DNA of 56,382 nt. Origin: Prorocentrum cordatum (Eukaryota). Where the stretch lies: contig CAUYUJ010000093.1 in assembly GCA_963575745.1 (NCBI GenBank), positions 62,001 to 118,382 of the forward strand. The letters are read 5' to 3'. Shown piece by piece: positions 1 to 56,382 of the stretch (position 1 is its first letter; each line of letters starts with the position of its first letter). The notes under the pieces were generated by a model. The model saw only the letters and a list, made by a program, of their open reading frames with translations. It was not told the origin of the DNA and searched no databases. Made by a program: the position numbers and the translations under genes.

Positions 1-640
1 CCCTCCAAAGGCCCTAGTGGCAAAGTTCGCACGCGTCCCTCCGCACCATGTTGGCACACCCCTCGCACGTTCCGTGGCCCCGTAGGGAGCTCCTGCGAAG
101 GCCCCAATTCCATAGTTCACTTGCGTCCCTCCGTCCCATGTCGGCAAACACCTCACACATTCCGTGGTCCCCCCCCCCCACAAGGGAGCTCCTCCGAAGG
201 CCCCAGTGGCAGGCTTCGCGTGCGGTCCCCCGTGCCATTTTGGCACGCCCTTCACACGGTTCGTTGCCCCATAGGGAGCCCCTCCGAAGGCTGCAATGGC
301 AGGGTTCACATGGTCCTCCCCGTATCTTGTCGGCACACCCCACACACACACACGTTTCGTGGTCCCATAAGGGGCTCGTCCGAAGGCCACACTGGCAGGG
401 CTCGCATGCGTCTCCCGCATCTTTTCGGCACACCCGTCACACGTTTTGTGGCCCCATGAGGAGCTCCTCCGGATGCCCCAGTGGCAGGGTTGACGTGCGT
501 CGGCTCGCCCGATTTCGGCACATTCCTCCCACGCTTCGTGGCCCCATAGGGAGCTCCTCCGACGCACAAGTGGCAGGGCTCGCATGCACCACCCCGTCCC
601 GCGCTGGTTGGTGGCACGCCCTGACTCTGGAGCGGTCGCA
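1..640 (+). repeat. Degenerate ~75-bp tandem repeat array (satellite cassette family A), truncated by the window start
   Basis: Recurrent unit resembling CGGCACACCCCTCACACGTTTCGTGGCCCCATAGGGAGCTCC(A/T)CCGAAGGCCCCAGTGGCAGGGTTCGCATG. Confidence 0.9.
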
Positions 641-1369
641 CAACATAAAGTGGCTACTCGGCAGACGTGTACGTGTGCGGTGCCGCGTGTAAGTTTACCG
701 CATCGAGCGGCAGCGTTGGAAACCGACCCGTAGCAACCCCAATGGCGCTCGATGGGCAACGCGGTGCCCCCGCGCCCCCGCTGTCAAGCCTCCTCCGGGC
801 GACGATCGGCAGAGACCCCGCCACGGCCCAGGCTCCGCAGCTGCGGGCACCCACGGAGACCGTCCGGCAGCCACGCAGCGAGAGGACTCCTGCGACGTGT
901 CCGCTCGTCACCGAGTCGCCGTCTCGATCCAAACGCGGTGAGGTCGCGGTGGGGAGGTCCAGGCGATGATTTTTGGCAGGGTGGGGAGCCGCTGAAAGCC
1001 TGTGCCCAGAGGCCTCGGGAGGCTGGGAAGGTTGGGCGCGGTGGGGGCGCGGTGGAGGGGCCCCCGCGAAGAGTTTGCAGGGTGGGGGGGTCCCTTTCCA
1101 ACTCCTCCTCCTCCTCCTCCTCCTCCTCCTCCTCCTCCATATCCTTCCTTGTCATTAGTGCCGCAGGGGCGATCCTGGGGGCGACCGCCGCGACCGTGGA
1201 CCTTTGCGGACCGTGCCGCTGGCCGCTCCAAGGAGCCCGGCGGCGGCAGCGGGCGGCGGTGCGAGACCCTGCTCCCGCCGCCGAGGTCGAGGGGGCACTC
1301 TTGCGGTGCTGCCTTTGGTGAGGTCGTTCGTTGGCGACGGCCCACTCGTATGAGTCATCGAACATCGAC

Positions 1370-1850
1370 GCACGGTGCCGCGTGGTGCCTACGCCCCTTA
1401 CACGCTTCGTGCTCCTGTAGGGAGCTCCTGCGAAGACTCCAGTGGCAAGGTTCACGTGCGAGCCCCTGCACCATGTCGGCACACCCCTCACACGCTTCGT
1501 GGCTCCATGGGGAGTCCCCCCCCCGAAGGCCTCAGAGGGATGGTCCACATGCGCCCCCCCGCACTTTTTTGGCACACCCGTCGCGCGTTCGTGTCCCAAT
1601 CACAGTGAGCTCCACCAAAGGCCTCAGTGACAGGGTTCGCATATGCCCCCCAGCCCCATGTCGGCACACCCCTGGCACGCTTCGCGGCCTCAGAAGGAGC
1701 TCCACCGAAGGCCCCAGTGGGAGGGTCCATAATCGTCGTCCCGCCCCATTCTGGCACACTCCTCACACGTTTCGTGGCGCCTTAGGGAGCGCTACTGGGG
1801 ACGACCTTCACACCTGTGTAACTCACAAATGCACATGGTTGGGTCTTTCG
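1370..1850 (+). repeat. Family A array ending in the conserved 3' motif
   Basis: Same ~75-bp unit; ends with CACAAATGCACATGGTTGGGTCTTTCG (about 1824-1850). Confidence 0.85.
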
Positions 1851-2160
1851 TCGGGAAAACTTACATCGGTGCGAGAGCCGAGACTTCCACTGGAGTCGTG
1901 CAACGGACCCTGGAAGGGGAGGATAACAAGGTACACCCGTATCCTGCGACCCCACTACCGCCTGTCCGGGGAAGGAGGGAGGAAGACGCGAACGGAGCTG
2001 AGAGGACAGGAGGGGAGGGGGGCTGAGGGGAGGGGAAACGGTGAAGGGAGAAAGCATGGATGAGAAACGAGCCGGTCTGACCAATGTAATGTGAGACAGC
2101 GCCCGCCGCCACAGTACGAGCGCGCAGCGGCGAACTAGAGCTGCCCAGGCCCCAAGACGC

Positions 2161-2568
2161 CTAGCGGGGAGACATCGCACGCCCGGTAAAGCCGCTGACA
2201 TCCAGCTTTGCGTCCATGCGGTTTACAACTTCCATTAGCTTCCTGGTCTCGATCACGAGGCTCTCCAAACTCAGGGGTTTCGCACCGCCCTTGAGCCTGG
2301 TGCAGCCAGTCACGAACTCCTGCTCGTTTACAAAGCCGCTGAGGTCTTCGTCGAGGAGCTCAAAGAAAACCTTCGCGTTGGTGACCATGTCGATCTCGAG
2401 GTGTAGAAACCACGCCCGTATGGATGGCTGCTGGATGGCCGTCTGCATCTCTTTCAAGCTGATTGACCCAGTTTTGTTCTTGTCGATCTCATGAAACAGC
2501 TGCTTCAAGATGTCTTCTGTGAAACCATTCTTTTTCACTGCATTCGTCAATACTATACTGCGGTCCCA
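2161..2568 (-). CDS. Last exon of a single-domain voltage-gated cation channel: C-terminal paired EF-hands
   Basis: WDRSIV...LFHEIDKNKTGSISLKEM...FFELLDEDLSGFVNEQEFVTGCTRLKGGAK: two EF-hand loops; stop at 2161-2163. Continues the S6 helix encoded near 5405-5480. Exact splice junction unresolved. Confidence 0.85.
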   Translation of the reverse strand, partial: WDRSIVLTNAVKKNGFTEDILKQLFHEIDKNKTGSISLKEMQTAIQQPSIRAWFLHLEIDMVTNAKVFFELLDEDLSGFVNEQEFVTGCTRLKGGAKPLSLESLVIETRKLMEVVNRMDAKLDVSGFTGRAMSPR

Positions 2569-2929
2569 GGTAACTATCCGCCAACGTGCCCTTTGGCACG
2601 CTGCGGCGTGGTAGAGCGGCACGTGCTGTCTTGTAGAGTTTATGCACGTCTACGAAATGGGGCAACTCCGCCCCACTCCTTGCAAGGTTGCGAGGCTCCC
2701 CGGCGGCATGACGAGTGCCCGGGGCTCTCCAAGGCTCTCCAACGCTTGCAAGACAGCCTAGGAAGGCCACTGCAGTCGCCACGATGGCCCAACGTTGCCT
2801 CAAGTGGGGCCCAACATGCCCCAACAGGCGCCATGAGGCTTCCAAGACACAGAAGAGAAGGCCAAGAGGACGCCCATTGGGCAAGCAACACATACATCTT
2901 TAATACTAGCCGATTCCTATTCCCAACAA

Positions 2930-4050
2930 TGTTGTGATATTGGGCCCTTGTTTTAAAGAGACAGCGCCCCGTGTCCTCACCTCTCTATTCCTCCTCCTCC
3001 TCCTCCTCCTCTTCCTCCTCCTCCTCCTCCTCGCCCCTCATCCCCCTCCTCTCTGCCCTCCGCCTGTTTATTTCGGCACACCTCTCACACGCTTCGTAGC
3101 CCAATGGGGAGCTCCACCTCAATGCCCACATGCCAGGGTTCGCATGGCGGCCCTGCCTCACTTCGGCACACCCCTCACACGTTTCGTGGCCCATAACCCA
3201 ACGTGAGGCCCACACGTCAGGCTTCGCATAACGGCCCCGCCTCGTTTCGACATACCCCTCACACGTTTTGTGGCTCCAGAGGGAGCTCCAACTAAGGCCC
3301 ACATGCAGGGGCTCGCATGGCGCCCCGGTCTCATTCTGGCATGCTCCTCACACGTTTCGTGGCCCCATAAGGAGCTCCACGCTGGAGGGTTCGCATGGTC
3401 GCCACGCCTCATCTATTTCGGCACACACACACACACCTCGCACATTTCGTGGCCCATAGGCAGCCCGAACTGAAGCCCACATGCCGACGTCGCATGCCGG
3501 CCCCATCTTGTATCGGTACACCTCTCACGCTTCGTGGTGGTGAGCTCCAAATGAGACCCCAATGTCAAGGTTCGCATGGCGGCCCCGCCTCATGCCGGCA
3601 AACCCCTTACAAGTTTTTGTTGGCCCCATAGGGAGCTCCAGCGAAGGCCCCAGTGGGATGGTTCGCATTGCGGCCCCGCCACACTTTGGCGCACCTCTCG
3701 CACGCTTCGTGGTACAATGAGGGGCTCCACAGAAGGCCAAAGTTGGAGGGTTCGCAGAACGGCCCCGCCCCACTTCGGCACATCCCACAAAAGCTTCGTG
3801 GCCCCATAGGGACCTCCGCCGAAGGCCCCAGTTGCGGGGCTCGCATGGCGGCCCCGTCCCATTTCGGCACGCCCTCACACGTTTCGTGGCCCCAGTTGGA
3901 GCTTCACTGAACGCCCCTGTGGCAAGCTTCGCATGCGGTCCCCGCTACACGTCGGCACACTCTTCACACGCTTCGTGGCCTCATAAGGAGCTCCACCGAA
4001 ACCGGTACCCGTAATGCAGTATTCACACATACATATGGTTGGGTACTTCG
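2930..4050 (+). repeat. Complete family A cassette: 5' motif, CCT tract, ~75-bp array, 3' motif
   Basis: Starts GATATTGGGCCCTTGTTTTAAAGAGACAGCGCC, ends ACATATGGTTGGGTACTTCG, with ~75-bp units between. Confidence 0.85.
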
Positions 4051-4109
4051 CAAGATATCCTCCCCCAAACCATCCTGTGTTGGATTCTCGTTTGCTGTAG
4101 AGCACTGAC

Positions 4110-4500
4110 TGGTCTCCCCCCTCCTTCCTCTTCCTCCTCCTTCTCCTCCTCCCTCCTTCCTCCTCCTCCTCCCTACTCCCTACCTCCAGCCTACTCCTTC
4201 CTCTCCCTCCTCCTTACTCCTCCTCCCTCCTTCCTCCTCCCTCTCCTCTTTCCTCCTCCCCCTCCTCCCCTCTCTCTCCTACTCCTCCGCTCCTCCTCCT
4301 CCTCCTCTCCTCCTCCTATCCCTCCCCTCTCCTCCTCATCTCCCTCCCTCCCTCCCTCCCTCCCCCCCTCCCCTCCCTCCCTCCCATCCTTCCCCTCCTC
4401 CTCCTCCCTCCTGCCTGCCTGCCAACTTGCCTGCCTCCTGACTGCCTGCCTGCCTGCCTGCCGGCCTGTCTGCCTGCTTGTCTGCCTGCCTCTTCTCTGC
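4110..4500 (+). repeat. Polypyrimidine (CCT)n/(CCCT)n/(CCTG)n simple repeat
   Basis: Direct reading. Confidence 0.9.
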
Positions 4501-4529
4501 TGTCACACCATGCGCAGTCGGGTGCTCTT

Positions 4530-4920
4530 TTTGTAGCTGCGTACTGCGCATCTGTCGCCCCGTTCGTGGGCCCCCGCGGAGTGGAGTTGTACGCGGACGC
4601 AGCCGAGGCCTCGCGGCTCCCTGGTGGCTGCGAACTGCGCACCAGTCGCTTTTTGTGGGATCCTGGGAGGTCCAGCGAGCGGAATGGAGCTGTACGCGCA
4701 CCCAGCCGAAGCCTCGCGGCCCCCTCGGGCGCTGCGAACTGCGCCACTGTCGCCACATTAGTGCGCTCCTGGGAGGCACAGCAGAGGTGAAGGCAACGCA
4801 GATCCATTTCAGACCTCGCGGCTCCCTCGGTGGCTGCGAACTGCGCAGCTGTCGCCAATTTCGTGCTTCTGGGGGTCACGGCGGAGGTGAGGGCAGCGCA
4901 GATCGCGCATCTCTGGCGAT
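4530..4920 (+). repeat. Short dispersed tandem repeat (CCTCGCGGCTCCCTCGGTGGCTGCGAACTGCGC), 3-4 copies
   Basis: Motif recurs near 4609, 4712 and 4814. Confidence 0.7.
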
Positions 4921-5404
4921 GTGTTCTTGCATACGGAGCGTTCAAATATACGCCTCGTGTGGAGAAATTGGGTGCGGTTGAGATCGTTCATGCTGTGGGT
5001 TTACTGAGCCTCTCGGCTCGACGTGGTTCCAGGAGGGCCTCGGAGGAACCACAGAGTGACAAACGAGCACCCAATGAGGGCTCCAAGCTGCCCCACCGAA
5101 CGGCTCAGGACAGCCCCACGAGGGCCCCAAGATGGCACAGGATGGGCCCGCGACCGCCTTAGATGGCCCAGTAATGCTCCCAAGACAGCCTCTGAGAGAC
5201 TCTCCGGGCGGCCGACAGGGCCCAAGACAGCACCAACACACATCAGGCGAGTTTTGAGACGGTCCTAGAAGATGGCCCCACGACAGCCCCCCAGGAGCTC
5301 AAGACAACGCCAATAGAAACAAGAGGTGCAACATTCTACGGCCTTCTGGGCGGTGCTCGAGGAGTCGCCACACAAAGGGCACGGTAGCGGAACTTACCCC
5401 AGGC

Positions 5405-6228
5405 AGTTTGATGTCCTCCGACTCCTGCACAAAAATGCCAACCAGCACGTTGAGGAGACAAAGGGTCACCATAACTACGAAGAGTATGTAGATCCACCCG
5501 AAAGCGGGGCTGATCATCTGGAACGGCTTCATGAGGTCGCCATAGTCAGCACCACCAGTGAGGGAGAATATCAACGAAATCATTGCAAGATTCATGGATC
5601 CCCAATTTTCTCTGAGATCATCTACCACCTCGTCGCTCCTGTCAACTGAGTCTTGCTCCAAGTAAAATATCGCGAGGTCCTCGAAGAGGATCGCCCAAAT
5701 GAAAATGAACATGATTAGCAACGCCAGTGCCCAACCGAAAGTCGGTATGCAAGTCAAAATGTACAACGTCATCCAACGCAACTGGTGCAAAGCCTTGAAA
5801 TGCTGGCAAACACTGAGCAGACGAATGAGCCTGAAGGCCCTGAACACCCGGATGAATTGAACACACTGAATCATACGACCTCTCAGAGGAATAAAAGACT
5901 GCGCCAGATCTAGCAGAGCGCACGACAACAAGAACACCTCAAACATGTTGCCCAAACCAGACGACCCGCGTTCGAAGAACCGGCTCCTTTCTGCGACTAA
6001 CTTTATCGAAATCTCAACCATCCAGACCACGATGAGCCCTTTCGCAACCTGTTCATAAAAAGTAGCCGTCCGGGTCCAGTGCCCTCGCCTCTGGTCTCCG
6101 AGAAGTTCCTGCATCTGCGCGTCCACGACAATGCCGAGCACGACTGTCTGCAGCAGAACGATGGTCGTGGTGACGATTGGCCATACGTAGTGAGAGGTCA
6201 GCTTAATCGCCTTGTGGCTAGTCCCTCC
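5405..6228 (-). CDS. Ion-transport (S1-S6) exon of a single-domain voltage-gated cation channel
   Basis: Frame open from 6228. S1 YVWPIVTTTIVLLQTVVLGIVVD; S2 ...VVWMVEISIKL; S3 NMFEVFLL; S4 voltage sensor FIRVFRAFRLIRLL; S5 ALLIMFIFIWAILF; pore SLIFSLTGGADYGD; S6 YILFVVMVTLCLLNVLVGIFVQ. Confidence 0.9.
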
Positions 6229-6684
6229 TCATGTCCCTCCTCATCCTTCGTCTGTCCTTCTGCTCTTCCTCTTCCTGCTCCTGCGGCGTGGCCGAGCTCC
6301 TCCTGCTCCTCCTGCTCCTCCTCCTCCTTGATCGCCATATGCTGCAGGGAACCTGGCTCGGCATGGAGCACGTCCTTGCCACTGTCATAGTCCTGGGAGA
6401 GCAGATGTGGCATCTACTCTCACACTCCTCCGCCTCCTCATCATCACCACCACCGTGATCATCATCATCCTCCTCCTCCTCCTCCTCCGTCCTCCTCCTC
6501 CGTCCTCCTCCTCCTCCTCCTCCGTCCTCCTCGTCCCCGCCATCCTTCAACTCCCCGTCGTCCCCTTCCTCCTCCTGGGAGGGGGAAGGCCTCCGGATAT
6601 GCCTCCTGCAATTTCGGGGGGCTTCCTGGAGGTCTCCAGGGGTCCCCAGGGGCCTCCCGAGGCCCCCAGAAGCCCCCCCCCAAA
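6218..6684. other. Repeat-rich intron/insertion in the channel gene, flanked by a GTGG direct repeat
   Basis: GTGG at 6214-6217 and 6685-6688. Removing the insert plus one repeat joins ...RFHCIH to KAIKLTSHY... in frame. Confidence 0.6.
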
Positions 6685-7209
6685 GTGGATACAGTGAAAA
6701 CGTATAGTAAGGACGCGTGGTAAGGACGCAAGACCCTTGGAGGCCGAAGTTGAAGTATTCTGGGCGGCAGGCGGCCAAACCCCCAGGGAACCTGAGAAAC
6801 TGGCCTGCGAAGATTGCCAGGGACGGGCAACAGAGGCTGAAGCAGGCAAGGACCCAAGGGTACCCTTGAAAAAGTCGTTCGTCCTTACTATGCGCGTCGA
6901 CTGTAAGCCACGTCGGTAGATCTCGATCCTCGATGACGACGACGAGGGAACACGGACATGCTCTTGCCCTCCCGCGTCCTCGCTGGCCATGCCGCAGCCC
7001 TGCATCCCGGATGCAAGCGAGTCGCTGTCGCCGTCACTGTCCGCGTTCGGCATCTTCACCAACTCCATCGTCGAGCCGCGGAGCGGCCCAAGCACGCGAT
7101 CCGCAACGAGCGTGGGCGAGCGGGCCGGGGCCGCCGTCCTCGGGCAGTGCTTGCGATGCGGTGTGCGCACGCGTTGAGAAGTCTCTGCCTCCGTGGACCC
7201 CGAGCATGT
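6685..7209 (-). CDS. Probable upstream exon (disordered cytosolic N-terminal region) of the channel gene
   Basis: Non-repetitive open frame, in phase with the S1-S6 exon, preceded by TAG at 7210-7212 (possible acceptor). Confidence 0.55.
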
Positions 7210-7229
7210 CTAGCTCTTGCGCTTAGGAT

Positions 7230-7230
7230 A

Positions 7231-7293
<63 letters not shown>

Positions 7294-7480
7294 ATCTATG
7301 TACTTATGTGTATGTATATGTGTATGGACAGGTATTTGCAAGTGTACATACATACGATTATGCTTATGTTTATGTATGTGTATTTGTGTACACCTGTATG
7401 TCTCTCTCTCTCTGCCTGTATGTATGTATGTCTGTATGTATGTATGTATGTGTGTGTATGTATGTATGTATGTATGTCTG
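7230..7480 (+). repeat. (TCTG)n and (TATG)n microsatellites
   Basis: Direct reading. Confidence 0.95.
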
Positions 7481-7491
7481 CGATTATAGCC

Positions 7492-7963
7492 TATGGGGAT
7501 TACTAATTTCTGTTCCAAGTGAGTTTTCCACTCCACTGCTCGCGCAAACATCCCAACCACCCACCCGCAACTTGGTTAGCAAAATCTCTTAAGACCGTGA
7601 CGGTGGGCACCAAATGGCACTTGGCAACGACAGCGACGCCGACGATGACAACGACAACGACGACGACGACGACGCCGCCGACAACGACTACGACGACACC
7701 GACGACGTCTCCAACGACTTCGACGACGCCGACAACGACGACAACGACACCGATGACGACGACGACGACGCCGACGGCGACGACGACGACGACGATGACA
7801 ACGACGACGACGATGACGACGACGACAACGACGACACCGACGACGACGACGACGTCAACGACGCCGACGACGACGACGACGACGATGACAACGACGCCGA
7901 CGATGACGACGCCGACGACGACGACAACGACGACACCGACGACGACGACGACGTCAACGACGC

Positions 7964-7996
<33 letters not shown>

Positions 7997-9010
7997 CGGC
8001 GACGACGACGACGCCGACATCGACGACGACGAAGACGACGACGACGACGCCGACGCCAACGACGACGACGAAGACGACGACGACGCAGCCAACGAAGACG
8101 ATGACGAGGGAGGAAGGAGGACGACGACGGCGACAACGACGACAATGACGAGGGAGGAGGGAGAACGGCGACGACGCGAACGACGAAGAAGGAGGAAGGA
8201 CGGCGACGCCGACGACGACAATGACGAGGGAAGAGGGAAGACGACGACGACGACGACGACGACTGCGACGAAATGGGAGGGACGCCGACGAGACGCCGAC
8301 GACGGACGACGACGACGACGAGGGAGGAGGAAGGACGACCACGGCGACAACGGCGGCGGAAACGACCACGACGCCAAAGAGGACGACGACGACGAACACG
8401 AGGAAAGACAGAGGACGACGTATGCGACGACGACGACGACGACGCGGGAGGAGGGAGGACGGCGACGACGACGACGACGACGCAAGAGCGCGCGCGCACG
8501 CTTTTGTTGAAAATTCGTGTAGCGAAACGTTGTGTCTTTGTAGGTTTTTTGGACACACGATGTTGAAATCTTTCCGAAGCCGATGGGTTTTGAAGGATTT
8601 CGGCATACGCGCGCGACATCGCGCGCGTCTGCACGTCGTCCCATTTGTTGCAGAGGATTCTCGCGACGGCACACGCGCAAGGGCGTTCGACAGATTTCGA
8701 CATGCGCGCGCGCGAAGCCCGTGTGGTAGCATTTTGTGAAAATCTTGAAAAACCAATGGTTTCCTTAAGATTTCGCAAGAGCTCGCGCGTAAGCTTTCTT
8801 AGCAAATCAGAATTGCGAAACCCTGTGCTTTTGTGTGTTTTTTGGAAACTCGATTGCGGAATCCTTCCGACACCGAAAGTTTTTGAAGAATTTAGGCATG
8901 CGCGCGCGACGACGCGCGCGTGTGCACTTCGCCAATTTTTTCGCAAAAGATTCGTGAAAAAGTCCACAAAACATGTCACCGCGTATTGTTTTTTACAATG
9001 GTAACCTCAG
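7492..9010 (+). repeat. Dispersed element with a conserved ACATCCCA(A)CC(A/T)CCCACCCGCAA head and a long internal (GAC)n tract (about 7626-8481)
   Basis: Head motif recurs at about 7548, 9220, 20722 and 21293; heads at 7548 and 21293 are followed by GAC/GAT trinucleotide tracts and GCGCGCG-rich tails. Boundaries approximate. Confidence 0.6.
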
Positions 9011-9561
9011 GGGAACCGATACCGGCTCCCCTGGGATAGTGTAAATTCATATTTAGGATGGACATGTGGTCATAATCATACATGATTTACGTACCCGAAA
9101 GGGGGGCGGATAACGCCGGGGGGGGGGGTAGAGTGTATTCTCTTTTTTAAAAGGAGAATAATCTGCGTCGCGCAAGTCATATGCATAATTAAGATTCCTC
9201 AATTTCATTGCTCGAACAAACATCCCACCCTCCCACCCGCAACTTTTTGGCAGTACACCCAGGGTGCCATGGATGCACTCACGTACCAGAACGTGCTATA
9301 ACACATCCAAAACGAAGGGCAGTGCCGCGCGGAGACCCTTCTCGTGCAAAGCCGTCGCCACCAGGGCGGGCGATTGAGAGGAAAGGCGGAAAGCGCTCTG
9401 GAGGCGTTAGTCATTGAAGGCCAGTTGCAACTGTATTCGAAAAGCTTTACCTCGACATGCTTCAAACGACACTGGTTCCTCGACTGATTTCGACGTGTGC
9501 GCGCGGCGCTGCGCACGTGGGGCCCGCATGGTCCTTTTTGGCACCCCTGTCTGGGACAACA

Positions 9562-9770
9562 TATATTGGCGGCGAGCGAGGGGGGGAAATGAGAAGGAGA
9601 AGGCCTTCTCAGAAGGCGGCGGGACTTCTCAGAAGCGCTCGCGCCTTCAGAGAAGTATTTTCTGTCTTCAGGGAAGCCTTAGAAAACTTCTCAGAAGGCC
9701 GGGGGACTTTCGAACCTTCCGAGAAGGCCTTCTCCTTCTCACTTCCCCCCCTCGCTCGCCGCCGAATATA
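9562..9770. mobile_element. MITE-like palindromic element with ~55-bp TIRs and TA ends
   Basis: TATATTGGCGGCGAGCGAGGGGGGGAAATGAGAAGGAGAAGGCCTTCTCAGAAGG ... CCTTCCGAGAAGGCCTTCTCCTTCTCACTTCCCCCCCTCGCTCGCCGCCGAATATA; second copy at 25388-25585. Confidence 0.85.
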
Positions 9771-10019
9771 ACTCATGAGCTCAGCCAGTGCGCGACTGTT
9801 GTTGGTTGATTTGGGCATGCGGGCGCGGGGGCACGTCCGCTTGTCTGGCAAGCATGGTCTTCGTTGGCACGGATGACAGGACACCAGTGGTTTTCGCAGG
9901 AACTTAGGGAGCGAGCTCACAACACATGACACTGTTCCCCACATCCAAAGGATCGGGTTCTTGTTATTACTCCGAACGCGCCAACTCCCTCCCCCACACA
10001 CACACACATATCTCCTCCT

Positions 10020-10340
10020 CATGTTATGCTATGCCATAGAATGGTATGGCATATTATGCTATGCCATGTTATGTTTAGTTCGGCGCTATTGCTATATGTT
10101 AGGCTATGCCATGTTATGGTAGGTGATGGCATGTTATGATATTGCATGCTATGGTTTATTATGATTGGTCGATGTGTGATATGGTATGTTATGTGATTGC
10201 ATGCCATGTGGTGTAATGTGGTATATTATATTACCATGCTAGACTATGCTATGTTAGGTTATGGTATGCTATGCGATTGATGATGATGATGGTGGTGATG
10301 ACGAGGATGATGATGGTGGTGGTGGTGATGGTGATGATGG
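10020..10340 (+). repeat. (ATGCT/ATGTT)n and (GAT/GGT)n low-complexity tract
   Basis: Direct reading. Confidence 0.8.
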
Positions 10341-10639
10341 CGGAAAAACTTCTGAGGATGTCTCAAGCGAGGCGCGGGTTTCAGCACCCCCAAGGGGGAG
10401 CCGCCAGGGGGCATATCACCCCTCCGCTCGCGCCAAACATGGCGGGGATGCCTCGAGCGGTTTGCCTGCTTGCCAGCGAGCGCAGCATCCTCCGCTTTCG
10501 GAGCAGGTGTTGAGGATGCCACAGGCGAGGCGCAGAGTTTCGCACCCCAGAGCGGGCCAGATTTTGAGAGGATGCCTCGATCGGTCTGCCTGTTCTGGTG
10601 GCCAGACGCGTGGGCACGGACCCTCCCCAGGGATGCCAA

Positions 10640-11124
10640 CAGGAGGCTCCGGCAGGCTCGAGAGGAGGCCCCAGGAGGCCCCAGGAGGCAGCAGCAGGAG
10701 GCCGCAGGAAGGCTCAAGAGGCCACAGGATGCCCGAAGAGGCTCTAGGAGGTCACAGGAAGCTCCTCCTCCTCCTCCTCCTCCTCCTCCTCCTCCTCCTC
10801 ATCCCCCTCCTCCTCCTCCTCCTGCTCCTCCTCCTCCGCAGGAGGCTCTGGGATGCTCCAGGCGGCGACAGGAGGCACGAGGAGGCCACGGGAAGCGCCG
10901 GAAGGCATCAGGAGGCCCCAGGAGGCCCCAGGAGCAGGAGGCCTCAGAAGGCCACAGGAGTGGCTCCAATCCCATGTGTTTTACGTGTGCTCCTATAGAT
11001 TGGGCCTCCCCTGGAGCACGAGTGTTTTACGTATGTTCCTATAGATTGGGCCTCCCATGGGGCACGAATCCTTTGTGTTTTACGCGTGTTCCTATAGATT
11101 GCCCTTATCCTGTGGCTCCAATCC
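10640..11124 (+). repeat. Host repeat for the LINE, left half: GGAGGCCCCA decamer repeats plus a ~50-bp unit (GTGTTTTACGTGTGTTCCTATAGATTGGGCC)
   Basis: Three ~50-bp units at 10960-11124; the same units resume at 17438-17670 after the LINE. Confidence 0.8.
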
Positions 11125-11126
11125 TT

Positions 11127-11148
11127 TCCGTAGCCATTTTGGCTCAAG
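11127..11148 (+). other. Dinoflagellate spliced-leader sequence, perfect 22-mer (retroposed copy)
   Basis: TCCGTAGCCATTTTGGCTCAAG matches the DinoSL consensus DCCGTAGCCATTTTGGCTCAAG; followed by AC, not by the GT donor of an SL-RNA gene. Confidence 0.97.
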
Positions 11149-11275
11149 ACTCCATGCTTGGGGGGCTGCAAGCCTCCTGGCCACCACGGGATAGCTCTGT
11201 TCCCCGAGCTCGACTTCCATCGGCGCGCGCGGCTTCCCTCGTTTTGGCACTTATAACACTGTGGTTGTCTCGGCC

Positions 11276-12250
11276 ATGGCACCTCAGTGGCAGTGCGTTT
11301 GTGGAGAGTACCACGCGGCCGACCGCACCCGTTGCACGAAGCCTGGATGCGGCGGCATGCGACCTCGCTTTCCACGTGGAGCTGGGCAGCCCTGGCAGCA
11401 ACCTTGGCAGCTTCGTCAGCCTCCCACCCGTGGCAAGTGGGCTGACTCGCCGCCGAGCAACCAGTGGGGTCACAACGGCAAGCTCTTCAAGGGCAAGGGT
11501 GCTGGTGGCGACAAGGGCTCCACGGGCACCACCCTCAGCGCGGAGCAGGTCAAGGTTTGGGCCACGTTCGGGCAGGAGACGTGGGAAGCGACTAAGCTCA
11601 CCCTCACGCAGTCCTCTCGTGGGAAGGTTGAGGCTGCTCGTCGCGCTCATTCTCTCGGTCTGGTGGGGAGGTCGGCACCTCAGAAGGTGGACGGACTTGC
11701 TCGCCAGCTCGCGGATGCCCAAGATCGGCTTCAGCGCGATTCGGAGGTGGCTCGCAAGGCGCTGGAGCAGGTGCACACGACGAAGGTGGTCATCGCGCAG
11801 CTGCAGCAGGAGCTCGCGGAGGCCAAGCGAGAGGCGGCCGCGCTCTACGGCGGAGGCATCAGCCCTGACGCGATCAAGGAGAAGCTCGGCTCGCTCAACA
11901 CCGACGGTGTCTCTGGCCAGGACCTCCTCGAGCAGCTCTCCAAGATGGTCAACGAGCTCGCCGAGGAAGCGAAGGCAGCTCGCCCGCAGGGCGGGGCTCC
12001 CGCCGCTGCAGGCGGCGCCGCGCCCGCCCCCGAGCCAGCCGCCGCCCAGCCTGGCGGAGGTGAGGCCGCAGCGGCGCCCGCAGCAGGCGCGGCGCCAGCA
12101 GGGGACGGTGCGGGCTTCGACGCTTTCCTGGGCGGGGAGGATCCTGGTGGGCTTCTTGGCAGCTGCGGCGATGACGACGAGCAGCGCAAGAGGATCCGCG
12201 ATGCCCTGGATGTCCTGCGGTCCGCCAAGAAACCGCGGACCTCAGGGTAG
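11276..12250 (+). CDS. LINE ORF1: N-terminal RanBP2-like C4 zinc finger, coiled coil, basic C-terminus (324 aa)
   Basis: MAPQWQCVCGEYHAADRTRCTKPGCG; heptad-like LARQLADAQDRLQRD...IAQLQQELAEAKRE; ends AKKPRTSG*; strongly G/C-ending codons. Confidence 0.85.
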   Translation: MAPQWQCVCGEYHAADRTRCTKPGCGGMRPRFPRGAGQPWQQPWQLRQPPTRGKWADSPPSNQWGHNGKLFKGKGAGGDKGSTGTTLSAEQVKVWATFGQETWEATKLTLTQSSRGKVEAARRAHSLGLVGRSAPQKVDGLARQLADAQDRLQRDSEVARKALEQVHTTKVVIAQLQQELAEAKREAAALYGGGISPDAIKEKLGSLNTDGVSGQDLLEQLSKMVNELAEEAKAARPQGGAPAAAGGAAPAPEPAAAQPGGGEAAAAPAAGAAPAGDGAGFDAFLGGEDPGGLLGSCGDDDEQRKRIRDALDVLRSAKKPRTSG

Positions 12251-15200
12251 TCACCCTCGCGGGCGCTGGTGGACAGCTCTCTCCATCAACGTCAACGCGT
12301 ACAGCAGGTTCGAGAGCATTCTTGGCTACGAGAGTCTCAGGAGTTGCGACCTCGTCGCGGTCCAGGAGACGCACTTGTCTCAGGAGCGGTGCTGTGAGGT
12401 CACCGACAAGCTGCAGGGACCGGGTTGGCATGCGGTTGCCACGCCAGCTACAAACGTCTCTGTTGGGCATGCTGGTCACGGTGGACTCTTGCAGCTGGCG
12501 CCCAGGTCCTCGGGCCTAGGCGAGTTCGAGGCTGGGCAGCCGACGGTGCTCACGCCAGGTCGCGCGGCTGTCGCGCATGTAGCAGGCCCCTTCCCTGGGG
12601 GGCTGGCTTGGATCAACGTCTACTTGAAGGTTGGCGAAGGCCTCTCGGCTTTCAACCTTGGCATCCTGGACGGCATCGCGATGGCGATTCGCGCCATTGG
12701 CAAACCCTTCGTGATCGCGGGGGACTTCAACATGGAGCCCCACGAGCTCCAGTGCTCGGGCTTTCTCGAGCGCGTCGGAGGCAAGGTGGTCTCGCCAGCG
12801 GACGGCACCATTCGGCCATCGGGCAAGGTGATAGACTACTTCGTCATCTCTCACGTGATCTCGGACCCGCATGCGGAGATCAAGCTTGGGTGGGATCTCT
12901 CTCCTCACTTCCCCGTCGAGCTCAGGTTCAACGCCAGCTCGGTCAACAGGTACATGCAGGTCATGAAGGGCCCCAAGAAGCTCCCATACCCTCTACCCAA
13001 GGCGTGCTGTACCGAGGACCACTCCCAGATGTGGACGGAGGTGCGCGGCCGCATGGCGGCTGCTTCTTCGCTGGACAACATGTGGCAGACCTTCATCCAC
13101 AGCGCCGAGTGGTACTTGCTGGACGCCATCGGCCTAAAGCACGCTTATCACGAGTTTGCTGGACGTGAACGGCGGCCCAGGCTGGCCGTAGTCAAGGTGC
13201 TCAAGCCGTCGGCGCCCAGGTTGCCGAGGATGACCGCCACCACCTCCTGGAGCAAGAGCGTGGCTATCGCGCTCAAGGACGCTGCGCAGATCGACCTCGA
13301 GCTGAAGAGGCATGGGGCGCTGAGGGCGCTCGATCGTTTGTGCAGTGCTCAACCCGATTTTCGGGCCGACTCCAGGCAGGAGACGGCGCAGGCTCACATT
13401 ACCTTGCTGGGCTTCGCGCAGGCGGCGCAGGTCATGGATCTGCCCCAGCTGCAGGTTGCGAGCTTCATCGCCACCACCATGGCAGACAAGCTTGTGCAGC
13501 GGGACGTAGACAAGGCGAAGGCTGGATGCGCAAACTGGATCGCCGAGAACCACGCTAGAGGGACGGGGGCCCTCCACTCCTGGACCAAACCTCCGCAGGG
13601 TTGGCAAGCGAGGCCCTCTGGAGCCCCAGGGAGCGAGCCTAGGACGCTCTCTCAGACGGTCCAAGCCCTGGTGAAGGAGTGGTCAGGATACTGGGGAGTG
13701 GGGCCCCCCACGCCGCTGGGGGGCGAGCTCGCGAAGGCGCCGCTCGAGTGGCCAGCTGATCTTGGCGAGCGCCCTGCCAGGCCGTCGGTGAGCGAGATCA
13801 GGGCGGTCATCGCCACCTTCAGGGACTCCAGCGGCTCGTCTTTCGACGCGCTGCGCCCGCACGAGCTGGGCGTGCTCGACGACGCTGGCATCGAGGCGCT
13901 CATCGACTTGCTGGTCGCCATCGGGCTGCAGTGCGACTGGCCCTCCTTCGTCACCAAGCTGGCCTTCATCCCCAAGTCGGATGGGGGCCTCCGACCAATC
14001 GCGCTGCTGGGCGCGGTGGTCCGCATCCACGGCAGGCTCCGCAGGAACATCGCGAAGGCCTGGGAGGCGTCGCACGACAGGGACTACTGGTGGGCCAGCT
14101 CGGGCAAGAGCTGCGACAGGGCAGTGTGGCAGCAGATGGCTCGAGCAGAATGGGTCCAGATGATGGGCGAGCTGAACAGGGGCCAGGACTGGGCCTCGGC
14201 GTCGATCATGATGGACTTGTGGAAGGCTTTCGAGCAGATCCTGCACGGCAACCTGGTGCAGGCGTGTGTCCAGCACAACTTTCCACTGTGGCTGGCCAAG
14301 CTGCAGGTCTCACTCTACCGTCTCCCTAGGGTTATCAGCCTGGAGACGTGCTGCTCTGACGAGCTCACGGTTATGCAGACGGTGCTGGCTGGGGATGCTT
14401 TCGCCACTACCTTCATGAAGGTCATGCTCCTCTCGCCCCTCGACGAGATGAAGATCGCCTGCCCGACGGTGGTCCCCGCTGTCGTGGTCGACGACGTCGT
14501 GCTGCAGCGCTGGGGGGGAGTGAAGCGCGTCGCCAAGGACCTTACCATGGCCGCCAAGGCGGTGGTAAAGGGGTTGGCGAAGGTTCACCTGTCCGTTGCC
14601 GTCAAGAAGTCGCGCGTGCTGGCCGGCAGCAAGGGCCTGAGGGCCACTCTTCAGAAGCACCTGGGCTCGACCACGGGCGCGATCAGTGTCAGGGAGGTGC
14701 GCAACCTCGGCATCGACTACACGGAGGGCGGCAGGCGGTCTAGCGTAGTCAGGCGGCACCGCATTGCTCAGAATCGTCTTCGCCTTCCTCGAATCCGACG
14801 GCTGCTGGGCCTTCGTCGAGGCAGAGCCGCAGCGGCTAAGATTGTCTCGACAGGCTTGGCTCCCAGCCTTTTCTATGGCATCAACTGTACGGGGCTCAAC
14901 AACACGGAGTTGCAGCAGGCGCGCAGCATTGTGCGGCATGCTATCGAGCCGAAGCCCCATGGGAAGTCGCTCACGGCGTGTTTGCTGGTGGGGGGCTCTC
15001 CCACCATCGACCCCCTCTTCGAGGCGACGCTGGCACCCTGCTTCACGCTGGCGCGCGCTGTGTGGGAGAAGTGGTTGCCGCTCGCGCAGCTCAGGCCGGC
15101 CTTCGAGTGGGCTGCGAGCTCGGCCACCTGCTGGGCTGATGTGCGTGGGCCGCTTGGTGCTGTGGTCATGTCGCTTAGGAGGATCGGCTACGACCCCAAG

Positions 15201-16559
15201 GCGCTGGACTGCATTGTCAGGCCGAACGGCACGATCATCAACCTGCTGGAGGTTTCCCCCTGGTACGCCAAGCAGTGCATCACGCTAGATGTGAAGTCGT
15301 GGCAGATGAAGCTCCTGGCCGACGGCACTCACGATGACGTTCGCAGTGGCATCTTTGTTTCGCAGTTGCGGCGATGGTTCGCCAAGGGCGTGGGGAGCTC
15401 CAACCTGGCCAAAGACTGGGAGCCGCTCAACAGCAGCCAGCGAGGGTACGCGCGCTCGGTCTTCGTCCTTGGGCAGTGGGCAAACAGCAGGCGGTACCAC
15501 GGTGCCCCGCGGTTCTCTCACACGCCGTGCTGCCAGTTGCATCCTGAGCAGCCTGGCACCCTCTGGCACAGGCACACCGCCTGCCAGGACAGCTGGCCGA
15601 GCCTGGCGCTCCCAGCCGAGATCAGCAAACTCGTTCCCTTCAGCACCAGCGTGACCATCACCACGCTCCTCGAGAGGCTGGTCCTCCCCGAGCCTCTCCA
15701 CACGTGGCGCCCGCCAGGCGACGACCTCCTCGCGCACGTGCAGTGGCTCAAGGGCGGAGACGGCTTCCCGTTCTCCAACACCACGGTCTACTCCGACGGC
15801 GCTGTCTACGAGGCTGGGATCTCGCTGGCGGTGGGGGCCTGCGGCATGGTGCAGCTGCCCGACGGCGGCGACGACTGGGATCCTGGGCCCGAGTCGGCCG
15901 TCAAGGCCCTGGGCACGCCTTTGCCTGGGCCTTTGCAGTCCATTGACGGGGCCGAGCTCCTGGGATGCCTGGTGCTTCTCCGCCACAGCCTGCCTCCGAT
16001 CACAACGGCCTTCGACGCCTCGTACGTCACCAACGGCCTGACGGTGAGGGGCGAGGCCGGCACCACCAAGGCGACCTCTGCCTGGGGGTGTGTATGGCGG
16101 CGCGTCTGGGCGGCACTGGACGACTTCGGTGGCATTGGGCCCCAGGGGCTCACGATTCAGAAGGTGAAGGCGCACGCCACGGTGGCCATGGTCCAGAACG
16201 GGGACATCACTGCCCGCGACAGGCGAGGCAACTGGGAGGCCGATCGTGCGGCGAAGGTGGTTGCAGCCGCAGTGAGGGCGCCGCTCGAGCTTCGCGAAGC
16301 CTGGCAGCGGCGGTCGCTCACTCTCGACGGCGTCGTGCACTGGGTCGCGCGCGCGGGGTGCGAGGCAGCTGGACATCGACCCGAACTGCAAGCCGATTCA
16401 CAAGGGGCCGCCTCTCAGCATCACCAGGCACGATGTGATCAAGGTGGCTGGGGGCGGAGTCCATTGCAGGGCCTGCCTCACGACGGCCTACACCGACCTC
16501 AGCATCAAGCGGCTGCTCAAGGATCCGTGTGTGGGCAAGCCGTTTGCGCCCGTGGCTAG
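12201..16559 (+). CDS. LINE ORF2 polyprotein: AP-like endonuclease, reverse transcriptase, zinc knuckle, RNase H (start may be ATG 11154, 12201 or 12210)
   Basis: APE: SINVN, VAVQETH, INVY, IAGDFN, IDYF, SPHFPV. RT: FIPKSDGGLRPIALL, DLWKAFE, QTVLAGDAFA, VVDD, VRNLGID. CQLH...TLWHRHTAC knuckle. RNase H: YSDG, GAELLG, FDASYV, KVKAH, GNWEADRAAK. Confidence 0.93.
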   Translation: MPWMSCGPPRNRGPQGSHPRGRWWTALSINVNAYSRFESILGYESLRSCDLVAVQETHLSQERCCEVTDKLQGPGWHAVATPATNVSVGHAGHGGLLQLAPRSSGLGEFEAGQPTVLTPGRAAVAHVAGPFPGGLAWINVYLKVGEGLSAFNLGILDGIAMAIRAIGKPFVIAGDFNMEPHELQCSGFLERVGGKVVSPADGTIRPSGKVIDYFVISHVISDPHAEIKLGWDLSPHFPVELRFNASSVNRYMQVMKGPKKLPYPLPKACCTEDHSQMWTEVRGRMAAASSLDNMWQTFIHSAEWYLLDAIGLKHAYHEFAGRERRPRLAVVKVLKPSAPRLPRMTATTSWSKSVAIALKDAAQIDLELKRHGALRALDRLCSAQPDFRADSRQETAQAHITLLGFAQAAQVMDLPQLQVASFIATTMADKLVQRDVDKAKAGCANWIAENHARGTGALHSWTKPPQGWQARPSGAPGSEPRTLSQTVQALVKEWSGYWGVGPPTPLGGELAKAPLEWPADLGERPARPSVSEIRAVIATFRDSSGSSFDALRPHELGVLDDAGIEALIDLLVAIGLQCDWPSFVTKLAFIPKSDGGLRPIALLGAVVRIHGRLRRNIAKAWEASHDRDYWWASSGKSCDRAVWQQMARAEWVQMMGELNRGQDWASASIMMDLWKAFEQILHGNLVQACVQHNFPLWLAKLQVSLYRLPRVISLETCCSDELTVMQTVLAGDAFATTFMKVMLLSPLDEMKIACPTVVPAVVVDDVVLQRWGGVKRVAKDLTMAAKAVVKGLAKVHLSVAVKKSRVLAGSKGLRATLQKHLGSTTGAISVREVRNLGIDYTEGGRRSSVVRRHRIAQNRLRLPRIRRLLGLRRGRAAAAKIVSTGLAPSLFYGINCTGLNNTELQQARSIVRHAIEPKPHGKSLTACLLVGGSPTIDPLFEATLAPCFTLARAVWEKWLPLAQLRPAFEWAASSATCWADVRGPLGAVVMSLRRIGYDPKALDCIVRPNGTIINLLEVSPWYAKQCITLDVKSWQMKLLADGTHDDVRSGIFVSQLRRWFAKGVGSSNLAKDWEPLNSSQRGYARSVFVLGQWANSRRYHGAPRFSHTPCCQLHPEQPGTLWHRHTACQDSWPSLALPAEISKLVPFSTSVTITTLLERLVLPEPLHTWRPPGDDLLAHVQWLKGGDGFPFSNTTVYSDGAVYEAGISLAVGACGMVQLPDGGDDWDPGPESAVKALGTPLPGPLQSIDGAELLGCLVLLRHSLPPITTAFDASYVTNGLTVRGEAGTTKATSAWGCVWRRVWAALDDFGGIGPQGLTIQKVKAHATVAMVQNGDITARDRRGNWEADRAAKVVAAAVRAPLELREAWQRRSLTLDGVVHWVARAGCEAAGHRPELQADSQGAASQHHQARCDQGGWGRSPLQGLPHDGLHRPQHQAAAQGSVCGQAVCARG

Positions 16560-17208
16560 CGGCGCGAGGCGCAAGCCTGCCGCGTCGGCGTTGGCTTCTG
16601 CGGGCGCTGTGGCTGTGGCGCTGGCGGCGGCTCGCAGGCTCGAGCAGGAGGCTCAGAGCGAACAGGACGACGAGCTCGCGGCGGTCCCCGAGCCCGAGCC
16701 CCAGCCAGCTGCGCCGAGCCCCGTCGGCGCCGCGCGTGAGCCACCAGCTGTGGGTACGCGGGCGCTGCGACGCCCTGAGGCGGAGGCGGCAGGCGGTGGC
16801 AGCAGCAGCAGCAGCAGCGGCCAGGACCCTTCGCCTGGTGCTGCCCTCCTGCGCGCGGTGGCCGCCGCCCGTGCTGCGCGCGAGGCTCAGGCCGCGGCGG
16901 CAGCGGCTCCCGCCGACGGCCAGGCGGGCGCAGGCGCCGAGGCCGCCCAGGACGCCATGCAGGTGGACGAGCCTGGGGGGTCAGGCACCCAGGAGGCTGA
17001 TGGGGCGGGCCACGCGCTGCTCAGCATCAACGGCTTCAGGGTCTGCACGCGGTGCAAGGCCTACGCGAAGGAGGTCAACGGCAAGCACAGGACGCTCGGC
17101 AAGACGTGCGTCGCGGCCTCAGGCAACGCGCTACGCTTGCGCAACCTGAAGGTCGCCAACATCAGGGCAGGCTTGGACCCGAAGACGGGCAAGCGCCTGA
17201 GTGGATGA
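16360..17208 (+). CDS. Probable true C-terminus of ORF2 in the +1 frame, with two His/CxxC zinc-binding modules
   Basis: +1 frame is open from 16276 and G/C-ending codons switch to it near 16360; HDVIKVAGGGVHCRAC...PC and HALLSINGFRVCTRCKAY...TC flank an Ala/Pro/Glu linker. Confidence 0.75.
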   Translation, partial: ARQLDIDPNCKPIHKGPPLSITRHDVIKVAGGGVHCRACLTTAYTDLSIKRLLKDPCVGKPFAPVASGARRKPAASALASAGAVAVALAAARRLEQEAQSEQDDELAAVPEPEPQPAAPSPVGAAREPPAVGTRALRRPEAEAAGGGSSSSSSGQDPSPGAALLRAVAAARAAREAQAAAAAAPADGQAGAGAEAAQDAMQVDEPGGSGTQEADGAGHALLSINGFRVCTRCKAYAKEVNGKHRTLGKTCVAASGNALRLRNLKVANIRAGLDPKTGKRLSG

Positions 17209-17892
17209 GTTGGGGAGCGCCTTCGGTGGTCTGGGCCTTTTCAGGCTCGGCACGGGGTGGATGGTGGCTCGCGTGGCCGCCTCACCTGACGGCGCACACC
17301 CCAGAGGCGTGGCAAGTGCGCGGCAACGATGAGGCCGCTGTTTGCGGAGCCTCTTGGGCCGCATTTTGGGGCTGTCGCCTCCTTGCCCGCCTGGATCGGC
17401 TCGTGCTGCGCGAGCCGCTCTGGTCATTAAAAAAAAAGTGGCTCCAATCCGAGGTGTTTTACGTCTGTTCCTATAGATTGGGCCTCTCCTGAGGCACGAA
17501 TCCCCACCAGGAGGCTCGAGGAGTCTCCAGGAGGCCCCAGGAGGTCACACGAGGCCCCAGGAGCCTTCAGGAGGCCACAGAAAGCCGAGGTCGCAGGAGG
17601 CTCAAGAGGCTCCAGGAGGCCCCAGGAAGCCCCGGGAGATTTCAGGAGGCCCCAGGAGGCCCCAGGCGCATGCGCAGAGACGGACTCGCACTACTGAGAC
17701 TCATTTGCACTCCAACTCGTTCACAGTTAGATTCACTCCTAGACCGTCAAAACTCAAGCCCGTTTATACTCGAAAGCTCTTGCGCCTACGCACTCACGGC
17801 GGACAGGTCCGTGCTAATAGATGCACATATGGGGAGCTTCACGCAGTCAACAATGTATTGATGAGCAAATCTTGTTGTGCTTATCCCCGCCA

Positions 17893-18920
17893 TCCTGTAG
17901 TGTTGGGTCCTCGTTTTCAAGAGACAGCGCCCCGCGTTGCTCACATCCCGCCCTGCCCTCCCTCTGCCCCTCCCTCCTTCCATCCCAGCATCTGCCGTCC
18001 GCATGTCAACCACTTCGGCGCACCTCTCACGCGTTTTGTGACCCCTTAGGGGGCTCCACCGAAGGCCTCAGCGGCGACGTTCGCATGTGGGCGTCACGCA
18101 CGTTTCGGGACAACACTCACACTTTTCGTGGCCCCATAGTGGGCTCCCGCTGAGGCCCCAGTGGCGACGTTCGCATATGGTCGTCACGCTTGTTTCGGCA
18201 CACACACACACACACCTCACGCGTTTCGTGGCCCCACAGGGAGATTCACCTGAAGCCCCAATGACGACATTCGCATGTGGGCGTCACGTCCGTTCCGGCA
18301 CACCCCTCGCGCGTCTTGTGACCCGACATGGAGTTCCACCTGATGCCCCAGCGGTGTGGGCGCCACGCCCGTTTCGGCACACCCCTCACACGCTTCGTGG
18401 GCCCACAGGGCGCTCAACTCAACATCCCAATCGCGACACTCGCACGTGGGCGCCGAGTCCGTTTCGGCACACCACTCACACGCTTCGCGGGCCCATGGGA
18501 AGCTCAACCTGAGGCCCCAGTGGCGACGTTCGCACGTGGGCGTTACGCCCGTTGCGGCACACCCCTGACGCGCTTCGCGGCCCCACAGGGGGCTCCACAG
18601 AGGGCCCCAATTGCCACGTTCGCATGCGGGCGTCACGCTCGTTTCGGCACAATTCTTGCGCGCGTCGTGGTTCCACAGGGGGCCCCCAGTGGCACAGTGC
18701 GCACGCGGCTCTCCCTGTTTCGGCACGCCCCTCACGCGATTCGCGGCCTCCATAATGAGTTCCGTCGACGGCCCTACTGGCACGGTCCGCATGAGGCCCC
18801 CATCCCCCCGCCCCCATTTCGGTATGCTCCTCGCGCGCTTCGTGCCCCCACGGGGAAATCCACCGAAGACAATACTCGCAACTGCGGTACTGACAACTGC
18901 ATATGGTTAGGTCCTTCGCT
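17893..18920 (+). repeat. Complete family A satellite cassette
   Basis: 5' CCTGTAGTGTTGGGTCCTCGTTTTCAAGAGACAGCGCC; ~75-bp units; 3' ACAACTGCATATGGTTAGGTCCTTCG. Confidence 0.9.
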
Positions 18921-18968
18921 AGGATACTTTTCTTGTTTTTTGTTTTTTTTGTTTTTCTAAAGCTCTGT

Positions 18969-20250
18969 CCTGTGGTGTTGGGTCCTCGTTTTGAATCCGC
19001 AGCGATCCGCGTCCTTTCCAGGTCCTCCAAGTGCTCCTCCCTCCTGCCTCTGCCCTGGCACACACCCCTGCCCCGCTCTTCAAGCCCCAGACGGAGCCCC
19101 ACAGAAAGCCAACATGAAAAAGTCTACATGCAATCGGGGGCTCATTTCGCTGGCCTTTGCCACGCTTTTCACGCCCCATCCAGAGTCCCGCAGAAGGCCA
19201 ACATGAGAAGGTCCGCATGCAGTCGTGGGCCCATTTCGCTGGCCCCTGCAGCGCTCTTCGGAACCCATATGGAGCTCCAGAGGAGGCCAACAGTAAAGAG
19301 TCCGCATGGAGTCGTGGGCTCATTTCGCTGGCCCTTGCCAGGCTTTTCAAGCCCCATATGGAGCTCCGCAGAAGGCCAGCACCAAGAAATCCGCACGCAG
19401 TTGTTGGCTCATTTCGCTGGCCCCTGCCACGTTTTGAACATCCGCATGGGGTCGTGGCCTCCTTTCGCTGGCCCCTGCCGGGCTGTTCAGACCCCACAAG
19501 CAGCTCCACAGAAAGCCGACATAAACCGGTCCGCATGCAATCACTGACTCGTTTCACTTGCCCCTGCAACGCTTTTCGCCCCCCATGAGAGCTCCACAGA
19601 GGGCCGAACTCGAAACGTCCGCATGCAGTCGTGGGCTCATTTCGATGGCCCCTGCCACACTTTTCAAGCCCCATAAGAGCTCCGCAGAAGGCCGACATGA
19701 CAGAGTCCGCATGAAGTTGTGAAGTCACGTCGCTCGCCCCTGCCATGCTTGTCAAGGCCCATAGGAGCTCTTCACATACCGAACAGACAAAAACGCATGC
19801 AATCATGGGCTCAATTCATCATTTCGCTCACCCTGACCGCGCTAATCCCGCTGGCTCCTAACACGTTGTTCAGGCCTCATAAGGAGATCCAAAAGAGGCC
19901 CGAATGACAAAGCTCATATGCCTGACCACGCCCATTTGCGATCGCCCCTGTCATGTTTTTTAGGTCCTGCCCTCTGTCTCCAAATCGGCACACCCTTCAC
20001 ACGTGTCGTGCCCTACAATGATCTCCCCTTCCTTCGGCCCACCTGCCCTGCGGCATGCGCAACTGCATCTGGTTGAATCGTTTCGCGGCCCTCGTCGGGA
20101 ATTCCACCGACTGCCTCAATGGCATGGTCCGCGTGAGCCCCCCCCAATTTCGGCATGCTCCTCGCGTAATTCGTGCCCCCACTGGGAAGCCCAACGAAGA
20201 CCAGACTCACAGCTGCGTTTGTCACAACTGCATTTGGTTGGGTCCTCTTC
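18969..20250 (+). repeat. Cassette with family A termini but a different ~79-bp internal unit
   Basis: 5' CCTGTGGTGTTGGGTCCTCGTTTTG; unit resembling GAGCTCCACAGAAGGCC...GTCCGCATGCAGTCGTGGGCTCATTTCGCTGGCCCCTGCCA; 3' ACAACTGCATTTGGTTGGGTCCTC. Confidence 0.85.
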
Positions 20251-22499
20251 CACGATTTTGAATGCTTTTGAAATGCTCTATCCTCAAATACTTGGACCAT
20301 CCTATGCTTGATAATTATTTAGGTCTGCGCCGGCGCGGGGGCGCAAGCGTGAGGCCACTGTCAAGGTTTATTTCCAACCGCGCTTGTCGGATCAACGCGA
20401 GCGCTCCCAATTGTATGTTTTGTCGGGGAAGATAAGGGGGAATCGAAACTGTTTGACTAGGGCGGCATGCTGTCACATGTAGGATGAACGATCGTGCAAG
20501 GAACTTACGAAAACCATATCCTGACAGGGGCTGTTAAATCCAACCCCATTCTGGTCCCGGCATGGTGGTGAAACCTGACATCCTCACATGGTGGTGAAAT
20601 CTGACCTCTTCAGGAACTGAATCTACATGGTGCAGGGTTTGGGCTGCGAGCTCTGTGACGCAATGTGCTTGGCGCGGGTACTTTGGCAATCTTGCGAACG
20701 TGCGCTCCAATGTTCGAGCAAATGTCCCAACCACCCGCAACGTGTTGGCGAAACCCAAGTGGCGAAAGACGCGGAAACACATCGCATGTAGATCCCTGGC
20801 CCGGGTACGTAGTGATGGCGGTGGTTCATGGTGGCGCTCATGGCGGGGGCGAGGACAACGCTGGTGACGAAGACCATGATGATGTTGATGACGACGGTGT
20901 GGACAATGACGGCCACGATGGTGATGGTGGTTATTGTGGGGGCAACTGAAGACGGCGGCGATGGTGATGACGATGGTGCGGGTGAAGTGGTGGGGGAGTG
21001 CACGCGAGCAGAATGTCAAAACCTCTGACGCACTGGTGCTTGACATGCCATTGCGTCCTCACATGGAGCACCCTTGTGTTAGAAAATGCTGGGGGCACCA
21101 TGTTTGCCAGCGAGGCTTCCAAACAATGACATGTTGCACTGCAGATGAATCAGCTATGTAATGTGATGCATGCGGTGTGGTCTATGTGATGTGGGCTGTA
21201 AGCTGTGCCGTGTAAGTTATGTGCCGCAAGCTATGTGGCTCAGCTAAGTTGTACATGGGAACAATGAATTGTCAACCCCTTTGCCCGCGCAAACATCCCA
21301 CCCTCCCACCCGCAATTTGGTTTGCAAGGCCCATGCGGCGTCTATTGCGTTGACTGCTTGGCCATGGCCTGCAGCCGCGCTGGCGCGCGCAAACTCGTGC
21401 GCAGAGCGGCCAACTGGCTTGGCCCTACCGACGCGGCCGCGATGGCGCTTACCGATGGCAACGCCCCACCACGTGTCACAAGCCGCGCTGGCGCGCGGAC
21501 GCTTCAATGCAGGTCGGTTGCTCGGGCGGGCGCGGTATCGCGATGAGGTCGGCAATGGCGTCAACGATGATGATAGTAGCGAAGGTGGTAGCGAGGACGG
21601 CGATATGACGACGGTAAGGCGCCGATGCTAGTAACGCCGAGGGCCGAGGACGATGACACCGTCCCTGTATCGATGATGAGGGTGTTTAAGTGATGGTGGC
21701 GGCGATGGAGGCAATTGCGGATGACGATGGCGTGATGCGGCTGCGCTGATGGGGGTGGCGGTGAAGAAGTGCGCGCGCGGAAAATCCAAGAACCCTGGCA
21801 CACTTTCTGTTGACAGACGTTCGGTTTTGCATATATTGTTTGAAGAGCTCTATTGTGCCTTGCTTCGAACACCAAGGGTTTAGGACGGATTTCGACAAGC
21901 TCGCGTGGCGGCGCGCGCGTGTCGCCCGCATGATACTACTTGACAAAGATTCGCGCACTGGGCGCATGCTGGGCCAACGCGGATGCACGGCGTGGTGAGA
22001 TGAGAGTGCAGTTTCCGGGCGTAATTGCAAACATCAAATTGTTGTCCTACGACTTCAGCAAGTGCGGGGGGAAAATGTGTAACATTCGTGGTGGAGCACC
22101 TAAGGGCGCTTTAGAATTTCATGTCGAAGCCCTTGTGCGCGCGCTTGGATGTTGTATGATTTTTCGCTATGAATTCACGGCACGTTATCCTTTTCTATAA
22201 ACGAGCATGCGAACATATTAGTACTCGACGAGGATGACGGAAGGTGTATAATGGAACTCCAGCTGATGATATGAATTCAAATGCAAAGTGAATGATGATG
22301 TATGACCACATTCAATTCGCAATGTCCCATGGGGTAATCCCGAGTGGTGGTGGTGGTGGTGGTAGGGTCATTTATTTTTCCTCTTTGTGGAAAGGAAGAT
22401 CTATGTGGTGCGAGCTATGTGGTGTACGTGTGAGCTACCTGGTGTAAGCTATGTGTTCCAATCTATGTGGTGTGGGGTATGTAGTTCGCATGTGCCCCC

Positions 22500-22765
22500 G
22501 CGAGGCTTCCACGGACGGCGACGCGGCGAAACCTCGCCAAACCCACCCAGCGTACGAGGCGGCCACGAGGCGGCCACGGGCGGCATCGTGGCGAAACCTC
22601 GCCAGACACTCTGAGCCCACGAGGCGGTCACGGGCGGCCACGTGGCGAAACCTCGCGGGACCCACCCAGCACACGAGGCGGCCACGAGGCGGCCACGGGC
22701 TGCATCGTGGCGAAATCTCACAGGACCCACCCAACGCACGAGGCGGCTTCGAAACGGCCACGGGC
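22500..22765 (+). repeat. ~60-bp tandem repeat (GTGGCGAAACCTCGC...CGAGGCGGCCACG)
   Basis: About four degenerate copies. Confidence 0.75.
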
Positions 22766-23086
22766 TTCAAGGTGGAACAACCTCGCTGGACCCGTCCAAC
22801 TCCTCAGGGACAAGACTACGAGCCCCTTGAGTACAAGCACCGTGTTTTTGGGGGAACATGGTCTTGAGACGACTTCGTGCATTGTGCGACACGGTCTTGT
22901 CTCGAGCATTTGTGCAACGTGCGCACGGCGCGGGTAAGCGCGCGGCATGGGGTGCTCACCACATGTCCCTAGCCCCCCCAGAGAGTATATCATTACAGTG
23001 CACTTGCTCTGTGGCGGCGCCGCTCCGCACGTACTGAAAAGATGCATCAATTCAACATGGATAGAACACTCGCTGATCCCTTGTCT

Positions 23087-23338
23087 TAGTGGGCCCTGGA
23101 AACAACAATGCCGTTTTTGTTACCGGTTCCGTTTTGCCGTTTTTTTGCCAGTTCCGACGCCGTTTTTTACCGATTCCGTCGCCGTATGTTCACCGGTCCC
23201 GGCTCCGGTTCCAATCCTGGAGTTGTTTTTTCTTTTGCCGTTCCCGGCCGTCGTGTTTTTTTTGCCGTTTCCATGTTCAAGAGGCACTTTTTTTTGGAAA
23301 CGGTGCAAAAACGGCTCTGTCGTGTCCGGGGCCCACTA
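23087..23338. mobile_element. MITE-like element with TAGTGGGCCC...GGGCCCACTA TIRs and a CCGTTTT-rich interior
   Basis: TIRs read directly; an inverted diverged copy lies at 54166-54392. Confidence 0.8.
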
Positions 23339-23577
23339 CAGTGGGGGCCCGACCACAAGAAATTTTCCCCAGAAAACTAATCCTGAGACCCCAGGGCGTC
23401 CGATGATTTGCGGCATGAGAACGTCACGCCTTGCATCGCGAACTCGCCGAAACCCAAGAAACCCAGGGCACCCTGGAGGCAAGCAGGGTGCTTCTTGGCA
23501 TGGGCCCCCACTGTAAGTCCCTTGTCGCTCCAAATTTCGAGGATTTCGACGTGCCCGCGCGGAGAGAGGTGCGCATG

Positions 23578-23812
23578 TTTGAGCAGGGACCGACCGTCCC
23601 GGCATTCCTATAGTCCTACCACGAAATGTTCTTAGAACCCAGAAATGTTCTAAGAACAAAAACAATGTTCTTAGAACATAAACCCGGTGTGTTAAAACAA
23701 AGCAATATCAACCAGAAATGTTCGAAGAACATTTCGTGGAAACCAGAAAAGGTTCTTGGAACATTGTTTGGTAAGGCTATAGGCGAGCCCGGTCGCTTCG
23801 CCACTGCTTGAC
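23578..23812 (+). repeat. ~235-bp dispersed repeat (TTCTTAGAAC/GTTCTAAGAA motifs)
   Basis: Second copy at about 26846-27079 with the same start (TTGAGCAGGGACCG) and end (CGCTTCGCCACTGCTTGA). Confidence 0.85.
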
Positions 23813-24989
23813 ATGTGGCCCGCATGTGTCGTCCGCGGGCAGAGCCGGCGGGTGCGCCACGATGGTCGGGTGCTTCCGGCGCGTGCGGGCAGGCGGCCCC
23901 GAGAGCTCGCCATCGACACACACACACACACCGGCCAAACACCTAACACCTAATGGCTTCCTTGCGCTTCCAGCGGGCGCGAGCGCACAGGAGCCTTGCC
24001 ACTCCCTGCTGGAGAAGCAGTGGCTTCTGAAATAATACTCTGGAACACTAAATGATTCTGACTGTTTAGGCAGCCGCGTGCTTCTGAATGATTTTGACAG
24101 GCGCGGGCGCGCGGTGGCGTGCATATATGGCCCATATTGTATTACCTGATAAAAAAAGGGTCCATGCACAACGCACTTGTCAGATCAACGCGTGCACCGA
24201 TGACGGGGGGAGGTTGATACCAACTTGTTTGGGGTTGTGTTATTTGAAATGTACTGTGGGCGGTCGGGTATGACAAAAGGCGGGGAGAATAACCATCGGA
24301 GGACGTCCAACAAGCCCGGCCTCGGCATGCGGGTAGAGTGGTAGAGTATAGCTGTTATGAGGAAATGGACTTGCCTGTTTGATCCACGCCTTATCACGTG
24401 CAATGCTTGAACATGAACCTCACCCGCCCACCCACAGCTTCGCGGCACAACTCAAGACACCGTGAGTGAAGTTACCAATCGGAACTTGTTCGCACATCTC
24501 GACAGGCGCAATGGTTCGCGGATCCTTTTCATGCCGATTCATGGCTAGGGCGGGCGAGTGATAATGACGACGACAGCGGCGACGACGATAATGGCGAAGG
24601 CGGCGAGGGCAACATCAACGATGATGACGAAAACGATTCTGATGACGACGGTGGTGATACTGACCATGGTACGGTGATGGGGGTGATGGTGATGACGGTA
24701 ACGGTGGTAATGATGAGGCTGGCGACGATGGTGGCGGTGGTGTGAAGATAATGAGGAAGTGCGCGCGCACTGAAAAATACAGAATCGTCATCGCTGTGAA
24801 GCGAATATTTGGTGTGTGTTTGCTTGACCAAGCATACATTGAAGAGCAATAACAAGTAACGAAAACAAGGGTACCGAATGAATCGACATGCGCGCGCAGG
24901 GACCCGCGCGTGCCCGCGTGGACATATTTTGCAAGGGTTGTTGCAAACCGCGGTTGTTCGATCAACGCGCGTGCAACCGACGGCACCAT

Positions 24990-25270
24990 TTGACAGGAGC
25001 GATGGTCAGCACAGGCCGGCCAGGGAAGGAGACCAAACAGCCCGGGGAATGCAGGAAAGACGCAAGACCGAACAACCCGCGGGATGACATAAGGAAACAA
25101 GACAAGGCACACCCGGGAAAGGCCACGGTAAGGAAGCACGACCACACAACACTGGGGAAGGCCACGGGAAGGAAACAAGACAACGCAACCCAGAGGAGCG
25201 CCACAATAACGAAAGAAGACCAAGCAGCCCCGAGGAACGCAACAAGAAGGGATCAGAGCCCAACCTCCCC
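24990..25270 (+). repeat. ~36-39-bp purine-rich tandem repeat (AGGAAACAAGACAA...CCCGGGAA)
   Basis: Several degenerate units. Confidence 0.6.
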
Positions 25271-25387
25271 GAGGAAGGCGGGCCAAGCCCAGGCTCGGCC
25301 TGGCCACCAGCGGGCTCTTCTGGAACAGCCAGAGGTGGCAAAACGTGATTTGGGGAGCAACTCCGCGCGTGGATGGGATCCGTTTGC

Positions 25388-25585
25388 CGGCGGCGAGCGA
25401 GGGGGGGAAGTGAGAAGGAGAAGGCCTTCTCAGAAGGCCGGCGGGATTTCTCAAGAGCCCTCGCGCCTTCTGATAATTTTCTCGTCTTCGGGGAAGGGTT
25501 GGACAACTTCTCAGAAGGCCGGGGGAGTTCCGAATCTTCTGACAAGGCCTTCTCCGTCTCACTTCCCCCCCCTCGCTCGCCGCCG
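25388..25585. mobile_element. Second copy of the GGCGGCGAGCGAG palindromic MITE
   Basis: Same TIRs as 9562-9770. Confidence 0.85.
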
Positions 25586-25650
25586 AGTGAACTCCAGCCC
25601 CTGGCAGGGGGGCAGACACTTTGTACGCGCTAGGAACAAAATAACGGTGT

Positions 25651-25781
25651 CTGGCCATCGCTCGGACGTCCATTCCCTGTGTTTTTTTCTGTTTCGTGCG
25701 TGGCTTTTTCGCCAAATGATCAAGGATACTCCTCGATGGTCCTCGCCGAAGGGAAAATGCACACGTCCGAGCGATGCCCAG
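25651..25781. mobile_element. ~130-bp MITE-like element (GGCCATCGCTCGGACGT...ACGTCCGAGCGATGCC)
   Basis: TIRs read directly; second copy at 29731-29860. Confidence 0.8.
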
Positions 25782-25845
25782 GCAAACGCACGGGGCGGGC
25801 ACGAGGAGGGCACGGGGCAGAGACATAGAACCAGGCGCCAATGAC

Positions 25846-26438
25846 CTGGATAAGCAGGTGACAGCCCTGGGTGCAAGCACTGATCGGGAAAGAAATCTTG
25901 CTAGGCATCCCGGGGCACATGTTCCGTCGACTTGTGGAGGCTCGTAAGATGCCCCAGCGTTTCGGGAGCTCCCCAGGCCGCCACGGAATCCGGCGCTTCT
26001 GCGGGGCACCCGCTGACAGGCTGTTTCTCTTTTTGACTCGATGTGCCGACTGTGTACGCCCGCGCCGATCCTGGCCAGGCCCTTGCTGGGCCGAGGACTG
26101 GCCCGACCAGGATCGGCGATGGTGTGCAGTCGACCTCGCCCCGCCGTCCTGCCGGAGCCCGCGGACGCGCCTGCGCCCCCGGGCCTCTGCGTCCACGTGG
26201 GGGTCCGTGCGCCGAGCTGCGACGGTTGGGCGAACTGCTGGCTCAGAGCCTGCCTGTGCTGCGCCAGGGCCGCCTTGTACTGCGCGAGGAGGGTGCCCAT
26301 GTGCCGCGACTGCTGCTCGAAGGTGAGCTCCAGATTGTCGAGGTGTTCCCCCAGTGAGTCCAGCGTCGCGGGCCACGAATCCCTGGCAAAGGATGGAGGC
26401 GAAGTGAAAGGCGAAGTGATGTTGCTGTTGCCAGGCAT
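25846..26438 (-). CDS. Candidate first exon of a minus-strand gene (coiled-coil-like N-terminus), possibly the channel gene
   Basis: ATG at 26438; ...TLDSLGEHLDNLELTFEQQSRHMGTLLAQYKAALAQHRQALSQQF... is non-repetitive with G/C-ending codons. The 3' boundary is a guess (CAG|GTCATT). Confidence 0.35.
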
Positions 26439-26495
26439 GTCGAAAGACGCCCTTCAAAACTGCGCCCCGCGGCCACCGCGAATGTGAAGAGGCCT

Positions 26496-26699
26496 CCTGG
26501 ATGGGGTCGGAGTAGATGGGGTCGGAGGATCGCGCTGCATCACCGATACATCGGGGATACATCGCCGATGCATCGGCGACATCGGCGATGCATGGGCGAC
26601 GCCAGCGTGGAGGAAATCGGGCTCCACATCGAGCCGCATTGCCGATGCATCGCGACACGGCGCGAACCCCCGACCCCGTCTGCTCGGACCCCATCTAGG
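26496..26699. mobile_element. Palindromic MITE-like element with CATCGCCGATG internal motifs
   Basis: CCTGGATGGGGTCGGAGTAGATGGGGTCGG ... CCGACCCCGTCTGCTCGGACCCCATCTAGG. Confidence 0.75.
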
Positions 26700-27085
26700 G
26701 GGCCTAGAATGTGGCCGCGCCGCTTATACGTCTGAGACCTAGGCGTGACTTTGGAGCCAGAGCATGCCGGCGGCGGAGGACGAGGGTGAGCACGAGAGGC
26801 AGGAGAACGCGGAGGAACAGAGGAACGATGAAGAGGAGGGAGATGTTGAGCAGGGACCGGCAGTCCCGGCATTCCTGTAGGCCTACCACGAAATTCTCTT
26901 AGAACCCAGAAATCTTCTAATAACAGCAACGCTGTGCTTAGAACATAATCCCGACGTGTTAACACAAGTCGGTCTCGGCCAGACATGTTCTAAGAGCATT
27001 TCGTGCAGAGCACGGAAGGGTTCTCAGAAAATGCTGTGGTGGGCCTATGGGCGAGCCAGGACGCTTCGCCACTGCTTGAAGATGA

Positions 27086-27250
27086 TATAGGGCAATTTTG
27101 ATACATAGGATTCTTAAACATATCTGAGTTTAATACATGATTACTTTATGAATAAATTCGTGCATGAACTCATCGTTGTTTTTATTACTAAATCCCTGCA
27201 TTTCTACTACATGATCCGCACGCGGAGCAGGTATGTAAACCGGCGCTGTA
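27086..27250. mobile_element. AT-rich 165-bp MITE-like element, copy 1
   Basis: Ends TATAGGGC...GCGCTGTA; shares AAATCCCTGCATTT...TACATGATCCGCACGCGGAGCA with 30175-30339. Confidence 0.8.
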
Positions 27251-29054
27251 AGGCGAGGAGGGAGACGGGTAGGAGGCGAATGAGTGGGCGGATGCCCAGG
27301 AGGAGCTAGAGCCACGAACGGCGCAGCTCGATGGAGGTGGCGTCTGCGGCCACGCCCAGCAAGCCGGCCGACGCCGCGCGCGAGGCGAGGGCGGCGCGGC
27401 CGCCGGGAGGCGATGGCGCAGACCCCCGGGAGGAGGGGAGCGGCCGCCCTGAAGCGATGGCAAAGGCCATGGCGAAGACCCCCCCTCGTCCTCCTCCTCC
27501 TCCTCCTCCTCCTCCTCCTCCTCCTCCCCCTCCTCCTCCTCCTCCTCCTCCTCCTCCTCCTCCTCCTCCTCCTCCTCCTCCTCCTCCTCCTCCTCCTGCC
27601 CCCCTCCTCCTGCCTCCCATGGTCGAAACGGCCGATCCCGCCGCAACGCTTTTTGGCAGTAAAAGGTATCCGATCGAGCTGAGATCAAGACGGCGAGCGG
27701 GAATGAGATCGAATGTGGTGGAAATAAATACTAGAGCTCTAACGAATGGTTGAATTTCGAGAACAAAATTTTCAACCGACCAAAAGTCAGCCCCAGGTTC
27801 GCTGCGCTACGCTCGTCCTAGCGCAGCGTGCCTGGCCGCAGCTGAGCGGCACGCTCTGAAACTCAGCCAGCCAGCGCGCGCACGGTGCGCGAGCGCGAGC
27901 GGGGAGCCCCCGCGCGGCCCGGGCATGTGCAGAGAGCCCCCGGGGCACCCGAGAGTGTGACTACTCACCGTGCCCAGGACTGTGCCTGGGCGTCCCCCGG
28001 GCGGCCCTGTGCCCGGGTGCCCAGCCGGATGCCTAGCGGCCTCTTCGATGGGGCCCGAGCGCATGGGGCCCGAGGCCTCGAGGCCTCTTCGATGGGGCCT
28101 AGATGCCTAGAGGCCTCTTCGATGGGGCCCGAGGCCTCTTCAAGGAGGCCTCTTCGATGGAGGCTCGCGCCGCATCGCCGAGGCATCGGCCATAACTGCA
28201 TCGCCGATGCCTCGGTGACGCGTCGGCGAGGCGGCGCGACCCTCCGCCCCCAGCTGCTCGGGCCCCACCTGGGCGGCCGCGGGCGCCCGGGTGCCTGGCC
28301 AGATGCCCGGGTGCCGGGACGGCCGGGCTCCTCCCAGACCCCCGACGTGATGACTTTTTCAGGGCGTCGACCAGAGGTCTGGACCCTCCCCCTCCTCCTC
28401 CTCCCCCTCCTCCTCCTCCTCCTCCTCCTCCTCCTCCTCCTCCTCCTCCTCCTCCTCCTCCTCTCCCTCATCTCCCTCCTCCTCTCCTCCCGACGTCGAC
28501 CAAAGGTCTGGACCCTTTCCTTCCCCGGGCCCGGCTTCTCATCCCGAGCCGTTCTTTTGCGGCCCCGAGGCGTGGGAAGGGCACCCGGAGGCCGAAGAGG
28601 AGGAGGAAAATGAGGAGGAGGAGGACCTGAGGAGGGGGAGGACCAGGAGGAGGAGGAGGAGGAGGAGGAGGAGGAGGAGGGGGAGGAGGAGCAGCAGGAG
28701 GAGGAGGAGGAGGAGGAGGAGGAGGACGAGGAGGAGGAGGAGGAAGAGGAGGAGGAGGAGGAAAACCGGCAACTTGAGACCCGATTTACGTCGGATCCAC
28801 GTCGGATTTGCGTCGGACTACGTCGGAATTGCGACACATGTACGTCGAACTGACGCAGGAGCATCACCGCGCGAGCGTCGACCCAAAGCTTACGGAGTTG
28901 ACGTGTGGACTAGATCGTACAACTATTACGCGCCGCGCGATGCCTCCATGATTTTCTTCATAGAACTGTCGTTGGCCACCTTTCAGGCAAAGTTGTTAAG
29001 AGACGCTGGTCCAGCTTTTCGGGAGGAGGTGTCTTAATCGTATGCTCGACCGCA

Positions 29055-29165
29055 TCGTGCTGGGATGAAGGGGTTGGGAAGATACGGGGCACGACAGAGT
29101 AATAAGCACCTTCAGCATACGCGATAGTACGGATGATCTGATACTTTCTCCCAGCCCCCATCCTC
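29055..29165 (+). repeat. ~110-bp dispersed inverted-repeat element
   Basis: GAAGGGGTTGGGA...GATACGGGGCACGAC...TAGTACGGA...TCCCAGCCCC; second copy at about 53429-53537. Confidence 0.75.
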
Positions 29166-29730
29166 CTAACCCGATAGCTGTCCTTCTGTCTCCAGAGAGT
29201 TCCACGAGGGGTTCAAAAGGCGATGGTAGGAGCTCTAGAGGGGCTGCGCTACTTGGGCCCCCCCTTGTTTAATCGGCCTCATCCAAGATGGCATCGAACA
29301 TGCCTCTAAGAGGCTCCAAGGTGGCTCCAAGACGGCCCCGAGTGGCCTCCTCCCAAGAACGCCCCAGAGAGGCACGCCTTCCTCAGCTTTTCATTCCAGT
29401 GCATGCCCCCCCATCTTTTTGGGCCAAGGCAGTTCGCCCGGGCATCGCTGCTGCATTTGGCTGGTGGGGATGCGCAAAGGGTCACGCGCTTGGATGGGCA
29501 CACGCTGACACGGATGCGCTGCCGCCAGAACTTCGTGTGGTGGATCCATCTGTGGCGGCGGTGGCGACACGGGCGCTCCAGGAGGCCCCACAGATTCAGG
29601 AGAGACAGCCAAAACCACCTCGCTCCTCGAGGGAGGGGGGAACGAGCAGGGGGCGGCCGGCTCAGGGCGCGGGGGGCCTGGAGCTGCCACAGGCGAGGCA
29701 CCGCTGGCACCTCGGCGATAGGCCCCCCGA

Positions 29731-29860
29731 CCTGGCCATCGCTCGGACGTCCATTTCCTGTGCTTTTTTCGGTTTCGTGCGTGGTTTGTTCGCCAAGTGA
29801 TCAAGGATGCTCCTCGATGGCCCTCGCCGAAGGAAAAATGCACACGTCCGAGCGATGCCA
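29731..29860. mobile_element. Second copy of the 130-bp MITE, flanked by a ~41-bp direct repeat
   Basis: AGGCGAGGCA(CC)CCGCTGGCACCTCGGCGATAGGCCCCCCGAC at 29691-29731 and 29861-29903. Confidence 0.8.
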
Positions 29861-30174
29861 AGGCGAGGCACCCCGCTGGCACCTCGGCGATAGGCCCCCC
29901 GACAGCGAGCCCGCGCGGTCCTGGGCGGAGTCGGCGCTCTCGGGCGCCGCCCGAGCTGGCGATCGTGGGCGAGGCCACCGCCGCCCGATTCTGGCGCCGG
30001 AGAGCGCGCGCCGGCTCCGCACGGACGTGTGGCCCGCCGCGCCGGCCCGCACTGCTTGCTTGTGCGCCTCCTCGACGGAGGCGCCCCCTCGAGGGGCAAC
30101 GAGAAGGGGGGGGGATAGGCCAAGGGGGGATGCGTCGACCTGGAATCGGCCACACATCGCCGATCGATCGGCGA

Positions 30175-30339
30175 TACAGGGCAGTTTTTACTACATGGGA
30201 TTTTTAAAATCTGGGCTTTTTCATGCATGATCAATGTATGAATGAATCTATGCATAAACTCTTCGCTGTTTTGATACAAAATCCCTGCATTTTTAATACA
30301 TGATCCGCACGCGGAGCATGTATTAAAAACGGCCCTGTA
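30175..30339. mobile_element. AT-rich 165-bp MITE-like element, copy 2, nested in another palindromic element (about 30106-30452)
   Basis: TIR TACAGGGC...GCCCTGTA; outer arms GGGGGGATA..AAGGGGGGATGC and GCATCCCCCCTTT..TATCCCCCC. Confidence 0.8.
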
Positions 30340-31819
30340 GGACCCCCATAGTGTGTGCGCATCTCCCAGGGCAGGCTGGGGCCATCGGGCTCCTATCGGC
30401 GATTAGTGGGCGATTGGGGCTCGATGCATCCCCCCTTTGCATATCCCCCCCTATTGTTGCCCCTGACCCCCCTCCCTGGACCTCCTCGGACTCCTCGGCC
30501 CCGGTTAGCGAGCTTTTTCGGCCCGGAGTGCCTCCAGAGGCCTCAAACGACGGCGCCAAGAGGCCACTGGTGTGGCCTCCAAGCTGCCCTAGGCGCCTCA
30601 GAACGGACCCAGGAGGCCCAAATACAATCTAGGATGTCACTGCGGGTGCCCCCGACTAATCAAATCATGACGATCATTTGGTTTTCGTGCATTTCTGACA
30701 TTCTCGGTTTTCGGCCCCAGAGTCCTGTAAGAGCCAGCAAGGGGAAGTCACTCCCAACATGGCCTTCAAGACGACCCCATGACGATTCGAAGGCAATCTC
30801 AGGAGCGCCCCAAGATGGCCCCACCACCCCGCAGACGGGCCCCCAGACGTCCCCAGAAGGCCCCATGAAGTGGACCCCCACAGGACTCGTCAAATATAAT
30901 TTGAAACGCTGTTCAAGATCGAAGCGCTCGATGGTTCGGGCACTTGTCAGATAACGCGTCCTTCGATTCCATGCTGTGAGGGTACTGCCGGATTTCGGAC
31001 ACCCCTGCGCCTGGGCCGAATACCTCATGCCAGCATTGAAGTAGCGCCCACCGCAAGCACCGAAAACAAAAACCATACATTCATTTTCGACGAGTCTTGC
31101 AGGATGGCCCCAGGAGGCACCAAGATGGCGTCCAGAGGTCCGGAGGAGCCCCATAGCGCCCAAGAGGGCCCCCTGGGCTGCTTAAGACTGCTCAAGCACT
31201 GCCCCCCCGCGCGACCCCCACGAGAGCCGAAGAGAGCCCACGAAGGGCCGCACCTTGTCCCGAAGGCCACCGCCAGGCTGCAAACAAAAAAGGCCCGAGA
31301 GGATCCCGTGCAGCTCCACAGGGATGCCTCAGATGCGTCCCCGGAAGCAGACCACATCAGCAACTCAAAGCGAGCCCCCAGACCCATGAGAGTCGAACAA
31401 AAAAGAGCCACGCAGGACAGGAAGAGGAGGAAGAGGAGGAGGAGGAGGAGAATCGCAACAACCCTCAATGCGACCCCCCAGTGATCCAAGACAGCCCCCA
31501 GAGGGACACGACCAACTCTTTCGGCATTTCGGCTACTCGTGGGTCTTCTGGGAGTTCTTAGCACCGCGATCGGATTCGGCACGCCGCGCTAATCTGGCCC
31601 CCCTCGAGAAAAGCCTTAAGACAACATGTCAACACGTTCGACGCTTCGGCTCTTCAGCAACTGGCCCCGCTGTCTGCTCGCGCGCTTCGCAGCGCATAAG
31701 TTCATGGCCACGGCCCCCGCGGGTGCACTCGTGCGATGGCACGGCGCGCGCGTGCCTTCAACTGTGCCAACCTCTCCACGCCGCTCCCTCGCTGGCAGGC
31801 GCCGCGTACATCTCCGCGC

Positions 31820-32710
31820 ATGTGTGTGTGTGTGTTTGTGTGTGTGTGCGTGTGTGCGTGTGTGCGTGTGTGTGTGTGTGTCTGCGTGTGCGTGTGTACG
31901 TGTCTGCGTGTGCGCGTGAGCGCGTGTGCGGCGCGTGTGCGCGTGTGCGTGTGCGTGTGCGTGTGCGTTTGCGTGTGCGTGTGCGTGTGTGTGTGTGTGT
32001 GTGCGTGTGTGCGTGTGTGCGTGTGCGTGTGTGCGTGTGTGCGTGTGTGCGTGTGTGCGTGTGAGTGTGTGAGCGTGTGTGCGTGTGCGTGTGTACGTGT
32101 GCGCGTGAGCGCGTGTGCGGCGCGTGTGCGCGTGTGCGTGTGCGTGTGCGTGTGCGTTTGCGTGTGCGTGTGCGTGTGTGTGTGTGTGTGTGCGTGTGTG
32201 CGTGTGTGCGTGTGCGTGTGTGCGTGTGTGCGTGTGTGCGTGTGTGCGTGTGAGTGTGTGAGCGTGTGTGCGTGTGCGTGTGTACGTGTGCGCGTGAGCG
32301 CGTGTGCGGCGCNNNNNNNNNNNNNNNNNNNNNNNNNNNNNNNNNNNNNNNNNNNNNNNNNNNNNNNNNNNNNNNNNNNNNNNNNNNNNNNNNNNNNNNN
32401 NNNNNNNNNNNNGTGCGTGTGCGTGTGCGTGTGCGTGTGTTCGTGTGTGTGTCTGTGTGTCTGTGTGTCTGTGTGTCTGTGTGTCTGTGTGTCTGTGTGT
32501 CTGTGTGTCTCTGTGTGTCTGTGTGTCTCTGTGTGTGTTGTGTGTGTTGTGTGTGTTGTGTGTGTGTGTGTGCAGCCGTGCGCGAACCATACTGTATGCA
32601 CTTATGCGGGTGGACATGTGCAGCTGCATGTGTGTGCGTGTGTGCGTGCGTGCGTGGGTGCGTGCGTGCGTGTGTGTGTGTGTGTTTGTGTGTGCGTGTG
32701 CGCATGTGTG
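31820..32710 (+). repeat. (GT)/(GTGC) microsatellite containing the assembly gap
   Basis: Direct reading. Confidence 0.95.
32313..32412. other. Assembly gap (100 N)
   Basis: Run of N. Confidence 1.
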
Positions 32711-33147
32711 CACATGCGGTTCTGGACCACCTGTGCATCTCTCACCCGCTTCCCCAATACCCTTCCCAACACCCCGCCCCGCTGGCATGACAACGCCACA
32801 AGCACATACAGCATACGCCTCCACCGCAAGTGCCATGCACCATAACACGGCTTCTAAAGAAACGCAGCGATGTTCAAGCCTTGAACATGTGTACACACAT
32901 GACCAGCACGGAGAAAAACTTATACACATGTCTACGTACGTGTATATGCATATATAACTATAAACACCCCTCTGCGCACAGGAACCAACGGGCATGTGCA
33001 CTCACAGTTGTGTGATGCCAGGAGGCACGCTATGATCGTGACAACGGTCTATGGCGTTGGTGATTTTCCTTGCGAAGCCCCGTCGTCAAGAGCGCACCTG
33101 GGCGCCAGGTCGCCGACCGCCCCTGTTCCGCGGCAAGCCTGCTCAAG

Positions 33148-34128
33148 TCACAAAGAGGAGGAGATCCACAGATTTGCAATCCACTTCGTTCCACGACGCA
33201 CGGGGCAACCTGAATGCATTGATTCCCGGACGAGACGCGCATCGCCATCACTACCCTCCATATTGTACCATAAGACGGCATCTCCGGCCTTAGGCGCAAT
33301 GACGAGGGCCCCAGAGCCAGACCTGCATGTCCGCACTGGGAGGCAGTCGATCTTGAGCCTCTCCCACTCCAAATCGCTGATGTTTCGCCCAGCGTATGGG
33401 AAAACCAGCTCGCCACCCTTGAAACCGTCGTTGAGAAAGACCTCCAGTGTTGCTCGTCGGTGCAAATACCCTTCGGTGGTGTCCGTGTGGCAAGAGTAGT
33501 GACCTCGGCGACCGTAGCGCACTACCTGAAGTGGCTCGCTGCCAGCCCCGAGCAAGCCTGGCAATGGCAAGTCCAGAAGGCTCGCGGCGCGTTGGACGAT
33601 CTCAGCAGCCACATGATGGAGTTGTGCAGGAATCCAGGTCTGCTCCGAGAAACGATTCGCTAGGTGAGGTTGATCAGTTCGGAGACTCTGCAGATATTCC
33701 AACCAGTCAAAGCGAACGAATTCTTCTGATCCGAGCCTGTCGCTGCGTGCAGCGGTTAGAAGATGCGTGTGGTTGTGGTTCGCCATATTAAACCACTGGG
33801 ACAAGAAATGCCGAGTCTCCGTTGTGCAGAGAAGCCCATCTTTGTTTGAGTCTGCTTGAGCAAAGACCAACTCTTTCTGCTTGGGGTCACCATGCCAAAC
33901 AGCCATCTGCTCTATACTGTTTTGAAGTCCAGGATCCTCTGACACTGTCCCACTGCGAGCAAGATTGAGCTCAGCAGCTGAAATCAATTCCTTTGCACTT
34001 GCCTGGGAAAGAAAGCTTTTGAAGTGACGCAACAAGGGCCTCTCTCCAATATGCGTTGGTGCGGCATGTCCGGCGTCAGCAACAGCAGCCATTAAAAATG
34101 GCACCGCCATGATGGATACCACAAACAT
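33148..34128 (-). CDS. Intronless 2OG-Fe(II) prolyl 4-hydroxylase with N-terminal hydrophobic signal and EF-hand insert (P4HTM-like), 326 aa
   Basis: MFVVSIMAVPFLMAAVADA; FKSFLS...ELI; EF loop DSNKDGLLCTTE; RFSEQTWI; SEPLQVVRYGRRGHYSCHTD (HxD); GGELVFP; PKAGDAVLWYN; SMHSGCPVRRGTKWIANLWI (distal His and 2OG-binding Lys). Alternative ATG at 34209. Confidence 0.92.
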   Translation of the reverse strand: MFVVSIMAVPFLMAAVADAGHAAPTHIGERPLLRHFKSFLSQASAKELISAAELNLARSGTVSEDPGLQNSIEQMAVWHGDPKQKELVFAQADSNKDGLLCTTETRHFLSQWFNMANHNHTHLLTAARSDRLGSEEFVRFDWLEYLQSLRTDQPHLANRFSEQTWIPAQLHHVAAEIVQRAASLLDLPLPGLLGAGSEPLQVVRYGRRGHYSCHTDTTEGYLHRRATLEVFLNDGFKGGELVFPYAGRNISDLEWERLKIDCLPVRTCRSGSGALVIAPKAGDAVLWYNMEGSDGDARLVRESMHSGCPVRRGTKWIANLWISSSL

Positions 34129-34479
34129 GGTGCTGATGGAATACGTGGAGCTGGTATCAACCCTAACGCTGCGCGGGCTTGAGTTGTGCACAAGCAATTG
34201 ACATATCATATTTTACCGTGTGAGGTGCGTTCTCTTTCTTGATGTACCTACCCTGTGGTTTTGTGATAAAACAGTCTGGCATCACATTCACTGCGCAGTC
34301 AACCATTTAATCGTGCACATTTCGCTTGCAGAATAATTACCCACATCCTAAGCGAGGTTCTTGCTTTCCCAGAACTTCTTCCCCTTCCTCACCTCCTCGT
34401 CCTCCTCCACCTCCTGCTCCTCCTCATCTTCCTCACGCAACTTCCACACACCCTTCTCTGGCAAGCCCTTCCCACTCAA

Positions 34480-35660
34480 CCAGCCTGTCAAATTTCGTGC
34501 CCTCCCCACTTCTTGCAAGCTCTTCCCACTCCACCGGCCTCGCTAGCGTCACCTGGCCCTCCAAGGAAGCCCCGCCAGACCGCGGCAGGCATCGGGATAC
34601 TGTATGATTCATCCAGTTTCGTGCCCTCCCCACTCCAGAAGCCCCGCCACCTCCCCACCCTCACCACTCTACCAACCTCGCCAATGTCACCTGGTACTCC
34701 AAAGAAGCCACGCCCGACCACGGCAGACATCAAGCCTCCTGCCCTGCCCACTCCACTAGCCTCGCCAATGCCACCTGGCCCTCCAAGAAGGCCCCGCTTG
34801 ACCGCAGGAAAGACCCGGATACCGTGTCATGTATGAAGTTTCGTGCCCCCCCCACTCCATCAGCCTTGCGAAGGCCACCTGGCCCTCCAAGGAGGCCCCG
34901 CCGAACCGCGGCACGCCTCAGGAGACCGTACCATAAAGCAAATCTCGTGCATTCCCCACCCCACCAACCTCGCCAACGTCACCTGGCTCTCCAAGGAGGC
35001 CCCGCCAGACCAGGGCAAGCGTCAAGACACCCTGGTATGTATCGAGTGGCGTGCCCTTCCAACTCCGCCAGCCCTGACAGTGCCATCTGGCCCTCCATGG
35101 AACAAGCCCCGCCAGACCGCGGCAAACATCCAGAAGCCGTGCTACTTATCAAGCTTCCTGCAACAAATACCCCCAAGAATTGTAAAAACATCGTTCCCAG
35201 ACTATTTATTGACTGTCTTTGACTATTCCTCCCGTAAAAGGACACGCCCGACTTAAAGCAAGCATTCGAATGCCGTGTTATTGATCAAGTGTCGTGCCCT
35301 CACTTCCACCAGCCCCGACGATGCCACCTGGCTCTCCGAAGAAACCCAGCCAGACCGCGGCATGCGTCGGGATACCGTGTCATGCGTTAGGTTTCGTGCG
35401 CTCCCCGCCCCACCAGTCTCGCCAGTGCCACCTGGCCATGCTGTAGGGATGCCCTGGAGGAGCGACGAGGGGGAAATGAGTGATGAGGGACCGCGGCAAG
35501 GAATCGGAACATCAATTTATCTATTCATATGGCTTCGTGCCTCTCCCACTCCTCCCGTGCCCCTCACGCCCCTCCCAAAGAAACCCATCAAACGTCGTGC
35601 CTCTCCCACGACTCCCGTGCCCCTCCCGCCCCTCCCAAAGAAACCCAACAAGACCGCGGC
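34480..35660 (+). repeat. Third ~80-bp satellite family (TTTCGTGCCCTCCCCACTCC...CACCTGGCCCTCCAAGGAGGCCCCGCCAGACCGCGGCA)
   Basis: Roughly ten degenerate units. Confidence 0.8.
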
Positions 35661-36879
35661 ATGAGATCGAAATTCCAGAACTACCGACATCCTAGGATGG
35701 GGTGTTTGCTGATGTCTGTACCCAGATGCCGCCGCCTCACTCACATCCTTCCGCCCCCCTTTTCCCTCTTCTCTTTCCTCACTCATTCAACCCCTTCCCC
35801 CTATTTGTTCGGTTGACCCTGGCTGAGTCTGAGCATTCACCCAGCTTGCTTGACGCTTGAGTAGGGGGCTTTTACAAAGATGACTTTGACTCTGTTCAAG
35901 GGGATCTCGACAACATCTAGATACCAGCTTACGGCGAAGATGGCCGAATCTGGCTTCGTGCCTATACCACTTCTGATGGAGCGCTATAATGTAACGAATG
36001 ACACTATCAACGGGAAGGCGAGGAGAAGGAACGGAATCTGATGCATAGAACATGAAACCTCCATTGAACAACGCGAGGTCCGCCGTGACAGCGATACTGA
36101 CCTTACATTCGATTGCGACGTCCGCAATTCAACGTGTGTGACGTTCCGTTTTACAGGATCACGCTGTGTCTTTGAAAACGTCTTTGAACTGGAGCGAGAC
36201 AGAGTTTTCTCCCGAAGCGTTCTACCAGGACGGGTAGTTGACGATAAGGATAACCTATCATATTCAGACGGCGGGGGCCGCAACGTCATGAACCCGCTGA
36301 ACGGTTTCGAACACCCCTCAGACAAATTACACCCGCAATGTCGATCTAGTGGGGGATGGGGTGGCCAGGCTTTGCTCATACTGCATCATGATGGGTACTT
36401 GAATTAAGTCACGACGATATGCCAATACAATGTGGTGTCGCAAACTCCACTTTACGTGCAGTATTGTAGTGACTCCGCCTTTGACTCCGCCTTTGCCTTG
36501 CGTGTCGCACAAAATGATGTGTGAAGCTATTGAGCATCAATTCCGAAGCCATGCCAAACATGTTGCAGGCCGCGGAACAACTACTTGGGTGACGAACACG
36601 AAAGCTGACGCGACGAATGATGGCCATAGTGCGACCGTAACGCTGGATGACAGATGAGCGAAGTTGGCATGCATGTGTTCAGCAAGCTGCGCTCGCAGGC
36701 GAGCCACTGGTGCCTCTCTAGCCGGTTGAGCCAGAGCTGCCTCCAATCGCCCAGTCCACGGTCATTTCAGCTTGGCTAGGTACGCGCAGAAGTCCTGCCC
36801 AGGAGTCGGGCAAAGCTCTTGCCACCCACGCGGCGGCCTTACGACGATGCGACCTATCGGCGTACTATGGCGACTGTGG

Positions 36880-37240
36880 AAGCAGGAAGGCCCATAATCG
36901 AATCGATTAGTCGGATCGGCGATCGATATGATGAATCGGATCGGCGGATATCGGCAGCCGAATCGGGAAATGCGAATCGGCGGACATCGGCAGGCCAGCC
37001 CGCGTCCAATGCGAAATCGGAACCCACATCGGACTCGTAAGTCGAATCGAATCGGAGGAATCGAAGTGCGCCCTCCTCCTCCTCCTGATCCTCCCCCCTC
37101 CTCCTCCTCCTCCGCCACGTCTTCACTTACCTCCGACGTCTTATCACGCGTCCCGTCACCCTCGAGGGCCGAGGTATCCAGGGGCGGCGGAACAGGCCGT
37201 AAGGCCATACCAATCGAATCGAATCGGAGGAGTCGAAGTG
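36880..37240. repeat. GAATC/ATCGG-rich short-period repeat
   Basis: GAATCGAATCGG motifs recur. Confidence 0.65.
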
Positions 37241-37242
37241 AG

Positions 37243-37880
37243 CCCTCCTCCTCCTCCTCCTCCTCCCCTTCCTCCTCCTCCTCCTCCTCCTCCTCCTCCC
37301 CCTCTCCTCCGCCTCCTCCCTCCTCCTCCTCCTCCCTCCTCCTCTCCTCCTCCTTCCTCCTCCTCCCTCCTCCCCTCCTCCCCTCCTCCTCCTCCTCCTC
37401 CTCCTCCTCCTCCTCCTCCTCTCCTCCTCCTTTCCTCCTCCTCCTCCTCCTCCTCTCCTCGCTCCGCCTCCTTCTTTCTCCCCCTCCTCCTCCTCTCCTC
37501 CTCCTCCTCCTCCTCCTCCTCCTCGATCCTCCTCGATCCCTCCTCCTCCTCGATCTCGTCCTCCTCCTAGATCCTCCTCCTCGATCCTCATCCTCGATCC
37601 TCCCCTCGATCCTCTCCTCGATGCTCCTCCTCGATGCTCCTCCTCCTCCCTCTCCCTTCCTCCTCTTCCTCCGTCGCCCCTCCTCCTCCTCCTCCTCCCC
37701 CTTTCCCCCTTTTTAGTTCTCTCCTCCTCTTCTCCTCCTCCTCCTCCTCCTTCTCCTCTTCTCCTCCTCCTCCTCCTCCTCCTCCTCCTCCTCCTCCTCC
37801 TCCTCCTCCTCCTCCCCCCTTGTTCATCCTCCTCCTCTTCCTCCTTCTCCTCCTCCTCCTCCTCCTCCTCCTCCTCCTCG
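37243..37880 (+). repeat. Long (CCT)n microsatellite
   Basis: Direct reading. Confidence 0.95.
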
Positions 37881-38649
37881 GCGACGGTCATGCCGTCGGG
37901 GCTAGTGTGGACGCCAGGCTGAAGGTCAGCGACAGCACCCGCAGCACCTCCAGCAAAGTCGAAGCTGCCCTGCGCAGGCGCCCAGTGCAGCAACCGCTGC
38001 TCGAAGAGCCTCACTGGTCGCAGGCGCCAGGCCATAGCAATGGCCAGAGTTCGAAACCTGCTCATCGGCGGGCGCGGGGACCTGCTGGAGCGACGCTGCC
38101 GTGTCGCGCTTCTCAGACAGGATGGCTCCCTCACCGCCAGAAAAATCCCGCTCGTCGAGGATATCTTAAAAGCCAGCAAAGCGCTTGCCTGCTGGCGCAG
38201 CCGCGACCAACTCAGGGAATGCCACTCCCTCTTCAACATCCTCTCCCGAGTCGTCCTCGCAGTGGTCAAGGAGAAGGCCAGCCGGCATATCGTCTTCATC
38301 GTCAGCGAGCGCCGCGTCAGCGGCCGCCGTCATGAGCAAGTCCTCGTCGTCTGACACCCCTGAAGCAAGAGCATCTGCACCGCCCGCAAAAAAAGTGAAC
38401 GCCGCCCCGACGAACCGGAAGAGGCTTCGAGCAATGAGCCTGGGATATTCAGCATCCACATCACCATCTCCCGCTAGTCAGCGCTAAGCGAGTAAGTGTC
38501 GTCGAACTACTGGATCGCTGCACGCATCTGGGCAACCGTGAACGTATCCGAGAGGGCCAGTGCGGGGGCGTCAGCGCCCTGCAGCGTCGAGGTACACAGC
38601 CTCAGAGACTGCCGAGCTCAAGGTGCGCAGCGCCATCACCAAGTCCTGG

Positions 38650-39375
38650 GGTGCGGTCGCGGGGAAGGCCCCCGCCGCCCTCGGACTTCCAGCCGACATA
38701 AGAGAGAGAGAGAGAGAGACCAGCACCAGGGAGATCGCCAACACGAAGCCATCGACATCGAGCGGTCGCGGGGAAGGCCCCCGCAGCCGTCGGGCTTCCA
38801 ACCGACATATTAGACTGACCGGCGCCACATGGATCGCTCGCTGGAAGCGCGACGGGGGGGGGGCCTCCACCGCCGTCGAACGCCCATCCGACATGTTAGA
38901 GTGCTCTGCGCCAGGAGGGCCGCCCGCATGGGGCCCATCATCATGCGCGGTCGCAGTGAGGGCCCCAACCGCCGACAGAACACCAGTCGACATACCAAAG
39001 TGTACTTCAGCAGGGATATCTGCTGCAAGCGGCTCTTGTACTTGCGCGGTCGCGGGGGAAGCCCCCGGCGCCGTCGGCGTTTCGACCGACGTACCAGGGT
39101 GAACTTCAGCAGGGGCATCAGCCGCAGGTGGATCTTGCACTTGCGCGGTCGCAGGGAAGGCCCCCGCCGCCGTCGGGCTTACAGTCGACATGCCAGAGTG
39201 AACTCCACCAGCGGCACCGTCTGCACGAGGCTGTTCTCCGCGCGCGGTCGCGGGGGAAGCCCCCGCCGCCGTCGGAGCTCAAACCGACATGCCAGACTGG
39301 GAACCATCATGGGAATCGCTATGACCTCGCCGATCCTTTGGTGCGGTCACGGCGACAGCCCCCGCGGCAGTCGGA
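38650..39375 (-). repeat. ~99-bp tandem repeat with in-frame coding potential (33-aa unit, PTAAGAFPATA...)
   Basis: GCGGTCGC(G/A)GGG(G)AAG(G)CCCCCGCCGCCGTCGG recurs near 38653, 38762, 38948, 39046, 39145, 39244 and 39343. Confidence 0.75.
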
Positions 39376-42300
39376 TAATCAATTGGCATTTCGCCAGCGA
39401 AAGCGATAGTCGATCCTCCCACAGGACCGTCAGGATAGACAACTCCGCAAACGTGTGCAGCCATGGCCGCGTCGAAGTCGTCATCTCCACTCGTGTTGTC
39501 CGAAGCATCAGGGCCCATGGCAATAGGTGGAGGCATATCGGGAGGTGGCTCGCGAAAGAAGACGTCGCCATCGGATCTCTGGAAATATGGTCATGTCCGT
39601 CACTTGAGCGGCGGATCGCAGCTTGGACTTGAGCCTCGAACTCTGTAACACATAGATTAGGTCCAAGGTGGCGGGAGTATTCCGAAGGGTCTATCACATC
39701 ATCTTCGCAGAGCGGCTGGTGAACTGTGCTATGGCCGTCGGCGCCCTCGCCATCGGCAGCCGCAGACTCGTTCATCATGGCAATGTAGGAGTCAGTAGGA
39801 ATGGGGTACCCAGACTGGCCAGTACCATCAGCATATTCATCAGGGCCCTCATCATCGGCCGCGACCCCGTTGCACAGGCTGGGTGCGAGGAGGTGCGGCA
39901 GCAGATGAAGGTGTGGGAGCAGCGACGGCGGTGGTCCAGCTTGAGAGACCCGTTGCACTGCGCGGAAGTCTTCCAGCTCAGACTCGCGCGCGCGCAATGT
40001 TGGCGGCCCAGCTCCTCTGCCGCAAGTGCGCCAGCGCCCCGCGTCGGAGGATGGCAGTGCGCATGCGGTCGTGGAGCGGCCAAGGATTGCGCAAGTGCAC
40101 CCATGTCTGCTCGCGCGGGAACGCAAGTAAATACCACCCACTCATACGAAGATCGATAGCGAGAACTCATCTGGCACTGGCACTTGTCGGAGCTGAGTTG
40201 GGCTGTCGCCGCGAAGTATGCCGACGAGGTCGAAAAAGCGCGTGCCGCAGCAAGTTGGCGACATAAGGAACACACCGCTCCATCCACTGTTGAGAATCAC
40301 TGCCCACAGCGCACTTAAATATAGATGGGAGCCAATGCTGCGCCCAAACAGAAATCCGATCCCCCAGGTCACGCCGGACTTGAAATCCGGGAGGAAGCCG
40401 AGGACGCCCACCAGGGACGCCAGAGCGAACAGGGACAACAAATGCAAACAAAAGAGCGGGCGCCCCAAGTCGCGTGGATGGACTGGAAGACGAGCTCGAC
40501 GAAGACGGCGCCGGCGAGGTCGAGGAGAACCTCGAGGGAGGAGGTGTCGAACGCGACCCCGTCGGAGAAGCCTGCTCGTGAACCCAGTCTGCGCAGCCAA
40601 GCATCTCGATGTCCTGCGCTACGGACTCCCTGCGCAAGATCATAGCGCAGTGGTCCGCATCAATGTCGAGCGCCAGTTCCGCCAGAAATTCTCGGTCTCT
40701 CGGGCGCGCAGGAAGAATGAGCTCCCGAACATGAGGGATGAGGGGAATTCCAGAGTGCACCCAGCACCGCGGGGCAAGCTGTTGTTCACCACGGACACGA
40801 AGTGCTCGGCGGCCCGAGGGCTCCCAATTTGGCCAGGGCCCAGAACGATGCCGAAGCAACCGTTGCCGACTGACTGCAGAACTGTGCCATCCCGCGTGGG
40901 CCATCGCGGAGCTGGGGGCCATTCGCGCGCTCGCCGATGGCGCCTCAGCCGAAAAGAGCCCCAAGCAAGCCCGATGCAGAAAGATGTCAGCAATCATGTC
41001 CGCATACCAGACCATCCAGTCCTCGAGGTCCAGTCGCTGTGAGGCCGTAAGGCGCATGGGGCGGCGTCCAGTTTCGCGCCCAGGGTTCGACCAGTTCACT
41101 GAGGACCCACAGCAGTTTAAGCAGGACCTGACAAGTGCCAATAGGGGCCTCGATGGCAAAGTGCTGCTCGCCGTATGCCACTGGGTATCGCACGCGATGT
41201 GGGATCAGATCATGCAGGACATGATGTCCGACAGGTAGCTCGCCCAGGAGAGGTGGGGCGCTGTTACCCATGAGCCTGCTGAATCCACGGAAGCAGCCGG
41301 TTGTGACGATACAAATGGGGACAACGGCTTCCTAGAAGCACGAACTCTCCCTGCGGCAGGGTGGGCCAGCGCCCGCGCGCGCATGGCGCCGCGCGCGGCA
41401 TGGGGCAGCGCGCCAGGAGCGACAAAACCGAGATGACGCAGGTCGTGGTAGATGATGGTCGTCATCTGGCCGTTCATGAGATCGTCGTCGAGTTTACCCC
41501 TGCGGCCGAGGACATCGCCAGGAAGCGGGCGCCTGCCACCCGACTGGGGCATCGCTATGCCCCGAGCTAGGTCACGACACAACCAGTAGTGACCAATATC
41601 ATCCTTGCATCCCTCGCACCTGGAGATACATGAGCGGAGCCCAGTTGGGGTGGATATTCTTGTGGATGTAAGCCAGCCACCCCAGGGCACCCGCAACGTA
41701 AACGACGCCCGCGCCATGGGAATCGACCGGATCTTTTTTGGCAGGGCGGACCAAGGTAACCCACGAAGCTCAGTGCCTCTTGTGGGGATGCCACTTCGTC
41801 CAGCGACGGATAATGGTGTCTACCAGCGGGAAGTCGCAGTCGGAGGCGTCCGTCAGAAAGGGGCTCATCACGTCGCGAAGAAGGGCGCTGTATGCTGTGC
41901 GCTGAACCGATCGCCGAGCAGCAGGGCGTTCGTGAAGAAGGGCATTGGCTGCCGCCGCACCAATGGAATTGTTGGCACTGGTCCCCTGCGCCAGATACTC
42001 GACAAGGGCTGGGACTTTCCAGAAGCACGGTCGCAAGTTGCCCGCGTGGTCCGCGACTGCGCGGGGCCCAGCGCTCAGCCGCAGTGCGAAGGCGACGGAC
42101 ATGCCCTGCGTGCTCGGGATGAGGGGACAAACCCGACCGAATAAGAGCAGACTTCCACGAGGGCGCAGGGGCGCGCAGCTTGCCCCCCCCCCCCCCCATT
42201 GTCTGAGACAAAGAAGTCGATGCACCGCAAGGAGCCTCCAGGAAACCGAAGGCGTCGCACCAAGACACGAATATCTCAAACTGCTGTATCGAGTGGCAGC

Positions 42301-44029
42301 AATTGGGCCGCGTGCCCCATCGTCGGGAGCGCCCTTGTCGCGTAGTTGATGAAGTTCTGCAAAGCAAGCGCCGAGGGCGCTGCGAGCGCTGCCACGCTAG
42401 AAAGGCCTGTGGCCCAAGGCGCTTCCCAGGAGAGCATCGCAGAGGCGCCAGGCCCAAGCCACATGTCTAAGTATAAAAGTGTAGCCTCTATTCTGGATGC
42501 CTTCCAACCGGCAATGCGCAGCTCCAAATAATCCGAGACGGTGGCAGCCGGGGTGAGCCCATGCGCGCCAGCAATCGGGGCGATCCCGCACAATGGTGGC
42601 TTGATCTTCAGATTTGCAAGTTTCCCGGCGACCGCCATGGTGCGATGAGGGAAGCGGAGATCAACGCGATCAAAGTGAATGCCTCACATATCGCCCGCGC
42701 CTGCTCGAAAGAGTCCGCGATGAGGAACTTCCAGTCCGAGCCTGAGTTCTCGAGGAAGGGAGACGTCGCCACGGCGACAAGGCTGCCAGAGAGCGCGCAG
42801 CCTTGCATGATGCCGCAGCAGATCTGGAAGAGGTCCCGCGCGATCCCCGCAACGCGGCCGACAGCGATGACCATCGCGTAGAGCGACCGAAAAGCCGCCA
42901 GTCAAGCGCTAGAGAGGCGCAGCTATTCCAGAATTGCAAAGAGGTGCTCCTGGCTGAGGCTGGGGAACGCCTGGCCGAAGTCCAGTGCTACCAGGAGTGG
43001 GCGCTTGGTTTCAGCCTGCGGTGCCACTGATGCCACTCTTGCCATGACGTCGATCTCGGGGATGTTAGAGGCGAACTGACGGCCAGCGATGAAGCCGCGC
43101 TGCGCCATGGACGTCGTCAGCTGCAGAATCGGGGTGAAGGAGGCGCTGAGCATCGCCGAGATGACCTTCATATCGGTATTCCGCAGCCCAAGCATGCGAA
43201 CAGAATCTGGGGACCGATCAATACCTCTTTCTTGGTCGTCGCTCGCCTGACAGCCACTGGGCAGAAAAACTTGCAACGTGTACCCCGATGCCGTGAAAGG
43301 CTCCTGACCATCCACCAACCAAACACACGCTCGCCATAGTCCCTCTGCCCCTTCACCGTGACCGGCCCACGCCGCGCATGGGAGACCATCGACGCCTGGT
43401 GCCGACCGAGACAGAGCCAGCCGGCGAAGGGTACGAGCAAGTAGTCGGGTAGTCGCAGGCCCGATGGTGGCGCCATGCTCGGGTAGTCGCAGGCCGTGAC
43501 AAACTTCTGCGCGCGCAGCTTGGCGCGCAGGGGAAATGTTGGCGGCCGCGCCGGAACAGGGGCCCAATCGTCTGCGAGAGCCGTCAGTTTCGCCTCTGGA
43601 TCTGCGTTGAACGAGTCACCGACGCGCGCGGCTCGAAGCGTGAACTGTTTTGCAGGCGGAACCCACAATCTCGCCTTCCGCCGCGCAGCAGAAATCATCT
43701 CCGACGCCAATTTGGCCCGCCCTGTCCCGCGAAGCGCGTCCTGGTTCAGGGCTGCGAGGTCGCGCTCAGCCACCGCGCGTCGCACTGGGGCCAACCGGGC
43801 CTGGAAGGCGACGAGGTCGACCAGCTCAACCCCCGCAAACGACACAGACATCCAACTGCGGGCCACTTCCGACGAGTTCAAGACCTGGACAGCCACCGCC
43901 GCGCCCTGCCCCCAGACGGCCCGCGCAGCTTGCCGCGCAAAGATCAGCTGGTCGCCCAGGCTGTCGGCGTCGCCCGCCCATATTTGATGCAGAGCATCGC
44001 GCGAAGCCGCGCCGACGGAATTCTAGAAT

Positions 44030-44915
44030 CAAGAAAGGTTTCAACCGAACTTGTAACCGTGCACCGACGGCCCCTGCAACCGAACCGCCCAAGCCGGAAC
44101 CCAAACCAGACCGACTGAAACTGAGCCGGCTGATTCGAACCAACCGGCCGATCGAAGCCGGCCCGAACAATCAACCCGAACCGGTGGAACCGAACCGGCC
44201 CGCCCAAGATGCTGCCGAGACGGCCCGAGAGGGCCCCAAGACGGGCTCCGTAAAGTTCCAGCGGCCGGCGGCTCCATGGGGGCCCCAGGTTGGACCGAGA
44301 GGGCACCAGGGCGGCCCATGATGGCCCCCAGGGGCTCCCCAGAGAGCTCCGAGACGACGCCCCCCGACGGATGCTACAACAAAAGGGTGCGTTGTCGCGC
44401 CCGTTGGGGCCCTGTTAGGGCACCGACGAAACGGCCCGGGAGAGCTCCGCCAGGGAGCCCCCGCAAGGCTCCAAGAAGGCCCCCCCTCAGTGAGCTCGGA
44501 GGCGGCCCCCCAACGGAAGGCCTCGGCGAGCCTTTTTCGGGCCTCCAGACCTGGGGCCCGGACCTGAGGTCTGGACCTGAGGTCTGGACCTGGATGTCCG
44601 GGCCTGAGGTCCGAACCCGAGGTCCGGACCTGGGGCCTGCATGGACCTGAGGTCCGCGCCCGAGGTCCCTGGGGTCCGGGCGACCCGGCCCCCGAACCCC
44701 CGACGCCCCTCGGCCCCGAGACCTCATCGGCCCTGACCGTCGCTCCCAGGGCCCCTCGGTCCCAGGACTCTCCGACCCCCGGGGGCCTTAGGTGGCCCGA
44801 AACCGAACCGGGCCGCCCGAGCCCGAGCCGCCCCAAGGCAAACCGAACCGGCTCAAACCGAACTGGCGCCGAACCCGAACCGCAGCAACAACCGAACCGG
44901 CCCGAACCGGCCCCG
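44030..44915. repeat. Nested insertion in the decayed LINE: GAACC(G) pentamer/hexamer arms with GGACCTGAGGT repeats inside
   Basis: Simple-repeat block separating the APE and RT fragments. Confidence 0.7.
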
Positions 44916-47140
44916 TGCTGCGCGGCGTTCCAACTGCCACGGCGGCGATAATGCCGCGAAGGCAAATGCTTCTGGCTGCAGAAGACGCCCCACTTTCCGC
45001 TGGAATTGAGGCCGTTGATAATCGCGTGCACGGACATGCTTGCGATGGGCGCCATCTTGCCTTCGGTGCGAGCTCGAGCACGAATGGCCGCGTGATCTGA
45101 GACCCCCCGCGCGTGAAACTCCTCGGGGGTAGATAGAAACTACTGCAACCGAAAGATGCGATTGACGAGCCATCGAAGTCGGTTCAGAGGTCCAGAACCG
45201 ATCGATTTGTGCAAGCGTGCAGGTGTCTTTGCAATAGCGCGTGGGATTTTCCGAAGCAGTCTCGGACTTCTGCTTTAGCGCTTGCATCCAAGTCCTCATG
45301 TGGGTCCTCGCATAGTCGGTGGGCTTGAGATCCCGCGCCAGATCTGGCCGCGCAAGATGCAGAGCATCATGGGGCGCGAAGGTGAAGTCGCCGCGCGCCG
45401 CCGCCGTGCGCGCCCGAGGGCCAGCGCGTGCCCGAGCGATGCCCGCCTCGAGCTCCGCCGTGACTGCCTGGGCCCGCGGCGATGAGAGACCGTGATATAT
45501 GCGTTGAAATGCGGAGCTTCAACGCTAGAGCAACGTGAAGCTGTCTGCAATGACTCTGCCCGGAACGAGCGCAGAGGACGTGGCGCTCGACGCTGCGGCG
45601 ATTGAAATAGGCGCTGCCGCGGCGGCGCCCCATCGAGCGTGGTCTTCTCGATCGAGCCCAAAATGAGCAAGCGTTGTGGAAGACGGCGCAGCCCTTGACG
45701 TGAAAAGCTGCAGCTCCTCTAGCGGATGGCGCGCCTCCTGCGCCGCGAATGGAGTTGGTGAGTCCCGCTTTGACCATGTGGGCAGCCTTGCTCGTCGCCT
45801 GCGTGCCTCGCCAGCGCAGCAAAGCCCTTGCATTCCACGGGGCGAAGGAGAGCTCGGGCGACTTGGGGGCCGCGCCAGCCTCGGGTGCCGCGGTAGGCGC
45901 CAATATCGGGTCGATGAGCTTGCGAATGTCGGATCGTGCCCCGCTTCGAGAAGACAAAGCAGCATCGTGCCAGTAGCAGGCAGTAGCATCCCGACCAGTC
46001 TGGGTTTCCAATCGCAATATCGGGTCCCAGCTTTCGGTTGTCCATCCATTCTGTCTGCCGCGATGGAACTTCGAGGATGCCCCCGAAGAAGCGAGACCAC
46101 TTTCTCGCCCGACCTCTCCAGCTTGATCTGGAAGGGGCTTTTGTCAGGGCCGTATGCAGCTGACCAGTGCCGCCAGACGCAGCTGGAACTGGAAAACGCA
46201 TCCACTGCCCCTCCCCAGGAAGGCGAAGGGCTGCGAGAGCTTGGGCCACTTTTTTCCCAGCAGTGCCAGCAGCTCCGTTGAATTGAATCGTGAACAGCTT
46301 GTCTTGAGCATCTCCGACCACAGTGTAATTGTCCAGCTCAGCGTCGTGCAACCACTTGCCAACCGATAAGACCACATCTTCCTTTTTGACCAGGAAGCCG
46401 ACGCCACAACCTTGAGTATGGTTCCGTCCGCTTCACGTTGAAACCCTGCGGATGGCTTGGGCGGCGGGGGGGCACGGTTGGCAACTCGTCCATGGCCTGG
46501 CGCATTTGGTCCATATCTACCGCCAAGGATTCTGTAAGATTGTCGATGGCTCGCATTTGGGCTTGAAGGGTGTCCAACTGCTGCTGCGTGCGTCGCTCCA
46601 TATCACCCAGCTGCGTCTTGAGCTGCGATCCGACCTGCGCCTTGCACGTGATCGGGACCGACTTGGCTGCACCTTCCAGCGCTTTGATGGCCGCCATGGC
46701 TGGATCGACTGCCTTGCCTGCTGCTTCACTTGCCGATGCTGAAGCAAGCTCGGCGATCTCATTCTGGAGAGACTCGGACTCCACCTGCAATTCTCCATGG
46801 ATGAGGCCCTTGATATGAACGCCCCGACTTGTACCATCCATGCCACCTGCGTCGTCGCTGACGGCTCGGCTGGACCGCGACCGATCGCCATCCCGATGGG
46901 CAGTAGCACCAGGAGGGCCGCCAGGACTTGCAATGCCACAACCGCGGCCTAGCTTGTTCTTCTTCTTGGTGATACCAACACCGTTCTTTCCATCTTGCGT
47001 GGGCAGGCGCGCGCACACGGCGAAGACTGGGTGGCGGGGGCCCAAGTCCCGCAGAGCAGGTCGAGAGAGACTGCCAGGCAGAACTGTCTTGCCCGCCTCG
47101 GACCAGGGGCCTCCACTCCGATCCACGGGGGGCCCATCAC

Positions 47141-47162
47141 CTTGAGCCAACATGGCTACGGA
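47141..47162 (-). other. DinoSL relic, 21/22 match
   Basis: Reverse complement of CTTGAGCCAACATGGCTACGGA is TCCGTAGCCATGTTGGCTCAAG. Confidence 0.93.
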
Positions 47163-47164
47163 CG

Positions 47165-47700
47165 GAGGAGGGGGAGGAGGAGGAGGAGGAGGAGGAGGAG
47201 GAGGAGGAGGGAGGAGGAGGAGAAGGACGAGGAAAAAGAGGAGGAGAGGAGGTGGAGGAGGGATAGGGGGGGGGGGGGAGGAGGGGGGATGAGGAGGAGG
47301 AGGGGGAAGAAGAACGGTCCAACATGCTCCCCGATGTTCCTGGCCGAACAAAGGTGCACGTGTCCGAGCCTTCCCACCCCCCACGGCGGCGGCGGACGGA
47401 GTCCACGGCCACCCCTCTGGAGAGGCCGCGGGCGCCCCTCCCCGTTTCCTCCTCCATCCTCCTCCTCCTCCTCCTCCTCCTCCTCCTCCTCCTCCTCCTC
47501 CTCCTCCTCCACCTTCACCTCCACCTCCTCCTCCTCCTGCTCCTCCTCCTCCTGCTCCGCCTCCTCCTCCTACTCCTCCTTTTCCTCCTCCTCCTCTTCC
47601 GCTTCCTCCTCCTCCTCGCCCTGCCCCTCCCCGTGCTCCTCCTCGCCCTCCCCTCCTCCTCCTCCTCGCCTTCCCCCTCCCTCGCCCCTCCTCCCCTGGG
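47165..47700. repeat. Opposed (GAG)n and (CCT)n tracts
   Basis: Direct reading. Confidence 0.9.
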
Positions 47701-48069
47701 GCGCGGCAAGGTCGGGTGAAGCAAGTTGGGGCGCGAACCGCCTTTGAGCCGCCCCTACCTACGGCAACATATCCCTGCACTCTCCCCTCTGTGTAACGGG
47801 AAATGGGGGAGGGATCCAAGGTGGCACTGAATAGTGTGAGCGACGGCGGGAACTTGCAGCAACTGGCTGGACGGGTCAAGGATCCTCCTCCTGCTCCTCC
47901 TCCTCCGCCTCCTCCACTCCTGCCCTCATAAATCAGACCTTCCTTTCCTCGACCGCGTGTCGGTCGGGAGGGGCTGGGCGTTTCGCCAGAGACATCTCAA
48001 CCATTTTGTGACCCTGCAGCAGCTTAAAATCTGCAGCAGCTTTGCGGGTGGAGGGCGGGCCGTGCTCAA

Positions 48070-48360
48070 AACGTGGCTCTCGCCTGAGCGCCGCGCGCAC
48101 TCGTCGTAACAAGTTGCAAGAGCTTCACGGATGGAGGGCTGGCCGTTTCTGTGGCTCTCGCCTTAGCGCCGCGCGCGCTCGTCTTAAACATTCGCGCGAG
48201 CTTCACGGAAGGAGGGCGGGCCGTTTTCAACATGCGGCGTGGCCTTAGCGCCGCGCGCACTCGTCTTAACAATTTGCAAGAGCTTCACGGATGCAGTGTG
48301 ACTCCTTTTCAACCTGTGGCTCTCGCATTAGCGCCGCGCACATCCGTTTCAAGAGCTTAC
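48070..48360 (+). repeat. ~80-bp tandem repeat (GTGGCTCTCGCCTTAGCGCCGCGCGCACTCGTC...GAGCTTCACGGA), 4 copies
   Basis: Units near 48073, 48151, 48239 and 48316. Confidence 0.8.
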
Positions 48361-49739
48361 AACAGTTTCAATTTCGCCGACCCTGTCGGCGTGTGGACCC
48401 CCTGTCGGCGTGCGCTCAGTCGACGCATCCGTTGTCCTCTTTCCCTGCGTCTCCGTCGCCCCCTTTCCCTGCACCCTCCTCTTCAAGCCTGCAAGCGGGC
48501 GAAAACCGTAGCAGCGTCGTACTTAAGTCGAAGGGAAGCCCCTTCCCTTTGATTCCTTCCCCGCCGAGGGGGGGAGGGGTCCTGGGGGGGGGGTCAGAAA
48601 CGCATCCGCCCCTGGGCGTCCCAGAGGCCCGAAAAAGCGCCAAGACGCGTCAAGAGGCCCCAAGCAGGCCCAAGAAGAGGACCACGAACCGACATTTCGA
48701 GCTTCCCGCCCCAAGAAGCCCCTGGAAGGCCCCAAGAGCCCCTCAACGGGCCCGAAGAGGCCCCCAAGAGACCCCAAGAGGCCTAACAGAGGCCCCAACA
48801 GGCCCGAAAACATTCAAGAGGCCTTCCAACCACAACCCCAGCACGGTGGCGGGAAGGGCCGCAGGCCACAAGGCTCCCTGTCTGTCTCTGCTACGACTCC
48901 CTCGGCCCACATGGGGAACGTCTCCTTCGCCGTCTCCTCCTCCCTTCCACCTTAATCCCCCTCCTCCTCCTCCTCTTCCTCCTCCTCCTCCTCCTCGTAT
49001 TCGTCGTCGTCGTCGTCGTCTTCAGGGTCGGCGGCACCGGCCGTAAGACCTCAGCAATATTATTCTTGCCGTCCCAGAAACGGTGTTTCGACACGACGTC
49101 GGACTGTCAGGGCGCAACACGTTGATTCGAGGTGTTTATATCTCCTTGGAGTCGTGTTCTAGCACCAGTCGGGCTCGCTAAGACGCAGCAGCGGCGGTGA
49201 CCCGCAGCGTTGAAGTCCCAGGGATGGTGCTCTGGCACAGTTCCGCGTGTTCAAACGATTGCTGCTCCACGGGGCACTCCCCCCAGTGGAAATCAGTCCC
49301 TGTAGGGGCCTATGAAGAGAGACTTTGGAGGGAAGGCGTGTTGCAAGATCGTTGCAGAATCTTGGGCCTACGCTGGCCCTCCTCCTCTTCCTCGCCCTAC
49401 TCCTCCTCCTCCTTTTTTCTTCCACCCGCACCTTCTCCCCTCTCCACCCTCCCCCTCGTCTCCCTCCTATCATCCTCCTCCCTCCACCCTCCACCCTCCA
49501 CCATCTTCTCCCCTTCTCCACCCTCCATCTCCTCCCTATCCTCCTATCATCCTCCGCTTCCTCCCCCCCGGGAGTCCTCCACGTCGCTGCCCTCGGCGCA
49601 GCACTGCTCCACCTGATCTCCCGTGCCCCCACTACCCCCCAGCCTCTCTCGAAGCCCTCCCGTGGAGAGCCTGAAAGGCTTCAGGAGAGAACCCGAGTCG
49701 GCCAGGGGTGTTCCACCAGCTGAGCGCCAGCCAGGAATG

Positions 49740-50064
49740 AGCATGATGATGATGATGGTGATGATGCTGATGATGACGATGATAATGATGATGATGATAC
49801 TGATGCTGATGCTGATGATGATGATGATGCTGATGCTGATGCTGATGATGATGATGATGGTGGTGATGGTGATGCCGATGATGATGCTGATGATGACGAT
49901 GATGATGCTGATGATGACGATGAGGATTTCGATGGTGATGATGGAGATAATGATGATGATGATGACGATGATGATGACGATGATGATGATGCTGCTGCTG
50001 CTGATGATGATGATGATCATTATGATGCTGATGATGCTGATGATGCTGATGATGCTGATGATGC

Positions 50065-50152
<88 letters not shown>
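49740..50152 (+). repeat. (GAT)n microsatellite
   Basis: Direct reading. Confidence 0.95.
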
Positions 50153-50153
<1 letters not shown>

Positions 50154-50435
50154 GGGTCGCTGAATCGCCCAAGCAGACACGAAACCGACGCCGGGGTCTG
50201 GGTCCCGCATCTCATGCACGGGATCCCGCGCACAATGATTATTGTAGTGTGCCTTGACGGCGTCCGGGTCGTAGCGGGAGCAGCCGATGTGGAGCCGCGT
50301 GGGACCCGACCGAGCTGTCTGTCAGCAAGGCGCAGCTCCTCCAGCTGAAGGGCGTGCCGGGTCATCGGGAAACCCTTCAGGGCAACCCCTGTCAGAAACT
50401 CTGGTACGGACGCCGAGACGATTTCGTATACCTTC

Positions 50436-51942
50436 AAGTCGGGTCTGTCCCCCTACAGGCCAATTGTGGACGAAAAATTCAAGATATCCCAACAAAAAAC
50501 CAGAAAATGCTCAAAAATGGTATTAACAAAAAACAAAAAAACAAAAAAAAGTCCCCAGACTATTTTGTGACTATTTTTGAATTTTCCCAAACTCTTTTTT
50601 GACTATTTTTGAATATTCCCCCTGTGCAGGGACAGGCCCGCCTTCAGTATACCTCCCGCGTGCCGGGCGCGTGGACGACCAGCGAGCAGAGCGAGTGTTC
50701 CTGCCCAGACGACGGCCACCCGAGCGCGAGCCTGGGCGCACGCCGTGGTCGTCGAGCTGCGCGCACGTGCGAGGCCAGGTCGTTGTCGCACCGGCGCGCC
50801 GTGCATGTCCATCCAGAGTCGGGAGCGGCCAAGAGAGGGGTGTCCAAGAGGGGGGGGTGCAAATCATGACCGGCGGCATGTGCGCGGCCCAGCGGGGGGG
50901 CCAGGGACGTAATGAAATAAGAAGAGGCGCCATAAAGTCAGGGGAAATATCATGGCCCCCGCCATAATATCCCCCCCCCCCTAGTCATCACCTCCCTCTT
51001 TGCCGCCCCCGGCAGAGGGGAGGTACTCTTTGAGGTCGCCCTACAGTCGGACTTGACTGGACAGGGCGCGCGAGAGGACACAAGACCCTTCCGAGGGCCA
51101 CACTGCCACAGGAAGGTAAAGAGGCATGGGTCGCGAGACACAAGACCCAGGCGCACCCTTGTTTTGGCAAGGTCGACCCACTAATCCGGGCCGACTGTAC
51201 TCCTCCTGAGACGTGCGCTCCGCGTTGCGAACCGTGAGGCCGCTAGCTTGCCTGTGGGCGCTGTCCCACCTCAGCTCGCCGTCGCCACGGGCGCAGTGCC
51301 CTGCAACAGATGCTGTCCACAACCGGCAGCGGCCGCAAATCGGCAGGCGGCCTTCCGCCTCCTGAGACGTGCGCTCCGCGTCGCGAACCGTGAGGCCGCC
51401 AGCCTGCCTGTGGGCGCTGTGCCACTTCAGCTCGCCGTCGCCGCCGTCGGCCGCGCAGACGCCGCGGAGTCTGCAGTGGGGCATGCTCGAGCCGCGCAGA
51501 CAGGGGGGCCGGATCCGTGGCATTGCTCAAGCGGGCGCGCGCGCCCTTCCCGCAGGTCTCGGTTCAAGTCGGGCCTGTCCCCCCCCTACACGGGGATTGT
51601 CGACGAAAAATAAAAAATACCCCCCAAACAGTCCAGAAATAGTCGGGGGACTATTTTTTGGAGTATGTGCTGACATTTTCTGGGCATTTTTGGGGTATGT
51701 TTTATGTTTCGTAGAAAATCCCCCTGTAGGGGGGACGCGCCCGACATAAGTCTCGGTCCACGCGACCGCATCGAACTTGACGTGAAGTCGGGCCTGTCCC
51801 TCTACAGGAGGACTATTCAAAAATAGCCCAAAAACAATATGGGGACTATTTTTCTATATTATGTTTGAGCATTCTGGGCATATTTCTGGGGTATTTTGGA
51901 TTTTTCGGCCAAGATCCCCCTGTAGGGGGGCAGGCCCGACCT
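50436..51942. mobile_element. Three copies of an A/T-run-rich MITE-like element (50436-50644, 51566-51747, 51785-51942)
   Basis: TIRs resembling AAGTCGGGCCTGTCCCCCTACAGG ... CCTGTAGGGGGG(A)CAGGCCCGAC in each copy. Confidence 0.8.
51042..51199. mobile_element. ~155-bp TA-ended element (TACAGTCGG...CCGACTGTA); second copy at 52957-53112
   Basis: Shared interior CAAGACCCTTCCGAGGGCCACA...GCATGGGTCGCGAGACACA. Confidence 0.75.
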
Positions 51943-53680
51943 AAACTTGACGCAAGAGTGCTCCGACTCGTCTGGGAGGGCCGCGCTGGCGCCGATCGCG
52001 GCCCCGACCTCGCGCAGGAAGCCCGCCCGCTCAGTCCCGAGACGCTCCTGCTCGCTCCCCGCGGGAGACGAGACCCTCTTGCGCGGGTCTCCGAGAGTTT
52101 CCGCCTGTGTGAGGCGCCAGAACCTGCACGAACGCGCAGACTTTCGAAGGGTGTATTCGGCAGCAAATCACGGGAGCCTGGCGTTCCCTGTTAATTCCGT
52201 CGCCAGCGTCGACTAGCGTCGATTAGCGTCTTGCAGTCGATTAGCCTCTTGCAGGCCGTGTGTTCCTGCCGACGTGGCTGCCGCCCACTGCGCAAGTGCG
52301 CTCTTCTGCGCTCCTCTGCACGGACACGCACGCGGCCTGCGCCAGGCACCGCGCGGGCGCTGCAGGGCGGGGCCGAGACACCCACGACGCCCAGGCTCCT
52401 GCAGACACGGTGCCTGCTCCTCCTCCTCCTCCTCCTCCTCCTCCCCAGCCTCCTCCTCCTCCTCCTCCCCAGCCCCCTCCTCCTCCTCCTCCTCCTCCTC
52501 CTCCTCCTCCTCCTCCTCCTCCTCCTGCTCCTCCTCCTGACACACTGATGGGGCCGGGCGAAAGAGAATCAGCCCGCGTAGCTGATTCTCCCGGCGCCCA
52601 TGTATCGAGAATTGGGCCCTCGGTGGGTCCAAAACCGGCTGCATGCAGCAGATCTCGTAACCCCCCCCTTTCCCTATCCCCCCCTCCCCCTTTCGTTCGG
52701 CCCCAACTGAGCACGCCACAGCACTCCGCATTCTGGCGAACGGCGCCTGAGAGCTCCGACCAGCAGGGCATAACTCCCCTGCACAACGGCCTCCCGGCCC
52801 GTCCTCTGCAGCAGCTCCGCCCGCACGGGCGCCCGCCCGCTCCCCAGCCGGTGGCGCGCTGCCCCCCGCGAGGAGGCGGACCGGGGGGGGGGGCGCCAGC
52901 AGCAACGGCAGGGCGCGCAAAGTGGCGGCCAGGTGGTCTCGGACGCCCGAAGCGTGTACAGTCGGACTTGATTGGACAGGACGCGCGAGAGGACAAGACC
53001 CTTCCGAGGGCCACATTTGCCACAGGAAGGTAGGAAGCATGGGTCGCGAGACACAGGACACAAGGGTACCCTTGATTTGGCAGGGTCGATCTACTAATCT
53101 GGGCCGACTGCACGGAACAAACGGGCACAGTGCCCAGCAACAGATGCTGTCCACAAATAGCAGCGGTCGCAAATCGGCAGGCGGCCTTCTGCCTCAAATG
53201 GGCCATGTCCGCGGGCGACACCGACAACGAGTTCTGTGCAGAATAATCAGAAGATGCAATCGGACAATGTGCCCATTCCTTCCGTGCCAGTTTCGGTCGT
53301 CCCGAATGGCGAGCGGGCGTCCCCCGGCGGTCCGCGGCAGGGCATCCGCGTCTCGGGTGGCCGGGCGAGACCGAGCCGCTGGAACCAGAACGGCGTGAGC
53401 CACGATGGCCACGGTGAGAAGGACATTTATCGTGTTGGAAGGAAGGGGCTGGGACGATACGGGGCACGACAATGAAATCAATCCATTCAACATACTCGGT
53501 AGTACGGACGACCCGATCGTCTCCCAGCCCCATCCTCTGCCTGTCTGTCTGTTTGTCTGTCAGTGTGTCTGTCTGTTTGTCTCTCTGTCTGTCTGTCTCT
53601 CTGACTGTCTCTTTCTCTCTTTCGCTCTCTCTCTCTCTCTCTCTTTCTGCCTCCCTGTCTCTCGTCTGTGTCTCAACAAC

Positions 53681-55580
53681 CCTGTGGTGTTGGGTCCTCG
53701 TTTTGAAAAGAACCGCCCCGCGTCTCCTTTTTTCCGTCATTCCTACCCTCCCTCACGCCGACCTCGTTCCCATCCCTGCCTCTGCCCTCCGCATGCGCAT
53801 GTTCCTCTCGTGGCCCAATAGGAACTCCACTGAAATCGCCAGATGCGACGTTTGCATGTGGACGTCACGCCCGTTTCGGCACACCCTCTACACGCTTCGC
53901 TGCCCCATAGGGAGCTCCACCTTGGGCCCCAATAGCGACGTTTGCATGTGGGCGTCACGCTTGTTTCGGCACGCCTTACACGCTTCGTGGCCCCATAGAG
54001 GGCTCCACCGAAGGCCCCAGGGGCGACGTTCGCATGTGGGCGTCACGCCAGTTTCGCCACACCCCTCACACGCTTACTGGTCCCATTGACGGCTCCACCG
54101 AAGGCCTCAGGGGCGACGTTCGCATGTGGGCGCCACGCCCGTGTCGGCACACCCCTCACGCGCCGTAGTGGGCCTCGGAAACGGCAGGGCCGTTTTTTTC
54201 ACCGTTTCCGAAAATAGAAAGGACCGAAAAACGGCGACCAAAAACTGCAAAAACGGTTCCGGAAATGGAGCTGGGGCCGAACCGGTAAACCAACGACGTC
54301 GGAACTGGTAAACAATCGGCGTCGGAGCGGGCAACAAAAACGGCAAAACGGAACTGGTAAAAAAACGGCCCTGTCGTTTTTAGGGCCCCCTAAGTCACAT
54401 AGGGACCTCCACCGAAGGCCCCACATGCGACGTTCGCATGTGGGCGTCACGCCCGATCCGGCACACCCCTCACACGTTTCGTGGCCCCACGGGGAACCCC
54501 ACCGAAGGCTTCACGACGTTCGCATGTGGGCATCGCGCCCGTTTCAGCACACCCCTCACACGCTGCGTGTCCCCAGGAACTCCACCAAGGGCCCAGGATT
54601 CGACGTTCGCATGTGAGCGTCACGCCCATTCCGGCACACCCTTCACACGTTTCGTGGCCCCATAGGGAGCTCCACCGAAGGCCCTGGTAGCGACGTTCCC
54701 ACGTGGGCGTCGCCCCCGCTTTTGCACATCACTCGCGCGTTTCGTGGCCCCGTAGGGGAGCTCCACCGAAGGCCCCAAATGCGACGTTGGCATGGCGCCA
54801 CGCTTGTTTTGGCACACGCACAAACCTCTCACGTTCCGTGGCCCACCGGGAGCTCCACCCAAGGACCCAAAAACGACTTTCGCATGTGGGCGTCACCCCC
54901 GTTTCGGCACAACCCCTCACGCGTTTCGTGGTCCCGTATGGGCGCTCCGCCGAAGGCCCAAAAAGCGACTGTCGCATGTTGGCGTCGCGCCCGTTTCGGC
55001 ACACCCTTCACGCGCTTCGTGGACCCATTAGGAGCCCACCTAAGGCCCCACTTGCGACGTTCGCAATGGGCGTTACCCCCGTTTCGGCACACCCCTTACA
55101 CGCTTCGTGGCCCCATGGGGAGCTCCACCCATGGCCCCAACTGCAACGTTCGCATGTGGGCGCCACGCCGCTGCGACACACCCGTCACATGTTTCGTGGG
55201 CCCATATGGGGTTCCGTTTAGGGTATGCGGGAGTCACGCCCGTTTCGGCACACCCCTCGCGCTTTTCGTGGACCCATAGGGAGCTCCGCCGAAAACCCGA
55301 ATAGCGATGTTCGCATGTGGGCGTCGCGTTGGCTTCAGCACGCCCCTCGCGCGCTTCGTGGCCCCATAGGAAGCCCCCAGTGGCACAGTTCGCTCACGCT
55401 TCTTGCGGCACCCATCGGGAGCTTCGCCGAATGCCCCAATGGCACGGTCCGCAATGCCCCCCCCCTCTCCCTACGTAATTTCGGCATGCCCCTCGTGCGT
55501 TTAGTGATCCCATGGGGGAACCCACCGAAAACAGCATTCGCAGCTGCAGTGCTCACAACTGCATATGGCTGGGTCCTTCG
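53681..55580 (+). repeat. Longest complete family A cassette, interrupted by a MITE at 54166-54392
   Basis: 5' CCTGTGGTGTTGGGTCCTCGTTTTGAAAAG; ~75-bp units; 3' ACAACTGCATATGGCTGGGTCCTTCG. Confidence 0.9.
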
Positions 55581-56382
55581 CCCGGATTGTTGTCTGTTCT
55601 CCCCCTATCTCTTTCTCTTGCTTTCCCACGCCGCTCTCTCTCTATCCCTCTCTCTCTCTCTCTTTCTTTGTTGTTTCTCTCTCTCTCTTTCTCTATATAT
55701 CTCTCGCACCGCCCTCGGTGCGGTCACAGTCAGGTCGATGCCTGGCCGCGAACGCACAGCGCTACGTCCTGGGGACGCTGGGTTCACACCCTGCCCGCCC
55801 GTCAGAGCGGCCAGCTCGCAAGCCGCGCCGCCAAGGCACTCATCGCTTCGGACAGTAGCCAGACGGAGCCTGCCAGGACCACGTGGCGACGAGGACCCAA
55901 GACAGGGCACCGACAGGAGCGAACGCCCTCCGAGACCCGCACGGGTCGCAGAAGCCACACACCCCACCCCCGCGGGGACGACCCGACCCACCCGGGAGCC
56001 CAGACCGGCCAGAGACCCCAAACGCTCTCTGGGAACCCCAGAGGGGATGCCAGAGTGCCCCCAGGACGGCCCCGAACACGGCCAAGAAACCCGAGCCGCA
56101 TCCAGCAGGGCCGACGGCGCCTCACCTCTCTGTCTCTCTCTCTCTCTCTCTCTCCTTCCCTCGAACCTTCCTTCGGCCTCCCTCTCGCACTCTGTCCCGA
56201 TCTCTTCTCTCTGTATGGCCCGAGGCCCCCCCCCCTGGCTTGGGGTGCGACGGGGATCCTCCCAGCCTGCGCTCGCCCCCCGGCCCACGAAGTACCCCCC
56301 ACGGCTCTCGCGGCCTCCCCCGAGCTAGCTGCTCGTCCCAAGTCTGCGCTTGAGGCCCCGGAGGAGGAGGAGGAGGAGGAGG

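Follow-up and report, generated by a model that had tools for sequence, protein, structure and literature searches.

The window (the whole 56,382-nt stretch of Prorocentrum cordatum contig CAUYUJ010000093.1 that was analysed, whose positions serve as coordinates throughout) carries what is probably a DNMT-free non-LTR retrotransposon of the Symbiodinium-LINE type, reverse-transcribed from its own spliced-leader (SL) trans-spliced mRNA. The order of parts given by the first-pass annotation, namely target-site duplication (TSD), TT, exact DinoSL, ORF1/ORF2, A9 and TSD, was re-read from the letters and confirmed (Table 1).

Table 1. Features of the LINE insertion and its target repeat
Feature	Position	Strand	Basis or remark
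10-nt CCAGGAGGCC-type repeats ahead of the left units	10663-10960		alignment
Left target part, tandem 46-53-nt repeat units	10976-11111		alignment
5′ target-site duplication, 13 bp, GTGGCTCCAATCC	11112-11124	+	direct reading; end segment of ~53-nt tandem repeat unit
TT filler, between TSD and SL, part of neither	11125-11126	+	direct reading
Complete 22-nt DinoSL, TCCGTAGCCATTTTGGCTCAAG	11127-11148	+	direct reading
5′UTR, 127 nt	11149-11275	+	direct reading
ORF1, 324 aa	11276-12250	+	end overlapped by ORF2
ORF2, first in-frame ATG to frame end	12171-16559	+	overlaps ORF1 end
C-terminal zinc-knuckle domain (CxxC...C; CxxC...H...C), open frame	16276-17208	+	frame differs from RNase H
3′UTR, 220 nt	17209-17428	+	direct reading
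Poly(A) tail, A9	17429-17437	+	direct reading
3′ target-site duplication, 13 bp, GTGGCTCCAATCC	17438-17450	+	direct reading
Right target part, one further repeat unit, then 10-nt repeats (17507-17666)	17451-17666

The insert has the hallmarks of a non-LTR element, with a TSD and a 3′ poly(A) tail that is the longest plus-strand A run in the whole window, and without terminal repeats (a BLAST search of the window with the element returned the self-hit only). The copy is oriented antisense to both recognisable neighbouring genes, and a 100-N gap is present elsewhere in the window.

ORF1 has a zinc-finger-like motif (C-x-C...C-x4-C) at its N-terminus, a coiled-coil-like stretch at its centre and an Ala/Pro-rich tail; Pfam gave it neither a family above cut-off nor a match to DNA methylase. 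ORF2 carries APE endonuclease motifs (QETH at 12363, GDFN at 12720, SPHF at 12900), RT motifs (IPKSDGG at 13968, VVDD at 14484) and RNase H (YSDGA at 15789), with homology as far as about 16232. Searched alone, ORF2 scored 23.9 bits (E 4e-5) against Exo_endo_phos, below the 24.5 cut-off, and RVT_1 was undetected by Pfam at E ≤ 0.1. A phmmer search with ORF2 gave 4821 matches at E ≤ 0.001 (340 at E ≤ 1e-30), and in an alignment of 18 sequences (ORF2 under study and 17 relatives), Pfam placed RVT_1 in 15/18, Exo_endo_phos in 9/18 and RNase_H in 7/18. The family profile matched R2 and LINE-1 ORF2p RTs in the PDB (E 7e-9 to 1.5e-7), as well as retroviral and cellular RNase H. By family profile, relatives and motifs, ORF2 is assigned a LINE-type reverse transcriptase, together with an N-terminal apurinic/apyrimidinic-like endonuclease, and the LINE identity named at first pass is upheld by the RT, APE endonuclease and RNase H domains, the TSD and the poly(A). 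The domain order Exo_endo_phos, RVT_1, RNase_H is that of DNMT-free Symbiodinium LINEs.

The zinc-knuckle and RNase H domains lie in different frames in this copy, and in frame with each other in relatives P0004, P0079, P0095 and P0134 and in the A1 consensus. One frameshift lies within 16276-16559, which could be a mutation or an assembly error, and is less likely to be programmed. The element is thus nearly, not fully, intact, and with one frameshift the copy by itself is no proof of an autonomous element. The insertion is judged recent from its sequence: the TSD copies are identical at 13/13 positions, the A9 tail is pure, and from SL to tail there are 4 stops in the ORF2 frame vs 20-81 in the other five frames. 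In sequencing run X1 (related DNA), 1401 contigs matched, a count that includes the flanking repeat, with 97 at ≥99% likeness, 310 at 95-99%, 583 at 90-95% and 411 below 90%; the family is present in X1 as many diverged copies. The 5′UTR stretch 11166-11228 was covered by contigs of runs X1-X3, with a summed X1 depth similar to that over the element body.

By alignment, a segment of the 13-mer type occurs once per target repeat unit, at the unit junction. The TSD 13-mer itself occurs three times in the window (0.11 expected), and the third of these, at 10960, is part of a paralogous unit of the repeat that reads 13-mer, CAT and GTGTTTTACG, without an SL. Summed contig depth in X1 was very high over the left target repeat. 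Contigs of X1 and X3 connect 11124 straight to 17460/17461 via GCAATGTTTTATG or GCAATGTTTTCTG, and loose contig ends at 11124 (nine in X1, three in X3) run on into the repeat, not into an SL. No SL was found in other target repeat units within the window and the contigs of these two public runs, the empty sites examined being paralogous units of a high-copy repeat and not orthologous to the insertion site. The 13-bp target-site duplication is real, and since the other units carry the 13-mer once and without the SL, the SL came with the insert.

These observations bear out several points of the first-pass annotation. It had placed the SL inside the TSDs, and a perfect 13-bp duplication does bracket the stretch from SL through A9; it had called the target an unrelated repeat, and this is a tandem repeat whose paralogous empty units lack the SL; and it had named empty sites that already contain the SL as refuting evidence, and an SL was seen in none of the paralogous units of the window, X1 and X3. 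With an SL inside a real TSD and SL-free empty paralogs, the SL was on the reverse-transcribed RNA, as the first pass had proposed.

The SL 21-mer has two window matches at ≤3 mismatches, of which the exact one is the LINE 5′ end and the other has one mismatch (47141-47161, minus strand); 0/100 shuffles gave a match by chance. A search for stacked relics with the 15-mer relic form (≤2 mismatches) hit the window at the same two places only, in keeping with the earlier report of a single SL without stacked relics. ACTCC lies directly 3′ of the SL, where an SL-RNA gene would have its GT donor, and no GT intron follows the SL; the locus is therefore not an SL-RNA gene. The TT ahead of the SL is absent from the duplication, the base after the 3′ TSD being G. 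Two extra T would be unexpected if the leader starts at its capped first base, and they may represent filler or a variant of the SL. Elsewhere in the window, on the minus strand, a decayed RT-like stretch has an SL-like 22-mer upstream of it (47140-47161), which may be a second case. The 5′-end evidence for the LINE family comes from one copy.

We infer that the SL originates from trans-splicing, not from transcription of DNA. Transcription of the source copy would have started upstream of the inherited part, in an outron, and trans-splicing at an AG immediately 5′ of ACTCCATG would have given the mRNA, which also bore a poly(A) tail, its 22-nt SL. Reverse transcription would then have reached the extreme 5′ end of the leader, so that the DNA copy begins with the whole SL, and integration into the tandem repeat by target-primed reverse transcription would have given the 13-bp TSDs. 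Such an element would rely on outside transcription, its RNA 5′ end being set by trans-splicing and not by an internal promoter or ribozyme. The suggestion that it needs no internal promoter is plausible as a matter of logic, because trans-splicing requires an outron, which would lie ahead of the inherited part.

The first-pass annotation further proposed that the element could be cut out of read-through transcripts, with the AG that ends the integrated SL as trans-splice acceptor, so that one perfect SL is regenerated in every generation. We consider this cycle unlikely. One complete SL without a relic is what it predicts, and as the SL abuts ACTCC, only the terminal AG yields this junction if the source carried a DNA-level SL; but a first-generation offspring of an SL-less master copy predicts a single SL equally well. 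Relic DinoSLs in the accessible literature read SL followed by CCATTTTGGCTCAAG, which implies that re-splicing of an integrated SL normally takes the internal AG of that SL as its acceptor, and in this copy the internal AG has the more pyrimidine-rich run ahead of it (TCCTTTCCGTAG). Relic patterns and pyrimidine run both favour the internal AG, and reuse of the terminal AG is doubtful.

Trans-splicing of the source mRNA is also preferred over an SL that is DNA-encoded, acquired once and inherited as part of the 5′UTR, with transcription starting at the SL or slightly 5′ of it. In that case the TT, which a freshly capped leader leaves unaccounted for, could be flank that was transcribed along; leaders encoded in DNA do occur elsewhere (AT-rich IMG/VR contigs hold 136 distinct DinoSL 21-mers, each preceded by AT-rich motifs); and the TTTT of the SL is proposed as a promoter motif in the accessible text of Song et al. 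2017 (PMC5585692). Inheritance is nevertheless improbable, for it demands a hypothetical internal promoter firing exactly at the first bases of the element, the SL is canonical at 22/22, and universal trans-splicing of dinoflagellate mRNAs is a simpler source.

The last two explanations have very little probability. An RT that switched from the LINE RNA end onto free SL RNA, as in U6-L1 chimeras, would likewise leave SL and LINE inside the TSD, but a template switch onto an RNA copies from the 3′ end of that RNA and would bring part of the SL-RNA intron along, whereas only the 22-nt exon is present, ending exactly in ...CAAG. An SL that was already part of the target, whether as an older relic or as an SL gene, is hardly credible, and neither is a chimeric assembly junction: high-copy flanking repeats are prone to misassembly and the window does hold a 100-N gap, yet the SL sits inside a perfect 13-bp duplication whose copies would adjoin in the empty site, paralogous units have no SL, and the SL fits together with the ORFs, tail and TSD as a single coherent insertion.

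Dinoflagellate genomes contain thousands of retrogenes with spliced-leader relics. The accessible text of reviews favours LTR/copia elements as their source, and that of one comparative study describes Symbiodinium LINEs as an ancient, diverged remnant, and retroposition and retrotransposition as independent processes. Reverse transcription of the SL-trans-spliced LINE mRNA would mean that LINE machinery in the Prorocentrum lineage copies SL-capped mRNA to its 5′ end and integrates by target-primed reverse transcription, which would give a candidate enzyme and a signature (TSD length, tail, filler) to seek at retrogenes; the earlier idea of this LINE's RT as a driver of gene retroposition is plausible. 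It also offers the testable idea that trans-splicing may replace an internal promoter in fixing a LINE 5′ end. A wider generalization is tentative, and possible rather than probable: LINEs of this dinoflagellate would be promoter-less passengers of host transcription whose RNA 5′ end is made by SL-trans-splicing, in place of the internal promoters or HDV-like ribozymes of other LINEs, each copy would be stamped with a full SL so that relic number counts generations from a master, and the same target-primed machinery, acting in trans on further SL-capped mRNAs, would be the source of the ~20% SL-tagged retrogenes of dinoflagellates.

Among known systems, SLACS, CRE and NeSL insert site-specifically into SL-RNA genes with a restriction-like endonuclease. 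They resemble the present element as LINEs associated with spliced-leader sequence, but here the endonuclease is an N-terminal APE, the target is a tandem repeat and the SL is carried within the insert. SLACS/CRE/NeSL-type insertion was accordingly rejected (APE type, SL complete inside the TSD, 53-nt tandem repeat target), in agreement with the first pass, which had set these elements apart; the N-terminal APE, and the lack of an SL-RNA gene and of a GT intron after the SL, support that distinction. R2 carries a 5′ ribozyme. In L1Tc/ingi, according to the accessible text of PMC3383444, PMC1874656 and PMC3185411, a Pr77 promoter is combined with an HDV-like ribozyme and L1Tc transcripts are unspliced. 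Both share with the element the possibility that the RNA 5′ end is released from a longer co-transcript, but processing here would be by SL trans-splicing, not by a ribozyme. No Rfam family matched the window at gathering score, and at E ≤ 1 the sole match in 10900-11700 was an unrelated lncRNA model (E 0.44); by these Rfam searches the 5′ end holds no known (HDV-like) ribozyme, and a ribozyme-processed LINE of the R2 or L1Tc type was rejected.

Retroposition of trans-spliced mRNA in dinoflagellates was reportedly described by Slamovits and Keeling in 2008, as DinoSL-tagged retrogenes and mRNA recycling. As in those genes, a retroposed transcript begins with a DNA-level SL, the sign that a trans-spliced mRNA was reverse-transcribed; here, in contrast, the transcript is the element's own and codes for the very machinery of retrotransposition, and the intact TSD and poly(A) point to target-primed reverse transcription. 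The accessible text of Song et al. 2017 (PMC5585692) reports the GO term "RNA-dependent DNA replication" as enriched among SL-tagged genes, and interprets this as retrotransposon activity, not as SL-capped elements.

In structure the element resembles the Symbiodinium LINEs, or SymbioLINE, of de Mendoza et al. 2018 (PMC5890265), which, from the accessible text, likewise have two ORFs, flanking TSDs, a dinoflagellate host and an ORF2 that combines Exo_endo_phos, RVT_1 and RNase_H, and among which DNMT-free LINEs coexist with DNMT-bearing ones. SymbioLINE-Dnmt is described there as lacking poly(A), whereas the present copy ends in A9 and its ORF1 has no DNMT. It was therefore not placed in SymbioLINE-Dnmt (no DNA-methylase match in ORF1, A9 tail present), and DNMT was found in 0/19 long relatives scanned. 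An SL at the LINE 5′ end is undescribed in the accessible parts of PMC5890265, with 0 occurrences of "spliced" in the main text and 0 of "spliced", "DinoSL" or "CCGTAGCC" in three supplement files, and the literature search found no description of SL-bearing retrotransposon copies in dinoflagellates. In flatworms, the accessible text of Boroni et al. 2018 (PMC5832876) and of PMC12582326 suggests that retrotransposon transcripts receive an SL and then integrate, as a possible explanation of partial leaders at LTR/LINE loci, for which it also considers assembly chimeras; unlike in those loci, the SL here is complete, stands exactly at the 5′ end and is enclosed by the TSD.

The 22-mer that heads the insert is the canonical dinoflagellate spliced leader (DinoSL), with T at the variable first position of the formula given as DCCGTAGCCATTTTGGCTCAAG by Song et al. 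2017 (PMC5585692). Searching the window for the 21 constant bases with up to 3 mismatches returned two matches, one exact (the element) and one with 1 mismatch (47141-47161, minus strand); in 100 shuffles no match arose. The relic form CCATTTTGGCTCAAG, searched in the window with up to 2 mismatches, fell only at these two SL sites. Stacked relics are thus absent, and the single SL described by the first-pass annotation is borne out. On the plus strand of the window no A run exceeds the A9 tail in length. The element has a G+C content of 66%, against 61% for the window as a whole.

Features of the insert, its target and its surroundings (window coordinates)
Feature	Position	Strand	Remarks
Ion_trans ORF	5302-6228	minus	Pfam
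10-nt CCAGGAGGCC-type repeats	10663-10960 and 17507-17666		bracket the array of 46-53-nt units
Array of 46-53-nt repeat units	10976-11127		insertion target
TSD GTGGCTCCAATCC	11112-11124	+	read directly; CCT precedes
TT	11125-11126	+	between TSD and SL; read directly
SL TCCGTAGCCATTTTGGCTCAAG	11127-11148	+	read directly
ACTCCATG	directly 3' of SL	+	opens ~6.3 kb element body ending GGTCATT; read directly
ORF1, 324 aa	11276-12250	+	N-terminal Cys motif, coiled-coil-like centre, Ala/Pro-rich tail
ORF2 frame	first ATG 12171, to 16559	+	overlaps ORF1 end
A9	17429-17437	+	read directly
TSD, second copy GTGGCTCCAATCC	17438-17450	+	read directly; GAGG next
100-N gap	32313-32412		in window
2OG-FeII_Oxy_3 ORF	33151-34212	minus	Pfam
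Second locus, extent	47161 to about 42600	minus	
Broken ORF	42926-43615	minus	~3.5 kb further on from second SL site
ORF with coiled-coil-like stretch	46341-47138	minus	after second SL-like 22-mer
Second SL-like 22-mer TCCGTAGCCATGTTGGCTCAAG	47161-47140	minus	1 mismatch; CCATGTTGG
(CCT)n microsatellite	behind second SL-like 22-mer		

The 13-mer GTGGCTCCAATCC occurs 3 times in the window (0.11 expected). The excess reflects the insertion site, a short array of 46-53-nt repeat units, which raised the concern of a false TSD made of two adjacent units. Alignment of the units showed that every junction consists of one G[T/G]GGC[T/A]C[C/G]AATCC-type segment, a 3-nt linker, and then GTGTTTTACG; the third copy of the 13-mer, which lies at 10960, follows this pattern, with CAT as the linker before GTGTTTTACG. 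Excision of the insert would place the flanking 13-mers next to each other, an arrangement found in no unit. Contigs of two public sequencing runs, X1 and X3, connect 11124 to 17460/17461 with GCAATGTTTTATG or GCAATGTTTTCTG in between, and the loose ends at 11124 among those listed (nine in X1, three in X3) continue into repeat sequence; among the joints and loose ends listed, none carries an SL. These empty units are paralogous copies of a very abundant repeat, not an orthologous empty site, and summed contig depth in X1 is about 6000-7700 for the target repeat versus about 30-230 for the element body. The 13-bp duplication is a true TSD with the SL inside it, as unit alignment and the X1/X3 paralogous units confirm, and the description of the target as a repeat without SL agrees with the SL-free empty units among those listed. 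The target as a whole is a composite repeat (10663-11124, 17451-17666), in which CCAGGAGGCC-type 10-nt arrays surround the 46-53-nt units.

ORF1 matched no Pfam family above cut-off, and the only Pfam match of ORF2 was Exo_endo_phos (E 4e-5, 23.9 bits, cut-off 24.5). With ORF2 as query, phmmer detected 4821 proteins at E≤0.001, of which 340 reached E≤1e-30; most share about 30% identity with it, and a few short fragments share 60-85%. A word-index protein search returned 1 match. When ORF2 was aligned with 17 relatives, RVT_1 was detected in 15, Exo_endo_phos in 9 and RNase_H in 7 of the 18 sequences, and the alignment profile matched the R2 and human LINE-1 ORF2p reverse transcriptases, as well as RNase H domains, in the PDB. 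Motifs of all three domains are present in ORF2 (QETH, GDFN, SPHF; IPKSDGG, VVDD; YSDGA). A zinc-knuckle tail follows RNase H in frame in four relatives (P0004, P0079, P0095, P0134) and in the consensus of the family alignment A1; the tail of this copy (open 16276-17208, homology 16969-17205) lies in a frame other than that of RNase H, so one frameshift falls between 16276 and 16559, either a mutation or an assembly error. The copy otherwise looks young, with a TSD identical at 13/13 positions, a pure tail, and few stops in the ORF2 frame (4 from SL to tail, versus 20-81 in the other frames).

The ORF2 frame is open over 10470-16559 (2029 codons), beginning ~1.7 kb upstream of the first ATG, and the upstream part spans ORF1, the 5'UTR, the SL and the flanking repeat. 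This openness is probably due to chance in G+C-rich DNA, and a frame of this length would mislead gene callers. The peptide encoded by SL and 5'UTR in the ORF2 frame found no match in protein searches at near and shorter lengths, and the SL-encoded peptide is absent from the 150 ORF2 relatives listed among the phmmer matches and from P0004.

Directly after the SL stands ACTCC, without a GT donor, so the sequence is not an SL-RNA gene. The first-pass annotation had placed the SL on the RNA that was reverse-transcribed, and this core inference is sound, given an SL inside a true TSD and paralogous target units that are SL-free. On the most straightforward reading, the element mRNA was trans-spliced like other dinoflagellate mRNAs and polyadenylated, and the mature mRNA was then copied by target-primed reverse transcription up to its extreme 5' end. 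Trans-splicing requires an acceptor with upstream outron sequence, so transcription of the source copy would, as a matter of logic and not of observation, start outside the sequence inherited by its offspring, and it is reasonable to propose that the element may need no internal promoter. R2 and L1Tc are likewise excised from a longer transcript, there by a ribozyme and here, as proposed, by trans-splicing. A search for Rfam families, ribozymes included, came up empty both for the window and for the 5' end of the element, and a sigma-70 promoter/terminator scan of the 5' flank, a model not applicable to this organism, returned nothing.

How a single complete SL came to be present was considered in the light of published relic leaders, which consist of an SL followed by CCATTTTGGCTCAAG, so that integrated leaders are normally re-spliced at an internal AG, that of GTAG. 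In this SL the run upstream of the internal AG, TCCTTTCCGTAG, is richer in pyrimidines than the one upstream of the terminal AG. With the internal AG preferred, a relic would be expected in the offspring of this copy, and the single SL is fitted at least as well if this copy descends in the first generation from a master copy with upstream sequence that simply ended in AG. Reuse of the terminal AG of the integrated SL as acceptor, regenerating a single SL in each cycle as had been suggested earlier, is unlikely, since the published relic pattern and the pyrimidine run both favour the internal AG. An SL that is DNA-encoded and inherited as part of the element has low odds; it is sustained by the extra TT before the SL, which may represent 5' junction filler or a variant leader. 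Acquisition by template switching onto free SL RNA is argued against by the presence of the SL exon alone, ending exactly in ...CAAG.

No second copy of the element was found in the window by blastn, tblastx, or tblastn with relatives. Three of five public sequencing runs listed shared words with the window, in small shares (0.13, 0.06, 0.05), and no RNA run was among those sharing words; contigs of four runs were compared, and those of X4 gave no match. An SL scan of IMG/VR returned 119 stretches (L001-L119). At E≤1e-5 no relative of ORF1, ORF2 or the tail domain is encoded in any of them, and at E≤1e-8 they showed no match to this ORF2 or to family relatives of 900 aa or more. Protein scans of IMG/VR with the RT core and with family alignment A3 gave no relative, and a metagenome scan with the ORF1 N-terminus gave 598 pattern matches and 0 relatives. 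The metagenome scan with A3 gave 3 distant relatives (L120-L122, 30-40% identity), in which no SL-like sequence with up to 4 errors was found and whose contigs all stop short of the expected 5' end, the ORF2 frame of L121 being still open at the 5' end of its contig. Scanning a prokaryote genome collection with A3 gave 2 loci: the RT match of L123 (503-841 of a 3545-bp contig) lies too near the contig end for a 5' end, and that of L124 comprises 28 residues. The L123 contig is filed in a MAG labelled Rickettsiales and carries a distant relative of this eukaryotic LINE RT (30-40% identity); it is probably eukaryotic contamination.

The IMG/VR loci contain 136 distinct occurrences of the exact DinoSL 21-mer, on AT-rich contigs (mean GC 22%) that are mostly labelled giant-virus MAGs and are probably viral. 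The preceding base is A in 129/135, A+T makes up 87% of the 40 nt upstream, where motifs such as ATATAAATTTTA and TTTACTAAACCA recur, and the first ATG, at a median of 49 nt downstream, opens an ORF of at least 100 aa in 105 of 134. Judged from sequence, the pattern looks like a DNA-encoded host leader starting viral genes; in the literature searched, no paper titled on such leaders was found.

Among 99 long ORFs outside the element, only the Ion_trans and 2OG-FeII_Oxy_3 ORFs are host-like with Pfam support, and both lie on the strand opposite to the element; in a single unidirectional gene block, should the region be one, this copy would receive no sense read-through. At the second locus, the broken ORF matched RVT_1 below threshold (E 9.5e-5, 22.6 bits, cut-off 29.6), and RT-like motifs were recognized by eye (QRGFIAGR, LDFGQAFPS, GIMQGCALSG). 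The locus showed no similarity to family alignment A1 by hmmsearch, hhalign or tblastn, and is unrelated to the first LINE family; it had no match in the PDB, and no poly(A), TSD or LTR-like repeats. These features are suggestive only of a possible second SL-headed retroelement, one that would be older, decayed and from a different family.

The observation of an SL-headed LINE is real. The nearest known family comprises the Symbiodinium LINEs described by de Mendoza et al. 2018 (PMC5890265), which have TSDs and an ORF2 with Exo_endo_phos, RVT_1 and RNase_H; those bearing a DNMT lack poly(A), and LINEs without DNMT are mentioned. The word "spliced" occurs 0 times in the main text and three supplement files of that paper. 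In Song et al. 2017 (PMC5585692), "RNA-dependent DNA replication" is enriched among SL-tagged genes, so RT genes behind SL relics are implicit in print. One review points to copia elements as the likelier origin of retroposition, and a preprint regards Symbiodinium LINEs as ancient, and retroposition and retrotransposition as independent. A TSD-bounded, SL-headed dinoflagellate LINE was not found described in the openly accessible literature searched. For flatworms, SL-bearing LTR/LINE loci have been suggested to be integrated trans-spliced transcripts (PMC5832876, PMC12582326). Universal trans-splicing makes an SL-headed LINE an expected outcome, one that is apparently undocumented, and the retroposition engine of this lineage remains debated.
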